Sequence record: OP310984.1
DNA length: 64,000 nucleotides
Reading direction: 5' to 3' (one strand)
Position 1 is the stretch's first letter, and each line of letters begins with the position of its first letter. Shown here piece after piece: positions 1 through 64,000 of the stretch. The notes beneath the pieces were generated by a model, which ran no database searches, was not told the origin of the DNA, and saw nothing but the letters and a program-made list of their open reading frames with translations. A program made the position numbers and the translations under genes.

Positions 1-197
1 TGTTCAAAGCTAGGCTTCACTACGAAACTGACATCATCCTTCTGATATGTCATTTGCGTTAGAATACCAAAATTAATTTTAGATGTAAATTCTTTATCGA
101 AGTTATGTTTATAAAGTAATCCTAGTAAACAATCAATTTTATTAATAGTGTGGTTTTCTAATAATAAATCAGTATTTGTAAGTTCATTAATTTTCAT
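1..197 (-). CDS. Hypothetical protein, 3'-truncated by window edge (MKINELTNTDLLLENH...)
   Basis: Read by hand: ATG at 197 with GAGAGG RBS, open to position 1; TATATTAC promoter upstream at 251-258; not in ORF track. Confidence 0.6.
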   Translation of the reverse strand, partial: MKINELTNTDLLLENHTINKIDCLLGLLYKHNFDKEFTSKINFGILTQMTYQKDDVSFVVKPSFE

Positions 198-250
198 TTT
201 AACCTCTCTAAAATTTACAATCTAGTTTTACTTATTGAATAAGCAAACAT

Positions 251-258
251 GTAATATA
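251..258 (-). promoter_or_regulatory. phiKZ-type early promoter core TATATTAC
   Basis: GTAATATA on + strand, upstream of the gene starting at 197. Confidence 0.55.
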
Positions 259-298
259 TATCTTAATTATTTTTTAGCATAGTTTTTAACAACATAAA

Positions 299-316
299 GC
301 CTCCCCGAAGGGAGGC
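299..316 (-). terminator. Intrinsic terminator with UUCG loop after the tail operon
   Basis: GCCTCCC-TTCG-GGGAGGC then TTT on the minus strand. Confidence 0.8.
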
Positions 317-324
317 GATATGCT

Positions 325-506
325 TTAGCTTTTTTGGTTAGTACCGACAGTCTGCTCATTCTTTTCAGTTTGAGCATTTCGCCGAAGTTGACTAACCAGA
401 CCATTGTCAGCCGCAACTACATCGGGAGAAAAGAATGCATTGATATCAAAGTTCTGATCTTGGTTGCGAGTCTTCCCAGGTGGGACCATCGGATATACTT
501 TTGCCA

Positions 507-507
<1 letters not shown>
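325..507 (-). CDS. Small hypothetical protein coupled to tail tube gene
   Basis: 60-aa ORF; start overlaps tube stop (TAATG); terminator follows. Confidence 0.6.
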
Positions 508-1391
<884 letters not shown>

Positions 1392-1419
1392 ACTTTTCCT
1401 CATTCTGAAAGCCACCCAC

Positions 1420-3558
<2,139 letters not shown>

Positions 3559-3635
3559 CTAACAGTCAATCATAGATATTAATCATAGTTGACCATACTA
3601 GTTATTTTTTACTATCCATTTAAGGAGTAGCGGTA

Positions 3636-8966
<5,331 letters not shown>

Positions 8967-8970
8967 ATAT

Positions 8971-9001
8971 AAAGCCCCCTAGGTGGTTCCTAGGGGGCTT
9001 T
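8971..9001 (+). terminator. Intrinsic terminator
   Basis: AAAGCCCCCTAGG-TGGTT-CCTAGGGGGCTTT perfect stem. Confidence 0.8.
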
Positions 9002-9105
9002 ATAACGTCTTTTAACACATTATCTATATGAGACTATACTTTACAATTGCCGTTCAATACGGCTTTATTATGGCACATTAAAATAAGTACCTTAAAGGGC
9101 AGTGT

Positions 9106-11259
9106 ATGGACGTTATACTTTTCAATAGCGATTGGGATAAATACTACAGCGCTAGTGTTGATCTTACTACTAAAAATAAATCTTTTATAAAGTTAGCCTT
9201 GACTTATAAAAAGATGGGTATTAAAAATTACAAATTTATACTAGCTATATTGGACCAAGGTTTAATTGGGGTGGATCCATATGACCCTAATCTTAGCGAA
9301 GAAATGAAGTTTCGTATTAACATGGAATGCAAATATAATCCTTGGTATTTTTTTAGGGAAGTGGCAAGAATCCCCCCTAACTCGGGTAATAATCCAATTC
9401 CATTCCAAGCTAACCGTGGTAATATTGCTTTATTCTGGTGTTATTTCAATCACGTAGATTTTGGTTTATTACAGCCTCGTCAGACAGGTAAGTCCGTATC
9501 AACTGACGTGCTCAATACAGGCATGATGTATATCTGGGGTGAGAACACTAAGATTAACCTTATTACTAAAGATAACAAACTACGCAATGCTAACATCGAG
9601 CGTCTAAAAGTAATGCGTGATTTGTTACCAGAGTATATCCACTATACTGATCCATTAGATGCGGATAACTCCGAATTGATGACATGTATTAGATTAGGTA
9701 ATAGGTATCTAACAGCTGTTGGTCGAAATGATGTTAACGCAGCTGATAAATTAGGTCGTGGTCTTACAGTACCAAATATGCACTTTGACGAACTTGCATA
9801 TATTAATTTAATTGGTGTTTCACTACCTGTTGCACTTGCGTCAGGTTCAGCAGCTCGTGATGAAGCTCGCCGTGAGAACCAGCCTTATGGTAACATCTAT
9901 ACAACTACAGCTGGTAACATCACTACCCGTGATGGTGAATTTGCATATCACTTCTTAACAGGTGGCTGCCCATGGTCAGAGGAATTCTTTGATCTACCAG
10001 ATCAGAAAACTCTACATCGTGTTGTAGAAAAAGGCACTACTGGAAAGAAACCTCTAGTTTATGGTGCATTTAACCACCGTCAATTAGGACGTACCGATGA
10101 GTGGTTATATAACACACTTCGTGAATCAGGTTCATTCGGTGAAATTGCCGATAGGGACTTCTTCAATATTTGGACAGTTGGTGGTGAAGGTTCACCCTTA
10201 TCATCAGATGAGAAAGATAAACTTAAAAACAATATGCGTGAGCCAAGCTGGACAGAAATCACGGATGATGGTTATACACTTCGTTGGTATATACCAAAAG
10301 ATGAAGTAGCCTCACGGATGATGAAGGGTAGGTTCGTTATGGGTACCGACCCATCTGAACTTCTTGGTGAAGATAATGACGCCACTGGCACAGTTGTAGT
10401 TGACGTAGAAACACATGAGGTTATGTGTGTTGGTAGATACAATGAATCATCAGTGCCATCAATGGGTAATTTCTTTGCAACAATGCTATTGAGATATCCT
10501 AATATTCTTTGGATACCAGAACGTAAATCAATAGGTATATCGTTAATTGACCATGTTATCTTGATTCTACATACTAAAGGAGTAGATCCATTCCGGCGTA
10601 TCTTTAACAGAATTGTCAATGAATCATCAGAAAGAGAAAATGATTTCAGAGACATTCAGACTCCGCTATCAGCAAGACAACCATCGTTCTATGATAGGTT
10701 TAAACGTTATTTTGGTTATGCAACGTCAGGTACTGGTGAGTATTCTCGTGATAATCTATTTAAGGTGGCATTACCATCAGCAATGCATTATGGGGTAAGG
10801 ACCATCTATGATAAACCACTTAGCACGGAGTTATTAGCACTTACTATCCGTAATGGTAGAATTGACCATGCTAAGGGGAACCATGACGACTTAGTGGTAT
10901 CATTATTATTAGCCCACTGGTTATTAATACAAGGTAAGAATTTATCTTATTATGGTATCAATGTTCCCATCTTAGGTAAATCAAAATTACGTGATAAAGA
11001 ACCAAGTCAACTTGAAAAATATCATGAAGAGAAAGAACAGCAAGGTCGCAAAGAATTTGAAGAGATAATTGAGCAGCTTCGCGGTGAAAAGAACCCGATG
11101 ATTGCAGCTAAATTAGAAATGCGTTTGAAACAATTGTCTAAACGTGTTAATATTGATGATAGCAGTGGTGTAGGTATTGATGCCATGTTAAATCAAGCTC
11201 GTGCAGAGCGTACACGTAGAGTGCGTATTAACAGATATTCTAGAAATAGTTGGTATTAA
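9106..11259 (+). CDS. terL: Terminase large subunit (phiKZ gp25-like)
   Basis: 717 aa; Walker A PRQTGKS, Walker B HFDE, nuclease motifs MGTDP and HDDLVVS. Confidence 0.92.
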   Translation: MDVILFNSDWDKYYSASVDLTTKNKSFIKLALTYKKMGIKNYKFILAILDQGLIGVDPYDPNLSEEMKFRINMECKYNPWYFFREVARIPPNSGNNPIPFQANRGNIALFWCYFNHVDFGLLQPRQTGKSVSTDVLNTGMMYIWGENTKINLITKDNKLRNANIERLKVMRDLLPEYIHYTDPLDADNSELMTCIRLGNRYLTAVGRNDVNAADKLGRGLTVPNMHFDELAYINLIGVSLPVALASGSAARDEARRENQPYGNIYTTTAGNITTRDGEFAYHFLTGGCPWSEEFFDLPDQKTLHRVVEKGTTGKKPLVYGAFNHRQLGRTDEWLYNTLRESGSFGEIADRDFFNIWTVGGEGSPLSSDEKDKLKNNMREPSWTEITDDGYTLRWYIPKDEVASRMMKGRFVMGTDPSELLGEDNDATGTVVVDVETHEVMCVGRYNESSVPSMGNFFATMLLRYPNILWIPERKSIGISLIDHVILILHTKGVDPFRRIFNRIVNESSERENDFRDIQTPLSARQPSFYDRFKRYFGYATSGTGEYSRDNLFKVALPSAMHYGVRTIYDKPLSTELLALTIRNGRIDHAKGNHDDLVVSLLLAHWLLIQGKNLSYYGINVPILGKSKLRDKEPSQLEKYHEEKEQQGRKEFEEIIEQLRGEKNPMIAAKLEMRLKQLSKRVNIDDSSGVGIDAMLNQARAERTRRVRINRYSRNSWY

Positions 11260-11282
11260 ACAAAAAAAAAATAATAATACGT

Positions 11283-11307
11283 TACCCTCTTCGCAATGAA
11301 GAGGGTA
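11283..11307. terminator. Bidirectional terminator at convergent genes
   Basis: TACCCTCTTC-GCAAT-GAAGAGGGTA flanked by A- and T-rich runs. Confidence 0.75.
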
Positions 11308-11314
11308 TTTGAAG

Positions 11315-11581
11315 TTAAGCAACTCTAGCGAACAAAAGATTACTGGAGTTAGAATTAATATGATAGTTAGACGATCCGTCAATCCATTTAGCATCGGAAA
11401 GCTTGTTTACAAGCTGACCATTGCCAATGTAACCAAGGAACATCTTACCATCGTATACAGCAACTTTGATTTGCTCATTTCGCCCATAGACGATCGGCTT
11501 ACCATTGAATGCTGTTACCTCTAGACCAGTCAAGTACCCGTGGTGGGGATCTGGTCTGGAACTTGTTTCAAAGACTTTCAT
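11315..11581 (-). CDS. Hypothetical protein (MKVFETSS..., 88 aa)
   Basis: Start moved from 11662 to ATG 11581, preceded by GAGGAG. Confidence 0.65.
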   Translation of the reverse strand: MKVFETSSRPDPHHGYLTGLEVTAFNGKPIVYGRNEQIKVAVYDGKMFLGYIGNGQLVNKLSDAKWIDGSSNYHINSNSSNLLFARVA

Positions 11582-11643
11582 TAGGAGTCTCCTCTGCAAG
11601 TGGGCCCATTTGGGCAAAAAGTCAAGCTTAAACTTGACGACAT
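11581..11643 (-). CDS. 20-aa leader peptide candidate MSSSLSLTFCPNGPTCRGDS
   Basis: GGAGGG RBS; stop overlaps next start as TAATG. Confidence 0.4.
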   Translation of the reverse strand: MSSSLSLTFCPNGPTCRGDS

Positions 11644-11834
11644 ATAGCCCTCCTGGTTGCACAGGAGGGCTAATCTTTTCAGAACGTACGGTGTTGTTAT
11701 AATACTGCTAGTGAAAATGCCCACGAGGGGTAAGTAGCTAATCCGCAGTTCTCTTGGACGACACCTGCTGACAGTGTAGTCGCGAATGCACTGTTTGGAA
11801 CCCCATTGGTTTAGCGGCCAATGGGGATTTCCTT

Positions 11835-12272
11835 TTATGCCGCTTCGGACTTCTGTTTAACAGGTTTCTTGTACTTCCACTTGTACAGTTGGTGCAGGAT
11901 GAAACTCGGAAGACCCAGTGCCAGTACACCAGCGACGGCTGTACCGACAATCTCTTGGAGAGTGATTGCATTGAACTCGGTGCCGAAAACAACCTGAGTA
12001 ATGATAATGATCATCAAACCGATCAGAGTGGTGATCCATAGACGTGGATGCAAGGAACGACTCAGACGAAGCCCTGGAGCAGAAACGCGTTCCATCCGAG
12101 TAGACCAGGTGTGGTTACGGTAGTACATCATGTCAGTGAAGTAATCACTGTAGATGTGCAGCAGTTCTCCACGTTGATCACCGGTACCATGAGCCAAGCC
12201 ATGGTAGTAGTAAATACCACCATCTTCTTTGTGGGTGTAAAGTTCAGCGTTGTCTTTGGTATACATCGACAT
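11835..12272 (-). CDS. Hypothetical membrane protein (two hydrophobic segments)
   Basis: 145 aa; GGAG RBS; C-terminal hydrophobic helices. Confidence 0.7.
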   Translation of the reverse strand: MSMYTKDNAELYTHKEDGGIYYYHGLAHGTGDQRGELLHIYSDYFTDMMYYRNHTWSTRMERVSAPGLRLSRSLHPRLWITTLIGLMIIIITQVVFGTEFNAITLQEIVGTAVAGVLALGLPSFILHQLYKWKYKKPVKQKSEAA

Positions 12273-12277
12273 TTTTA

Positions 12278-12544
12278 TTACTCCGGCATTCCAGTGTGCA
12301 CAAGAGAATTGAAACGAACATCGAACGTATCGTACATATCCGATGTTAGTTCCTCGAAGACTGGACTATCCATGAAGGCTTCCAGTGCGCGGCGAGCTGC
12401 AAGACGCTTATCACCTTCACCATTAGCTCCGGGATAAACCGAATTACCCTCGCCAGGCTTGGCAAAGCCGTCAAAGATATGCGACTCGCCTTCACGGTCA
12501 GTCACAGTTGCTTTAACGGAATAACCCATGTAACGGAGTCCCAT
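12278..12544 (-). CDS. Hypothetical protein
   Basis: 88-aa ORF in tightly packed operon. Confidence 0.7.
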   Translation of the reverse strand: MGLRYMGYSVKATVTDREGESHIFDGFAKPGEGNSVYPGANGEGDKRLAARRALEAFMDSPVFEELTSDMYDTFDVRFNSLVHTGMPE

Positions 12545-12786
12545 TATTCATCCCATCCTTTTACTTCGTACCAGAGACAGGCACTATTGTATTCAACAAT
12601 GTAACCGTCTTTACGGAGGATTTCCGCTTGACGATTATTCATCTTCCCTTCAACTGGCGTGTTCTCGTTGCTGTAATCGAAGTTTACCTCTGAATCACCA
12701 GCGAGCGCCCGTTGCTTAATTTTAGCATGGATTGATTCCATACCAGCTTCTTTATAAAGAAGTTCACGCAGCTCTTGTAATGTCAT
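12544..12786 (-). CDS. Hypothetical protein
   Basis: 80-aa ORF with coupled start/stop overlaps. Confidence 0.7.
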   Translation of the reverse strand: MTLQELRELLYKEAGMESIHAKIKQRALAGDSEVNFDYSNENTPVEGKMNNRQAEILRKDGYIVEYNSACLWYEVKGWDE

Positions 12787-13001
12787 GTAACTACTCCTAC
12801 AATAAAGACTCGACTGATTTCATTGAGATAAGCGAGCACTAGAAGAATACCTGTCCAGATAGCGATATTCAGTGTAGTACGCTTCTCTTCCAATCCAGGA
12901 TTAGTGGAATTAACTATTCGATGACAGAAAGCACCGAATAAACCAAGACCCATCGCCACGAAGATAATGGTAAACCATCCCAGATAGATCATTTTCTTCA
13001 C
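12783..13001 (-). CDS. Small membrane protein (2 TM)
   Basis: 72 aa, two hydrophobic stretches, AGGTG RBS. Confidence 0.7.
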   Translation of the reverse strand: MKKMIYLGWFTIIFVAMGLGLFGAFCHRIVNSTNPGLEEKRTTLNIAIWTGILLVLAYLNEISRVFIVGVVT

Positions 13002-13021
13002 CTATTTTTTATAAATAGAGT

Positions 13022-13351
13022 TTATAGTTTAGTTAGGCGGATGATTTCTTCTAAAGCTGCATCAACTTGATAATACGGCCATGAATCAACACGAGGTTCG
13101 TTATCAAAGTATGTCCAAAGTTGAATACCTTGGAGTTTATTGTAGAATACATTGATTCTGATTCCTTCATGGCCAACAAGACCTTCAATGTAAGCTGCAC
13201 CATGCACATACGTAACATGTAGTGCGTACTCGCTATCTTCACCAGCGTATTGCATAGGTCTGGAGTAGATGAAGGAATAAGGATTAAATGGATCAGCCTG
13301 AGTGATATGTTCGAAGAATTCTTTCAAACTAGATTTTTTCATATTGGACAT
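13022..13351 (-). CDS. Hypothetical protein
   Basis: 109 aa; GAGGA RBS. Confidence 0.7.
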   Translation of the reverse strand: MSNMKKSSLKEFFEHITQADPFNPYSFIYSRPMQYAGEDSEYALHVTYVHGAAYIEGLVGHEGIRINVFYNKLQGIQLWTYFDNEPRVDSWPYYQVDAALEEIIRLTKL

Positions 13352-13413
13352 TATATTTTCCTCATGATTTATTAAGTATACCTCCTAGAAGATAGACTTA
13401 ATACTATTCGATG

Positions 13414-13806
13414 TTATTTTAAGACACCTGCCTTGTAACCTTTAACAACAGTTCTAGCTTCTAATGCACTGATTTCGCCAATGTGTTTACGCAGTGCTTT
13501 AATAGCGTTGATGGTAGGTTCATTATCCGCGATATGTCGCCAGTTTCCCTTACCCTTAATGAGTTCAACATCCTGGACATATAGACCATCTTTAACTAGA
13601 TCCATTGTTTCTACCAACTTTTCGACTTCTTTAGTTAGATGCGTATGAAGACTGGCGAGGGACATGTCAGTCATTTGATGCACATTATAGAGAAAATCCC
13701 TATTATCAGAAGACGATAAAATTTCTTTGGTGAGTTTATTTACAGTGTCAATGTTTGCTGCAATTGAAACTAGCAGTGCGGCATATTTCTCTGCATTATA
13801 ATTCAT
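13414..13806 (-). CDS. Protein with a ribosomal protein bL12 C-terminal-like motif
   Basis: C-terminal TINAIKALRKHIGEISALEARTVVK resembles bL12 KIxVIKxVRxxTGLGLKEAKxLV. Confidence 0.5.
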   Translation of the reverse strand: MNYNAEKYAALLVSIAANIDTVNKLTKEILSSSDNRDFLYNVHQMTDMSLASLHTHLTKEVEKLVETMDLVKDGLYVQDVELIKGKGNWRHIADNEPTINAIKALRKHIGEISALEARTVVKGYKAGVLK

Positions 13807-13894
13807 TAATACGTATTCCTATTTAAAATTGGATTTAGTGTAATGCGGTAATACTGCGAATATCTAATTCATGTAAATCATATTTCTTTAGGAA

Positions 13895-13978
13895 CTAATT
13901 CACCGCTTGCTGAATGGTGTACCCACTCGGAGATTCCCACTGAGTACCATTAAAAGCAATAATACGATAACCTACCAT
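13895..13978 (-). CDS. Possible 27-aa peptide MVGYRIIAFNGTQWESPSGYTIQQAVN
   Basis: Strong GAGGA RBS right after a terminator; read by hand. Confidence 0.35.
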   Translation of the reverse strand: MVGYRIIAFNGTQWESPSGYTIQQAVN

Positions 13979-14000
13979 TTTTTATTCCTCTAATCACAAA

Positions 14001-14030
14001 ATAAATACCCTCCCGAAGGAGGGTATTTAT
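14001..14030 (-). terminator. UUCG-loop terminator
   Basis: ATAAATACCCTCC-cgaa-GGAGGGTATTTAT, 13-bp perfect stem. Confidence 0.8.
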
Positions 14031-14034
14031 ATCG

Positions 14035-14514
14035 TTACCAATTGATTACAGCGACAAACTCAAATACCCGACACAATTCTTTATCACGATGGGCATGATG
14101 AAAAGATTTACCTTCAATACCGCAATACGGATAAAACAATTTTCGGTGTTCCGTGTCGCCGAACCAGAAGGTGGTGTTATTGGAATCAACCACACCATGG
14201 ATAGCCACATCACGAATGTACTGAAATACATGAACTGCCTTATCAGTGATCACTCGAAGTTCTACACCGTGTTCCTTCATCATAGCCAGGATGTCTTCCT
14301 TGGTGTAATCTGCTTGTTCAGCATTGGTCATGATCTTGTGAGTCAGAGAACGCTTTTCCTTGTCACCGAAACAGATACAGACCAATTGCACCAACTGACC
14401 TTCTACCTTGAGACCACTGGTCGGTTTTAGTAGAACGAACTCATCATATTTGTAATCATTGGTGACAATCAGTGCCGACTTATTGCGAGTGACAATGCCT
14501 AGGTTATACGACAT
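14035..14514 (-). CDS. Hypothetical protein
   Basis: 159 aa; GAGGA RBS. Confidence 0.7.
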   Translation of the reverse strand: MSYNLGIVTRNKSALIVTNDYKYDEFVLLKPTSGLKVEGQLVQLVCICFGDKEKRSLTHKIMTNAEQADYTKEDILAMMKEHGVELRVITDKAVHVFQYIRDVAIHGVVDSNNTTFWFGDTEHRKLFYPYCGIEGKSFHHAHRDKELCRVFEFVAVINW

Positions 14515-14526
14515 AATTAATCTTCC

Positions 14527-15528
14527 TCATTTTAGAATATGTTGAACCTTGTGGATGTCTTCCAGGCTATGACCAAGACCAGTGGCTTTGTAAGAATGTT
14601 CCTGATCAACACGCTTGTGATATGCAAGCAGTGCATCTACTGGATGTTCAGCGAAGAAGTATTCAGTGTTGTTGCAGTCCCAAGCGAACTCCCATTCACC
14701 ATCACGAATCTCTATTTTGTTAGCACTGAGGTAAGTGATATTGATGGTATTTACAGTGGCATTACCACCAATGAGGTAGTACGATCCTTCATTGCTACGA
14801 ACATCGATCCTGCCGCCATCGATAGTATCCTGATAGTAGAAACCACGGTCGAAGAATAACTTCAGCATCGAAGTGAAGTAGCTGTTCAATACAGCTTGAG
14901 CATCTTTCTCTTCGACCACCCATTTTCCATCAACGATGTTATTCAGGTAATTACGATCATGATTGATCCCGACATTATCCACGATGTCAGCGTAGTTCTT
15001 ATGGAACTTAGCAATCTCGTACAAACGTTCCAGAGCAGCAAAACGGAAAGGGCTGGTGGGATGCAGAGCCAGAATGATCCGACCTACGCTCCACAAACCG
15101 GTCCCGTTGACCTCGTAACTTTCTTCGAGGTAACCTTTGATACCACAGTTAACTTCAAGTTCATCTGCTGGGAAACCGGTGCGGAGCCGCCTACGGATAG
15201 CCAATAGTACCGATTCGGATTCTTCCGGATCGAACAGGTCTATGCCGAAAGTAATCCAGCTACCACGTACTTTGTGCTGGTATGCCAGGCGTACAGTATC
15301 ACCGAATGGAGAAATGAACCAGCGTTCGTCTTCCGATACGACCAAATGGCAACCACATTGCCACAGGGTACTTAGAGGATCGTTAGAGGCGAGAATGCGC
15401 TTGGTGTCGTTCATATCCGACGAAGTAGCATCTGGACTGCCATGTAGGTGTGTCAGAATAAACAGAAGCGATGATTCTGTAGTTTGAGCACTCAACATTG
15501 CGCGAGTGATGGTTGCATTGATGATCAT
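14527..15528 (-). CDS. Hypothetical protein
   Basis: 333 aa; AAGGA RBS. Confidence 0.75.
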   Translation of the reverse strand: MIINATITRAMLSAQTTESSLLFILTHLHGSPDATSSDMNDTKRILASNDPLSTLWQCGCHLVVSEDERWFISPFGDTVRLAYQHKVRGSWITFGIDLFDPEESESVLLAIRRRLRTGFPADELEVNCGIKGYLEESYEVNGTGLWSVGRIILALHPTSPFRFAALERLYEIAKFHKNYADIVDNVGINHDRNYLNNIVDGKWVVEEKDAQAVLNSYFTSMLKLFFDRGFYYQDTIDGGRIDVRSNEGSYYLIGGNATVNTINITYLSANKIEIRDGEWEFAWDCNNTEYFFAEHPVDALLAYHKRVDQEHSYKATGLGHSLEDIHKVQHILK

Positions 15529-15599
15529 GAGATATCTTCCTTTTTACAGTTTATGAATATATTGCTAAATAAAAAAATATTACGATGTAGAAAATAAAA

Positions 15600-15617
15600 G
15601 GGAGTCCGAAGACTCCC
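15600..15617 (-). terminator. UUCG-loop terminator after the gp14-like gene
   Basis: GGGAGTC-TTCG-GACTCCC followed by TTTT on minus strand. Confidence 0.75.
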
Positions 15618-15632
15618 ATTATTGCGTGTAAT

Positions 15633-16745
15633 CTATTTGATGATAACCGCTTTAGAAAGAGTTTCCATACTTCCAATAACTAATTTGGATTTCTCTTCTT
15701 CAGGGTTCTCCATTGCTTCACGCAGGAGTTCACCAATAGTTTTGGGTTGAACATCATCACTGATTTCACGCGAGCATGCCGAGTCGTCGTACATATCAAA
15801 CACATTCAGATCATCATCATCCAGGGGCGTGCTGTCATTCCATGAATAGCTTGATTCATCCGAGGTATCATCAGACTCACCATACTGTTCACTGAGGTCA
15901 CGGTCCAGTTCAGCCTCATACATCTCGCTAATTGCTTTATCGTCTTCTTCTTGCGCCTTACGACGAGAAGTCTTGTAGAACGGAAGCAGGCGTTGCAGGA
16001 CTTTATGGAACTTCTTCTTGCTGATCAACCAGCTAACAGAGTAGCGAGACAGCTTTACTTCAGCTGCTTTGATAGTCGGATCGGAGTACAGCGCCATGAC
16101 TAGCTTGTCCAGTTTGTGCAGATGATCTTTAAACGAGTTTGCATAAGCAGGATGTTCCCGAAGAGTGAACATCACAAACGAACGCATGTCAGTGATATAG
16201 TACTGACTGTGATGTTTGTTGATTTCGATGTATACCGGATCTACTGCGCGGTTATAATCGAATTCCTCTGCCCAGGTAAGGCTACGTACTTTAGTAGGAC
16301 GAGGACCTTCTGCCCAACGAACAGTCGGATGTTTCTCACGGATGTTCCAACCATGATTGCGATCATACTCGGTTGACTCTTCTTTGAACCAGGTGAAATT
16401 ACCTTCACCGCGCGATACAATACCACGGCACCAACTGACGTTGATTGCCTTGTTACGGCTTTCAGTAAGATCACAGGGCATGTCCAGAATAGCGACATAA
16501 CTGTTATGACCATTGGCCACAACGCCGAGAACAGTAGCTTCGAATGTCTCGTAGCGCTGTCCAGGATACACACGTTCATTCTCATCCAGGTAACGAAGGG
16601 AGCAGGATTCGAAGATAGCACGAGTACCGGCAGGGAAATGGGCACGACCGAAAGGTTGTTCGGCCTTTCTTTCTTTACGACGGCTGATAACCCATTCCAG
16701 TTTTTCTTTGGTCAGACGGGTTACGGGTTCACGATATTGTTTCAT
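15633..16745 (-). CDS. Early protein, phiKZ014-like (reported ribosome/5S rRNA-binding factor)
   Basis: 370 aa with acidic C-terminal tail; gene count back from DHFR (gp4) places it at gp14; function from recalled literature, not from the sequence. Confidence 0.6.
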   Translation of the reverse strand: MKQYREPVTRLTKEKLEWVISRRKERKAEQPFGRAHFPAGTRAIFESCSLRYLDENERVYPGQRYETFEATVLGVVANGHNSYVAILDMPCDLTESRNKAINVSWCRGIVSRGEGNFTWFKEESTEYDRNHGWNIREKHPTVRWAEGPRPTKVRSLTWAEEFDYNRAVDPVYIEINKHHSQYYITDMRSFVMFTLREHPAYANSFKDHLHKLDKLVMALYSDPTIKAAEVKLSRYSVSWLISKKKFHKVLQRLLPFYKTSRRKAQEEDDKAISEMYEAELDRDLSEQYGESDDTSDESSYSWNDSTPLDDDDLNVFDMYDDSACSREISDDVQPKTIGELLREAMENPEEEKSKLVIGSMETLSKAVIIK

Positions 16746-16894
16746 GGTGTATTTTCCTTTTTACGATTAATTTGGATTATGTACATCCCAATGCATCCTT
16801 TCCAAGATACATTGGGATGGAGTCTCCGAAGAGTCCCATCTTTTATTCCTGGGTCAGTTCTTTGACAGTACCCTCGGGCGCTGGTTTATTCATA

Positions 16895-17302
16895 TCACAG
16901 AAGCTGAGAGAGAATTGGTAGCATGAAAGTCTTTATCTTATTGCGATACATATTTACCCATGCATTGGACTCATCCACGTGAGTGGATGTGTACTCAGCT
17001 ACCTTAATATATTCTAAAAAGCCAACAGCATCCGGGCCTTGATCAACATAGACCATCTTGTTGAAAAGACCTATACCAATGAGCGAGAGACGCTCTGCTT
17101 TTATGAAGGCGATAGTATCTTCGATGATAATCTTTACTAGGTCCCTGTACTTAACATGGTCGTTATGGATCAATGCCAACATGTCATCAACCTGTACAGT
17201 CAACAACATGTCTTCATTACGACGGTTGACCAGTTCATTGGTCTGTTCTTGGGTGAACACATGGTCCACGTTTTGGAAGACTCTCGACAGACGACTATCC
17301 AT
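16895..17302 (-). CDS. Hypothetical protein
   Basis: 135 aa; GAGGA RBS. Confidence 0.7.
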   Translation of the reverse strand: MDSRLSRVFQNVDHVFTQEQTNELVNRRNEDMLLTVQVDDMLALIHNDHVKYRDLVKIIIEDTIAFIKAERLSLIGIGLFNKMVYVDQGPDAVGFLEYIKVAEYTSTHVDESNAWVNMYRNKIKTFMLPILSQLL

Positions 17303-17442
17303 TTATTATTCCTCAGTAATAGTAAATACAAACATAGTACATTTCGGTTTAGCCGGCTGTTGACACCATTCCTTCGAAACCTTACCTTCGGGTTTGGTCA
17401 GTTCTATTAGAACTGCAAGAAAACCTACCACTATTTTGGTTT

Positions 17443-17841
17443 TCACTTAGTGATGATCCGTTGCACGAAATGTTGGAGATTTGCAACCAGTCGATCGAAC
17501 TCTTCCACGGTCAGCTGATCACGATGAGATTCCAGAAGTACTTCTACCTCTGGAAGAATGTTGAGCGCGATGTCCAATTGGGTCCGTGAGATGAACTCTG
17601 CGACATCCAACTCGTGATCTCGACGAAGATGATTTACCAGCTTGCGATGTTGTTCACTGTTACGGTAGGTGGAGATCTTATCGATAAGAATATCAGAGAT
17701 ACTGCTTTCGATCTGTTCGGCTACAGCCTGACCGTCTTCCTTTACGGTAGCTTTGACCGCGAGGATGGCAGCAACGGCTGTTGCGCCAACTGCCAGTGCA
17801 ATAAGACCAAGACCAAGTGCGTTTTCTTTGATGAAGTTCAT
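17443..17841 (-). CDS. Hypothetical protein with N-terminal membrane anchor
   Basis: 132 aa; hydrophobic LGLGLIALAVGATAVAAILAV. Confidence 0.7.
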   Translation of the reverse strand: MNFIKENALGLGLIALAVGATAVAAILAVKATVKEDGQAVAEQIESSISDILIDKISTYRNSEQHRKLVNHLRRDHELDVAEFISRTQLDIALNILPEVEVLLESHRDQLTVEEFDRLVANLQHFVQRIITK

Positions 17842-17846
17842 ATTGA

Positions 17847-18188
17847 TTATCCTTTCAAAGTTGCATCATCATTGAAGATATCAGGACCCACCGAGAGACT
17901 TCCCAGAAGATCCGGAGCAATGTAAACAGAGTTGAGGGTTTCGTATACACCGGTAACAGCATCTACGTTAACCAGGCTAGAACTGCGCATGGGTACCCAT
18001 TCACCGTTACGGAAGGCTTCACCGACCAGTACACGAACATCATCTACGTCAGTGCGGTTCGGCCATAGATCCTTACCTTCTACTATTTTTACATTACGAG
18101 CATGGTAGACCAGTTTACCATTCATGCGAGCAACGATATTCGGACGGCACATGTTGTCGATTACTTTAACTGCTACGGACTTTTCCAT
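17847..18188 (-). CDS. Hypothetical phage protein
   Basis: 113 aa; ...YETLNSVY motif resembles small conserved phage proteins. Confidence 0.65.
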   Translation of the reverse strand: MEKSVAVKVIDNMCRPNIVARMNGKLVYHARNVKIVEGKDLWPNRTDVDDVRVLVGEAFRNGEWVPMRSSSLVNVDAVTGVYETLNSVYIAPDLLGSLSVGPDIFNDDATLKG

Positions 18189-18198
18189 TTTTATTTCT

Positions 18199-18348
18199 CT
18201 ATTTAGTTACGAGCATTTCTTGACCATTGGGACCGATACGATGACCGAGGATAACAGTTTCATTAGAAATAGTTTGCTCTTCAAACTTAGCGTTTACAAA
18301 CAGTCCACCAAAAGTCAAACCAATAACCACTAGTGCGAATGCTTTCAT
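18199..18348 (-). CDS. 49-aa membrane or exported peptide MKAFALVVIGLTFGGLFVNAK...
   Basis: Read by hand; AAGGGA RBS; first ORF after the early promoter at 18395; below ORF-track cutoff. Confidence 0.65.
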   Translation of the reverse strand: MKAFALVVIGLTFGGLFVNAKFEEQTISNETVILGHRIGPNGQEMLVTK

Positions 18349-18358
18349 TTTTAAAGTC

Positions 18359-18422
18359 CCTTTTTACATTAATTGAAGGTTAAATATCAAGTTAGTAATA
18401 TACTGTTTAAAATGGTTTGAAT
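18359..18422 (-). repeat. 64-bp direct repeat, copy 1, containing early promoter TATATTAC and RBS
   Basis: Identical to 20210-20273; core at 18395-18402. Confidence 0.9.
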
Positions 18423-18438
18423 AAGGGAGTAGTAGTTA

Positions 18439-18699
18439 TTACATATCGTGCAGGTAGGTCTCATCAATGATGGCACGGGCTAGCTCAATGAGACTATCTT
18501 CATCAACAACAATGTTACCATCTTTCCAGGTAGCGCTATGGGATAACCAGTTACGGTAATCCTTACCTCGTACAGGATTGATGCATACCTGACGAGTAGC
18601 TGCATCACGGTCACCACGGAAACCCATGATAGCACGTGCACGACGGATTGCTTCTTTCTCCAAGTCTTCGTCAGATTTAAAAGTCAGGAAAGTTGTCAT
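18439..18699 (-). CDS. Hypothetical early protein
   Basis: 86 aa; AAGGA RBS; follows promoter variant at 18745. Confidence 0.7.
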   Translation of the reverse strand: MTTFLTFKSDEDLEKEAIRRARAIMGFRGDRDAATRQVCINPVRGKDYRNWLSHSATWKDGNIVVDEDSLIELARAIIDETYLHDM

Positions 18700-18744
18700 A
18701 GTTTGATTCCTTTTTACTGATTTAATAGGTTTAATTACACTGTT

Positions 18745-18780
18745 GTGATATACTGGTTAAAATGGTTTGAATGTATTATT
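18745..18780 (-). promoter_or_regulatory. Early promoter variant (TATATCAC) with shared upstream element
   Basis: tatactggttaaaatggtttgaatgtattat nearly identical to the corresponding part of the repeat. Confidence 0.7.
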
Positions 18781-19113
18781 TCATTTCCACAGACGACAAT
18801 AGTCATCTACATGTCGAGTGATTTCTGCAACAGCCCTGAGTCGCCGGCGGCCAGTTAATTTAGAGCAGTGTTTATTAACTAATGTATCAACAGTTTTACG
18901 TAACCTAACACAGCGTTCTTCATTAGGTATATCTTGTTCGATAAACAGGCTAGTTAATTTATGGATTTCCATATGGATTTTCTTACATACATCGTTAGCC
19001 GATTTTTCTTCATTTAATTTGTTGTATGATTCGACTAACTTAACAATAGTTGTAGCAACAGTAGTTGCGGCAACAAAAATTTGAATACCATTGATAAAAT
19101 TTTTATTAAACAT
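18781..19113 (-). CDS. Hypothetical protein with hydrophobic N-terminus
   Basis: 110 aa; GGAG RBS. Confidence 0.65.
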   Translation of the reverse strand: MFNKNFINGIQIFVAATTVATTIVKLVESYNKLNEEKSANDVCKKIHMEIHKLTSLFIEQDIPNEERCVRLRKTVDTLVNKHCSKLTGRRRLRAVAEITRHVDDYCRLWK

Positions 19114-19164
19114 TTTTAAACTCCAACTAATGTATTAAAAAAATATGTCTATATTGAAAATAAA

Positions 19165-19184
19165 GCCCTCCCCGAAGGGAGGGT
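19165..19184 (-). terminator. UUCG-loop terminator
   Basis: ACCCTCCC-TTCG-GGGAGGGC then TTT. Confidence 0.8.
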
Positions 19185-19214
19185 GTATGTCGCCAATAAG
19201 TGTTACTAATTTAT

Positions 19215-19427
19215 TTAGTTAGTTTGACCATACGTTCTTTCAAAGTTGTTTACATCATAACCTGAGTGGTGTGTTGCAGAACCACCTGAAGTAGTATCTA
19301 TAATCTTAACTACCACTTCATCATTTTCAATGTAAACCGACAGTTTATCTCGCATAAAATCCACGTGGTCATTTCGAGAACGTAGATATTTCATTACAGC
19401 TTCGCCACTGATTTTACTGTTAGCCAT
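19215..19427 (-). CDS. Hypothetical protein
   Basis: 70 aa in operon. Confidence 0.65.
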   Translation of the reverse strand: MANSKISGEAVMKYLRSRNDHVDFMRDKLSVYIENDEVVVKIIDTTSGGSATHHSGYDVNNFERTYGQTN

Positions 19428-19429
19428 TA

Positions 19430-19666
19430 TTATTTCCTCGATTGATTCCAGTTAAAATTATCTTTTGCATTTTTAGTGAAGAACCCGTTACCCCAACCAA
19501 ATGAGTATCTAAAGTCCTTGATTACACCAACATCCGAATCGATAACCTTATATTCAATGACTTTATCACTATTCTCCAGAATGACTAAGATCGCGATAAG
19601 ATCTTTAGGATCACCTACAGTCAATTCATGTCTTTCAGACTCGTCTCTGTGGATAACGATGTACAT
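19430..19666 (-). CDS. Hypothetical protein
   Basis: 78 aa; GAGGA RBS. Confidence 0.65.
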   Translation of the reverse strand: MYIVIHRDESERHELTVGDPKDLIAILVILENSDKVIEYKVIDSDVGVIKDFRYSFGWGNGFFTKNAKDNFNWNQSRK

Positions 19667-19683
19667 GGTACTTTATCCTCTAA

Positions 19684-20199
19684 TTATACCCATTTAGTTA
19701 CTGGGAGTTCGAAGGTTTCACACAAGTCGAGTACTTTACGATGTTCCAAGTTATTTTCTGGATAGAAGGTAATGGGTGTAGTCGGACTACCCCAATTAAC
19801 ACGACATCCAGTTTCTTTATGGATTTCGCCAAGTACAGTATATGCACCTGCCCCATCTGCATAACCCATTTGATTAGGGTTAACGCAGATTTGAGTAAAA
19901 CGCTCCGTCAATACTCGATTAATAGTGATGGTCAAGAGACGAACGAACTCACGAGTCTTCTCGATGTCGTCTACCCAGAATTCCAGAAGGATCCATTTCC
20001 CATGAGGGTTATCATGCCCACCTTGGAAGAATACACAGAAACCTTCTTTTGCCTTATAAAACTCGTGATTGGTAATGTTACATTCAACCATTTGTTTCAC
20101 TGCATGCCATACACGCTCGGTGACATAATCACCATAAAGTTCGATGCAGTGACCACGGCCAGGGAATTGTTCTTTTTTAGAAAATTTAATTTCGAACAT
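19684..20199 (-). CDS. Hypothetical early protein
   Basis: 171 aa; first gene after repeat copy 2. Confidence 0.7.
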   Translation of the reverse strand: MFEIKFSKKEQFPGRGHCIELYGDYVTERVWHAVKQMVECNITNHEFYKAKEGFCVFFQGGHDNPHGKWILLEFWVDDIEKTREFVRLLTITINRVLTERFTQICVNPNQMGYADGAGAYTVLGEIHKETGCRVNWGSPTTPITFYPENNLEHRKVLDLCETFELPVTKWV

Positions 20200-20209
20200 G
20201 GTATAGATT

Positions 20210-20273
20210 CCTTTTTACATTAATTGAAGGTTAAATATCAAGTTAGTAATATACTGTTTAAAATGGTTTGAAT
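20210..20273 (-). repeat. 64-bp direct repeat, copy 2 (early promoter cassette)
   Basis: Identical to 18359-18422. Confidence 0.9.
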
Positions 20274-20293
20274 GTATTATCGGTAGGGGAGGG

Positions 20294-20707
20294 TTACCCT
20301 TTTAACTTTTTAATACTGTTGGATAAGTACATGACACTACGGAAAATTTTGAATCTTGAAAAGTATTCACGTACTTCTTCTTTAGTCAATACAAGTCTTC
20401 CATCTTTATTTACATTATCACCAAAGACAATTTCCTGAGTATTCTTCCATAAAGATCTATAAAGATAACAGCCATGTGGTGCATCACACCAATCATAGAT
20501 CTTAAGTTCAAATTCAACTTTGTCGACAATATCGTCATCAAATAAAATAGTATTTCCTTTACTATTTAACTCCATTAACTCATTTGCACAATTTATTGCA
20601 AACTCAACCGCTGCCCAGGTTCTACCACCACTGAACATATCTTTACTTAATTTACTTAGATCGATTGCATTATAAGTTGTTTTCTTAGAGTTTTTCATGG
20701 ACTGCAC
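20294..20707 (-). CDS. Hypothetical early protein
   Basis: 137 aa; follows early promoter at 20750. Confidence 0.65.
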   Translation of the reverse strand: MQSMKNSKKTTYNAIDLSKLSKDMFSGGRTWAAVEFAINCANELMELNSKGNTILFDDDIVDKVEFELKIYDWCDAPHGCYLYRSLWKNTQEIVFGDNVNKDGRLVLTKEEVREYFSRFKIFRSVMYLSNSIKKLKG

Positions 20708-20749
20708 TCCTCAATAATAAATAGAATAATCTATATTTAATTCACCTTT

Positions 20750-20757
20750 GTAATATA
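20750..20757 (-). promoter_or_regulatory. Early promoter core TATATTAC
   Basis: GTAATATA plus flank ctgtttaaatatgtttgaat shared with the other copies. Confidence 0.75.
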
Positions 20758-20814
20758 CTGTTTAAATATGTTTGAATACATGACATAAAGCCTTCCCCTG
20801 GGGGAAGGCTATTA

Positions 20815-21336
20815 TTATGTTTTAATCCAATGGGTATATGTACATAGGTCAGTTTCTTTAATAATGGTTGATTTCCATTTATCCCATTTAATGATTTCTT
20901 TAGGGAAATAAACACAACTACTATTATCGATTTCCATCTTGACAGTAGTAATGTACATTTCGTCTAAAATATCCTTTTCAATGACTTCTTTATAAAGTTG
21001 AGAACCGCCAATGATCCATACATCCTTTCCAGTTTCTTTATTGAAATGAGTGGCATAAACAATAGCTGCACTTAGATTAGGGAGTACACCTAATTTATTA
21101 TCATAGGCTACTGGATAATTACCGTTACGATATAAACTTGATGATACAACAATGTTATTACGATTAGGTAACGGTTTACTACCTAAGGATAAGAAAGTAT
21201 TTTTACCCATGATAACACAGCAACCAGTTGTCATTTCTTTAAAGAAAGCTAAATCCTCAGGTATATGCCAAGGTAATAGATTATTATATCCAATGACACC
21301 ATTTAGGTCATGGGCAACGATTAATTTAATAGCCAT
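20815..21336 (-). CDS. folA: Dihydrofolate reductase
   Basis: IVAHDLNGVIG, LPWHIPEDLAFFKEMT, IMGKNTF, LPNRNNIVVS and IIGGSQLY DHFR motifs. Confidence 0.95.
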   Translation of the reverse strand: MAIKLIVAHDLNGVIGYNNLLPWHIPEDLAFFKEMTTGCCVIMGKNTFLSLGSKPLPNRNNIVVSSSLYRNGNYPVAYDNKLGVLPNLSAAIVYATHFNKETGKDVWIIGGSQLYKEVIEKDILDEMYITTVKMEIDNSSCVYFPKEIIKWDKWKSTIIKETDLCTYTHWIKT

Positions 21337-21842
21337 TAATTTTCCTTAGGCCAGAATTTACAAGATACTTCATTATCTTTAAATTCAATAGCCCAACTAC
21401 AGCAAGTGAAATTAGTTTTAAACTTAAATGTAGACGCTAATAGGTAATTAATTTGAGCCATTTGTAATAGCGTTAATTCACCATATACTTTCTCATCAAT
21501 CAATACACCAGGTCTTTTATGTTTAATAACTAATTCATTCAACTTAATATCTTGTTCAATATAGAGGTATTCCACTTCGCCTTTTTCTAGTATAGGCATG
21601 TCCCAAAGAATCAGACTAATCTGTTGTGTGAATTCCTCAATACTAGTTGTAATATCTAGTCCTTCATAACCTATCAATAGATTTATAAGTACTTGTAGAC
21701 TAATCAGATTAACAGGTAAGTCTTTTAAATCGTCTTCTTTAATAGTTGTTCTAAAATAAACAGTGCCATCTAAGTTTTTAACTAATAATCTATTTAATAG
21801 ATGATTGACTTCTGATTTAATCTGATAATCCAGTTTGATCAT
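21336..21842 (-). CDS. Hypothetical protein
   Basis: 168 aa; coupled to DHFR. Confidence 0.65.
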   Translation of the reverse strand: MIKLDYQIKSEVNHLLNRLLVKNLDGTVYFRTTIKEDDLKDLPVNLISLQVLINLLIGYEGLDITTSIEEFTQQISLILWDMPILEKGEVEYLYIEQDIKLNELVIKHKRPGVLIDEKVYGELTLLQMAQINYLLASTFKFKTNFTCCSWAIEFKDNEVSCKFWPKEN

Positions 21843-22401
21843 TAGCTAACTCCTTGAGTCTAGTCATGCCATTACTAACTTCAATAATGTAACTAAAGTC
21901 AAAACTATATTTCATCATTTTGAATTCTTCTTTAAAGTTAGCGATATTTCCAGACAGAGCAATTTGTTCAAATCGACTAAAATCAGTAATAGTTTCATCG
22001 AACATTAGTTCTCTTGCGGTAATATCTGGATCATAGTTAGGATGATCAACTACAGTACCTTCGTGGTTTAAAGTACCTTGAAAATTCAAAGTCTTTTTAA
22101 CATGGTCTACAGTTATTTTCCAACTAGTTGCAATATACCGAGCTTTAACTAAATTAGGAGCATACCTGTAAATACACCATTGTAATGGAGTGCCAACAGT
22201 TTGCGTATCATGCGTGGCTTTTATAACTTTAATAAAATTCTCAAGTTGATCAAATGTAACATTCCTAGTTACACCATCATTAGTGGTTATATTAAGAGAT
22301 GGTCGAAGACCAGTACCAAGATCATTGGTGATGATTATATCCTCAACTAAAGCTTCATATAACTTTAGTCCTTCTTTTCTGGATCCAACATCATTACCCA
22401 T
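21817..22401 (-). CDS. Hypothetical protein
   Basis: 194 aa in operon. Confidence 0.65.
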   Translation of the reverse strand: MGNDVGSRKEGLKLYEALVEDIIITNDLGTGLRPSLNITTNDGVTRNVTFDQLENFIKVIKATHDTQTVGTPLQWCIYRYAPNLVKARYIATSWKITVDHVKKTLNFQGTLNHEGTVVDHPNYDPDITARELMFDETITDFSRFEQIALSGNIANFKEEFKMMKYSFDFSYIIEVSNGMTRLKELANDQTGLSD

Positions 22402-22754
22402 TGTTTAGCTTCCTCTTTTGTTACCAGTTGATAAAGTTTATTAAATTCACGTTGACGCATTAATTTGTAATCTAGTATACGCCCATTATTTTTACGAATT
22501 AAAATAATAAAATCACCCGGACAGACAATTTTATCTTTATCTGGGCCTACACGTAAAATACCATGACTAGATTCAGTTAGATTACATAATGGGCAAATCG
22601 CATTACTAAGAGTAGACTCTTTAGTAGGTATAGCATAACCAACAATAGCACCTTGGTTGATATTATTGATAACGCCATCACCAGGTATATCACCGTTCTT
22701 TTTCCATTCGATTGCTTCAATTGGATCGGTGTATTTCGGTAGATAAAAAGACAT
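22365..22754 (-). CDS. Hypothetical phage protein (IEAxxW...VCPGDFII family)
   Basis: 129 aa; PIEAIEW and PGDFII motifs recur in small phage proteins. Confidence 0.6.
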   Translation of the reverse strand: MSFYLPKYTDPIEAIEWKKNGDIPGDGVINNINQGAIVGYAIPTKESTLSNAICPLCNLTESSHGILRVGPDKDKIVCPGDFIILIRKNNGRILDYKLMRQREFNKLYQLVTKEEAKQWVMMLDPEKKD

Positions 22755-23098
22755 TCTTAATTAACTCCGATAAATAATAGTAGTATAGTAAAAAGCACTT
22801 AGGTATATTTCTATTTTAAGCTATATTGTTGATAAAATAAAACCTAAGGGTACATAGTGGGTTATTATTTAAAGCTCTTAAATAGCATGGTAGAACGATA
22901 TTGGACTATATAGCTGTAACCCTTAAGGCACTAAGGCTACAGAGGTTTTTAAGATAAAGATATCCAATGTACCATAATATGCTTTTACAATAGATCAACT
23001 AAATTCATTTAAAATGGGTCGTAAAAATACTTAGTTGATCTAAAGATATGTTGAATACTTTTTCACATGAACTTACGACTCACAATTGGAAATTAACA

Positions 23099-25387
23099 AT
23101 GTTAAAAACTATCATTAAACTAGACGGTACTGAAGAAGCATACTCACCTGCTAAGATTAATGGTTGGGGTGAATGGGCAGCCCAACATCTTGGCGATAAG
23201 GTGGATTGGAGTAGTGTTGTGATGGATGCTGTTCAAGCTCTTGGTGATAAAACTTCATCACAAGAACTACAATTACAACTTATTGAAGAATGTTTAAATC
23301 GTAAGACATGGTCTTATTATCTAATGGCTGGTAGACTATATGCGATTTATCTTCGTAAGAAGTTCTATGGTCTAAATGGCATCCCAACTGTTAAAGCGCT
23401 TCAAACCAGGATGCGTAAAGATGGTATCATTGTTAAATTAGATTATAGTAGTAAAGAATACGCTCAGATTGAAAAGATCATTGATCACGATCTTGACCTA
23501 CTTTGTCCGCATTTTTCACTTCATCACATTCGTGGAAAGTATGCTCTACGTAATCGTAAAACTGGTCAAGAATATGAGACTGCCCAGTTTGTATATATGC
23601 GAATGGCAATGGCTCTAGCTGAAAAAGAGCCAGCTGAAACTCGCATGACTCATGTGGAGAATTACTATAAACTACTTTCTAATAAAATTCTTAGTGCGCC
23701 AACACCTAACTACGTTAACCTAGGTACTAAGCTTCGTGGTTTTGCATCATGTTGCCTGTTTGCTTCTGGTGATAATGGTGTATCACTTGCAATGGGTGAT
23801 TATATTGCCAACATCATGACGCAGTCATCGGCAGGTATTGGTGTTAACCTAATGACTCGGTCTATTGGTGATCCTATTCGTAATGGTCTAATCATCCACC
23901 AAGGTAAGAAACCATACATCGATGTAATGGGTAAAGCAGTACGGGCTAACCTACAGAATGGTCGAGGCGGTGCCGTTACATGTTACTATAGTGCTTTCGA
24001 CCCTGAAGCAGATATGATTACTCAGTTACGTAATCCACGTTCTACTGAGGATAGGAAGAACCGCAATCTTCACTATGCATTCCTAAGTAATAAGTTCTTT
24101 GCTAAGAAAGCGGCTCAGAAAGATGGCATGATCTTTGTATTCAATCCATTTACTGCTCCAGATCTACATGATGCTTTCTATAGTGGTGATATTGATAAGT
24201 TTATTAAGCTTTATGAAAAATATGAAGCAGATCCTAAATTTGAGAAAACTTATGTAAATGCTCGGGATCTTCTCAAATCAATGCTAGTTGAAGCATATGA
24301 GACTGGAACCATCTATTCAGCTCAAATTGATGAACTCAATCATCATACACCATTTAAAGAACCTATTTACAGTTCTAACCTATGCCTTGAAATCGCAGAA
24401 CCCACTAAGCCTTACTATCGAATGGAAGATCTTTATTCTAGTGAGGATCACGGGCGCGGTGAGATTGCTACTTGTTCACTGGCTGCTATTGCAGTGGATA
24501 ACGTTCCTGATAAGCAAACTTATGAAATGGCGGCTTACTACGCACTTAAGATGATTGACTATTGTATCCTTAATGCAGAGTATGCTTTCCCACACCTTGC
24601 ACTAACCGCTAAGAATCGAATGAGTGCTGGTGTTGGTATCATGGGTCTAGCCACACATATGGCACGTGCTGGCCTTAAATATAGCAGCGATGCTGGTAAA
24701 GCTGAAATCCACTTCATTGCTGAACGGCATATGTACTTCCTTATCAAGGCGTCACTTAAGATTTCTAAAGAACGCGGGAATGCGCCTTGGATTCATAAGA
24801 CTAAATGGCCAGAGGGATGGACTCCACGTAAGACTTATAATAAGTCAGTGGATACTATCATTGAAGGTGGCTTTGAAGAACTTTATCCATGGGATGAGCT
24901 AGAGAAAGAAATTAAGGAGAATGGTGGTATTGCACACTCCGTACTAGCTGCATACATGCCTGGTGAAGCATCATCTAAGGCACTAGGGTCAACTAATGGT
25001 CCATACCCGGTACGTCGCCTAATTCTTAATAAGACTGATAATGGTGCACGTGTGCTATGGGCTGCTCCATATGGAGATGATGACTCCTATGTGTATGAAT
25101 CAGCTTATGATATCCCCACTAAAGATCTTATTGATTGCTATGCCATTATTCAAAAGTGGACTGATCAAACAATCAGTGCGGACCTCTACCGACGCATTGT
25201 AGGTTCTGAAAAGATCTCTTCTAATGAAATGCTAGGTAATCACTTCTACATGGTGAAACGTGGAATGAAAACCCGGTATTATGTAAATCTAGAAACAGCA
25301 GCAGGACTTGATATTAAATCACTTGAACGTGCTGTTGAGGTAACTAATACTGAAGTTGGGTGTGCAGGCGGTTCGTGCACTCTTTAA
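23099..25387 (+). CDS. nrdA: Ribonucleotide reductase class I alpha subunit
   Basis: N-terminal ATP-cone-like region, SAPTPNY, FASCCL, SSNLCLEIAEP, MPGEASS, C-terminal CAGGSC; start moved to MLKTIIK. Confidence 0.95.
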   Translation: MLKTIIKLDGTEEAYSPAKINGWGEWAAQHLGDKVDWSSVVMDAVQALGDKTSSQELQLQLIEECLNRKTWSYYLMAGRLYAIYLRKKFYGLNGIPTVKALQTRMRKDGIIVKLDYSSKEYAQIEKIIDHDLDLLCPHFSLHHIRGKYALRNRKTGQEYETAQFVYMRMAMALAEKEPAETRMTHVENYYKLLSNKILSAPTPNYVNLGTKLRGFASCCLFASGDNGVSLAMGDYIANIMTQSSAGIGVNLMTRSIGDPIRNGLIIHQGKKPYIDVMGKAVRANLQNGRGGAVTCYYSAFDPEADMITQLRNPRSTEDRKNRNLHYAFLSNKFFAKKAAQKDGMIFVFNPFTAPDLHDAFYSGDIDKFIKLYEKYEADPKFEKTYVNARDLLKSMLVEAYETGTIYSAQIDELNHHTPFKEPIYSSNLCLEIAEPTKPYYRMEDLYSSEDHGRGEIATCSLAAIAVDNVPDKQTYEMAAYYALKMIDYCILNAEYAFPHLALTAKNRMSAGVGIMGLATHMARAGLKYSSDAGKAEIHFIAERHMYFLIKASLKISKERGNAPWIHKTKWPEGWTPRKTYNKSVDTIIEGGFEELYPWDELEKEIKENGGIAHSVLAAYMPGEASSKALGSTNGPYPVRRLILNKTDNGARVLWAAPYGDDDSYVYESAYDIPTKDLIDCYAIIQKWTDQTISADLYRRIVGSEKISSNEMLGNHFYMVKRGMKTRYYVNLETAAGLDIKSLERAVEVTNTEVGCAGGSCTL

Positions 25388-25393
25388 GTGTAT

Positions 25394-25419
25394 ACACCCT
25401 CCCTTAATTGGGAGGGTGT
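25394..25419 (+). terminator. Hairpin/terminator CCCTCCC-TTAATT-GGGAGGG, repeated at 27071-27090
   Basis: Same 20-nt palindrome after nrdA and after the glycine-zipper gene. Confidence 0.7.
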
Positions 25420-25487
25420 TATTCCCAATTTATACTAACCTCTATTATTTATTGTAAGAAATATTTTTAAATTGTAAAGGAACTGAT

Positions 25488-26651
25488 ATGTCTACTAAAT
25501 CTCAACTACCAAAGAAAATCTTCAATGTTGCTAAGAGTGATTATCATCTACCGGAAATTATTCTTGGAGATGATCCAGGTCTACTAGATTCAATCCACAC
25601 TCATTATCCTAAAATGTGGGAGCTATATAAGCGTCTAAAGATGCTTGATTGGGATGAGCTAGAATTTGACTTTTCCACTTGTCTAGTAGAATTTGAAACG
25701 TGTGATAAATCAACTTATGACATGATGATTAAGACACTGGCCTGGCAATGGGAAGCTGACTCTGTAGCCAGTCGTTCCATTGTTAATATTCTATCACCTG
25801 TCATGACAGATTCACGAGTATGGGCGGGATATGTACGTATTAATGATAATGAAGACGTACATGCTTTAACTTATTCTGAAATTGTACGTAATAGCTTTAA
25901 AGATCCTAAAGTTATTCTAGACGAAATTCTTAGGGTAGAAGAAGCACAAGAACGAATGGTTGCAGTAGCCCGCACTATGGGTGAAGCACATGACGCAGTT
26001 CATGCGTATGCTCTTAATCAGGTACCCAATGATCAAGAACTTTACAATAAAGTATTCATGTTCTTCATCGCTCTATATTTCCTAGAACGTATCCAGTTCA
26101 TGGCATCCTTTGCAGTAACCTTTGCTATTGGTCGTACTGGTGCATTCCAGCAAATTGCAGCCGCTGTTAAGAAAATTGCCCAAGACGAATTCGAAATCCA
26201 TGCACAATATGGACAAGAAGTTATTCGTGCACTACTGGCAACTGAACGCGGTAAACTCGCTTACAGTCAATGTAAAGATAAAATCATTGAACTACTATGG
26301 GAAATTGTAAAGACTGAAGTTACCTGGATTAATTATCTATTCTCTGAAGGTCGTGAACTAACTGGTGTTAATGCGACTAAACTTATTAACTGGGTACTTT
26401 TCAATGCTAATGCCGCAGCAACATTCCTAAGTATTGAAAATGATGTTGTAGAACAGTATCAAGTGGAGTTTAAAGAATCAGCTGGATTTGATTTTGTTTG
26501 GCCAGAGAAGAACCCACTTCTTTATATGGAAGACTACCTAGATATTTCATCAACCCAAGCATCTCCTCAGGAAGAAGAGAAGCCTGATTACATGGTCAAC
26601 GTTGTAAATGATGTTGGTGAAGAAGAAGAATTTGAGGTTGACTTCTTATGA
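25488..26651 (+). CDS. nrdB: Ribonucleotide reductase class I beta subunit
   Basis: EADS, ENEDVHALTY-like ExxHxxxY, LERIQFMASF and QDEFEIH di-metal motifs; follows nrdA. Confidence 0.93.
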   Translation: MSTKSQLPKKIFNVAKSDYHLPEIILGDDPGLLDSIHTHYPKMWELYKRLKMLDWDELEFDFSTCLVEFETCDKSTYDMMIKTLAWQWEADSVASRSIVNILSPVMTDSRVWAGYVRINDNEDVHALTYSEIVRNSFKDPKVILDEILRVEEAQERMVAVARTMGEAHDAVHAYALNQVPNDQELYNKVFMFFIALYFLERIQFMASFAVTFAIGRTGAFQQIAAAVKKIAQDEFEIHAQYGQEVIRALLATERGKLAYSQCKDKIIELLWEIVKTEVTWINYLFSEGRELTGVNATKLINWVLFNANAAATFLSIENDVVEQYQVEFKESAGFDFVWPEKNPLLYMEDYLDISSTQASPQEEEKPDYMVNVVNDVGEEEEFEVDFL

Positions 26652-27061
26652 TTAAGATTATCGCATTCGTAGTTTTAATGTGGTCCACTGTCCTATTTGC
26701 AGCAACTGAAGTAAAATCAACTACAGATGGTATTATTGCACATTCAGAATGTCAGCTAGTTGCTAAAGATAGTAGTGTTGTCGGCACTACTGTTGGAGGT
26801 GCGGTTGGAGCCACCGCAGGCGCTGTATTAGGTCGAGCAATCTTTGGTAAATCTGGAGGTTGGGTAGGTGGTTTAATCGGTGGTGCCGCAGGCGGCGCAG
26901 TCGGTAATAATGTTAGTGCTACTGAAACATTTCAATGTAAACTGATTGTTAATACAGATGGCAAGCAGTACATGGTTCAAACAGTTACCAATGAAAAACC
27001 AAAGGTTGGTGATAAAGTCACTGTTGTTGAAATGAATGATGGTACACGAGATATAATGTAG
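26648..27061 (+). CDS. Exported glycine-zipper 2TM protein (SlyB/YcfJ-like)
   Basis: Signal peptide; GTTVGGAVGATAGAVLG and GGLIGGAAGGAVG zippers. Confidence 0.7.
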   Translation: MIKIIAFVVLMWSTVLFAATEVKSTTDGIIAHSECQLVAKDSSVVGTTVGGAVGATAGAVLGRAIFGKSGGWVGGLIGGAAGGAVGNNVSATETFQCKLIVNTDGKQYMVQTVTNEKPKVGDKVTVVEMNDGTRDIM

Positions 27062-27146
27062 ACATAATGACCCTCCCTTAATTGGGAGGGTTTATGCTAA
27101 CAATTCTATAGCACTCTTATTAACAGTCATCAACGAGAGAGTAGAC

Positions 27147-29030
27147 ATGAATAAAATGCTAAACTTCCTAAACCGTACGCTATATAGCGGTACTGAAAAA
27201 GTATCTTCAAAAGCTACACCAAGTCTAGAACACTTTAAAACAAATGTTGAACAAGTAGATAAAAAGATTCTACAACCCTTTAGTACTAAATTTAAAACCA
27301 TTCTAAAAGAATGTTACAGTAATGAAGAGTGGGTTGAAGAACAATCATTTATTGAAGAACCTATTGATCTTGGTTCAGCTGCACGCGGTCTTACCGAGCG
27401 CGGTATTATGCGTGGTGATTGGGGACGCTTAGCGCATTCCACTATTAAAGAAGCAGAAGGTATGATGCGTACTTATAGTGGTCGTCTAAATGAAGATATG
27501 GAGGCATCTGAAATTAATGAAGTAATTCAAGATATGCCTTATAACTTCACAGCTGGCTCAGCTAATACTAGCCGTTTAGAAGAAGATGATTCTATTTTTG
27601 TTGAAGCAGATACAACTGTAGTTGAACCTCTGTCTAAGCAGACTCTGCCAAAAGTAGCAGAACTTACTAACCAACTAGTAGAAGTTTATAACCGAATCAC
27701 TGAAGAATTTACAGAAACTGGTATTGCTAAAGTTGAACAAGTTGAACAGCCAGCAGTTCTTGTAGCACTTGGTGAGATCATTAGTAGTTTTAATAAACTA
27801 ATTGATGCTTCATGTGGTGCTCTACCAGTGGAAGAAACTGTTATTGTAGAGGAGGATCCGTTACCTGCCATTGTTACTGGTCCAACTACTGAACCCATTG
27901 ATGGTGAAATTCCACCTGTTGATGCTATTAATAATTCTGCGGCATTAGAAGAGTTTATTGAAGAAGTACTAAGTACTAATCCAGAATTCATTAAATACCA
28001 AAGTATGAATGATAGTAATATTGATTCATATCTAACTGGAGATGACTGGATTATACTAAAATTTAAAGATGGTTCTTATTATTTATACAATGCCCAGAGT
28101 GCTGGTGAAACAAATATAGAAATCATGAAAGATATGGCCGAAACTGGTAGTGGTCTTAATGGTTTTATAAATCGAGTTATTCGTGGCGGGTATGTAGAGA
28201 AGTCCATCATTAATACTCCCGGTTTTATACAAGTCTCAAATGAAGGTCTTATCGACACCATTAAGAGTATCTTCGACTCTGGCCCTGAGATCAATCTTGA
28301 TAAAAAGAAGAAAGCTATTGCTACACTGAAAAGTACCTATGGTGATGCCAAATGGGTGGCAGAAGCAAAGCTTAAAACCGGCGAAGTAAAAGTATCGAGT
28401 TACGAGACGTTCGCGTCTAATGATCCTAAGACCGCAAAAGCCAATATCACTAATGCTGTAGCTAAAGCTGATCGTCACAACCAGAAAGTTCTGGATGAGA
28501 ACAGTAAGATACTGGCCCCCGTGGTTAATCTGTTCAAAGGGAATGATTGGCAAGACCCTAAGAAAGTCGCTACTCTTCTGGCTGAATGGAAACCCAATGT
28601 AAAGACAAACTTCCAAGAACCCAAATGGCCAGATAATGCTGGTGCTAAGATTAAGTTGCTTGATGCTACCGGTATTGTGGAAGCAGCTAACGTTATCATT
28701 GACGTTCTGTCTAACAACACTAAGACTATTGCGGACACTTGGGTAGCCCAGTATCCTGACCTATCTGTCAATGGGGATATCTACAAACATAAGCTATCCA
28801 CTATTAAAGATAAAGATGCTCTTGAGGATGTATATCTGCTGGCTAAAAGGGCCGATAATGCCATTCTTAACATTCATGCATCGTACGACGACGCTAAGGT
28901 TGAATCTACATATCGAGTATTTGCTATCGACATGTTGAAACTAATGCAAGCATCTGTCAGTAGCTTCCCAAGTGGTTCAACCGTAGAGAACACCAATGAA
29001 CGCAATACGGTCATTGGTATTGAAGAATAA
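27147..29030 (+). CDS. Internal head protein processed by prohead protease (phiKZ gp303-like), with KTSC-like internal domain
   Basis: 627 aa; acidic N-terminal half; SNE-GLIDTIKSIF matches the S/A/G-x-E cleavage motif of phiKZ head proteins. Confidence 0.6.
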   Translation: MNKMLNFLNRTLYSGTEKVSSKATPSLEHFKTNVEQVDKKILQPFSTKFKTILKECYSNEEWVEEQSFIEEPIDLGSAARGLTERGIMRGDWGRLAHSTIKEAEGMMRTYSGRLNEDMEASEINEVIQDMPYNFTAGSANTSRLEEDDSIFVEADTTVVEPLSKQTLPKVAELTNQLVEVYNRITEEFTETGIAKVEQVEQPAVLVALGEIISSFNKLIDASCGALPVEETVIVEEDPLPAIVTGPTTEPIDGEIPPVDAINNSAALEEFIEEVLSTNPEFIKYQSMNDSNIDSYLTGDDWIILKFKDGSYYLYNAQSAGETNIEIMKDMAETGSGLNGFINRVIRGGYVEKSIINTPGFIQVSNEGLIDTIKSIFDSGPEINLDKKKKAIATLKSTYGDAKWVAEAKLKTGEVKVSSYETFASNDPKTAKANITNAVAKADRHNQKVLDENSKILAPVVNLFKGNDWQDPKKVATLLAEWKPNVKTNFQEPKWPDNAGAKIKLLDATGIVEAANVIIDVLSNNTKTIADTWVAQYPDLSVNGDIYKHKLSTIKDKDALEDVYLLAKRADNAILNIHASYDDAKVESTYRVFAIDMLKLMQASVSSFPSGSTVENTNERNTVIGIEE

Positions 29031-29041
29031 CTTACTGAGTA

Positions 29042-29056
29042 TGTAATGATATGTAG
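29042..29056 (+). promoter_or_regulatory. TGTAATnnTATGTAG motif (TATG late-type promoter)
   Basis: Same motif and spacing at 31268-31282 and 34601-34615, upstream of tRNA genes. Confidence 0.6.
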
Positions 29057-29190
29057 AAATGATCCCTCCCCCTCGTTTCTACATTAGTCATAATAAATCG
29101 GAGCCAGTCCCCCTTCCAACTGGCTCCCAGAGAGTAAAACTCTTTGCTGGGCATTAATGACGATATATCGCCTCCCTTCGGGGAGGCTTT
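29053..29190 (+). ncRNA. Candidate structured small RNA with C-rich loops
   Basis: Three hairpins, a closing stem and its own UUCG terminator; no ORF; tRNA-type promoter motif. Confidence 0.5.
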
Positions 29191-29250
29191 ATATTTTGTT
29201 TTTACGTATGTATATTAAAATATGTATAAACAACATAGAGTAATTATAAA

Positions 29251-29703
29251 ATGATCAAAAATGAACTTTTACCAGGGCTAATCTATGCCCAAAAAGAATT
29301 TGATAAAATTGCAGCTAATGTAAAAGACTATGATAAGTATAAAAGACGCGAAGCTGGTAGGGCAAGTGCCGTTTTAAGAAGTCTAGTGAGCAATATTGTA
29401 AATCAGAATAAACCATCCTCACTTGAACATGAAGGCAAAGTTAGTACTACTAATACTAATGAATATTTAGAAGAAGTTAATAATTACTTCTTTAACATTA
29501 ATAATATTAAATTAATTTCTCCTAAACTCATAAAAGAGAAATTAACAATTGATCTAATGAATATTTATGTTAAATGGAATATGATTGGAGTGGCTGGCCG
29601 AAATGATGTTCCAATTATTGAACACAGAATTAATGATTGGTGCGAAGTGACCGATGTCTACATTAATGGTAATAAGATAACTTCTTTACAATGGCCACGT
29701 TGA
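29251..29703 (+). CDS. Hypothetical protein
   Basis: 150-aa ORF. Confidence 0.6.
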   Translation: MIKNELLPGLIYAQKEFDKIAANVKDYDKYKRREAGRASAVLRSLVSNIVNQNKPSSLEHEGKVSTTNTNEYLEEVNNYFFNINNIKLISPKLIKEKLTIDLMNIYVKWNMIGVAGRNDVPIIEHRINDWCEVTDVYINGNKITSLQWPR

Positions 29704-29761
29704 ATTTAAAATAAGTTGTAATAAAATACCTAGCATTACATGTTATGTATTGAAGCACAAT

Positions 29762-29846
29762 GCCCGAATGGTGAAATTGGTAAACACAGAAGACTTAAAA
29801 TCTTCCGGCTACGGTCTTGTCGGTTCGAATCCGACTTCGGGCACCA
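29762..29846 (+). tRNA. tRNA-Leu (UAA)
   Basis: Cloverleaf; anticodon arm GAAGA-CTTAAAA-TCTTC; long variable arm; encoded CCA. Confidence 0.95.
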
Positions 29847-29855
29847 ATTTAAATA

Positions 29856-29931
29856 CGGAGTGTAGCGCAGTTGGTAGCGCGCCTGCTTTGGGAGCAGGAT
29901 GTCGGGAGTTCGAGTCTCCCCACTCCGACCA
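29856..29931 (+). tRNA. tRNA-Pro (UGG)
   Basis: CCTGC-TTTGGGA-GCAGG anticodon arm; GTTCGAG T-loop; CCA. Confidence 0.95.
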
Positions 29932-29952
29932 TTTTAATAATAGGTAAATAGG

Positions 29953-30246
29953 ATGGATAATAAATGGATATCATGGGAACATCAAATTATAGGAACAGCT
30001 CTTTACGCTATTCTTAGTGACCCTGAATTAACTAATATTCAATTAGCTCAAGGCTTACACTATCTAACAGAAGCAAAGTCTTCTGTATTACATGTTTGTA
30101 ATAACCATATTACATTCACTGTAACCTATCCACATGGCACATTTAGAACCAATGTAATTAGAGAGTGCCCTGCTAGTGATACAAATACATTCAAATGGTC
30201 AGGTGTATTAGTCCGTCAAAAAGATGGAACATTCTTACCAGAATAA
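29953..30246 (+). CDS. Hypothetical protein
   Basis: 97 aa between tRNA genes. Confidence 0.6.
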   Translation: MDNKWISWEHQIIGTALYAILSDPELTNIQLAQGLHYLTEAKSSVLHVCNNHITFTVTYPHGTFRTNVIRECPASDTNTFKWSGVLVRQKDGTFLPE

Positions 30247-30253
30247 ATAAAAA

Positions 30254-30330
30254 GGGCCTATAGCTCAGTTGGTTAGAGCAGGCGACTCATAATCGCTTGG
30301 TCGCAGGTTCAAGTCCTGCTGGGCCCACCA
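30254..30330 (+). tRNA. tRNA with CAU anticodon, probably tRNA-Ile2 (lysidine, reads AUA) rather than Met
   Basis: Cloverleaf with CCA; body resembles recalled E. coli ileX; C4-G69 and C5-G68 pairs. Confidence 0.8.
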
Positions 30331-30382
30331 TATACTAGCCTCCCACTTGGGGGAGGTTTTATACTGTCTCATTGAGGAAAAC

Positions 30383-30604
30383 ATGAATACAGTAATAATG
30401 TTGGTATTATCTATCAAAGTTGGATTATTTGGTTTCATTTCGACTAATGAAAGTAATATCCTATTTGAAAATAGGGAACAGTGTATTTCTCATCTGGATA
30501 TTCTGGAACATAAATACAAGTCTCTTGAAGTTATTCGAAATGAGAATACTCTAAAGATAACCGAAAGAGATAACCATTCTATTTATATTTTTAAATGTCT
30601 CTAG
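30383..30604 (+). CDS. Small hypothetical protein with hydrophobic N-terminus
   Basis: Start moved to ATG 30383 after GAGGA. Confidence 0.6.
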   Translation: MNTVIMLVLSIKVGLFGFISTNESNILFENREQCISHLDILEHKYKSLEVIRNENTLKITERDNHSIYIFKCL

Positions 30605-30612
30605 GAAAATAC

Positions 30613-30900
30613 ATGGAACATCAAGAACAAAAAGAACTATTGAGACAACCATTACAAACACTTTATAATCTTACTTTTAGTCCCCGTTTACGTAATGGAG
30701 CGAAGGCTCCCGATTGGATTCACCTGACCGATGAAGTAACCCTATTCCCAAACGGATTAGATATTACAATCAACGCTGTTACACGTTGCATCAAATGGGA
30801 ACTTATCGGCGAGGATGTAAGTAACATTACTTATGTTGAAGCTATGTTCTTTAATAAAGGTCTTAAAGCAGTTAAAGCCTATCTCAAACATACGGAGTAA
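30613..30900 (+). CDS. Hypothetical protein
   Basis: Start moved to ATG 30613 after AGGA. Confidence 0.6.
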   Translation: MEHQEQKELLRQPLQTLYNLTFSPRLRNGAKAPDWIHLTDEVTLFPNGLDITINAVTRCIKWELIGEDVSNITYVEAMFFNKGLKAVKAYLKHTE

Positions 30901-30902
30901 AT

Positions 30903-31250
30903 ATGGATCATCTAACCCCAACGCAGAGCGCTGTATATTTCACATTTATTAGCCCTGAGTTTATAAAGCTAACTCTTGTTGAATCTTTTGTAGTGATCCA
31001 CAAGAAACATCCAGAAGTAAAGCATTGCGTTAAGAAAAAGATTAGTACTAATGAAACGCAGTTTATCTTTATCTTCAAAGATGGGACTGATAATTTAATC
31101 ATTACACGTAAAACTGAACCTTGCCCTGAACTGGATAGCCCAGTAGGCGATAGTATTAAGTTGTCCGGCGAAGAACTTAAAAATATTCTTGCTAAGTACG
31201 ATCGTCCCAAGGATGGTAACTATTTCAAGCACTGGACTGATCACCCGTAA
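30903..31250 (+). CDS. Hypothetical protein
   Basis: 115 aa; GGAG RBS. Confidence 0.65.
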   Translation: MDHLTPTQSAVYFTFISPEFIKLTLVESFVVIHKKHPEVKHCVKKKISTNETQFIFIFKDGTDNLIITRKTEPCPELDSPVGDSIKLSGEELKNILAKYDRPKDGNYFKHWTDHP

Positions 31251-31302
31251 TAAAATATTACTGGTTATGTAATACTATGTAGGAAGTCATGTCCATACGT
31301 TT

Positions 31303-31379
31303 GCGCTCATAGTTCAGTTGGTTAGAATACCCGCCTGTCACGCGGGTGGTCAGGGGTTCGAGTCCCCTTGGGCGCGCCA
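31303..31379 (+). tRNA. tRNA-Asp (GUC)
   Basis: CCCGC-CTGTCAC-GCGGG anticodon arm; G discriminator; CCA. Confidence 0.95.
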
Positions 31380-31385
31380 TTTAAT

Positions 31386-31461
<76 letters not shown>

Positions 31462-31545
31462 TATTCTAAAGAGTAGCTTCGGCTACTCTTTTATGTTGCC
31501 ATGGGTTATCTTATGAATTAAAATGATTTACTTGAGAGCACACTC

Positions 31546-32559
31546 ATGTTTGAATTACTATTAGCAACTAGTGGTAAAATAAAGCCAGTTGAATTAGTAC
31601 AATATATCGGTTATGAAAAAATAGCTGACCTGGATATTCCGTTACATGGTTCTATCCCTTATATTTGGAACGATAAACTATTCGTTAAGGGTGGCGGTAC
31701 AGATGTTAGTTCTAGTGATCCAGGATTACGCAGGTTTAAATTAGATGGTACGTTTGAGAATAATAAGAATTTAAGCAACTACATCTATCATACGAATCCA
31801 GCGCAAGACTCACGAACTGGTAGAGTTTATTTAATCAACGGTAGGTCTAATGGTAGCTGGAGTTCTAGAGTGGTCCATGCCATAGATGCTTCTGCGGAGA
31901 CTATAACTAATCTTGGTTGGAGCACTCCTCGTGGGAACTATGGTAACTCCACGGTATTTGACGAAGATAACAACAGAATTTACGTCCAATTCCACGATAG
32001 TAATCAGTTCGGTTATTACACAACCGATGGCGTCTATCATAACAGCCCGAAAGGCTTTCCTGCTGCTAGTCTAAGTGGTGCTTTTATATTCAAACATAAA
32101 GGCTACATTTACGTGATGGGTGGATGGGGATCCAGTGTTGCATCAAATCCGGATCACCTGGCGAAATTCGATGCTGGGACAGCAATGACGACAATCATGA
32201 GAATGTCGATTTATACACAATTGTGGGAAGTGTACGATATATTACCTACCGAATACCATGGTGGTAACCAGGGCGCCGGTAACTACCATGAAGGTATCTT
32301 CAGCTATATTAGCTGGAGTGGTAGTAAACTCGGTGCGGTTCGCTATGATGTGTCTGGTAAAAGATTTATTCGTTTTGATACGGGTATTAGCTATCGCAAC
32401 GCGACCGGTGTGGTTGGTAATAAAGGAGAGCTGTATCTGGTTGGTGGATGTTCAATTCCGTTGGGCTCGACTAACCCACCGTTCGGTAGAAAGGCAGAAA
32501 CGAAGACAGAAATATACAAGTTCATCCTTCCTGCTCCACTACCACCAAGTGATAAGTAG
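31546..32559 (+). CDS. Kelch/beta-propeller-like protein, MFELLL family, probably virion-associated
   Basis: 337 aa; GG repeats (YVMGGW, YLVGG) typical of kelch blades. Confidence 0.65.
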   Translation: MFELLLATSGKIKPVELVQYIGYEKIADLDIPLHGSIPYIWNDKLFVKGGGTDVSSSDPGLRRFKLDGTFENNKNLSNYIYHTNPAQDSRTGRVYLINGRSNGSWSSRVVHAIDASAETITNLGWSTPRGNYGNSTVFDEDNNRIYVQFHDSNQFGYYTTDGVYHNSPKGFPAASLSGAFIFKHKGYIYVMGGWGSSVASNPDHLAKFDAGTAMTTIMRMSIYTQLWEVYDILPTEYHGGNQGAGNYHEGIFSYISWSGSKLGAVRYDVSGKRFIRFDTGISYRNATGVVGNKGELYLVGGCSIPLGSTNPPFGRKAETKTEIYKFILPAPLPPSDK

Positions 32560-32632
32560 GTGTTACGTACACCAATGCTAGAACCTCACAGAGGGGCAGG
32601 GTATCTTAGTATTGGTAACAGTCTTTACACCT

Positions 32633-32662
32633 TATAAAGGCAGCCATTTGGCTGCCTTTATG
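32633..32662 (+). terminator. Terminator, near-identical to 34797-34824
   Basis: TATAAAGGCAGC-loop-GCTGCCTTTATG at both sites. Confidence 0.8.
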
Positions 32663-32711
32663 CCGTTACCGTTTATCTTATGACTTAACTGTATTACTTG
32701 AGAATATACTC

Positions 32712-33719
32712 ATGTTTGAATTACTATTATCACCAGATATAGGCGAAGAGTTACCCTTGGTTGGATTTAATGAAATTATTAAATTAGGTGATCTACCTGT
32801 AGCGTTAGCTGGTACAATGTCATATGTGGATGGAAATACACTGTATGTTGGATCTGGTCATCATACTGAAGGACAAACAGCTGCAACTGTGTTCAGACGT
32901 TTTACCATATCGCCATTTGCCGATATAGGTGCAACTGCTTCTGGAACATTCTTACCAGGGGTATCTTTAGGATTTGGGACATTACATAAGAATAACTTTA
33001 TTGTTTATGGCGGTATTACTGGATGGAACTCGGCTGGTAATGGTGGTACGGGAACATCTAACTTTATACAACATTTTGATATAGCTACAGGCAATAGGGT
33101 TGAGCGATATAGTGGTCCCGTACCACTTTGGGGCACAGCCTCCGCATCAGATGGTAATGATCTTATTCTATGCGTTAACCCAATTGGCGTAAACGCAATG
33201 CGATTAAAACCATCAAGTAAGTCTTGGCTTAGCGGGCAAGACTATTCAGGTGGTGCTCGTTCAGGTCAACAGTTATTCTTTTATAATGGTTACTTTTACC
33301 ATTTTGGTGGTTGGGATAATACAAAGAACATACCTAATCTTGAAGTTTATCGATATAATGCAACTACCTTAATATGGGAGCAAACACCTTGGATGATTAT
33401 ACCTGCTGATAAAGGAACAATCTGGCAAGGTAATGGTTATGTAGATGGGGACTATTTTAATTACCTTAACGCTGTTGATGTCGGCGGTGTAACTAAAATG
33501 TTTGCACAACGTTTTAATATTAGGCGCCGGAAATGGGCTGAACCATTTGAACTAGGTATCGGATTCCTTAATATTTCATCTATAGCTAAAGGTCCGGATA
33601 ATAGCATGATCATTGTAGGTGGATCTAAAATGCCAGTTGGTGGTGGAGCATATATGTTGAAAAGCCAATTGTTATCAGGTATCTATCAGGTAAAACTAGC
33701 ACCATTAATCATTGATTAA
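32712..33719 (+). CDS. Kelch/beta-propeller-like protein, MFELLL family paralog
   Basis: 335 aa; IVYGG, YHFGGW and IIVGG kelch motifs. Confidence 0.65.
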   Translation: MFELLLSPDIGEELPLVGFNEIIKLGDLPVALAGTMSYVDGNTLYVGSGHHTEGQTAATVFRRFTISPFADIGATASGTFLPGVSLGFGTLHKNNFIVYGGITGWNSAGNGGTGTSNFIQHFDIATGNRVERYSGPVPLWGTASASDGNDLILCVNPIGVNAMRLKPSSKSWLSGQDYSGGARSGQQLFFYNGYFYHFGGWDNTKNIPNLEVYRYNATTLIWEQTPWMIIPADKGTIWQGNGYVDGDYFNYLNAVDVGGVTKMFAQRFNIRRRKWAEPFELGIGFLNISSIAKGPDNSMIIVGGSKMPVGGGAYMLKSQLLSGIYQVKLAPLIID

Positions 33720-34003
33720 AATAATAATATTTATAACTATTTAGATAATTATACTGGCACGATGATATTATGTAAGAGTACTATAATAAAGTATTCTTAA
33801 ATCTATCCACTAAACACACTCGGTGGTAGAACTTATTATAGAGTGTGTCTAAATGCCAGGGGTTTGCCACCCCTGGTTATATTCATTGTTACTATTATAA
33901 ATTCATTTATAGATGAGAAAAGGTTTTATCACCTTTTCAAAATCGGCATTTAATTCCAGTTAAAAAACTGAATCTATGCTACATTGTAATAAAGGAGTCT
34001 ATT

Positions 34004-34516
34004 ATGACTAACTCTAATCCGTTTGTAAGAACTATTGTAAAGTACCAAGATATCCTAGATGCTTTAATTCAAAAAACGAATGAGAACTGGGTTAATTATC
34101 GATCTAATTCTATTGGTCATATTGTTATTCGTGAATACAGGACTGTTGGATTATTTGTAGGTCGGCAATGTGGTAGTACAACTGCATTGATTGAGTTTGC
34201 TAATCGTCACCCTGGCGAATGTCTAGCTGTATTTGTAGAAGATAAAATTAAACAGGCTGTACTGGCTAAGTTCCAGAATGCTAAAGATAATATTGTTTCT
34301 TGTTTAATTACACACCAACTCCGCAAATATATTCATCAACCTGAAGAATCATCTATTCAAAAAGATATTAAAGAAGAATTAATATCGTCTGTAAAATATA
34401 TTCTTGTTGACAATGCCTCATTTAATCTGAACCTACGCGGTATCACTGATAAAGAATTTAACCAGTGGGTTGCAGATACTTTTGGTACAGAGGTAATGGT
34501 GGTTCGTTTTAGTTAG
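34004..34516 (+). CDS. Small protein with degenerate terminase-like P-loop
   Basis: VGRQCGSTT resembles RQxGKT/S; ILVDN resembles Walker B. Confidence 0.45.
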   Translation: MTNSNPFVRTIVKYQDILDALIQKTNENWVNYRSNSIGHIVIREYRTVGLFVGRQCGSTTALIEFANRHPGECLAVFVEDKIKQAVLAKFQNAKDNIVSCLITHQLRKYIHQPEESSIQKDIKEELISSVKYILVDNASFNLNLRGITDKEFNQWVADTFGTEVMVVRFS

Positions 34517-34677
34517 AATTAGTAACTTTGATAGTTTCTAATAAGATTAACTACACGTTATTTACATAATGTCATAACAAGAAATAAATAATACTCAGAT
34601 TGTAATAATATGTAGTTATTACATATCTATATTAGGTTGTCAGTAACTCATCTCTAATATAAAATCGCCATAATTCT

Positions 34678-34753
<76 letters not shown>

Positions 34754-34884
34754 ATTCATAGTTTTAGATTTAGTTATATTTCACTACTATGTAAACTATA
34801 AAGGCAGCTAATGCTGCCTTTATGTCGTCTTGTAAAAGTACCCAGTAGTTGAATCTTATAGCTGAATACAAATAGGGTAAAGAC

Positions 34885-35070
34885 ATGTCACTTAAAGCAT
34901 TGCAAGATATAGTTAGTAGTGTTCCTACAAATGAACAAAAGGAACGATTAGTTAAAGTTCGGAAAACGATGGAAGAGCTAAATGAGTCTATTAAGAATCA
35001 GATTCGTAATAAACGACCTAGTCAAGCTCTTCTCGACAAAACGATAAACTGGGGTACCAAGTATGGCTAA
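34885..35070 (+). CDS. Small coiled-coil hypothetical protein
   Basis: 61 aa. Confidence 0.55.
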   Translation: MSLKALQDIVSSVPTNEQKERLVKVRKTMEELNESIKNQIRNKRPSQALLDKTINWGTKYG

Positions 35071-35353
35071 GACATTAGTTCGTGCAAAGCTGATTACTGA
35101 GGCTGGTCAATGGATGTCGTCTGACTGGGAATGTGGTTTCCGTGCATGTCGATTCGTGAAACTTGGTAATGATCATGTAAACATAAAAGACTTTGAGGCT
35201 ATGATCACGGCATTCGAAGTTGGTGACATGTTAGTGATTTGGCCAAATGGGCTTAGAACTTCGTATAGTGTGGATAATTTCAATAAGTACTTTTCCCATA
35301 TCAAAGATGAATACCATGAGACTGATCTCCGTCCACTCTTTTACCCCAAGTAG
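35063..35353 (+). CDS. Hypothetical protein
   Basis: 96 aa overlapping upstream stop. Confidence 0.6.
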   Translation: MAKTLVRAKLITEAGQWMSSDWECGFRACRFVKLGNDHVNIKDFEAMITAFEVGDMLVIWPNGLRTSYSVDNFNKYFSHIKDEYHETDLRPLFYPK

Positions 35354-35569
35354 TTGAGCTTATGATAACTATATTCGTGTATAAATACATTACATTCGTT
35401 ATACCCTTTAATTGATTGAAATCAAGCTACATAAAAGTGATTGAATGGTCCATGTAGGTGATAATTTTAATAAAGGTAAAGGATTTATCAGAGAATATCT
35501 CAGTGCATTTAGGTATTTTATCACTCGCCTATCTAAATCACATAAAGCCCTTTACCGAGGAATGTGAGA

Positions 35570-35665
35570 ATGTTGGTTGCGATTGATAATACTGGGACAG
35601 AATATGATGTCGACCCAACTGATGAAGTAGACGTAATGTTTGTATTTAGACCCACACTAAAATAA
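35570..35665 (+). CDS. Possible 31-aa peptide MLVAIDNTGTEYDVDPTDEVDVMFVFRPTLK
   Basis: Read by hand; GAGGA upstream. Confidence 0.4.
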   Translation: MLVAIDNTGTEYDVDPTDEVDVMFVFRPTLK

Positions 35666-35824
35666 CTTTATATGACTTAATACCCCTCTATATAGAGTGG
35701 TCTATTTATAAGTAAAATTATACATAGAGTTAATATTATTTGTAGATTAGTTCTACACATAACTCAACTTGAAACCGGGTGTTAATAAAATTTAACACTA
35801 CGGAAAACATAAAGGTGTATAAAA

Positions 35825-36454
35825 ATGGCTTTTCATTTTACTGAAGTAGATTTAAATGATTTTATCAATGAATCAGGTAAAGACTTAAAAATAAATGTTG
35901 GTAAACAAACACTAGCAGTTTATGATATCGATAGGCTAAATATTGTTAATTCAACTATTAATAAACTAGTTTATAATGAACCTATAAGTGAAGAACACAT
36001 AGATGCATCACTTACAGATAATTCATTAAAAGAGCTTAATGATTATTTACTAAATGTTGGTGTTACTGAAAGCGCTAAAATGATGATTGATGCTGTGTTA
36101 GAATTAAGCGATTATCATAAAAGTGATGAATACTTTAACCCAATGATGTATAAATTAAAAAGTATGCACACTAAAAATACAGATGGTGTTTATTTGATAT
36201 TTTTACCAACGCCTACTATCGATGATCAAATTAACACCATGCAAGGGTATATTATCAATAAATCCGGTAATCTCATTAGGACTACTGTACAGTCATGGCG
36301 ATTTGAGAAAATTGAATTCAAAGACTTAGCCAAACATGATAGACGTTGGTTATTTATTGAATATTACATTAATGTTAAACAAACGAAAAATAATATAATC
36401 AAAGAGCAACAAGATGAATTAACTAAATTTATTTATTATAGTACTCTAAGTTAA
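35825..36454 (+). CDS. Hypothetical protein
   Basis: 209 aa; AAGGTG RBS. Confidence 0.65.
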   Translation: MAFHFTEVDLNDFINESGKDLKINVGKQTLAVYDIDRLNIVNSTINKLVYNEPISEEHIDASLTDNSLKELNDYLLNVGVTESAKMMIDAVLELSDYHKSDEYFNPMMYKLKSMHTKNTDGVYLIFLPTPTIDDQINTMQGYIINKSGNLIRTTVQSWRFEKIEFKDLAKHDRRWLFIEYYINVKQTKNNIIKEQQDELTKFIYYSTLS

Positions 36455-36478
36455 AACAAATAAAAAAATAAATATAAG

Positions 36479-36501
36479 AGCTAGCCCCTAATGGGCTAGC
36501 T
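36479..36501. terminator. Bidirectional terminator
   Basis: AGCTAGCCC-CTAAT-GGGCTAGCT between convergent ORFs. Confidence 0.75.
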
Positions 36502-36511
36502 TTATGTTATC

Positions 36512-36649
36512 TTACTCTGCTACATCTTTTACATCAGGTTTATTATTCCAACGTACTGCTCTCGCAATACCATACGTAAGAATAAGAGCACCTACGGTGC
36601 CAATAGTGGTGCTAATAATAATGCCAAGAGTTTTTGGATCAATATTCAT
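36512..36649 (-). CDS. 45-aa single-TM peptide MNIDPKTLGIIISTTIGTVGALILTYGIARAVRW...
   Basis: Read by hand; AGGA RBS; early-promoter variant at 36706-36713. Confidence 0.65.
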   Translation of the reverse strand: MNIDPKTLGIIISTTIGTVGALILTYGIARAVRWNNKPDVKDVAE

Positions 36650-36705
36650 ATTTAGTATCCTATTTACAATTAATAGAAAATATTACTTTTAGTAATATCA
36701 AGTTA

Positions 36706-36735
36706 ATGATATACTGTTTAAATATGTTTGAATAT
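36706..36735 (-). promoter_or_regulatory. Early promoter variant (TATATCAT)
   Basis: gatatactgtttaaatatgtttgaata matches the flank at 20751-20780. Confidence 0.6.
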
Positions 36736-36796
36736 AACTTTATTTATTATAATAAATAAAATAATACTTTCATATACACTATATGTAGAAGATTCC

Positions 36797-36873
36797 GCCG
36801 CTATAGCTCAGCTAGGTAGAGCAACGCACTTGTAATGCGTAGGTCCTCCGTTCGATTCGGAGTGGCGGCACCA
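36797..36873 (+). tRNA. tRNA-Thr (UGU)
   Basis: ACGCA-CTTGTAA-TGCGT anticodon arm; CCA. Confidence 0.95.
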
Positions 36874-37002
36874 AATTTACTGAGGTTTAAACTATTCTTA
36901 AATATATTAGTTAGGATGGGATTGAACGCGAAAGACTCAGTAAATCATATTGCCCCTCCATATGGAGGGGCTTATGTTTGTCATTAATCAGGAAAATATA
37001 AA

Positions 37003-37179
37003 ATGAGTCATCTATTATTTATCATCCAAGAATACATTACTAATAAATTTGAGGTAACACGAATTGATATGAAGCCAGGTAATAGAATGTTACGTGTATG
37101 TTTATACGGTCAACATGAGGGAAAAGGTTTCGTCCGTATAGATTTATGGTCAGTTGGTTATCGCATTACAAAGAAATAA
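37003..37179 (+). CDS. 58-aa hypothetical protein
   Basis: Read by hand (MSHLLFIIQEY...); AGGA RBS. Confidence 0.55.
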   Translation: MSHLLFIIQEYITNKFEVTRIDMKPGNRMLRVCLYGQHEGKGFVRIDLWSVGYRITKK

Positions 37180-37221
37180 TACTCCAGATTATTTAATATG
37201 TATTAATCAAAGGAGTTTATA

Positions 37222-37632
37222 ATGAGTAATGAAACTAATTATCTAGGTTATGAATGGAAAACAGATATAACTACTTCAAATCTTAATAGAGTGGTTGATT
37301 TATATACACTTGAATTAACATGGTTAAAAGAAGATTTTAATGATACTCTTTTTATAAAGTCTTATAAAGTGCTAGAGGGTCTATTAGAGGAACCGTCTAG
37401 GGCAATCCATGATGATACAGTAACCGTTCAAGATCAATTAGATGAATTAAATACTGTTTTTAAATTAGTATTTGGAAAAGATAATGACGTAGAGTTATCA
37501 ATTAATAATGATTCAATTATTGTGATCGGTGCTACAGATGCAACTAAAGAAAAATTAGAAGCAGAGGTGCGTGAGTTTGCATATAGAAAATCATTAATTG
37601 ATGAACGTTATCCAGACATTGTAACGGATTAA
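37222..37632 (+). CDS. Hypothetical protein
   Basis: 136 aa; AAGGAG RBS. Confidence 0.7.
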   Translation: MSNETNYLGYEWKTDITTSNLNRVVDLYTLELTWLKEDFNDTLFIKSYKVLEGLLEEPSRAIHDDTVTVQDQLDELNTVFKLVFGKDNDVELSINNDSIIVIGATDATKEKLEAEVREFAYRKSLIDERYPDIVTD

Positions 37633-37712
37633 AATACTTACAGCTATCTAGTATGTAACTAGGCGGATTGCCATTTGTAAATTATCTATTTAATCAAACT
37701 GAGGAAATACTA

Positions 37713-38102
37713 ATGAAACAATTCTTTCAACTACTTCTAAGCCTACTTTTCAAACTACCGGTTCTATCATATTTTGCTGAGAAGAAACGACTAGAGAAAG
37801 AGAAAAAGGAAGAAGAAAAGCGTCAGCAAGAACAACGTCAAAAAGAACTACTTGACGAACAGCGTCGCGAACAAGAAGATCATTATCGAAAGACGGCTTA
37901 CGATCGCCTAGCAAAACTTATTCATACTCGGTGGTATGATGAGTTTAATGCATATGAAAAGAAACTAGTTGATCTTGCCGTGTCTACTGGTAAAGCAGTT
38001 AGTGTTAAGTATGGTAAAGTTACTAAGATGCAACACCCTCATCAATTTAAACTACTTAATGATTGGCTGGATGATATTCCAGTAGAAGATTTTTCTAAGT
38101 GA
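37713..38102 (+). CDS. Membrane-anchored coiled-coil protein
   Basis: Start moved to MKQFFQLLL after GAGGA; charged E/K/Q coil. Confidence 0.65.
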   Translation: MKQFFQLLLSLLFKLPVLSYFAEKKRLEKEKKEEEKRQQEQRQKELLDEQRREQEDHYRKTAYDRLAKLIHTRWYDEFNAYEKKLVDLAVSTGKAVSVKYGKVTKMQHPHQFKLLNDWLDDIPVEDFSK

Positions 38103-38128
38103 GTTTAAATAAAAAAATAAAGACATAT

Positions 38129-38150
38129 CCCCTCTCCATACGGAGAGGGG
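38129..38150. terminator. Terminator at strand convergence
   Basis: CCCCTCTCC-ATAC-GGAGAGGGG. Confidence 0.8.
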
Positions 38151-38162
38151 TTTATGCCGTAA

Positions 38163-38843
38163 TTATACACTTACTTTGATAAGATTTTTAATATCAGTAA
38201 AATGGGTATATGTTGCCTTTTTATCTTTGTGAACCAGTAAGCAACAGGTGCCTTCATTTACTGTATTGGTTTGTTTTAATGGGATATTTAAAGCATATTC
38301 AAACAGATCATCCATCCAGTTAAATACCATGAACTTACTGATAAGGACATGATCGAAATCAATTAATCCAATAAACGAATCGATCTCAAATTGATAATAC
38401 TCTACAACCATTTTAGACCATTCTTTGTTTATTGCCTCAATGACATTAGGATTATTTATTTTATTAAATAACTCAGTGCGTTCCTTAGTAGGTAAACTGA
38501 GGTAATAATTAATATTACTCCTAACGATATCTGGATTAGTGATATCAATTTTTTCTGGTAAGTTATATTTACTATCTACATAATTCTTAGTTTCTGGCGT
38601 CATTCTCCAGCAACCATAATCAGCAGTAGTACTTGATAGATCTACTCTAGCCTCTACTACTTTAGAAAATACATTTACATATAAATTAACAGATTCACAT
38701 ATATCAGGTCTGATTGAATTAAAGTTTAAACTTTTAATAAGACCCCTAACTGGTCGAGTACCAATTAGACAATGCAATTCAAGCTTAACATTTTCCTCTT
38801 TAGCCATCTTAAATATATCAGCAAAACTGAGCTTTTCTACCAT
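38163..38843 (-). CDS. Hypothetical protein
   Basis: 226-aa ORF. Confidence 0.65.
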   Translation of the reverse strand: MVEKLSFADIFKMAKEENVKLELHCLIGTRPVRGLIKSLNFNSIRPDICESVNLYVNVFSKVVEARVDLSSTTADYGCWRMTPETKNYVDSKYNLPEKIDITNPDIVRSNINYYLSLPTKERTELFNKINNPNVIEAINKEWSKMVVEYYQFEIDSFIGLIDFDHVLISKFMVFNWMDDLFEYALNIPLKQTNTVNEGTCCLLVHKDKKATYTHFTDIKNLIKVSV

Positions 38844-39012
38844 TTAGAATATACCTTTTATTAATTGGACAAATAGATTAGATACACATAGCAATAGAAT
38901 AAACCATAAACCTAGTCTTTGTAATTTATCTATACGCTTAGCTTTTTGTTTCCTCTTTAATCTAACTAATAATGTATTTTTAATATCATTCATTAAATTA
39001 TCTCAGATTTTT

Positions 39013-39543
39013 TTAGACGGTGTATAAACCTTCAGTATTACATGTTGTTATGATGTTGTAAAGACGATGCCAATAGCGATCATACGTATTTTTACGTTTG
39101 TAGCTATTGGTGCGGATGACTAGATTGGCGACCCAGTGATTCTGATCAATGGTCTCATGTAGATGCCCGAAATAAGCCCCCAGTTCAATTTCGAATGGGA
39201 TCTTACACTCACGCCCCTTACACATTGCTTCACGTAATAAACGCATTGCAGAATTCTCTGCATTAGTGTCTTTAAATAAAAGACTAATGTATCCAGGGCT
39301 ACCACCAGTTTCTTCATCAACATGGCCTGAACAACAATAAATAGTTGCAATATTGGTGAATTGGTTAAACCATTTAATCAATGGTCTACATGCTTCATCA
39401 ATAAGATCTTCATATTCAGGTTTATACATTACTTTAACAGTATCATCTGCACGTTGTTTCACATGATGAAAATATTGCTCCCAATTTACATTAGTGTAAT
39501 ATAGCATATCCATATTAGAATTACTCATACAAATCAACCCCAT
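39013..39543 (-). CDS. TYW3/Taw3-like N-terminal motif protein
   Basis: IDEACRPLIKWFNQFTNIATIYCCSGH resembles the IDxxIxxLxxxINxxxxxxTxSSCxG motif. Confidence 0.45.
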   Translation of the reverse strand: MGLICMSNSNMDMLYYTNVNWEQYFHHVKQRADDTVKVMYKPEYEDLIDEACRPLIKWFNQFTNIATIYCCSGHVDEETGGSPGYISLLFKDTNAENSAMRLLREAMCKGRECKIPFEIELGAYFGHLHETIDQNHWVANLVIRTNSYKRKNTYDRYWHRLYNIITTCNTEGLYTV

Positions 39544-40265
39544 ATGTTATTGGCATATTCGCGGTCATTGAAAATGCGGGTAAGATCCATCCGCTTTTGA
39601 ATGCGCGCTAGTATCCATTTTAGTTGTTTAGTTGATAGTTCTTGATTTTGCTTGTACTCACCTGTAGCATGGATGTAATAATCAAATTTACGACTTACAG
39701 TAGTAGTATGTGCACATGCAATAGCAAATGCTTCAAGTGCAGTTAGTTTGGTTGATCCATTATCATTACAATTAGGGATAAACTCAAGTACACTATTAAC
39801 TGCATCTACACCACTACCCAAATGAGTCCAATCTTTCTTGGTGATGTTGATACCCATGTCTTTAAGAATAACTGTATATATGTCACCATTCTCCATAGTG
39901 AACATCATAGAAGTATTACCATTAAACAACCTGCGTTCTATGACTGGCAAGATATTTACTTCAACTTTAAACCAATCAGCTAAATCAACACCTGCGGTAA
40001 GGGCATTCAATAGATCATAAACATTATCTATAGTTCCAGCAAAAGCCATAGTTTTAACACGTTTGCCTTGCCAAGTAACAGTCGGATGAAAAATTATCTT
40101 GTGGCAATCATTGTAATATACATCTACACCTTCAGCTTTAGCAGTTAGATCAATATAACCGTTATCTAATACTGGAAGTCGCCCAATGCTATCAGTTGCA
40201 TTATTCCGCTCAATTAATAGGCAGTCTGCAATCATGACTTTACCATCATTTACGATATATGTCAT
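39534..40265 (-). CDS. Ntn-hydrolase, HslV/proteasome-beta-like peptidase
   Basis: Start at ATG 40265 gives M-T-Y-I-V...ADC; later HLGSG and TALEAFAIAC. Confidence 0.55.
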   Translation of the reverse strand: MTYIVNDGKVMIADCLLIERNNATDSIGRLPVLDNGYIDLTAKAEGVDVYYNDCHKIIFHPTVTWQGKRVKTMAFAGTIDNVYDLLNALTAGVDLADWFKVEVNILPVIERRLFNGNTSMMFTMENGDIYTVILKDMGINITKKDWTHLGSGVDAVNSVLEFIPNCNDNGSTKLTALEAFAIACAHTTTVSRKFDYYIHATGEYKQNQELSTKQLKWILARIQKRMDLTRIFNDREYANNIWG

Positions 40266-40308
40266 TTTCACCCCTTATAATAAAATAAATAGGCTTAAGC
40301 GAAATAAA

Positions 40309-40328
40309 GCCCTCCCCGAAGGGAGGGC
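40309..40328 (-). terminator. UUCG-loop terminator
   Basis: GCCCTCCC-TTCG-GGGAGGGC then TTT. Confidence 0.8.
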
Positions 40329-40431
40329 ATTATCAATAGGTGGGATCTCGGCGGCACCTTCATTTGCGGACGGGAACGCTGAAGGGAGATAGTCCGGGAG
40401 ATCCCGATTTGGGTATTCTTTACATATGGTA

Positions 40432-40812
40432 TTACTGCAAGTATTTGTTCCCCGCAGTATAATCACCATTGATCCAATTTTTGATTACAACACTGATCCC
40501 TTCATTTTCTTTAACGGTAACCCCCAACTCAAGATCGATTGATTGATAAGCTACAGCCGCCAGTGTTAACCGAAGATAAACGGATCCATCTTTTTCGATA
40601 TCGTAGGATACTACGAACCCGTCTTGTAGATTTTGTAGCTGGAATGTATTAGCATGTTGTGGGTGGAGACGATCCATATTGTACTCGACGACATCTAGTA
40701 GATATTGCCGAGCATCAGCAGCATTATCAAATCCGAGATCGCACAGACCGATCGGATAGCGAGCTTGCGTGCATGTAACTTTCATAGATACTACACGATG
40801 TTGTTTGCACAT
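40432..40812 (-). CDS. Hypothetical protein (start may be 40785)
   Basis: ORF on the coding strand of the array. Confidence 0.6.
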   Translation of the reverse strand: MCKQHRVVSMKVTCTQARYPIGLCDLGFDNAADARQYLLDVVEYNMDRLHPQHANTFQLQNLQDGFVVSYDIEKDGSVYLRLTLAAVAYQSIDLELGVTVKENEGISVVIKNWINGDYTAGNKYLQ

Positions 40813-40953
40813 TATATTTTCCTCTTAGATGTCAAAAACCCTCCCCGATCAGGGGAGGGTATCTCATTGGTACTTCTTCAGCAAAACTGAAACTAAGATA
40901 AAAGAGCAATCGTAAAGGAACTACATAGAATAGTGTATTTCTTTTACTATTTT

Positions 40954-41367
40954 TTACACAACCTCTTTAGATGGGGGTTCTTTATGAATCCAGTCTAAAG
41001 TTGTTGGTAAACTATTATCTGATCTGAAGGTACACACCGTCCGGAACCGAGAGTGATCAACTACAGATAATTGCCCGTTAATCGCAGCCTCATATTGCCT
41101 ACACAACTTCACACACCTTTTCTCTAGATCAGTTGGTTCGTAACCTTCTTCTCTTGGTTCAGTGTATGGTCCATCCCAAAAGAATATTAATCTAAGATCA
41201 ATCCCAGATTTATACTCCGCTTGGTATGAATATTGATGAACATCAAAATCATCTAATTCTTCAACTAGATGTGATGTTATTGTTCTAGGGTGTTCATGAG
41301 TTAATTCACTGTATATATGTTTATTTCTAGGGTTTTGTAAATCAACTACGATAAGTTGACTAGTCAT
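40954..41367 (-). CDS. Hypothetical protein
   Basis: Start moved to MTSQLIVVDL to remove overlap. Confidence 0.65.
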   Translation of the reverse strand: MTSQLIVVDLQNPRNKHIYSELTHEHPRTITSHLVEELDDFDVHQYSYQAEYKSGIDLRLIFFWDGPYTEPREEGYEPTDLEKRCVKLCRQYEAAINGQLSVVDHSRFRTVCTFRSDNSLPTTLDWIHKEPPSKEVV

Positions 41368-41368
41368 T

Positions 41369-42022
41369 TTAACTTTTATCCAGATGTCTATTACGAGTGC
41401 GTTCCACTGCTGTAGGTTCGACAGTGGCTCGCGGTAGATAAGTAATCTCCGGGAAAGTCTTATTAAGAGCATCTTCAATTAGCTCTTTAGCAATCTCTGC
41501 ATCGATGTAATGGTTTAGAATAATACCACGATGATACAGGAAGAAGCTGTATTCATCATAACCATGGCGAAGACTTACTTTACCACGATACCCACCATAG
41601 GTTAGAGTATCTTCGTTAATTTCATTCCGATAAATATCAAGTTGGATATTATTTTGAAGATGCATTTGAATGAAGTCATTACTATCACCGCCGAATAGGG
41701 TTGGTCGTTTCCGACCAGTAACAACATCTTGGATGGAATCCATTAGTCGGTTAATGTCTGTTTCTAATCGTTGGATATCACATTGAGAATTCATTGCTTC
41801 ATGGAAACGAGTTACAACTGCATTGAATTCTTCTTCAGTCCAACCACTGGTACGTTTTTCATAATCAACAATGATAATACCGAACCAGGCATAACCGTTA
41901 GAATGTTTTACTTTAACACATAGATGAGGTACATTATCAGCACCTGACTGATGGTTAACAGTGTAATTATTATTACGGCTGATTACTAGTTTGATAAAAG
42001 GTAGACTAATGATTGACGCCAT
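41369..42022 (-). CDS. Hypothetical protein
   Basis: 217 aa; AAGGA RBS. Confidence 0.7.
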   Translation of the reverse strand: MASIISLPFIKLVISRNNNYTVNHQSGADNVPHLCVKVKHSNGYAWFGIIIVDYEKRTSGWTEEEFNAVVTRFHEAMNSQCDIQRLETDINRLMDSIQDVVTGRKRPTLFGGDSNDFIQMHLQNNIQLDIYRNEINEDTLTYGGYRGKVSLRHGYDEYSFFLYHRGIILNHYIDAEIAKELIEDALNKTFPEITYLPRATVEPTAVERTRNRHLDKS

Positions 42023-42170
42023 GGAAATATTCCTTTTGTATTTTTTAAATTAAAGTAGGAGTTATTATTGAGTTTCAACTCAATACATCAATAACTCCAG
42101 TATGTTTTCAAAATTAAATACATGTATTTACAGTTACATTGTAACCAGTTAGTTTTGCCAACAATACAAA

Positions 42171-42359
42171 TTAGCGAACCTGTTCGATTTTTTCAGAAAC
42201 AATGAAAATATGTGCAATACGATCCTCATCAACATACCGATATCGAAATGAGGTATAACTAGATGACACATCCGTATCGTTTAAATAGGTGATATTAAAA
42301 TCATCTACTTCCCTACCATTAGCAGCCGCAACGGTATTTAGAATGTTGAGTAGACTCAT
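42171..42359 (-). CDS. Small hypothetical protein
   Basis: 62 aa; AAGGA RBS. Confidence 0.6.
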   Translation of the reverse strand: MSLLNILNTVAAANGREVDDFNITYLNDTDVSSSYTSFRYRYVDEDRIAHIFIVSEKIEQVR

Positions 42360-42382
42360 TTTACAGATTCCTTTTTAGTATA

Positions 42383-43909
42383 TTAATATTTCAATAGACT
42401 ATTGATAAAAGCATTAGGGTCATAACGGTTATTTGAAAAAGCCGCCATTACATCACACCCTGGCTGATCTTTAAATCTGATATCTTCAGGAATATCGAAG
42501 TCAGGGAACATTAGTTTAATATACTCCCTAACTTCTTGATCTCGTAGATATGGAATCTCCACCATGTAATCAACGCGACCTTTCCTTAGAAGTGCTTTAT
42601 CAATATTCTCAGGATGGTTTGTAGTTAGAATGGTCATAGTCTCATCTAGTGGAACAATGCCATCTAGCCCATTTAATAGAGCTGACAAAGTTAATCCGCT
42701 AGCTGGTTGTTCATACGTGATTCCATTCTTCATGCACTTCTTTAATTTCCACCATCGGCGAATTGTGGTAAATAATGGATCTTTTTCATCGGCCCATTTT
42801 GAAACACCCAGTTCAGCCATAGCATAAGCACTTATCCCAAAACCTTGATCATCGCTATTTTCATCAAAGATATAGATGGTGTCATTAAACCCAACTACAG
42901 AGTATCCTTCATAGTCATCTTTAAGATCAACCCATGCAGACGGATATTTTTCAATTAAATCAATAAAAGAATATTTCCTCTCTAATTCCTTTATCTCTTT
43001 ATCTAGTTTTACAGGATCATTTAAAACACGATCTTTAACTGCCGGGGTATCATCGAAATCTTCAATTAGAAGAATATTACCTTTAGGTAGTGTAGTAAAT
43101 GCCCGCCTAAGACTATCATTGGTCATAGAGGCTAATGACAGTGCACTAACATTTTTATTAAAATGTGAGGCAATCGCTTTACTGATTGAGGTTTTACCAG
43201 TACCAGGAGGACCTGTTAGAACACAAGTGAATTTATAGGGTAGTCCACGATCATCGTACCATTTCCGATCAGAATAGAATTCTTCAATCTTATTAAGGAA
43301 TTCTTCTTTGATCTCTTTACGCAAAATCACCGTGTTGATATCGCGTTTAGTAACTTCAATCTCATTGCCCCAACGGTTACCATCCCAATGTGAAATAGTC
43401 AGACCCCTTTCATTTGGGCGCCAATGGTAAGCATCTACTAAATCAATAATTAGTTTACTACTCCTAGATAATCCACGGATAGTAATATCCATTTGATCTC
43501 GACTGGCATTTTGACTATCCCGGCGTGCTTTTACAAACCAGAATAACCTACCTTTAAACAGAAAGAAATGTAAGCCAAAACCAACACCAATTTTCTGTTT
43601 AGTTGCACTATAACTTTGCTCATCAACATTAGTTGAAAAACGTCGATTAAATCCAGCTAATGGCTGCTTAATATACCATTCCATGAAACAATCAAAGTTC
43701 TTCTCGTTCAGCCCATTACCCATGTTGGTAATATGTAGACTAACTGTAAACTGATTTAATGCGAACCTAGCTAGTTTACTTGGTAAGCCTCTTAGAGTGG
43801 TCCAGAATAAACCACCAATTGCCATTCCGATAGCTCCACCCATAACCATATTCTTCTGAGAGATATCGATGAACATGGCGTAATATTGCAATAAGGTTTC
43901 TATAATCAT
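42383..43909 (-). CDS. BCS1-like membrane-anchored AAA+ ATPase
   Basis: N-terminal TM, BCS1_N-like region, GPPGTGKTS, LLIEDFD, TLSALLNGLDG, TTNHPENIDKALLRKGRVD. Confidence 0.85.
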   Translation of the reverse strand: MIIETLLQYYAMFIDISQKNMVMGGAIGMAIGGLFWTTLRGLPSKLARFALNQFTVSLHITNMGNGLNEKNFDCFMEWYIKQPLAGFNRRFSTNVDEQSYSATKQKIGVGFGLHFFLFKGRLFWFVKARRDSQNASRDQMDITIRGLSRSSKLIIDLVDAYHWRPNERGLTISHWDGNRWGNEIEVTKRDINTVILRKEIKEEFLNKIEEFYSDRKWYDDRGLPYKFTCVLTGPPGTGKTSISKAIASHFNKNVSALSLASMTNDSLRRAFTTLPKGNILLIEDFDDTPAVKDRVLNDPVKLDKEIKELERKYSFIDLIEKYPSAWVDLKDDYEGYSVVGFNDTIYIFDENSDDQGFGISAYAMAELGVSKWADEKDPLFTTIRRWWKLKKCMKNGITYEQPASGLTLSALLNGLDGIVPLDETMTILTTNHPENIDKALLRKGRVDYMVEIPYLRDQEVREYIKLMFPDFDIPEDIRFKDQPGCDVMAAFSNNRYDPNAFINSLLKY

Positions 43910-44691
43910 ACTAGCATCCCTCTGGATAGCTTAGGAAAATATTGTCCACAGATCATGTATTCACGTTCTAGAAAATCTAGAGTATGACTTTCAAATATTT
44001 CACCTACATCTTTACCATAGATTTCCGTATACCCATTTTTGAATACGGCCATTACATAAACATCAGACATAGTCATGCCGTAGTTATAAATTTGATTGTC
44101 TCTGTATTTTGGATGAAATAGGTCATATAAAAAACGAGTCATTGAACTATTGGCAACAGTTGTCACCCCTTTCTGCTTTAAGGCATAACGTACTTGTTTA
44201 ACCACATAGTTAACTTTAGAGCGCTCGCCAAATACCGTCAGTTTATCTACATTGCAATTACGATATCCCATAACATCAGGATTAGCTATCACGGTGTGTT
44301 TTGGAACACGTACATCAAAGATAATGCCATTAGGGGATAGAATAATCTTTTCATGGTTAAATAGAACATGAAATAAATGTCGTTCTGGTTTAGTGATTTT
44401 GATACTTAACCCAATCACTCCACTAATCTTTCTTTCTAGATCTTCTAGTGACTGCATCACCATGTGATATTGATTGAAGAAAGCATTGTTCTTATATTGA
44501 TCTAATTCAAAGTATTTCCAACTTCCACGAAAATGAATAGCATGGCTTTTGGTATAACCTTTAGTTAATCGACACTTGAGTTTGTCAAACCAGCTTTCAA
44601 GATAACTCTCGACTGTAAAACCAAGTGGGTTATTATTAATAAGTTTATTGGAATATGATAAGCTAAATCTGTACATAGTTCGACGATGCAT
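43906..44691 (-). CDS. Hypothetical protein, paralog of next gene
   Basis: Start moved downstream of the terminator at 44721-44742. Confidence 0.65.
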   Translation of the reverse strand: MHRRTMYRFSLSYSNKLINNNPLGFTVESYLESWFDKLKCRLTKGYTKSHAIHFRGSWKYFELDQYKNNAFFNQYHMVMQSLEDLERKISGVIGLSIKITKPERHLFHVLFNHEKIILSPNGIIFDVRVPKHTVIANPDVMGYRNCNVDKLTVFGERSKVNYVVKQVRYALKQKGVTTVANSSMTRFLYDLFHPKYRDNQIYNYGMTMSDVYVMAVFKNGYTEIYGKDVGEIFESHTLDFLEREYMICGQYFPKLSRGMLV

Positions 44692-44720
44692 TTTATATTC
44701 CTGCCAAATAAAGAAAAAAT

Positions 44721-44742
44721 AAAGGGCTCCGAAGAGCCCTTT
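44721..44742 (-). terminator. UUCG-loop terminator
   Basis: AAAGGGCTC-TTCG-GAGCCCTTT. Confidence 0.8.
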
Positions 44743-44747
44743 ATGTA

Positions 44748-45620
44748 TTAGATTTTTACAGACCAACTTTGCTCGAATTCCTGATATAGGAAATTGTCTG
44801 ACGCATTATCCCAATTTTCTCGATCAGTTACACCATAATAATGGAATTCTAGTTCAGTAGGTCCACCAACAAAACCATTCTTAGCATAGCTATAAACTTT
44901 GCCATTGGTTAGCTTAATCAGTGTATCCACATAGAAACTATTACGGTTCCATATTTCATTGTGGATGTACTTAAATACCACACTGTGGATATACTTAAAT
45001 TGCGCACTTGGTTTTCCGAGTACACTCCAATAGAATTTACGGATACCTATTTCGGTCTTGAAATTAAACTCTCCGTTGCGAATGTTGTTAGAAACAATAC
45101 GTGCCAGTTTATTAACCCGATTTTCTTCACCGATTAGATAGATCCCGGAAACACTACATCCATCTCCTATTGATCCATTATTAACTAGTGGATCAACACC
45201 ATATTCATCAGTGAAAATGGTTTTGATAACCTCTTTACCTTCTCGACGCACTAACATATTCAGGTGACCATCTTCGATATATGACATATGGCTAGGCTGA
45301 ATATATTCACTTGTATCGACGATAACATCATTCGCCATTACATTAAACTGTAGATGGTTTACCAGATCACTAATACCTTTAAAACGAATGGCTTGGTTCG
45401 CTGTATTTAGATCGACATACACCACGACATCAATAATGCCTTGTTTTAATGATTTGTCATCTTTGTCAGTAGTTGTATCAATTTTTACGTAATTTTGATA
45501 TAGTTCACTAAAACAAGATATGATGTCATCATGTAGTTTAATTACATCAGATCCATTTCGTTCAAGCGCTTTAAGCGATACGTTAAAACCAATACGAATT
45601 TTATTAGAACGACGTGCCAT
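44748..45620 (-). CDS. Hypothetical protein
   Basis: 290 aa; AGGTG RBS. Confidence 0.7.
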   Translation of the reverse strand: MARRSNKIRIGFNVSLKALERNGSDVIKLHDDIISCFSELYQNYVKIDTTTDKDDKSLKQGIIDVVVYVDLNTANQAIRFKGISDLVNHLQFNVMANDVIVDTSEYIQPSHMSYIEDGHLNMLVRREGKEVIKTIFTDEYGVDPLVNNGSIGDGCSVSGIYLIGEENRVNKLARIVSNNIRNGEFNFKTEIGIRKFYWSVLGKPSAQFKYIHSVVFKYIHNEIWNRNSFYVDTLIKLTNGKVYSYAKNGFVGGPTELEFHYYGVTDRENWDNASDNFLYQEFEQSWSVKI

Positions 45621-45661
45621 GGTTATATCACCTATGTTAAATTAATGAATTATTTATTCAA

Positions 45662-46024
45662 TTACCGTACTACATCTGTGATTAGAATAAGTTCACCATC
45701 ACTATTGATAACACTATAGCTTTTTACAATTTCGATGCGCTTACTAATAATCTTATTCTCTAGATCTACTTTTACGATATTAACACGAATTACCTTATTC
45801 GATTGATCATGCATTTCTTTAAAAATGCATTCGATATTTTTACCAATGACAGCTTTTAATTTTTCAATGCTGTCAATGGATGAATATTTAAAACTATATG
45901 CTTCTGCCAGGGTTTTTGCATTACCCACAACCGTAGTTAGGGTACCCCAATAATCATAAACATACAACGCAGTATCACTATTGGGATTATCGATAATTTC
46001 AATTATAAAATCCACTTGTATCAC
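45662..46024 (-). CDS. Hypothetical early protein
   Basis: 120 aa; follows promoter at 46052. Confidence 0.65.
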   Translation of the reverse strand: MIQVDFIIEIIDNPNSDTALYVYDYWGTLTTVVGNAKTLAEAYSFKYSSIDSIEKLKAVIGKNIECIFKEMHDQSNKVIRVNIVKVDLENKIISKRIEIVKSYSVINSDGELILITDVVR

Positions 46025-46051
46025 TCCTATTAGTTTATTGATAGTACACTT

Positions 46052-46059
46052 GTAATATA
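46052..46059 (-). promoter_or_regulatory. Early promoter core TATATTAC
   Basis: Intergenic GTAATATA upstream of an AGGAG RBS. Confidence 0.7.
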
Positions 46060-46079
46060 GATCTTAAATAAATTATGAT

Positions 46080-46544
46080 CTAACCATTTAAAATAGATAA
46101 AGCCTCTATATGCCAATGGTGTATTAGTTCTTCTTTACTAATAATATTATTGAAGTAGTTTAACCGATGTGATACCATTAATTTAGAATGCATATCGACT
46201 TCACTACTTACCTTAATCACCCCAGTCTCTAATAATTGCAGAGAGCCAACATACGCAAATAAAGTTGGTTTTAAATACCAGTGTTCCCTATATTGTTTTT
46301 GATCAGGTACATTTCCTATAATGTAGTCAGTAGAATTACTTCGGTATGCGTAAATAGTTGATTTAGAACCAAGTAAATTAAGATCGATATCATAACTCCC
46401 GCTTTTAGCTGCAATACATTCAATAACTGATGGGGCCACACATATACGGTTGGTTACACTGTCTTCGCCATCAGCTCTATTACTTGGAATATATGGCCTT
46501 AATAAAACATAATCCCCAAGGTATACTGTCGATATGTGATACAT
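46080..46544 (-). CDS. Putative ADP-ribosyltransferase-fold protein
   Basis: YH...LRPYIP...EDSVTNRICVAPSVIECI...VPD...REHW pattern. Confidence 0.35.
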   Translation of the reverse strand: MYHISTVYLGDYVLLRPYIPSNRADGEDSVTNRICVAPSVIECIAAKSGSYDIDLNLLGSKSTIYAYRSNSTDYIIGNVPDQKQYREHWYLKPTLFAYVGSLQLLETGVIKVSSEVDMHSKLMVSHRLNYFNNIISKEELIHHWHIEALSILNG

Positions 46545-46559
46545 AATTAACCTATTTAA

Positions 46560-46808
46560 TTAAAACAGATAACGCTCTGTTACTGAACGATATTGTGACA
46601 TGATGTTTAATGGATCAACATCCACTGGTGCTTTAGTGACAGTTAAGCGAGCACCTTTTAAAAATTCACCAATATCTAATTTCCTTACAGTAACATCATG
46701 GATAGTGTTTTTCGTAATCCACTCAGTATCAATGCTATTGTGAGGATTATTATTCTTAATCCATTTGTCAGAGTCCCTAAATGGAATGGTATAAACATAC
46801 ACAACCAT
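46560..46808 (-). CDS. Hypothetical protein
   Basis: 82 aa in operon. Confidence 0.6.
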   Translation of the reverse strand: MVVYVYTIPFRDSDKWIKNNNPHNSIDTEWITKNTIHDVTVRKLDIGEFLKGARLTVTKAPVDVDPLNIMSQYRSVTERYLF

Positions 46809-46810
46809 TT

Positions 46811-47176
46811 TTAAAATATCGCTTTTATCGATATTATTTTGACAATAGATTCCATCAGTTCAATAGATACGGAATTTGAACTCTGAATAAGCTTACTTAC
46901 CTTCTCTAGTTCATCAAGGTCACTACCGCAAATTATACCAACATCACTGAAGCTGATAACTGGATAGTGTTTCCAAATATAAGAACGCAGTTTACCAAGA
47001 TGAATTACTTGAATTGTTTCATCGCACCATTGTTTCTTTTTCTTATTGTAGTATTTAACATGACGTTCGATGAAGACGCGATTACCAGAAACAGAGGGGT
47101 ATGTATTCAGTGCATAACCATACGTATGGGCGGTGTTATTTGGATCTTGTCGCCATTTTGGAATAAATGCTTTCAT
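46811..47176 (-). CDS. Hypothetical protein
   Basis: 121 aa; AAGGA RBS. Confidence 0.65.
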   Translation of the reverse strand: MKAFIPKWRQDPNNTAHTYGYALNTYPSVSGNRVFIERHVKYYNKKKKQWCDETIQVIHLGKLRSYIWKHYPVISFSDVGIICGSDLDELEKVSKLIQSSNSVSIELMESIVKIISIKAIF

Positions 47177-47234
47177 TTGTATTTTCCTTTTTACGAAATA
47201 GAAGCCCTCCCGAAGGAGGGCAATTATACTATTA

Positions 47235-47549
47235 TTAAATTACGTATCTAGCTACTTCTTTTAATTTCTCGCCGGGCGTGGCCAGATAATCGACATTATA
47301 TTTAATAGCAATTACACCAACGTGTTCTTTTCTCAATAGTTGTTCTACCTGATCACATAATTTATAAATAGTTCCATCTTCTACATCTTCGTATAATGGA
47401 TATTGGCTATAAATATTATCAGGTGTAAGTACAGACAGTTTCAATTCCCCGTCTTTATCAATGACTGGGTGATATGTCTGTTTAAGACCTTTACAATGAT
47501 AGTGATAGGTAATGCGCTGCTGTTTAGTGGTCATGTAAAGATACCTCAA
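47235..47549 (-). CDS. Hypothetical protein
   Basis: 104 aa; followed by UUCG terminator 47204-47221. Confidence 0.65.
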   Translation of the reverse strand: MRYLYMTTKQQRITYHYHCKGLKQTYHPVIDKDGELKLSVLTPDNIYSQYPLYEDVEDGTIYKLCDQVEQLLRKEHVGVIAIKYNVDYLATPGEKLKEVARYVI

Positions 47550-48067
47550 ATAAACCGTTGGGTAGTTCCGTCTTTAAAGACAGTTAGTTGATTAACATCT
47601 TTCAATGAATTATCTGCAATATTCTTAGCCAATAGCAGTAGATCATTGTGATATGTTTTAATGAGAACTTTAAGCCTCTCCCTCTGTTTATAGCGGAAAC
47701 CTTTATTAATCACAGTAACTCCATCCGGGTTATTTTTATAATTCAGTACAGTGATTGGTGTATTCGGTACAAAGACAGCTAACTCATCATCGAATACAAT
47801 ATAAACCATCACTTTATAATTATTAACCGATTCTTGGAATTGTTGTGTGATTACATTATAGTCTTTTGTGCGATGACTAAGAAATAGCTCTCTATTAGCT
47901 CGGCAGAAACTATGTCGTGCTTCTTTATCAGCACTCATAACAGCGATACCACGGATAATGAATTTATTATCTAAGGTATATTTTCTTTGAGACATTGCAT
48001 AATCGACTACATCAACATCACCGCCGAATAGTACGGCATTTTCACCATATCCACAAATAAGAGCCAT
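47546..48067 (-). CDS. Hypothetical protein
   Basis: 173 aa in operon. Confidence 0.65.
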   Translation of the reverse strand: MALICGYGENAVLFGGDVDVVDYAMSQRKYTLDNKFIIRGIAVMSADKEARHSFCRANRELFLSHRTKDYNVITQQFQESVNNYKVMVYIVFDDELAVFVPNTPITVLNYKNNPDGVTVINKGFRYKQRERLKVLIKTYHNDLLLLAKNIADNSLKDVNQLTVFKDGTTQRFI

Positions 48068-48081
48068 TTATAATTACCTGT

Positions 48082-48441
48082 TTAAAAATTATATTCAATA
48101 AATTGGAGAGTGAATAGTTCACTACATTCCCATGTACGACTTGCTAATTTATATTTACCTTTAACAGGTAAGTCATATTCATGTAATGCCTTTTCTACTG
48201 AACCTGCCTCATGATTGGCTAATAGCACCTGTCTAGCTTTTATGATTTCTGAGCAATTAACTAACTCATAATCATCTCGCTTTGGTGTCCAAATGGCAAC
48301 ATTGGTGCCTGGCTTTCTAGCATACCAGAGTACATCATGGCCCTCTGGATTAATAATAGAGATGTATAGCTGACGTGCAGCGGGTAACCATAAGTTACGT
48401 GGATCATATTCTCCATTAACATCAAAGAATTTAAATATCAT
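48082..48441 (-). CDS. Hypothetical protein
   Basis: 119 aa in operon. Confidence 0.65.
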   Translation of the reverse strand: MIFKFFDVNGEYDPRNLWLPAARQLYISIINPEGHDVLWYARKPGTNVAIWTPKRDDYELVNCSEIIKARQVLLANHEAGSVEKALHEYDLPVKGKYKLASRTWECSELFTLQFIEYNF

Positions 48442-48677
48442 AGAGTTGGAACCGGTTTTGATGGATCAGCAATTAATGCAGATTCATCTACATAAACCAT
48501 TGCAAAGTTTTCACCTTCTTTACGAATACCAGTAGAAGGTGTTTTCGATGGATCATAGACGATGATCTGACACTGCTGCCCAGCTGTTAAATAAGTTGGA
48601 CCAGTTAATGCATTGGGTTTTGGGTGAGGGATATCAATTTTAGTAATACAATATTGACCAGTACGAAACTCACGCAT
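48438..48677 (-). CDS. Small SH3-like beta-barrel protein
   Basis: FRTGQYCITKIDI...LTAGQQCQII pattern. Confidence 0.4.
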   Translation of the reverse strand: MREFRTGQYCITKIDIPHPKPNALTGPTYLTAGQQCQIIVYDPSKTPSTGIRKEGENFAMVYVDESALIADPSKPVPTL

Positions 48678-48689
48678 TATATTAACCTC

Positions 48690-49376
48690 TTAATGAATAA
48701 TTGCAGTAGAAGGACGACATGTCATAGTTTTGAAAATATCTGTCGGATAGATATTACCAGCCTGTCCAAATGGTTTATCCGCTAAAAGAAATTGTGGGCA
48801 AACTGTTTGCAGGTAACCACTGTCGGTAGGTAGGAATCCTTCAATATCGCTAATGAGAATTTGCCAAATTGGTAATTGGTTATAATAGTCATCCATATTG
48901 TAATACGCATGTAGTTTACCACCAAAGCCATAAACAAATTGATGCGCATCAATTGGACGAATACCAAACTTTGGTTGCCGACCCATTCGTTGATCTTCTT
49001 CGAATGCGCTTAGAAGATCTGCAATTTCTACACCACCTGTAATTTGCTTAACTTCTTTTAATTTTTCAAAAATAGCATAGATGGTGTTAATAGCTGATTC
49101 CTTAGTAATACAAGCAGTGATTACTAGTTCGGGAAACAGAGGATCTTCTTTATTACATCCGCACGTGTAATATACAACATTTGAACCAATATCACCATCT
49201 CGTTCAAGCACAACAAATGATTGCTTGGACCGTTTCATTTGTTCTTCGATTAACTTCCGACTATTTTCACGAATAGCTGAATATTCATTACTAGTCTTAA
49301 AAATAGGTGCTTTATAGTCTGTTCCTTTCGGCTCTACTAAATCACTTGCCGATTTGATAATTAATGGATTACTCAT
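48690..49376 (-). CDS. DUF4262-like protein
   Basis: YYTCG...PELVIT and WQILISDIEGFLP...Y...PQFL match the recalled family pattern. Confidence 0.55.
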   Translation of the reverse strand: MSNPLIIKSASDLVEPKGTDYKAPIFKTSNEYSAIRENSRKLIEEQMKRSKQSFVVLERDGDIGSNVVYYTCGCNKEDPLFPELVITACITKESAINTIYAIFEKLKEVKQITGGVEIADLLSAFEEDQRMGRQPKFGIRPIDAHQFVYGFGGKLHAYYNMDDYYNQLPIWQILISDIEGFLPTDSGYLQTVCPQFLLADKPFGQAGNIYPTDIFKTMTCRPSTAIIH

Positions 49377-49421
49377 TATATATTTCCTTTTCTTAAATAA
49401 GAAAGGGAGGTATTATCCTCC

Positions 49422-49757
49422 CTAATTAAGCATTAGATATTTAGGTTCAGTAGTGGCTCGGATCTTAGCAATAAGTGCTTTCTGATCACTAACCTTACTA
49501 ACGGGATATTCTAATAAACGTAAATCCATATCCCGTTGTACTAAACCCAACATTGCCTTATTTTGATGACTATTCCTACGTAATGCTGCGATATGTTTAT
49601 CAACTTCATTACTAACAGTCTTTGAAAGCCCTACCAAATACTTCCCAGTTGCAATGTGTTCAATAACATAAACACCTGCTCCAACTATTTCGCTTCTTTT
49701 CCCACGACCGTGCGAAGTACTTGACCAACTATAACACTTATCATCAACTATAAACAT
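49422..49757 (-). CDS. Stand-alone GIY-YIG-like nuclease domain
   Basis: GVYVIEHIATGKYLVG and HIAALRRNSHQN. Confidence 0.6.
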   Translation of the reverse strand: MFIVDDKCYSWSSTSHGRGKRSEIVGAGVYVIEHIATGKYLVGLSKTVSNEVDKHIAALRRNSHQNKAMLGLVQRDMDLRLLEYPVSKVSDQKALIAKIRATTEPKYLMLN

Positions 49758-49800
49758 GGTTAATTCCCGTCCTATAACTATCTAATTGGACGGTCAAGTA

Positions 49801-50163
49801 TTAGCTACCAGTCCATGAATACTTATCATAAACTAACCACATTGAATGGATCTTATTGATGATATTAAAAATAGGTTCTTGGACCTCTTCAAAATCACCT
49901 AGATCAGCTGCCAGATTGGCCATATATTGGAATAGCCACTCAATTGATACATCCACTAGATTGGTAAATGGGATACTAGTATATGGGATTTGCTTTGACA
50001 TACCAAACTGATAAATCTTAGCAAACCATGCATCCAACATTGCAACATCTGCTTTAAGCATCCAATTAATTTCAGCAGGATGTGCACCATAGGTGATGTT
50101 AAACAAATCACCAGTAACTGTTTTAACTAGCATCTCTATTTCAGTCGCATTAAATTCAATCAT
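49801..50163 (-). CDS. Hypothetical protein
   Basis: 120 aa in operon. Confidence 0.65.
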   Translation of the reverse strand: MIEFNATEIEMLVKTVTGDLFNITYGAHPAEINWMLKADVAMLDAWFAKIYQFGMSKQIPYTSIPFTNLVDVSIEWLFQYMANLAADLGDFEEVQEPIFNIINKIHSMWLVYDKYSWTGS

Positions 50164-50164
50164 C

Positions 50165-50542
50165 TCAACCCACCTTTAGTTTACTGCAATATAGTCTAAA
50201 CTTAAGAATATCCTCTACTAAGTTAGACCACAGGGTATACCTATTTCGTGATGCATTTACTTCTTCAATCTTAGCATTTATATTTTGGCGAAGAACTTTG
50301 TAATGCTGATATGCATTAGTCGCATGTTTAGAGAACATGATAATAATATCATCAGGACTTTTATTTAGCAGATCAGCTAGTGAATCATCGTCATATATTT
50401 CAATAAGCGTATTAACGATACGATGATGAAGATGGGTTAGTAATTGGTAAATATGATATTCGCTACCAATATAATTACCTTTTATAAAAGCTCTTTTACT
50501 GTAGAAGATCTGTGCAGTATCTCTTACGCATTCAAGTTTCAT
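50165..50542 (-). CDS. Hypothetical protein
   Basis: 125 aa in operon. Confidence 0.65.
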   Translation of the reverse strand: MKLECVRDTAQIFYSKRAFIKGNYIGSEYHIYQLLTHLHHRIVNTLIEIYDDDSLADLLNKSPDDIIIMFSKHATNAYQHYKVLRQNINAKIEEVNASRNRYTLWSNLVEDILKFRLYCSKLKVG

Positions 50543-50751
50543 TGTGCATTAACCTGATGTAGATGAACATAAAATCCATTACTAGGGCCACTATTAGATG
50601 GATAAACTAACAGATGGTCTCCATTAACAGATTCGACTATAACTATAGTGCCAGCTTTGCATAGTGTAAGATCATAACCGCATTCACCGGTGCTATTAAT
50701 AATATCTGTATTGACTACAACTTTGTCACCGGCTTTAAATGAATTTGACAT
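50539..50751 (-). CDS. Small SH3/KOW-like protein
   Basis: FKAGDKVVVNTDI...CKAGTIVIVESV. Confidence 0.5.
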   Translation of the reverse strand: MSNSFKAGDKVVVNTDIINSTGECGYDLTLCKAGTIVIVESVNGDHLLVYPSNSGPSNGFYVHLHQVNAQ

Positions 50752-50759
50752 ATATCACC

Positions 50760-51062
50760 TCAGTTATATGCGTGAAGAATATCATCCATATCTGTACATT
50801 GTACAGTTTCAATTTGATTATAATTGTCGGCATTTAAAACTCTAAAGCCGCCTTCGGGATTACCCTCATCAACACCTAATACGGTTAGGTCATCACCTTC
50901 ATTAGCAAACTTCCATTCTAAATAGCCATTCTTTTTACAAGTACGCATGATCCAAATATCCTGTGTTGCTTGTAGAATCATACCTACTTGAACTTTATTC
51001 TTAGCGATAAGACTAATACCATTAGCTAGCACGTTTGCTAGACAGCTCACTGTTGTACTCAT
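50760..51062 (-). CDS. Small SH3-like protein
   Basis: VQVGMILQATQDI...ANEGDDLTVLGV. Confidence 0.45.
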   Translation of the reverse strand: MSTTVSCLANVLANGISLIAKNKVQVGMILQATQDIWIMRTCKKNGYLEWKFANEGDDLTVLGVDEGNPEGGFRVLNADNYNQIETVQCTDMDDILHAYN

Positions 51063-51354
51063 TTCTTTTTACCTCTTTACCACTTTTATCTTCAGTTAAC
51101 CATGACTTGTTAAAGATACTATTTATGATGGGATTGAATTTCGGTGATTCTTTCTTTTTCTGATCTATATCCATCGATATCACCTATACTAATAATTTTA
51201 TTAATACCAACTAATGTACTACTTAAAATAGCTATAATCAAAAACAGTGCTACATATTTGATTCCTTCCATTTTGAGTACCTCAAATAATGATTATCTAA
51301 CTTAGCATGGTTATTATATATTTTTAAATTTACTTATAATAAACCATTTATGCA

Positions 51355-51657
51355 TTATGGCAATAGTTCACTGTATTTAGAATAGTTGTCAATCACCCAT
51401 TGATTAGACATATACTTAGGAGTATCACCTAGTAGTTTAGTATAGGTTAGAAGATAGATTATTTGTGCTTTATTAAAGTCTAATCCAGCCTCTTCCCAAC
51501 CATTACGGTACTGCTCCACCTTATCACCATGTGCGCTAATGAGCCCAGTACAGGACTCAATATACCGGTCTTCACCAGCGAATACAGTACTAATGAACTT
51601 ATCGGTATTAGCCAACATATACGACGCCGAGTCAATTACCTTATTATTCATTTTCAT
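51355..51657 (-). CDS. Hypothetical protein
   Basis: 100 aa. Confidence 0.65.
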   Translation of the reverse strand: MKMNNKVIDSASYMLANTDKFISTVFAGEDRYIESCTGLISAHGDKVEQYRNGWEEAGLDFNKAQIIYLLTYTKLLGDTPKYMSNQWVIDNYSKYSELLP

Positions 51658-51719
51658 TTGAATATACCTGTTTATATAAAGGGATATAAAAGCCTCCCCG
51701 AAGGGAGGCCATTATGACG

Positions 51720-52151
51720 TTACATTGTGAAACGAATTGACACACCACAAATAGGACTATTAGAATCTGTCCAAATTTTAGCTGTACCATCATTTTTAAT
51801 AGTTACACAATAACCCCAGCGAAGGTTATTTATTTTAGTGGTATACCCACTTTTAAATACAGTCATGTCTTTATAAAGCTGTGGGATAGTTGGTACTTTT
51901 TTAGACTGCATTTTACCAGATAAATCACGATAGTAGAGTTTATCTACAATCACATTATCGAATTTTTTATAATCACCAAAGACTTCAGATAGATTGAACT
52001 CTACCCCATCTGTTTTTAGTGGGGCAGTCATAAAACTACCTTGCTCAGTTGTAACCATGCTGATAGCAACATCATGGTCTAATAGAAATCGAGTTTCACC
52101 ATTAGTTTTCTTATATACTGGGAAACTTCCTAGCTGTTGTAGAACACTCAT
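51720..52151 (-). CDS. Hypothetical protein
   Basis: 143 aa; AGGAG RBS; UUCG terminator 51692-51709. Confidence 0.7.
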   Translation of the reverse strand: MSVLQQLGSFPVYKKTNGETRFLLDHDVAISMVTTEQGSFMTAPLKTDGVEFNLSEVFGDYKKFDNVIVDKLYYRDLSGKMQSKKVPTIPQLYKDMTVFKSGYTTKINNLRWGYCVTIKNDGTAKIWTDSNSPICGVSIRFTM

Positions 52152-52187
52152 TATTAACTCCTGATTGATGGTCTATAAAATTGACCA

Positions 52188-52634
52188 TTATAAACCTTTA
52201 TAGCATTCTACACTAATTTTCTTTATGACCATATCAAACTCACTATCAACATACTCATTGTCATGATAGTACTCATCTGAATAACCGATGAGTTTTTTCT
52301 GGTTATGATAATTTAAAAAGAAAATAACACGCATTACAATACAAGCATGTTCGGGATGATTAAGATATAATTCTTTCTTATCTAGGTCTAAATAAAGTGT
52401 TTTTATTTGAACTGGTTCATTAGTGAAAACTAGTTTTACAGGGTTATCCAGCTGTATTACTTTGGGTTCACTATTAAAAAATGTATCACCGGATTCACCT
52501 AAGTAATACGTAATTGATTTAACATAATAGGCTATATCTTCGGTTTTCTCTAACCGAGTTATACAATAGCCGGTTATGACTGAAAGAACAAACAATGATA
52601 AAATAACTAATATTATCTCAGTCACATTGACCAC
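52188..52634 (-). CDS. Membrane-anchored hypothetical protein
   Basis: N-terminal TM IILVILSLFVLSVITGYCI. Confidence 0.65.
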   Translation of the reverse strand: MVNVTEIILVILSLFVLSVITGYCITRLEKTEDIAYYVKSITYYLGESGDTFFNSEPKVIQLDNPVKLVFTNEPVQIKTLYLDLDKKELYLNHPEHACIVMRVIFFLNYHNQKKLIGYSDEYYHDNEYVDSEFDMVIKKISVECYKGL

Positions 52635-52914
52635 CTATGTAAAGTGTTGTTATATCGATACACTGTGAAACAGAATGTTTACGTGGAATAAATATTTCAT
52701 CGATGGTTAAATCATCATCAATGGGTTGAATACTTTCTAATCTACCAAATCCATCACAGTTAAATTTAAGTGCTGGATAACCTTCAATACCCATGCTAAC
52801 CCAGCTATTATTCTGTTTAGTTACATGGTTGAATTTAAAATTACGCATCTTTCCTAGAAATTCAATTGTCCATGTAGCATCCTTCTGTTTCTTCAAATGG
52901 TAATATTTATTCAT
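52618..52914 (-). CDS. Hypothetical protein
   Basis: 98 aa. Confidence 0.6.
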   Translation of the reverse strand: MNKYYHLKKQKDATWTIEFLGKMRNFKFNHVTKQNNSWVSMGIEGYPALKFNCDGFGRLESIQPIDDDLTIDEIFIPRKHSVSQCIDITTLYIGGQCD

Positions 52915-52992
52915 TAGTATTCACCATTATTAAGATTAGTTTCATTCTATTAAATAGATAGGGGGTCTTTAGACCCCCATTTTCATAATTAA

Positions 52993-53412
52993 TTAGAATG
53001 CAGAAATGGTCAACTCATTGCACTTAACGGCAGCGAGTTTTTCCCAATTTTCTTCATGTTCCATCAAGCATTCAATTACAACATGCATGGACCATGACTC
53101 GCCATCAATATTTGCAAATACAAAGAAACCATCATCAAGCTCAGTAATGCCACTAATCAGATTATTTTTGATCAGGTAGACCAATTGATCATTAACGATT
53201 TTAACTTCATGATCAATGAGATGGCTGGCATATTTGCTAGTGATATCAAACACTTCTTTTGATGAAAGTGATCCATCGCGTTTGACGGCAGTTAGGCTCC
53301 AATTAACCAAAGACGGTGAACACCAATGAAGACCATGCACATTCATCAAAACTGGATGTTTGTTATCCATAGCTTTTACAGAATGAGCCCAGTACTTTTC
53401 ATCAATATACAT
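52993..53412 (-). CDS. Hypothetical protein
   Basis: 139 aa; AAGGA RBS. Confidence 0.7.
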   Translation of the reverse strand: MYIDEKYWAHSVKAMDNKHPVLMNVHGLHWCSPSLVNWSLTAVKRDGSLSSKEVFDITSKYASHLIDHEVKIVNDQLVYLIKNNLISGITELDDGFFVFANIDGESWSMHVVIECLMEHEENWEKLAAVKCNELTISAF

Positions 53413-53438
53413 TTATATTTCCTTTTTTTCCAGATTGA

Positions 53439-53717
53439 TTATTTTATTACAATGCCTTCAGCATTGCGTACTGCTTCTTTAGCAAATTGAACATCTCCAA
53501 ATACATGTTCAATAAACTTTGATGCATCTGACCCAGCTACATCGCTTGATAGTAGTTTCACAGTCTTGGTAATCTTACCAGGATAATAGAGGATGATATC
53601 CCATCCATCACTTTCTTTAACAGAGCGAATTTTTAGAATAGGCTCTTCTTTACCAAGGTGTTCAAGACTAACACCACTTTTGACAGCGGCTTCATATACT
53701 ACATCAGAGATAGACAT
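53439..53717 (-). CDS. Hypothetical protein
   Basis: 92 aa. Confidence 0.65.
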   Translation of the reverse strand: MSISDVVYEAAVKSGVSLEHLGKEEPILKIRSVKESDGWDIILYYPGKITKTVKLLSSDVAGSDASKFIEHVFGDVQFAKEAVRNAEGIVIK

Positions 53718-53744
53718 ATTAGTTACCTTCTTAAAAGAAAGCGG

Positions 53745-53978
53745 TCATGCGACCGCATCTTTAATCAGCAAGATAATTCGCGCTGATGGTTCGCGCCAAA
53801 ATTCAATACGTACATTATTGAACTGGCTATCGTGATGCATAAAAGCTGACGATTGCTTTGCTGCATCGTGATTCATAATAGAACGTAGCTGGATAATATT
53901 TTTGTCTTTGAGTCGGATACCATCCAGATCAATGACTTTCAGTCCAGAGTTCATAGTTTTTACAGTTACATGTTGCAT
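53745..53978 (-). CDS. Hypothetical protein
   Basis: 77 aa; AAGGA RBS. Confidence 0.65.
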   Translation of the reverse strand: MQHVTVKTMNSGLKVIDLDGIRLKDKNIIQLRSIMNHDAAKQSSAFMHHDSQFNNVRIEFWREPSARIILLIKDAVA

Positions 53979-54029
53979 TTACAATTTCCTTTTAGTTGGA
54001 TTAAAAATCTGTTAAACTTCTTTTATAAG

Positions 54030-54452
54030 TTATTTCGGTTTTGCGATAGCTTTAATGAGTTCCTGTTCAAGTTGCACGAGTTCATCATCTGCGATGTCGC
54101 GTGAAACACACATACACCGTCCTGGTCGTTTATACCAAGTAATGCAGACATCACGCCAAATAAGCGCACCTTCATCGATATCATTGAGCCTGAAAGTCTT
54201 TAGCTCGTCAGTGTTAAGAGAAGGACCACCAGGATAAGGATAAAATCTTTCGTAATCAATTCCACTATATTTCATCACTAGGGCATATAGTGGTGGTTGA
54301 ACCATTTTCCAATATGAAGCTAATTTAATATCCTCACTTGGTACAGATGCCCAATACTCTTTTTCTGCTTCATCCATTTCTTCTGGTTTAGGAAGTCCAC
54401 CAATCAGGCAATATGCATGTTCAGCAACTTCAACTAAGCGTGTATTTTTCAT
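54030..54452 (-). CDS. Hypothetical protein
   Basis: 140 aa. Confidence 0.65.
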   Translation of the reverse strand: MKNTRLVEVAEHAYCLIGGLPKPEEMDEAEKEYWASVPSEDIKLASYWKMVQPPLYALVMKYSGIDYERFYPYPGGPSLNTDELKTFRLNDIDEGALIWRDVCITWYKRPGRCMCVSRDIADDELVQLEQELIKAIAKPK

Positions 54453-54793
54453 AGCTTAATCCTAATCTTTGTAATACCGCAATCGTGCTCACCGAACTCG
54501 ACTTTTCTCCAGCCCGCTTCACGCAATCGTGCTTTAACAACCTTCATTACAGATGGAGCAATTTCATCCTTATGTTCGACAACAATTTCATAACTGCGAA
54601 TAAAATGGAAGTTGTTGAAACCAGGTAGGTCTTCAAGCATCTTTCTCCGAATACCCGCACAGACTTCATTGGCTTGCCGTTCAACCAACATTGCATGAAT
54701 TTCATTTTTGGTCGGAATAGAGCAATTGCCAGTTTCTATTTGAAGAGTTTTGATTGCATTTTCCAAAAGAGATTTTGAAATACCAAGAGTCAT
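54449..54793 (-). CDS. Hypothetical protein
   Basis: 114 aa. Confidence 0.65.
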   Translation of the reverse strand: MTLGISKSLLENAIKTLQIETGNCSIPTKNEIHAMLVERQANEVCAGIRRKMLEDLPGFNNFHFIRSYEIVVEHKDEIAPSVMKVVKARLREAGWRKVEFGEHDCGITKIRIKL

Positions 54794-54846
54794 CGTATCA
54801 GTTCCCCGTGAGTTAAATAAATTTTAATACGCGTTTTGATGGTTTA

Positions 54847-55206
54847 TTATTTACCAATAGATACAATTACCTCTTTTAATTTACCATGGTCATTAATTGC
54901 CATCTGACAAGTGGGGCACGGATACGCATCCAATGGCCTGCCATCAGCACCGACCCGCGCAACATAGATCCTATATCCTTTTCCTTTGGAGAGGATGATA
55001 GAACGCAACTCACTATGCATCTCACAACGTAGATCAGACAATCCTGCTTTTAGAGAATAACGTTTCTGAACAGGATGTGTTTTACCATACATATTTTGGC
55101 TTTCACTAATAATCCTGCCACGCTTATCAGTAATGACTGAATAAACACGTTGACGATGTTTTACATAAGGGATCTCGCGACACTTTTCCAAAGCATAATC
55201 CAACAT
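54847..55206 (-). CDS. Zinc-dependent cytidine/dCMP-deaminase-fold protein
   Basis: HSE and PCPTC motifs; start moved to MLDYALEK, downstream of the early promoter at 55250. Confidence 0.75.
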   Translation of the reverse strand: MLDYALEKCREIPYVKHRQRVYSVITDKRGRIISESQNMYGKTHPVQKRYSLKAGLSDLRCEMHSELRSIILSKGKGYRIYVARVGADGRPLDAYPCPTCQMAINDHGKLKEVIVSIGK

Positions 55207-55249
55207 AATTGATTTACCTATTTGAAATTTAGATAGTTTTATCACATTT

Positions 55250-55257
55250 GTAATATA
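55250..55257 (-). promoter_or_regulatory. Early promoter core TATATTAC
   Basis: GTAATATA plus ctgtttaaaatgctttaaat flank, directly after a terminator. Confidence 0.75.
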
Positions 55258-55330
55258 CTGTTTAAAATGCTTTAAATACAAAAAAATAAAATATAAGCCC
55301 TCCCGCAATGGGAGGGCAATATAATAACTA

Positions 55331-55765
55331 TTACAATTTATTCGCCATTTTACCTGGTACTATAACCCAGTGTAAATTACATTTAATGTGTTTATTTTTA
55401 AGAGACATTCCTGAGATACACACATCCTCTTTGGTTATGCTAATTTTAAATAAAGCTTCCCATTTATTAGCTGTGATGATTTCATCAACAGTGTGATGGA
55501 ATTTAAGTGTGTTATCTAATACTGAAATATAAAAGTCTTTATTGGGTTGACCTTTAGTTAAATCAATTATTAACCTATTATTTAATTTAGGTGAAAAAGT
55601 TGTTAATGTACCATCTTCATTATTTTCAGATATATAAGAGCAACCAGTAACAATGAAGACATTATCATTTACACTATTGGCATAAATTATTTTTGGGTGT
55701 TTAAAAATATTAATTAGATAAACAATAATTGCTGACAGGATTAGTGCAATTACTATATCAGCCAT
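55331..55765 (-). CDS. Membrane-anchored hypothetical protein
   Basis: N-terminal TM IVIALILSAIIVYLI. Confidence 0.65.
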   Translation of the reverse strand: MADIVIALILSAIIVYLINIFKHPKIIYANSVNDNVFIVTGCSYISENNEDGTLTTFSPKLNNRLIIDLTKGQPNKDFYISVLDNTLKFHHTVDEIITANKWEALFKISITKEDVCISGMSLKNKHIKCNLHWVIVPGKMANKL

Positions 55766-55767
55766 TA

Positions 55768-56142
55768 TTAACCCCTATTAACAAAGATAAAATAATCTCG
55801 TAGTTCACCAGCTAAATCTAATGGTTGATAATTATCACTACCATCATCATAAGGGATATAATCAGCACCTGCTTCTACAGCCGCTAAATATTCTTCCTCA
55901 CCAACTGCTGGAATTAAATGAAACGCTGGGCAATCGTCATTATTGCCATCTAGTATATCTAGCATGCCTGTAATGACACTATCTGCTACAGCCCTGTCCC
56001 GATCAGCTGGCTCTGTAAATTGATCAAGTTTAGAGTTATTGATAGCATTATCACGCATATTGACAACACTACTAATAAATAGTTCTTTAACTTGTTCCTG
56101 TGTTACAGGTTTAACATTACCATCGCCTTCAAAATAGATCAT
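55768..56142 (-). CDS. Hypothetical protein, paralog of 56187-56873
   Basis: LDGN...PAFHLIP...YIP...DLAGELR. Confidence 0.7.
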   Translation of the reverse strand: MIYFEGDGNVKPVTQEQVKELFISSVVNMRDNAINNSKLDQFTEPADRDRAVADSVITGMLDILDGNNDDCPAFHLIPAVGEEEYLAAVEAGADYIPYDDGSDNYQPLDLAGELRDYFIFVNRG

Positions 56143-56186
56143 AATTACATACCTTGTTATCAGTAGCTTATAAATTTATTAGTTCA

Positions 56187-56873
56187 TTAACGCATTATTC
56201 GACTGATATCATCAGCTATTTGTGATTGTATCTTTTCCGCTTTTTCTTTAGCTTTTTCTACTAACATAGCAAGTTGCTCTTGCGTAAAATTACCCGAGTA
56301 ATACTTAACAGGTTTCTCACCTGCTAAACTAAGGAAATGGTTCAATAGTGCATGTGGTCCTTTGAAAGGTTCCGTAAATGTCTTAGAAACTTGATAACGT
56401 AGATTACCAGAAATATCAACTGCATCACACTTTGCACGGATATTATCTTTTAAATTTTCAACTGGGTTTACTGGCCAATAATTCTCACCAATACTTATTA
56501 GGTAGTCAATATCCTCTTGAGTAACATTAGGTATAAGTTTGAATCCGGGTATATTTGGATCATTGCCATCTAGGCCAGCTGCGATGCTATATATAAATCC
56601 ATCAAGCATATCTCTGATAGATAGTGCCTTATCTGTATTTTGAGTATCGGTATACTGTTTATGCCAGTAATTACGTGTGCTTTGAAGCCAATTTACAAAG
56701 AGAGAAGTTTGTTCCTCTTTTGTATATTCTCTCGGATCATCTACTTTCTCCCATTCTTTTTGTTTATTTATCTTAGGAGTCTTAGTTTTCTTTACAGGTT
56801 GTTCAATCGGTGAATCTGAAACCTTTGTTTCAAATCCTATACCAACTATAGTTTTATCGGTTGTATTGATCAT
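56187..56873 (-). CDS. Hypothetical protein, paralog of 55768-56142
   Basis: LDGN...PGFKLIP...YWP...DISGNLR. Confidence 0.7.
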   Translation of the reverse strand: MINTTDKTIVGIGFETKVSDSPIEQPVKKTKTPKINKQKEWEKVDDPREYTKEEQTSLFVNWLQSTRNYWHKQYTDTQNTDKALSIRDMLDGFIYSIAAGLDGNDPNIPGFKLIPNVTQEDIDYLISIGENYWPVNPVENLKDNIRAKCDAVDISGNLRYQVSKTFTEPFKGPHALLNHFLSLAGEKPVKYYSGNFTQEQLAMLVEKAKEKAEKIQSQIADDISRIMR

Positions 56874-57100
56874 AGAACATGAAACCTTTGTATATAGTTT
56901 GGTTTTATGCGTTTAGTAAATTGCGCTGAATGCTCAATGTAATAAATGCATTTATCATTAAGTGAATACACTGTATAATAGGTTTTAGCACATATATGTC
57001 GTATGCCAATAGTAACACATATTTCCCAACCGATCTTTGTAAATACATAACCTAACTGATTAGGCTCTATTTCTAAACATCTTTTGTCGAAGTTAACCAT
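56870..57100 (-). CDS. Hypothetical protein
   Basis: 76 aa in operon. Confidence 0.55.
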   Translation of the reverse strand: MVNFDKRCLEIEPNQLGYVFTKIGWEICVTIGIRHICAKTYYTVYSLNDKCIYYIEHSAQFTKRIKPNYIQRFHVL

Positions 57101-57540
57101 TGTGGCTTCCTCGGAATAGTTCGCAAGTACTGAACAATAAGTCGCGCGAATTCATCCATATCGTCTTCAACTAGAATTAACTCATCCAATGTATACCAGC
57201 CATCATCAGTTGTTTCAATTAGATTAGAATCATCTTTGATTTCTCTATCTAAGATGGCGTATAATCTAGTTGGTCCAAAATCAGGCTCTTCTATAACCCC
57301 AAGATGTATCAAAGAATTTCTATTATTAGTATCATCTGTGATAGTTGGCTGAACACTAATATTGGAAGTTTCCTCTGGGAAGTTATAACTATCTAAAATA
57401 GCAAAATCAGTTAATTGTCTAATAGCCTTTCTAGTGAAATCATAAACCTTCACTATGGGATGAATCACATAGGTTAGTTTATCATTAACTAAACGTTGCC
57501 TTAAATTAATAAATGCGCAGTTATTCATCGACATACTCAT
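57073..57540 (-). CDS. Hypothetical protein, possibly degenerate Nudix-like
   Basis: HLGVI...GWYTLDEL...DEFARLI recalls phage Nudix C-termini; no Nudix box seen. Confidence 0.4.
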   Translation of the reverse strand: MSMSMNNCAFINLRQRLVNDKLTYVIHPIVKVYDFTRKAIRQLTDFAILDSYNFPEETSNISVQPTITDDTNNRNSLIHLGVIEEPDFGPTRLYAILDREIKDDSNLIETTDDGWYTLDELILVEDDMDEFARLIVQYLRTIPRKPQWLTSTKDV

Positions 57541-57895
57541 GTACCATTTTAATAGTTTTCAAAAATACTTCTTGATTATTACTATCATCTGCTTTTAGAA
57601 TAACAGGATGACACATAAATTCATTTTCCAATGATACTCGATAATATTCATTAATTGTCTGAATGAAATCAAGCGGGGGATAAATAATAATATCCTTATC
57701 TGTTTCGGCGTAATTAACTACATTTGGTTCATGTTTAAATTTGGATTTATTTAATTTATAAACAAAGTATTTTATATCATTTTTATCTACTTGTGATACA
57801 AATACAATTCGTTCATACATTGATAAATCAATATCTTTACCAATATTGATAGACAGTGGCATACCAATAAATGAGCGTTTAATATTTTCATTCAT
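57521..57895 (-). CDS. Hypothetical early protein
   Basis: 124 aa; follows promoter at 57935. Confidence 0.65.
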   Translation of the reverse strand: MNENIKRSFIGMPLSINIGKDIDLSMYERIVFVSQVDKNDIKYFVYKLNKSKFKHEPNVVNYAETDKDIIIYPPLDFIQTINEYYRVSLENEFMCHPVILKADDSNNQEVFLKTIKMVHEYVDE

Positions 57896-57934
57896 TTTTT
57901 AATTACCTATTTAATAGTTTAATGTTGTATTAGT

Positions 57935-57942
57935 GTAATATA
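57935..57942 (-). promoter_or_regulatory. Early promoter core TATATTAC
   Basis: Intergenic GTAATATA after a terminator. Confidence 0.7.
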
Positions 57943-57998
57943 GATTTCAAAAAAAATTTAATGTAAAAGCCCTCTCCTTTGGGAGAGGGCTTATGACT

Positions 57999-58106
57999 TT
58001 ATTTATATTTTTTCTTATGAGTGTGATAAATATAGCTAAATAGCATACCGATTGACATTGATACAGCTACCATACCCACATAGAAAAGTTCATTACTAAG
58101 TTGCAT
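57999..58106 (-). CDS. 35-aa single-TM peptide [35 protein letters not shown]
   Basis: Read by hand; GAGGA RBS; basic tail. Confidence 0.6.
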
Positions 58107-58188
58107 TAGATTTCCTCAAATAGTTTAATTTATCCCACCTAGTTTTAACCGTCCAGTCGGTTAAAAAGAGGACCCGAAGGTCCTCTAA

Positions 58189-58428
58189 TTATTTCTTATA
58201 ACTCTCAGGGCATCCCATTTTGAGTTTGCCATCCTTTGGGTCTTCAGCGAATAATACTTCATCTGGACACTTCTTAACAGGAGTGTCCTTCGCCTTATCT
58301 TCCCATTCTACAACAGGCATTTCTAATTTCTTACGAAATTGATACGTATCATAAAGAACATACGTAATCATTCCCATAAGAGAGATTACCCATACCCATG
58401 CAACAATTAGGATGATTCTAGTTATCAT
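58189..58428 (-). CDS. Small membrane protein
   Basis: 79 aa with N-terminal TM; UUCG terminator 58167-58186. Confidence 0.65.
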   Translation of the reverse strand: MITRIILIVAWVWVISLMGMITYVLYDTYQFRKKLEMPVVEWEDKAKDTPVKKCPDEVLFAEDPKDGKLKMGCPESYKK

Positions 58429-58795
58429 ACAACTCCTCGCCGACTATATTGAAACACCCATTACTGAGTTTTTCAGTCAGCATCTCACCAAGATCACTTC
58501 CCTCGCTCTTTGCCAAAAGCTTAAGTGCGGGATCAGTGAGATTTTGGTATATTACATCGACATTATCCAATGCGATATTAATAGCGAGTGCCTTATCACT
58601 CTGGTTTTTATCTATGGCAATGGATAGTTCATCTTGCAGCATTGCATTCATCTCCAATGGCTTACCGCCATCAGTGTAGAATTGAACCATATTCTTTGCC
58701 AAGCTGTGCAGCACGTAGCAAGATGACACGGTTACGGGTTGTGCATTAACCGACATTGCTACCATAGTGATAATGAGCGAGAAGACGTATTTCAT
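58418..58795 (-). CDS. Secreted two-cysteine helical protein (paralog 1)
   Basis: Signal peptide ending VNA; VTVSSC ... NGCFNIVGEEL. Confidence 0.65.
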   Translation of the reverse strand: MKYVFSLIITMVAMSVNAQPVTVSSCYVLHSLAKNMVQFYTDGGKPLEMNAMLQDELSIAIDKNQSDKALAINIALDNVDVIYQNLTDPALKLLAKSEGSDLGEMLTEKLSNGCFNIVGEELYDN

Positions 58796-58827
58796 CCTAT
58801 TTTCCTTTTGAAAGTATTCGATATGAA

Positions 58828-59283
58828 TTAAATGAGTTCAACAATTACCATGTGAGTGAATTTCTCACCAATATGCTTCATGCAGTAATTGCCATAATAC
58901 CCGCTGATAAAAGCTGCCAGATTAGGAGTAGTCACATTGTAACCTTGACTACGGATATAATCATGGATCTCTTTACTGTTAAGGTCATTATTGATTTTAT
59001 TAAGACTATTGAATACGAATGTTAACGCAATCCAATTATTGGTATCCAACTCATCTTTGAGTTTAGCAGAGTTGTTGAGCATAAGCACACCAACTTCATC
59101 TGCGCTATGACCTTCACTCATTCGAAATACAGCTTGTTTAGTAATGGTTTCAACCATTGCACACGACTGCACAGTGAGTTGAGCATCTTTTTTACCAATC
59201 TTGATTTCAGCCATTGCGGTATTGAACATGATACCGGTAATGGCAATGAGACCAGCGAAAGCTGCTGCAATTACATTTTTCAT
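58828..59283 (-). CDS. Secreted two-cysteine helical protein (paralog 2)
   Basis: Signal peptide ending AMA; LTVQSC ... NYCMKHIGEKF. Confidence 0.65.
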   Translation of the reverse strand: MKNVIAAAFAGLIAITGIMFNTAMAEIKIGKKDAQLTVQSCAMVETITKQAVFRMSEGHSADEVGVLMLNNSAKLKDELDTNNWIALTFVFNSLNKINNDLNSKEIHDYIRSQGYNVTTPNLAAFISGYYGNYCMKHIGEKFTHMVIVELI

Positions 59284-59300
59284 TTTAAATCCTTCTTCAT

Positions 59301-59684
59301 TTATTTAATGGTAAGAATAGTAATTTTTTCAGGATTTACTGGAACTTTAATTTTAGATTTATGTTGGAGAAACTCAACAACCACCATAGACTTATCCATT
59401 TTATACACTTCACATACTTTGACAAGCCTATCTACTACGCAACCAATTTTACCGGCATTTTGAGAAAAGAAAGATTTTGCTTTTCTAATAGCCTCGCGTT
59501 TCTCAAGCATTTCCATATGCATATTTTCAATATGTTTATCGCGTTGAACACGATTAAACTTACGCATATGTCGTTCGATCTTACTAATTTCAGAAGAGTG
59601 TAATGAATAAGCAGCAGCTTCTTTCAGTTTCTCATATACTTCCACTGCCATTACCACGTGATCATCTTCAAAATTTCTTTTCAT
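59301..59684 (-). CDS. Hypothetical basic protein
   Basis: 127 aa. Confidence 0.65.
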   Translation of the reverse strand: MKRNFEDDHVVMAVEVYEKLKEAAAYSLHSSEISKIERHMRKFNRVQRDKHIENMHMEMLEKREAIRKAKSFFSQNAGKIGCVVDRLVKVCEVYKMDKSMVVVEFLQHKSKIKVPVNPEKITILTIK

Positions 59685-59697
59685 ATCTATGCCTTTT

Positions 59698-60492
59698 TCA
59701 CTGTTTGATTAAATTTGACACTGCTTCTTGTTTACATTGAGTATTCATCCATAATGCAATGTCTTTGGGTTCTTGTCCAGTTTCCACCATATCGATAATG
59801 ATACGGGTATTACGTTGTGCTTTCTCACGGGCATTTAACATATCAGGATCATTAATAATGAATTCCCTACCCATAACTGGATCTAATCCAATATAAGCTT
59901 TAGATGCAATAGTTCTCACCATTGCTTCATATTGGTCACATCCACGTTCAGTTAATACAAGGTTATCTGCATTGGCACTACCGCCAAATAGCAAACCTAG
60001 GAATCCATAGAAAAAAGTGTGACGTATTGTCTTCCAACAAATACGCATCTCTTCATTTTTTGTATAAAGCTTTTCCCAATCAAACATTAAATAGAAACTT
60101 TCTTTTTGGATAGAAGGGTGTAACCAAATAGGTTTAATACTTACTTCAAGAAGTTTACTATTTGGATTTTTACCAATAAAGATAACTTCAACAATGGCTC
60201 GTGCTAAAGCATCTTTTTCTTTACCATTCCATCCAAATTTTATTTCATCAGCCGTGATATAAAGACGTATTCCGTCACCCACGTATTTGGGTAACCAAAC
60301 AGCTTTACCTAGTTGCATTGGAACACTATTAGGGATCCCCCCAACCATCCAGGTAGCATTGGTGAAATGAATAGCGACATCATCATTTAACCACTTTAGA
60401 ATAGCTGGCCTTACCCAGCTATCTACCAAATTACCACATGTCAATGCAGCTAGCATAGCCATGAGTATAATGACAATATAAATACTAACCAT
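59698..60492 (-). CDS. Membrane protein whose C-terminal third is a further two-cysteine paralog with an internal signal-like segment
   Basis: N-terminal TM; internal FFYGFLGLLFGGSANA then LTERGC ... TQC. Confidence 0.6.
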   Translation of the reverse strand: MVSIYIVIILMAMLAALTCGNLVDSWVRPAILKWLNDDVAIHFTNATWMVGGIPNSVPMQLGKAVWLPKYVGDGIRLYITADEIKFGWNGKEKDALARAIVEVIFIGKNPNSKLLEVSIKPIWLHPSIQKESFYLMFDWEKLYTKNEEMRICWKTIRHTFFYGFLGLLFGGSANADNLVLTERGCDQYEAMVRTIASKAYIGLDPVMGREFIINDPDMLNAREKAQRNTRIIIDMVETGQEPKDIALWMNTQCKQEAVSNLIKQ

Positions 60493-60495
60493 ATT

Positions 60496-60855
60496 CTACT
60501 CCAAGTTAAATTTAGTACCAATTGCTTCAACACAGTTTTCAGCTAGCCTATCTAGAATAGCTCCATTGGTAAATCCTTTTCGTTTATTTACGCGAATATC
60601 AACTAAGTTTAATTTAGCATATACGGTACCTGCATAGAACTCTAAGTCATCCATATCCTTACGAGAGATCATATCTAACTGCATCATTATCTCAAATTGG
60701 GATAGGTTCTTATCATAAAGCTCAGTTGCTTTTTGTGAAAGATTTACTGCCACATTACATGATTTCTTAGTAATACCCACTTCTACAGCGTGGGCAGGCT
60801 GACATGCAATGGACAGGATTGGCAGGAAAAGGAATAATAGCCAATTCTTAAGCAT
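60496..60855 (-). CDS. Secreted two-cysteine helical protein (paralog 4)
   Basis: Signal peptide ending AHA; ITKKSC ... ENCVEAIGTKF. Confidence 0.65.
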   Translation of the reverse strand: MLKNWLLFLFLPILSIACQPAHAVEVGITKKSCNVAVNLSQKATELYDKNLSQFEIMMQLDMISRKDMDDLEFYAGTVYAKLNLVDIRVNKRKGFTNGAILDRLAENCVEAIGTKFNLE

Positions 60856-60867
60856 GTTGTACCTCCA

Positions 60868-61275
60868 TTATTTTAGAGTAAGTGGTTTTGCTTCAAACGC
60901 ACCTGCCGCTACACAACGCTGGAAATAACCATCAATGATGAATTTCTCAGGAGTGGTCTTATAGACTTTAGCAGCATTTGTTGCACGTGGCAAACTTGCC
61001 TCAATTGCCATTTTATCTACCTTAGACCATAGGTAAAATAGACCAGTGAGTTCTTCAACTTTAGACTGGTTGGTCTTTAGATCTTTAGTGTTATTAAGGA
61101 TATAATGAATCCTTTCATAAGTCTTCATTTGCACTTCAGTTACAGATGCACCTTTTACAAACAATTCATCTGCCTGTTTTACAAACTCGATGCATGAATC
61201 ACGATTAGTGTACATGACAGCCGAGTTAGCAGTGATAGTTACAATAGACAACATAAATACAATTACATATTTCAT
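60868..61275 (-). CDS. Secreted two-cysteine helical protein (paralog 5)
   Basis: Signal peptide; TNRDSC ... QRCVAAG. Confidence 0.6.
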   Translation of the reverse strand: MKYVIVFMLSIVTITANSAVMYTNRDSCIEFVKQADELFVKGASVTEVQMKTYERIHYILNNTKDLKTNQSKVEELTGLFYLWSKVDKMAIEASLPRATNAAKVYKTTPEKFIIDGYFQRCVAAGAFEAKPLTLK

Positions 61276-61301
61276 AATGAATTACCTCAAAATTAATTTT
61301 A

Positions 61302-61565
61302 TTAACTATTGGTTTCACCACGAGTATTGAATTCTAAATCCAATACAACTTTAGTAAATTCTTCCAGTGCACCACCCTCGTAGATGAGTGGGTCACTGTC
61401 ACCCCGGTACATGCTACCTACCGGTACTTGACCACGAAACACCATCAGCATATCGTTTTTTACTATGACATGATGTTCATCCCCGACAGCAATGTCTTGG
61501 ATGTGTCTCCAGCGTTCACGCAGTAAGCTGCAAGCGCACCATACGGATTTCAAACGTTCAGTCAT
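61302..61565 (-). CDS. Hypothetical early protein
   Basis: 87 aa; first gene after promoter at 61599. Confidence 0.65.
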   Translation of the reverse strand: MTERLKSVWCACSLLRERWRHIQDIAVGDEHHVIVKNDMLMVFRGQVPVGSMYRGDSDPLIYEGGALEEFTKVVLDLEFNTRGETNS

Positions 61566-61598
61566 TGTATTGCCCTCTTGGTTATTAAATTCATATTT

Positions 61599-61606
61599 GT
61601 AATATA
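61599..61606 (-). promoter_or_regulatory. Early promoter core TATATTAC
   Basis: GTAATATA plus tttaaatagtttaaat flank, after UUCG terminator 61646-61665. Confidence 0.75.
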
Positions 61607-61683
61607 GCTTTTTAAATAGTTTAAATACAAAAAAAGATAAATAAAACCCTCCCCGAAGGGAGGGTGTATATTAAGTAATTATT

Positions 61684-62340
61684 TTAACATACAATTTCAT
61701 TATCAGAAAATAGTTTATTATATTCTTTTAGTGCATCCCCACCAACCATAGTACACCTGCCATAGAGAACAGATATAGCCAGATCTTTAATAGCGGGGTG
61801 ACAATTATTTAACTTACTGATTAGTTGAGCTTTCTCAGTCAGATACAGTTCAGCAAAATCAGGCTTATCATTAACAATCGACCACATGTTTGAAATGGAA
61901 TCTAGTAACTTAAGAGATTGACCACTCCATGAAATGCGAGAAAGTCTTTCATGTTGTAAACTAATCCTAGTTTTACGATTACCTTCGTAAGTTACATTTG
62001 TTAGTTCAGTTACTAAATTAACAACAGGGATTGAGAATAGTTTAGTTAGATCAGAAGCAGTTACAGCAGTATCCTCAATTACATCATGTAACCATGCTGC
62101 TTTATAAGCAGCGTGAGATAGGTCGAATAATTGCGCCATCTCAGCTACTTGTAATAAATGATGCCAGTAAGGTTTTCCTGAACCATCTCGCAATTGACCA
62201 ACAGCAGTATGTGCCGCAATGGCATATGATGCAGCCATTGCATTACCCGCATTGGAATATTTGCCATTACCTAGATGGTTAGTTAAGAGAATATTCTCTT
62301 TCCCTCCTTCTAGAATATCGATAATTTCATTCATTAGCAT
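61684..62340 (-). CDS. HD-domain hydrolase, RelA/SpoT (Mesh1/SAH)-like
   Basis: AH..Q.R.GSGKPYWHH, AAWLHDVIEDT, VTELT and LKLLDSISN motifs. Confidence 0.8.
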   Translation of the reverse strand: MLMNEIIDILEGGKENILLTNHLGNGKYSNAGNAMAASYAIAAHTAVGQLRDGSGKPYWHHLLQVAEMAQLFDLSHAAYKAAWLHDVIEDTAVTASDLTKLFSIPVVNLVTELTNVTYEGNRKTRISLQHERLSRISWSGQSLKLLDSISNMWSIVNDKPDFAELYLTEKAQLISKLNNCHPAIKDLAISVLYGRCTMVGGDALKEYNKLFSDNEIVC

Positions 62341-62370
62341 AGCTATATTCCTATTTAAATTATTGGAAAC

Positions 62371-62805
62371 CTAATATAGGTATTCACTAAATAAATATTT
62401 AGTTACTAATCTATTTTCTAATTCAGCTCGATATAACTGATTATTATTCTTAGCGATAATTACTGCTTCTTCCCTAGAGTGGAAGTTTTCATACTGATCA
62501 ATAAAACCTTGTTCATGATCATCTCCTGCATATTCATGCAATACCTTAAGACCACCATACATTAGCTGTTGTTGAGTCATTATGATTGATGAATGCCTCG
62601 CTGCAATGAAATAAACATCCTTCCATCTATTGCAGGCGGCAACTATCCTTAATTTCACATCGGGATGTTGTTCCCACCACCATAGACCAGTTTCCTCATT
62701 CCAATACCTTTCTTTCATTTGAGTTTTTCTAAACTCACCTTGTATGTCTAAAAGTCTAAATGCCTCTTCTTTAGACATAGCTTGTAGAATAGGATACTTA
62801 TCCAT
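62371..62805 (-). CDS. Conserved phage hypothetical protein
   Basis: IVAA...ARH...QGFIDQ...SREEA...LFSEYLY pattern recalled from large phages. Confidence 0.65.
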   Translation of the reverse strand: MDKYPILQAMSKEEAFRLLDIQGEFRKTQMKERYWNEETGLWWWEQHPDVKLRIVAACNRWKDVYFIAARHSSIIMTQQQLMYGGLKVLHEYAGDDHEQGFIDQYENFHSREEAVIIAKNNNQLYRAELENRLVTKYLFSEYLY

Positions 62806-62855
62806 TTAATACAGATACCTAATTGCGAAATAGAAAGAGCCCCGAAGGGCTCTTA

Positions 62856-63212
62856 TTATACAAGTAGCTTTTCAATAGTGAAGCTTGTCCAGACCATTGC
62901 CCTATAACCAACACTCTCTTCAGTATAAGTGATATCATCAAACTTATTAGGTGGCATGAAACCACGTTGTGTACTAGCATCAGTCACAACAAGATTAGAA
63001 TCTTTTAAAGTTTCATTTAGAGCCTTAAGTTTATCCTTACTAATTGATCCCTTAACATGGAACTTAAAATAAGCATAGCCTTTATGATTGATACGACAAC
63101 TGTCAAGAACAGTTTGTTTATCATTCATTTGACTCATCAGATCACTAATAACTGCATCATCTACAGGAGTATCATCATTGACAATATTGATTAATTCAAT
63201 ATAAGTTGGCAT
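62856..63212 (-). CDS. Hypothetical protein
   Basis: 118 aa; UUCG terminator 62835-62854. Confidence 0.65.
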   Translation of the reverse strand: MPTYIELINIVNDDTPVDDAVISDLMSQMNDKQTVLDSCRINHKGYAYFKFHVKGSISKDKLKALNETLKDSNLVVTDASTQRGFMPPNKFDDITYTEESVGYRAMVWTSFTIEKLLV

Positions 63213-63269
63213 TCTTTTTGTTTCCTTAATTAGATAAACTACATAAGATAATTTTTAATTAATATTCTA

Positions 63270-64000
63270 TTAAATTTTTAATAGGAGCCCATTGTGATTA
63301 AATGAGATAATACAGTTATGTCCCATCATGTCAATATAGTAAGATACTATATTATCACGGGTATTATTTGAAATCTTGTTCACCTTAAATTCATTCATGA
63401 TCCCATTATGAATGGCTAAGTCTTTTTCTCGATACTGGTTTGAAAAAATAATAGAAGTAGGGTTAATATTGATAGTATCCATTGCATTAAGAAAATCTTC
63501 AACATCAAACTTTTTAATAGTTTCAGATTTTCCAACACAACATTCGGTTTTATCAATTAATGAAAAACCAATAGTCCTAATTGGTTCATCCTTATTATGG
63601 AAGCTATAATTGGTAATGCTCATACCTATCAATAGTCCATTTTCATCTACATTAACTACTTTAGAATCAGTGTACTTATAAATATCATTGATTGCATAAC
63701 CAGCTGAATATAATACATCTTTAAAATGACTAGTTACTTTATCAATAATAAAGTTTTGATAATCTGATTGATATAGTTTATCACTATATTCAAGCTTTTT
63801 GATAATATCACTTAGTTCATGATACACGTTGGTAAAACTATTCGAAAAATAATTATCTTTTATTCCTAACCTAGTTAACAGATCTAGCTGGATTTCTTTT
63901 TTAGATAGTTTCGTAGAATTACTAAGTTTTTCAATGACGGATGTAATTGTACGTAGATCAATTGCTAGTGAAAGTGATTTAAAGATATTATTAATTGGTG
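63270..64000 (-). CDS. Hypothetical protein, 5'-truncated by window edge
   Basis: The frame of the 63270-63827 ORF stays open from 63998 to the GTG at 63827, so the real start is probably outside the window. Confidence 0.65.

Follow-up and report, generated by a model that had tools for sequence, protein, structure and literature searches.

A divergent family of two-cysteine proteins with predicted export signals encoded in one operon of phage phiKZ

Phage phiKZ carries five copies of a two-cysteine domain, and these copies form a real and previously undescribed protein family. The members are PHIKZ247, 248, 251, and 252 together with the C-terminal part of PHIKZ249 (gp249C), and evidence at two levels supports their common descent as diverged paralogues. 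Work on phiKZ has so far centered on the protein "nucleus" and on cytoplasmic events. Because five copies carry an apparent export signal and a conserved cysteine pair, the phage seems to send related proteins to the periplasm. If they are exported as predicted, these proteins would be the first candidates for an action of a nucleus-forming phage on the cell envelope, with possible roles in the exclusion of rival phages, the blocking of envelope defenses, or the control of wall enzymes. The overall explanation that we favor, and regard as probable, is a family of paralogues that are made early, exported, stapled by a disulfide, and directed at targets in the envelope.

Organization of the locus

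The DNA analyzed here (the window) is a stretch of 64,000 nucleotides from record OP310984.1 and represents Pseudomonas phage phiKZ, with 99.9 to 100% identity to phiKZ-type phages. An earlier note on this DNA, made from the letters alone, had listed five ORFs or domains, all of which lie on the minus strand exactly where it had placed them (Table 1). They share a single unit with gp246.1, gp250, and gp253, which is flanked by two terminator hairpins and preceded by a TATATTAC motif whose position upstream of the cluster, as first reported, is confirmed. In L009, a relative about 80% identical, the upstream hairpin is kept, gp246.1 is missing, and TATATTAC is found directly 5' of the gp247 homologue. 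RNA run X10 has a contig whose end, at 61583, lies 16 nt downstream of TATATTAC; this is a weak hint, since a contig end is no proof of a transcript start.

Table 1 Features of the gp247–gp253 unit in the window
Feature	Position	Strand	Description	PHROG	Basis or remark
Terminator-like hairpin	61646..61665	-	End of upstream gp246 (HD phosphohydrolase) unit; 8-bp stem, 6 GC pairs, T tail		
TATATTAC motif	61599..61606	-	Within AT-rich spacer, just past hairpin 61665-61646		Earlier note: phiKZ early (virion RNA polymerase) promoter
gp246.1	61302..61565	-	87 aa, no signal, outside the family		ORF list
gp247	60868..61275	-	135 aa; signal 1-18 (ANS|A); mature 117 aa; Cys10/Cys103	27482	ORF and own signal reading
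gp248	60496..60855	-	119 aa; signal 1-23 (AHA|V); mature 96 aa; Cys10/Cys85	15284	ORF and own signal reading
gp249, whole ORF	59698-60492	-		22383	ORF list
gp249, residues 1-175	59968..60492	-	TM1, ~100-aa beta domain, TM2		Model pLDDT 61
gp249C, residues 176-264	59701..59967	-	C-terminal two-Cys domain; four predicted helices		Poor model
gp250	59301..59684	-	127 aa, no signal, outside the family		hhalign vs family groups E 0.2-0.5
gp251	58828..59283	-	151 aa; signal 1-25 (AMA|E); mature 126 aa; Cys16/Cys109	22400	ORF and own signal reading
gp252	58418..58795	-	125 aa; signal 1-18 (VNA|Q); mature 107 aa; Cys8/Cys96	26535	ORF and own signal reading
gp253	58189..58428	-	79 aa; one TM helix and C-terminal segment with two conserved Cys		ORF list
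Terminator hairpin	58167..58186	-	End of operon: GAGGACCTTCGGGTCCTC then TTTTT (minus strand)		Hairpin search listed it on + strand

The remaining products of the unit stand outside the family. gp250 is probably cytoplasmic. gp253 is part of the module: it shares 11 nt with the end of gp252 and is 96% identical in L009, and a homologue occupies the equivalent place in the distant metagenomic contig L033. In gp249, the N-terminal part matches PhiPA3 gp314 and its relatives (Foldseek E 3.9e-5, BLASTP E 2e-4), and its beta domain is probably cytoplasmic. The second transmembrane segment of gp249 is at the same time an internal signal-like segment, MRICWKTIRH-TFFYGFLGLLFGG-SANA|D, with positive residues ahead of it in phiKZ, L009, and the distant relative P0021. 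The two-cysteine domain follows, with Cys185 in its first helix and Cys253 in its last (10 and 78 in mature numbering from ANA|D).

Export signals and the cysteine pair

A Sec-type signal with an AxA-like site is predicted for all five members. The n-h-c regions and small residues at -3 and -1 are present in the five proteins and their relatives, as judged by eye and with a crude script. The hydrophobic segment is N-terminal in four members and internal in gp249, and it ends in ANS|A for gp247, AHA|V for gp248, ANA|D for gp249, AMA|E for gp251, and VNA|Q for gp252. By the crude test, such an N terminus is found in 14 of 101 likely genes of the window, 6 of which are consecutive genes of this operon. 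Six of the eight operon products are predicted to go to the inner membrane or the periplasm, and five of these six appear to share one domain without a known relative.

The earlier note had described a signal-like segment, an early T-x(3)-[SG]C motif, and one late cysteine in each protein. The signal-like segment, the early motif, and the late cysteine hold for all five, but the spacing given for the motif does not: it reads T-x(2)-[SG]-C in gp248, gp249, gp251, and gp252, and T-x(3)-S-C is found in gp247 only. The corrected motif, T-x(2-3)-[SG]-C, is placed 8 to 16 residues past the AxA-type site, and the second cysteine lies 11 to 17 residues before the C terminus. Three C termini are alike just as quoted (GCFNIVGEEL, YCMKHIGEKF, NCVEAIGTKF). 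Exactly two cysteines follow the predicted cleavage site in every member, as they do in all 35 mature domains collected, and the pair makes up the only invariant columns of the family alignment (A2). Among the 167 window ORFs of at least 60 aa (24,187 residues), the motif occurs 14 times, and 5 of these occurrences are the five members, each at the equivalent position. The pattern of features in these genes is far more than chance would give. One further ORF of the window, at 26648-27061, looked like a sixth member by its signal and two cysteines and was rejected as a glycine-zipper protein.

The signals of the gp248 subfamily could also be read as those of lipoproteins of the outer membrane, lipidated at the cysteine of the signal, which would mask a receptor as T5 Llp does. 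T5 Llp is reportedly an early-made, disulfide-containing lipoprotein that blocks the FhuA receptor, and the phiKZ proteins would resemble it as small phage proteins that are exported and block reinfection at the envelope. The c-region of the gp248 signal has a conserved Cys-x-Pro, which is found near the signal end in 14 of 15 gp248-like sequences, and the gp251-like protein P0013 has a canonical LIGC lipobox. However, P0013 is the only sequence that is canonical by the pattern [LVI][ASTVI][GAS]C at the signal end, whereas in most members positions -3 to -1 (SIA, FVG, FTG, MTM, MVT) are a poor match to a lipobox. Moreover, a good AxA site follows the signal cysteine by 5 to 6 residues in all of them, and the gp248-like protein of L033 has no signal cysteine. 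T5 Llp is a lipoprotein, whereas a lipobox is doubtful in the phiKZ family, and T5 Llp is not known to be a helical bundle. We consider lipidation and receptor masking rather improbable.

Relationship of the five members

Similarity between sequence profiles extends over the whole mature domain and is clear for gp248, gp251, and gp252, moderate for gp249C, and weak for gp247. By all-against-all BLASTP, only the gp251–gp252 pair is clear, with an E value of 1.5e-5 that refers to a tiny database. A jackhmmer search from mature gp251 converged on gp252, gp248, and 12 relatives and took up none of the 167 window-ORF decoys. In hhalign comparisons, the gp248 group matched the gp251 group over nearly the full length (83% probability, E 8.5e-6), and the gp251 group matched gp252 over about 100 columns (E 8e-5 to 6e-4), with E values of 1.6e-4 to 6.2e-4 between the gp251 and gp252 groups. 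When aligned to a 28-sequence family profile, gp249C matched over 80 columns (E 1.9e-4, 48% probability) and gp247 over 92 columns (E 7.5e-3, 5% probability), in both cases from cysteine to cysteine. Each of these links runs over nearly the full length with the cysteines matched and exceeded all 40 column-shuffled controls as well as the reversed control, and the unrelated neighbors gp250, gp249N, and gp253 gave E values of 0.19 to 0.6. The link among members that had been proposed is thus clear for three proteins, moderate for gp249C, and weak but above every control for gp247.

Predicted folds point the same way. The gp247 model, the best of five computed for this protein (pLDDT 91.4; the other four, 47–70), shows the mature part as a five-helix bundle whose first helix holds Cys10 and whose last holds Cys103. 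Its best nonself matches in BFVD are family members, with TMq of 0.41 to 0.68: the 149-aa PS119XW orthologue, a 151-aa entry that is probably gp251, a 157-aa member from Phabio, and 125-aa and 150-aa members from Psa21. Likewise, the gp249 model, although poor (pLDDT 61), matched PhiPA3 gp303, the gp248 orthologue, in Foldseek with a probability of 1.0 and a TMt of 0.58. The Foldseek E values of these cross-family matches are only 0.01 to 0.07, and the comparison covers the gp247 and gp249 predicted models. The helix positions of the cysteines come from these two models, and the cysteine columns align in hhalign. Taken from the models, the domain would be a helical bundle of 90 to 130 residues with one invariant cysteine in each of its first and last helices.

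A narrower reading is that only gp248, gp251, and gp252 are true paralogues, and that gp247 and gp249C are unrelated exported helical proteins with generic features, namely a signal, two cysteines, and helices. Helical bundles easily match one another, the pairwise and group comparisons with gp247 and gp249C gave E values of 0.01 to 0.66 over short alignments, the A2 profile retrieved no more than three matches from the genome of phiKZ, and the probability of the gp247 link is low. On the other hand, both proteins align to the 28-sequence profile over nearly the full length with both cysteines in register and beat all shuffled and reversed controls. In addition, out of the whole of BFVD, the gp247 model retrieved family members from syntenic loci, and the gp249 model retrieved a gp248 orthologue. 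The first cysteine is mature position 10 in gp247, gp248, and gp249C alike, and in both PS119XW and HPP-Temi the gp247-like gene has 248- and 251-like neighbors. We therefore think it quite unlikely that the family is limited to three. The expanded and very divergent family that had been proposed is borne out by profile searches, by predicted folds, and by synteny in other jumbo phages.

The family was also said to match none with a name, and this still holds. Pfam and NCBIfam contained no relative, and PHROGs returned only the "unknown function" family of each protein itself (full length, E 1e-56 to 4.5e-191), apart from gp251, which also reached the PHROG of gp248 (E 0.0026). The link among these five separate PHROGs is not recorded there, and the family merges them into one. 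Fold and sequence searches of the PDB retrieved no relative, with neither Spackle nor a saposin among the matches, the ESM Atlas gave only unnamed clusters below a useful score, and we found no paper that names these genes.

Relatives in other phages and selection

On the sequences collected, the family belongs to the phiKZ-like (nucleus-forming) Pseudomonas jumbo phages. Homologues include PhiPA3 gp303, 201phi2-1 gp367, PS119XW gp300-302, and Psa21 gp331 and gp333; they lie at the equivalent locus downstream of the HD phosphohydrolase gene and have the signal and cysteine pair as in phiKZ. Whereas phiKZ has five copies, those related phages have one to three. The gp248 subfamily is the most widespread, with tblastn matches in PhiPA3, Phabio, PS119XW, HPP-Temi, Psa21, D6, and RVTF4. 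No gp247-like gene was found in PhiPA3, Phabio, Psa21, D6, or RVTF4, and a search for related loci with the gp247 alignment found only a phiKZ-type contig. In PS119XW and HPP-Temi, the 248-, 251-, and 247-like genes stand in a row, and L033 keeps the order 248-like, 249-like, 251-like, 253-like. The gp249 fusion was seen only in Phikzvirus and L033, and gp252 only in the phiKZ lineage. A full-library search with gp249 gave one distant full-length relative, P0021, at 31% identity; its second match was a spurious repeat protein. Word searches added few extra homologues.

These genes are under purifying selection. The dN/dS values against L009 are 0.03 to 0.16 for gp247, gp248, gp249, and gp252 (0.09 for gp247 and 0.03 for gp248).

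Expression and proposed action

The cluster had been described as made early. An early-type promoter motif does stand ahead of it, and Churi gp059, a gp248 homologue, is present in the Churi proteome 15 min after infection (PMC11849849); early timing would extend from these to every member. The stretch is present in 14 RNA runs from 5 studies, although the contigs of such runs establish neither the timing nor the ends of transcripts.

In the scheme that we propose, the operon would be transcribed early from the TATATTAC promoter, and the products would be exported by Sec and cleaved by signal peptidase I. The host DsbA would then oxidize the cysteine pair to a disulfide staple joining the two end helices. 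gp249C might remain anchored in the inner membrane or be set free, and gp253 would place a further two-cysteine segment at the membrane. The paralogues differ strongly in surface charge, from net -9 to +3 (mature gp252, at -9, is very acidic), and each may bind a different envelope target in the periplasm. Export, disulfide formation, and action in the periplasm are all inferences.

In design, the closest analogue appears to be T4 Spackle (gp61.3), an early product with a cleaved export signal that acts in periplasmic superinfection exclusion and whose small mature domain folds into a compact alpha-helical bundle containing a single disulfide, Cys29-Cys81 (PMC7677548). The layout is the same, with one cysteine in helix 1 past the cleavage site and one near the C terminus, the export and the disulfide of the phiKZ proteins being predictions. 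However, Spackle has 75 residues, whereas the phiKZ domains have 89 to 126, and unlike T4 Spackle, the phiKZ family exists in five copies, one of which is fused to a membrane protein. Spackle was absent from the Foldseek PDB matches, from the best 50 of VIA against 48,161 chains, and from the PDB profile search. We put forward only tentatively, as our leading guess for the target class but still a minority possibility, that the targets are peptidoglycan-cleaving or entry components of incoming phages, that is, superinfection exclusion of the Spackle type. The more specific form of this idea is a good deal less probable: the paralogues would be independently arisen Spackle-like periplasmic inhibitors, each acting against a different incoming jumbo phage by blocking its wall-cutting or DNA-entry apparatus, such as the gp181 lytic transglycosylase, with gp249 and gp253 as membrane anchors. 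If this Spackle-like reading is true, the protection set up by a nucleus-forming phage extends to the periplasm in addition to the cytoplasm, and copy number would reflect competition between coinfecting phiKZ-like phages.

The proteins might instead regulate lysis from the periplasm as antiholins or lysis-inhibition sensors, in the way of T4 RI, itself a small exported helical protein. phiKZ shows lysis-inhibition-like behavior with a proposed signal that arrives in the periplasm (PMC12894885). However, the phiKZ lysis cassette, gp141-144, is located elsewhere, the periplasmic domain of the holin is small, and the regulator gp143 acts in the cytoplasm; the same study does not mention the genes described here (PMC12894885). 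A role as periplasmic lysis regulators is very unlikely.

The same anatomy, namely early, exported, and diversified paralogues of very different charge, would fit proteins that counter envelope functions of the host, such as periplasmic or membrane antiphage defenses, stress sensors, proteases, or wall enzymes, and so aid the long phiKZ cycle. Periplasmic host defenses against DNA entry are said to exist, which counts in favor of this reading, and the genes lie in a large nonessential accessory region where phiKZ antidefense genes cluster. However, searches of family libraries, PHROGs, and the PDB gave no similarity to known inhibitors, and we regard host envelope functions as unlikely, if conceivable, targets.

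The orf184-304 region has been reported to be mostly nonessential, with some of its genes required just under certain conditions or in certain hosts, and a viable transposon insertion in orf252 has been described (bioRxiv 10.1101/2025.11.23.690004). Laboratory propagation does not depend on these genes and transposon mutants are available, so that the question of what they do is directly testable.

Organization of the gp247–gp253 locus

The 4 kb around gp247–gp253 share 99.9–100% identity with Pseudomonas phage phiKZ and 47 close relatives. RefSeq lists PHIKZ246.1, 247, 248, 249, 250, 251, 252, and 253 at this locus, all unnamed, and our literature search found no paper that names PHIKZ247–253. 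The five domains that the earlier note had placed at 58418–61275 (gp247, gp248, gp251, gp252, and gp249C, residues 176–264 of gp249) are all encoded there on the minus strand, downstream of the motif TATATTAC as described. With a hairpin and TATATTAC at one end and a second hairpin at the other, the locus is a single unit comprising the promoter, gp246.1, 247, 248, 249, 250, 251, 252, gp253, and a terminator.

In a phage approximately 80% identical (Logan contig L009), gene content and order are unchanged apart from the absence of gp246.1; there, TATATTAC is directly upstream of gp247, and gp246.1 looks like a recent insertion in the operon leader. Protein identities to L009 range from 60 to 96%, all cysteines of the five domains are retained, and dN/dS is 0.03–0.23 where computable, values that are rough because dS is saturated for gp251 and high for all genes. 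Of the operon's proteins, gp253 is conserved best (96% identity in L009 versus 60–85% for its neighbors), and a gp253-like gene again follows a gp251-like gene in the distant metagenomic contig L033 (8673–8942). We predict gp253 to be a sixth envelope protein with two cysteines in this operon.

Features of the two-cysteine locus and other elements of the window (Cys positions in mature numbering)
Feature	Position	Strand	Length (aa)	Predicted cleavage	Mature (aa)	Cys	Remark
Terminator hairpin	61665–61646	minus					upstream of operon
TATATTAC promoter motif	61606–61599	minus					directly after hairpin
gp246.1	61302–61565	minus	87				between promoter and gp247
gp247		minus	135	ANS-A after 18	117	10, 103	
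gp248		minus	119	AHA-V after 23	96	10, 85	
gp248 signal	60787–60855	minus					Cys-x-Pro
gp249	59698–60492	minus	264	ANA-D after 175	89	10, 78	fusion
gp251		minus	151	AMA-E after 25	126	16, 109	
gp252		minus	125	VNA-Q after 18	107	8, 96	
gp252 variant patch	58640–58672	minus					four substitutions in 33 nt
gp253	58189–58428	minus					one TM helix plus EWED...C...GCP; 11-nt overlap with end of gp252
Second hairpin, T tail	58186–58167	minus					downstream of gp253
Glycine zipper ORF	26648–27061	plus	137				signal peptide, two Cys

Signal-like segments and conserved cysteines

All five proteins contain exactly two cysteines beyond the predicted cleavage site, in agreement with the earlier note. 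A motif close to the T-x(3)-[SG]C that it described is present in all five, the spacing holding for gp247 alone (T-x(3)-S-C) and the other four reading T-x(2)-[SG]-C, and the resemblance among three of the C termini was confirmed. A loose T-x(2,3)-[SG]-C pattern occurs 14 times in 24,187 residues of window ORFs, and five of these occurrences are the family proteins, at the same relative position. A crude test flagged an N-terminal signal in 14 of 101 likely window genes, six of which are consecutive genes of the gp247–gp253 operon. Across the wider family, every mature domain (35/35) has exactly two cysteines, and these form the only invariant columns in an alignment of 17 sequences.

In the gp248-like signals (the window, L002, L003, L004, L005, and P0007–P0012), a Cys-[QH]-Pro element located 5 to 6 residues before the AxA site is kept in 14 of 15 sequences. 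Such conservation within a cleaved signal is unusual. The element may be a weak lipobox, marking lipidation, or may reflect other processing; most members are off the lipobox consensus, and the L033 member does not have this cysteine.

Evidence for paralogy of the two-cysteine domains

Direct BLASTP between the family proteins was nearly blind. Relatives were gathered from PhiPA3, Phabio, PS119XW, HPP-Temi, Psa21, D6, RVTF4, the metagenomic proteins P0004–P0013, and contigs L011, L014, and L033. A jackhmmer search from mature gp251, with the signal removed, converged on gp252, gp248, and 12 relatives and recruited none of 167 window ORF decoys. Profile–profile comparison joined the gp248 and gp251 groups (83% probability, E = 8.5e-6, 97 columns) as well as the gp251 and gp252 groups (E = 1.6e-4 to 6.2e-4, ~100 columns). 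Against a merged 28-sequence profile, gp249C aligned over 80 of 89 residues (E = 1.9e-4, 48%) and gp247 over 92 columns (E = 7.5e-3, 5%), both with their two cysteines in register with those of the family. Reversed-alignment controls gave E values of 0.1–0.3, column-shuffle controls (40 each) never reached the real value and aligned over at most 52 columns, and the neighbors gp250, the gp249 N-domain, and gp253 gave E values of 0.19–0.6. We consider gp249C and, slightly less so, gp247 likely to be true family homologues.

Mature gp247 was folded from a three-sequence alignment, and the best model (pLDDT 91.4, pTM 0.85) is to be read with caution because the remaining four of five models reached only 47–70. 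This model has five helices packed as a bundle and a short N/C beta pair; helix 1 contains Cys10, and the last helix contains Cys103. Its best match in BFVD after itself was the 149-aa PS119XW orthologue (TMq 0.68), and further best matches were a 175-aa entry and the 151-aa entry A0A494W8Q1, which is probably gp251 given its length and the accession series of the 264-aa self-hit of gp249. It also matched a Phabio 157-aa protein, the extra member found by the family profile at Phabio 186 kb, and Psa21 proteins of 125 and 150 aa, the gp248-like and gp251-like genes of that phage. On this predicted model, the strongest case for including gp247 is that the top matches, out of a library covering all viral proteins, belong to this one family. 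The proposal of divergent paralogs is supported by jackhmmer, by profile–profile E values with controls, and by matches between predicted folds.

The gp249 fusion and distribution of the family

The full-length gp249 model was poor (pLDDT 61) and contains TM1, a beta domain, TM2, and four helices. Its BFVD matches form two sets, one of proteins that combine a TM segment with a beta domain, PhiPA3 gp314 among them (E = 3.9e-5; BLASTP confirms, E = 2e-4), and one comprising the gp248 orthologue PhiPA3 gp303 (probability 1.0, TMt 0.58) together with a 201phi2-1 protein of 113 aa. Therefore, gp249 is a gp314-like membrane protein fused to a family member, and what was once the signal peptide of the latter now acts as TM2; the N-terminal half of gp249, the TM helix and beta domain, resembles the PhiPA3 gp314 family, which is stand-alone there. 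The same fusion is present in P0021, a distant full-length relative with 31% identity to gp249, and the fusion is therefore old. As P0021 has no internal Met, a missed start codon in gp249 was ruled out. Contig L033 (6001–6759) encodes the fusion at 31% identity. Positive residues precede TM2 and acidic residues follow it, which by the positive-inside rule would place the two-cysteine domain outside the cytoplasm.

The position of the module, downstream of the HD phosphohydrolase gene (gp246), is shared by all these phages. Five copies were found in phiKZ, three contiguous copies (248-, 251-, and 247-like) in PS119XW and HPP-Temi, three in L033 (248-like, 249-like fusion, and 251-like, then the gp253-like gene), two in Psa21, D6, and RVTF4, two in Phabio, and one in PhiPA3. 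Among isolated phages, gp252 and the gp249 fusion are confined to the phiKZ lineage. Phabio has an additional diverged member of 157 aa (186,333–186,803; L024:1501–1971; ITKDVC...CSKRIGETIEIPK) ~70 kb from its main locus, indicating that copies can move within a genome. NCBI also contains many partial hypothetical proteins of 60–100 aa labeled Klebsiella pneumoniae (P0003, P0028, P0044–P0046, and P0064–P0072), on contigs of 200–300 nt, which share 90%-identity clusters with phiKZ gp248, gp249, and gp251 and most likely represent phiKZ read contamination of those assemblies.

Expression and dispensability

Nearly the whole stretch is present in 14 RNA runs from five studies. One RNA-run contig covers 57987–61583, ending 16 nt downstream of TATATTAC, an end that is only suggestive of a transcript start. 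At 15 min after infection, the proteome of Churi already included gp059, the listed homologue of phiKZ gp248 (PMC11849849), and tblastn showed it to be identical to phiKZ gp248. Viable phiKZ was recovered with a transposon insertion in orf252, and orf184–304 are largely non-essential in laboratory conditions (bioRxiv 10.1101/2025.11.23.690004). In each of the four RNA runs compared, the clustered substitutions in gp252 set the window apart from the phiKZ strains; its exact gp252 sequence is on record from one contig only, the common variant is on 108, and this small patch possibly arose by recombination.

Possible function

The analysis shows the family, its cysteine pair, signal-like segments, synteny, and transcription. 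Export and early timing are plausible. The proteins would be exported by Sec and cleaved by signal peptidase I, a disulfide introduced by DsbA would tie the N-terminal helix to the C-terminal one, and they would act in the periplasm early in infection. Net charge ranges from −9 (gp252) to +3 (gp247), a wide spread consistent with paralogs that have diverged to bind different partners. We infer that the family members are exported and bind, and so act on, targets in the envelope. T4 Spackle (gp61.3), made early and exported, is a helical bundle of 75 residues; it has a Cys29–Cys81 disulfide and is an inhibitor of the tail lysozyme gp5 (PMC7677548). The design is common to both, export and disulfide being predicted in phiKZ. 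We consider Spackle-type superinfection exclusion the most likely single function, at a low probability; interference with host envelope defenses or sensors is about equally likely. Structure and sequence searches of solved structures detected no similarity to Spackle or any other entry, and Spackle is an analogy rather than a family member. The phiKZ lysis cassette (gp141–144) is separate from this locus, and the genes for gp247–253 play no part in the lysis-cassette paper. Together, gp247, gp248, gp249C, gp251, and gp252 represent a new, uncharacterized protein family; its general type, small accessory proteins that a phage exports, is familiar. Elsewhere in the window, the plus-strand ORF, in which a clear signal peptide is combined with a long "glycine zipper" segment rich in Gly and Ala, encodes a probable envelope protein unrelated to this family.
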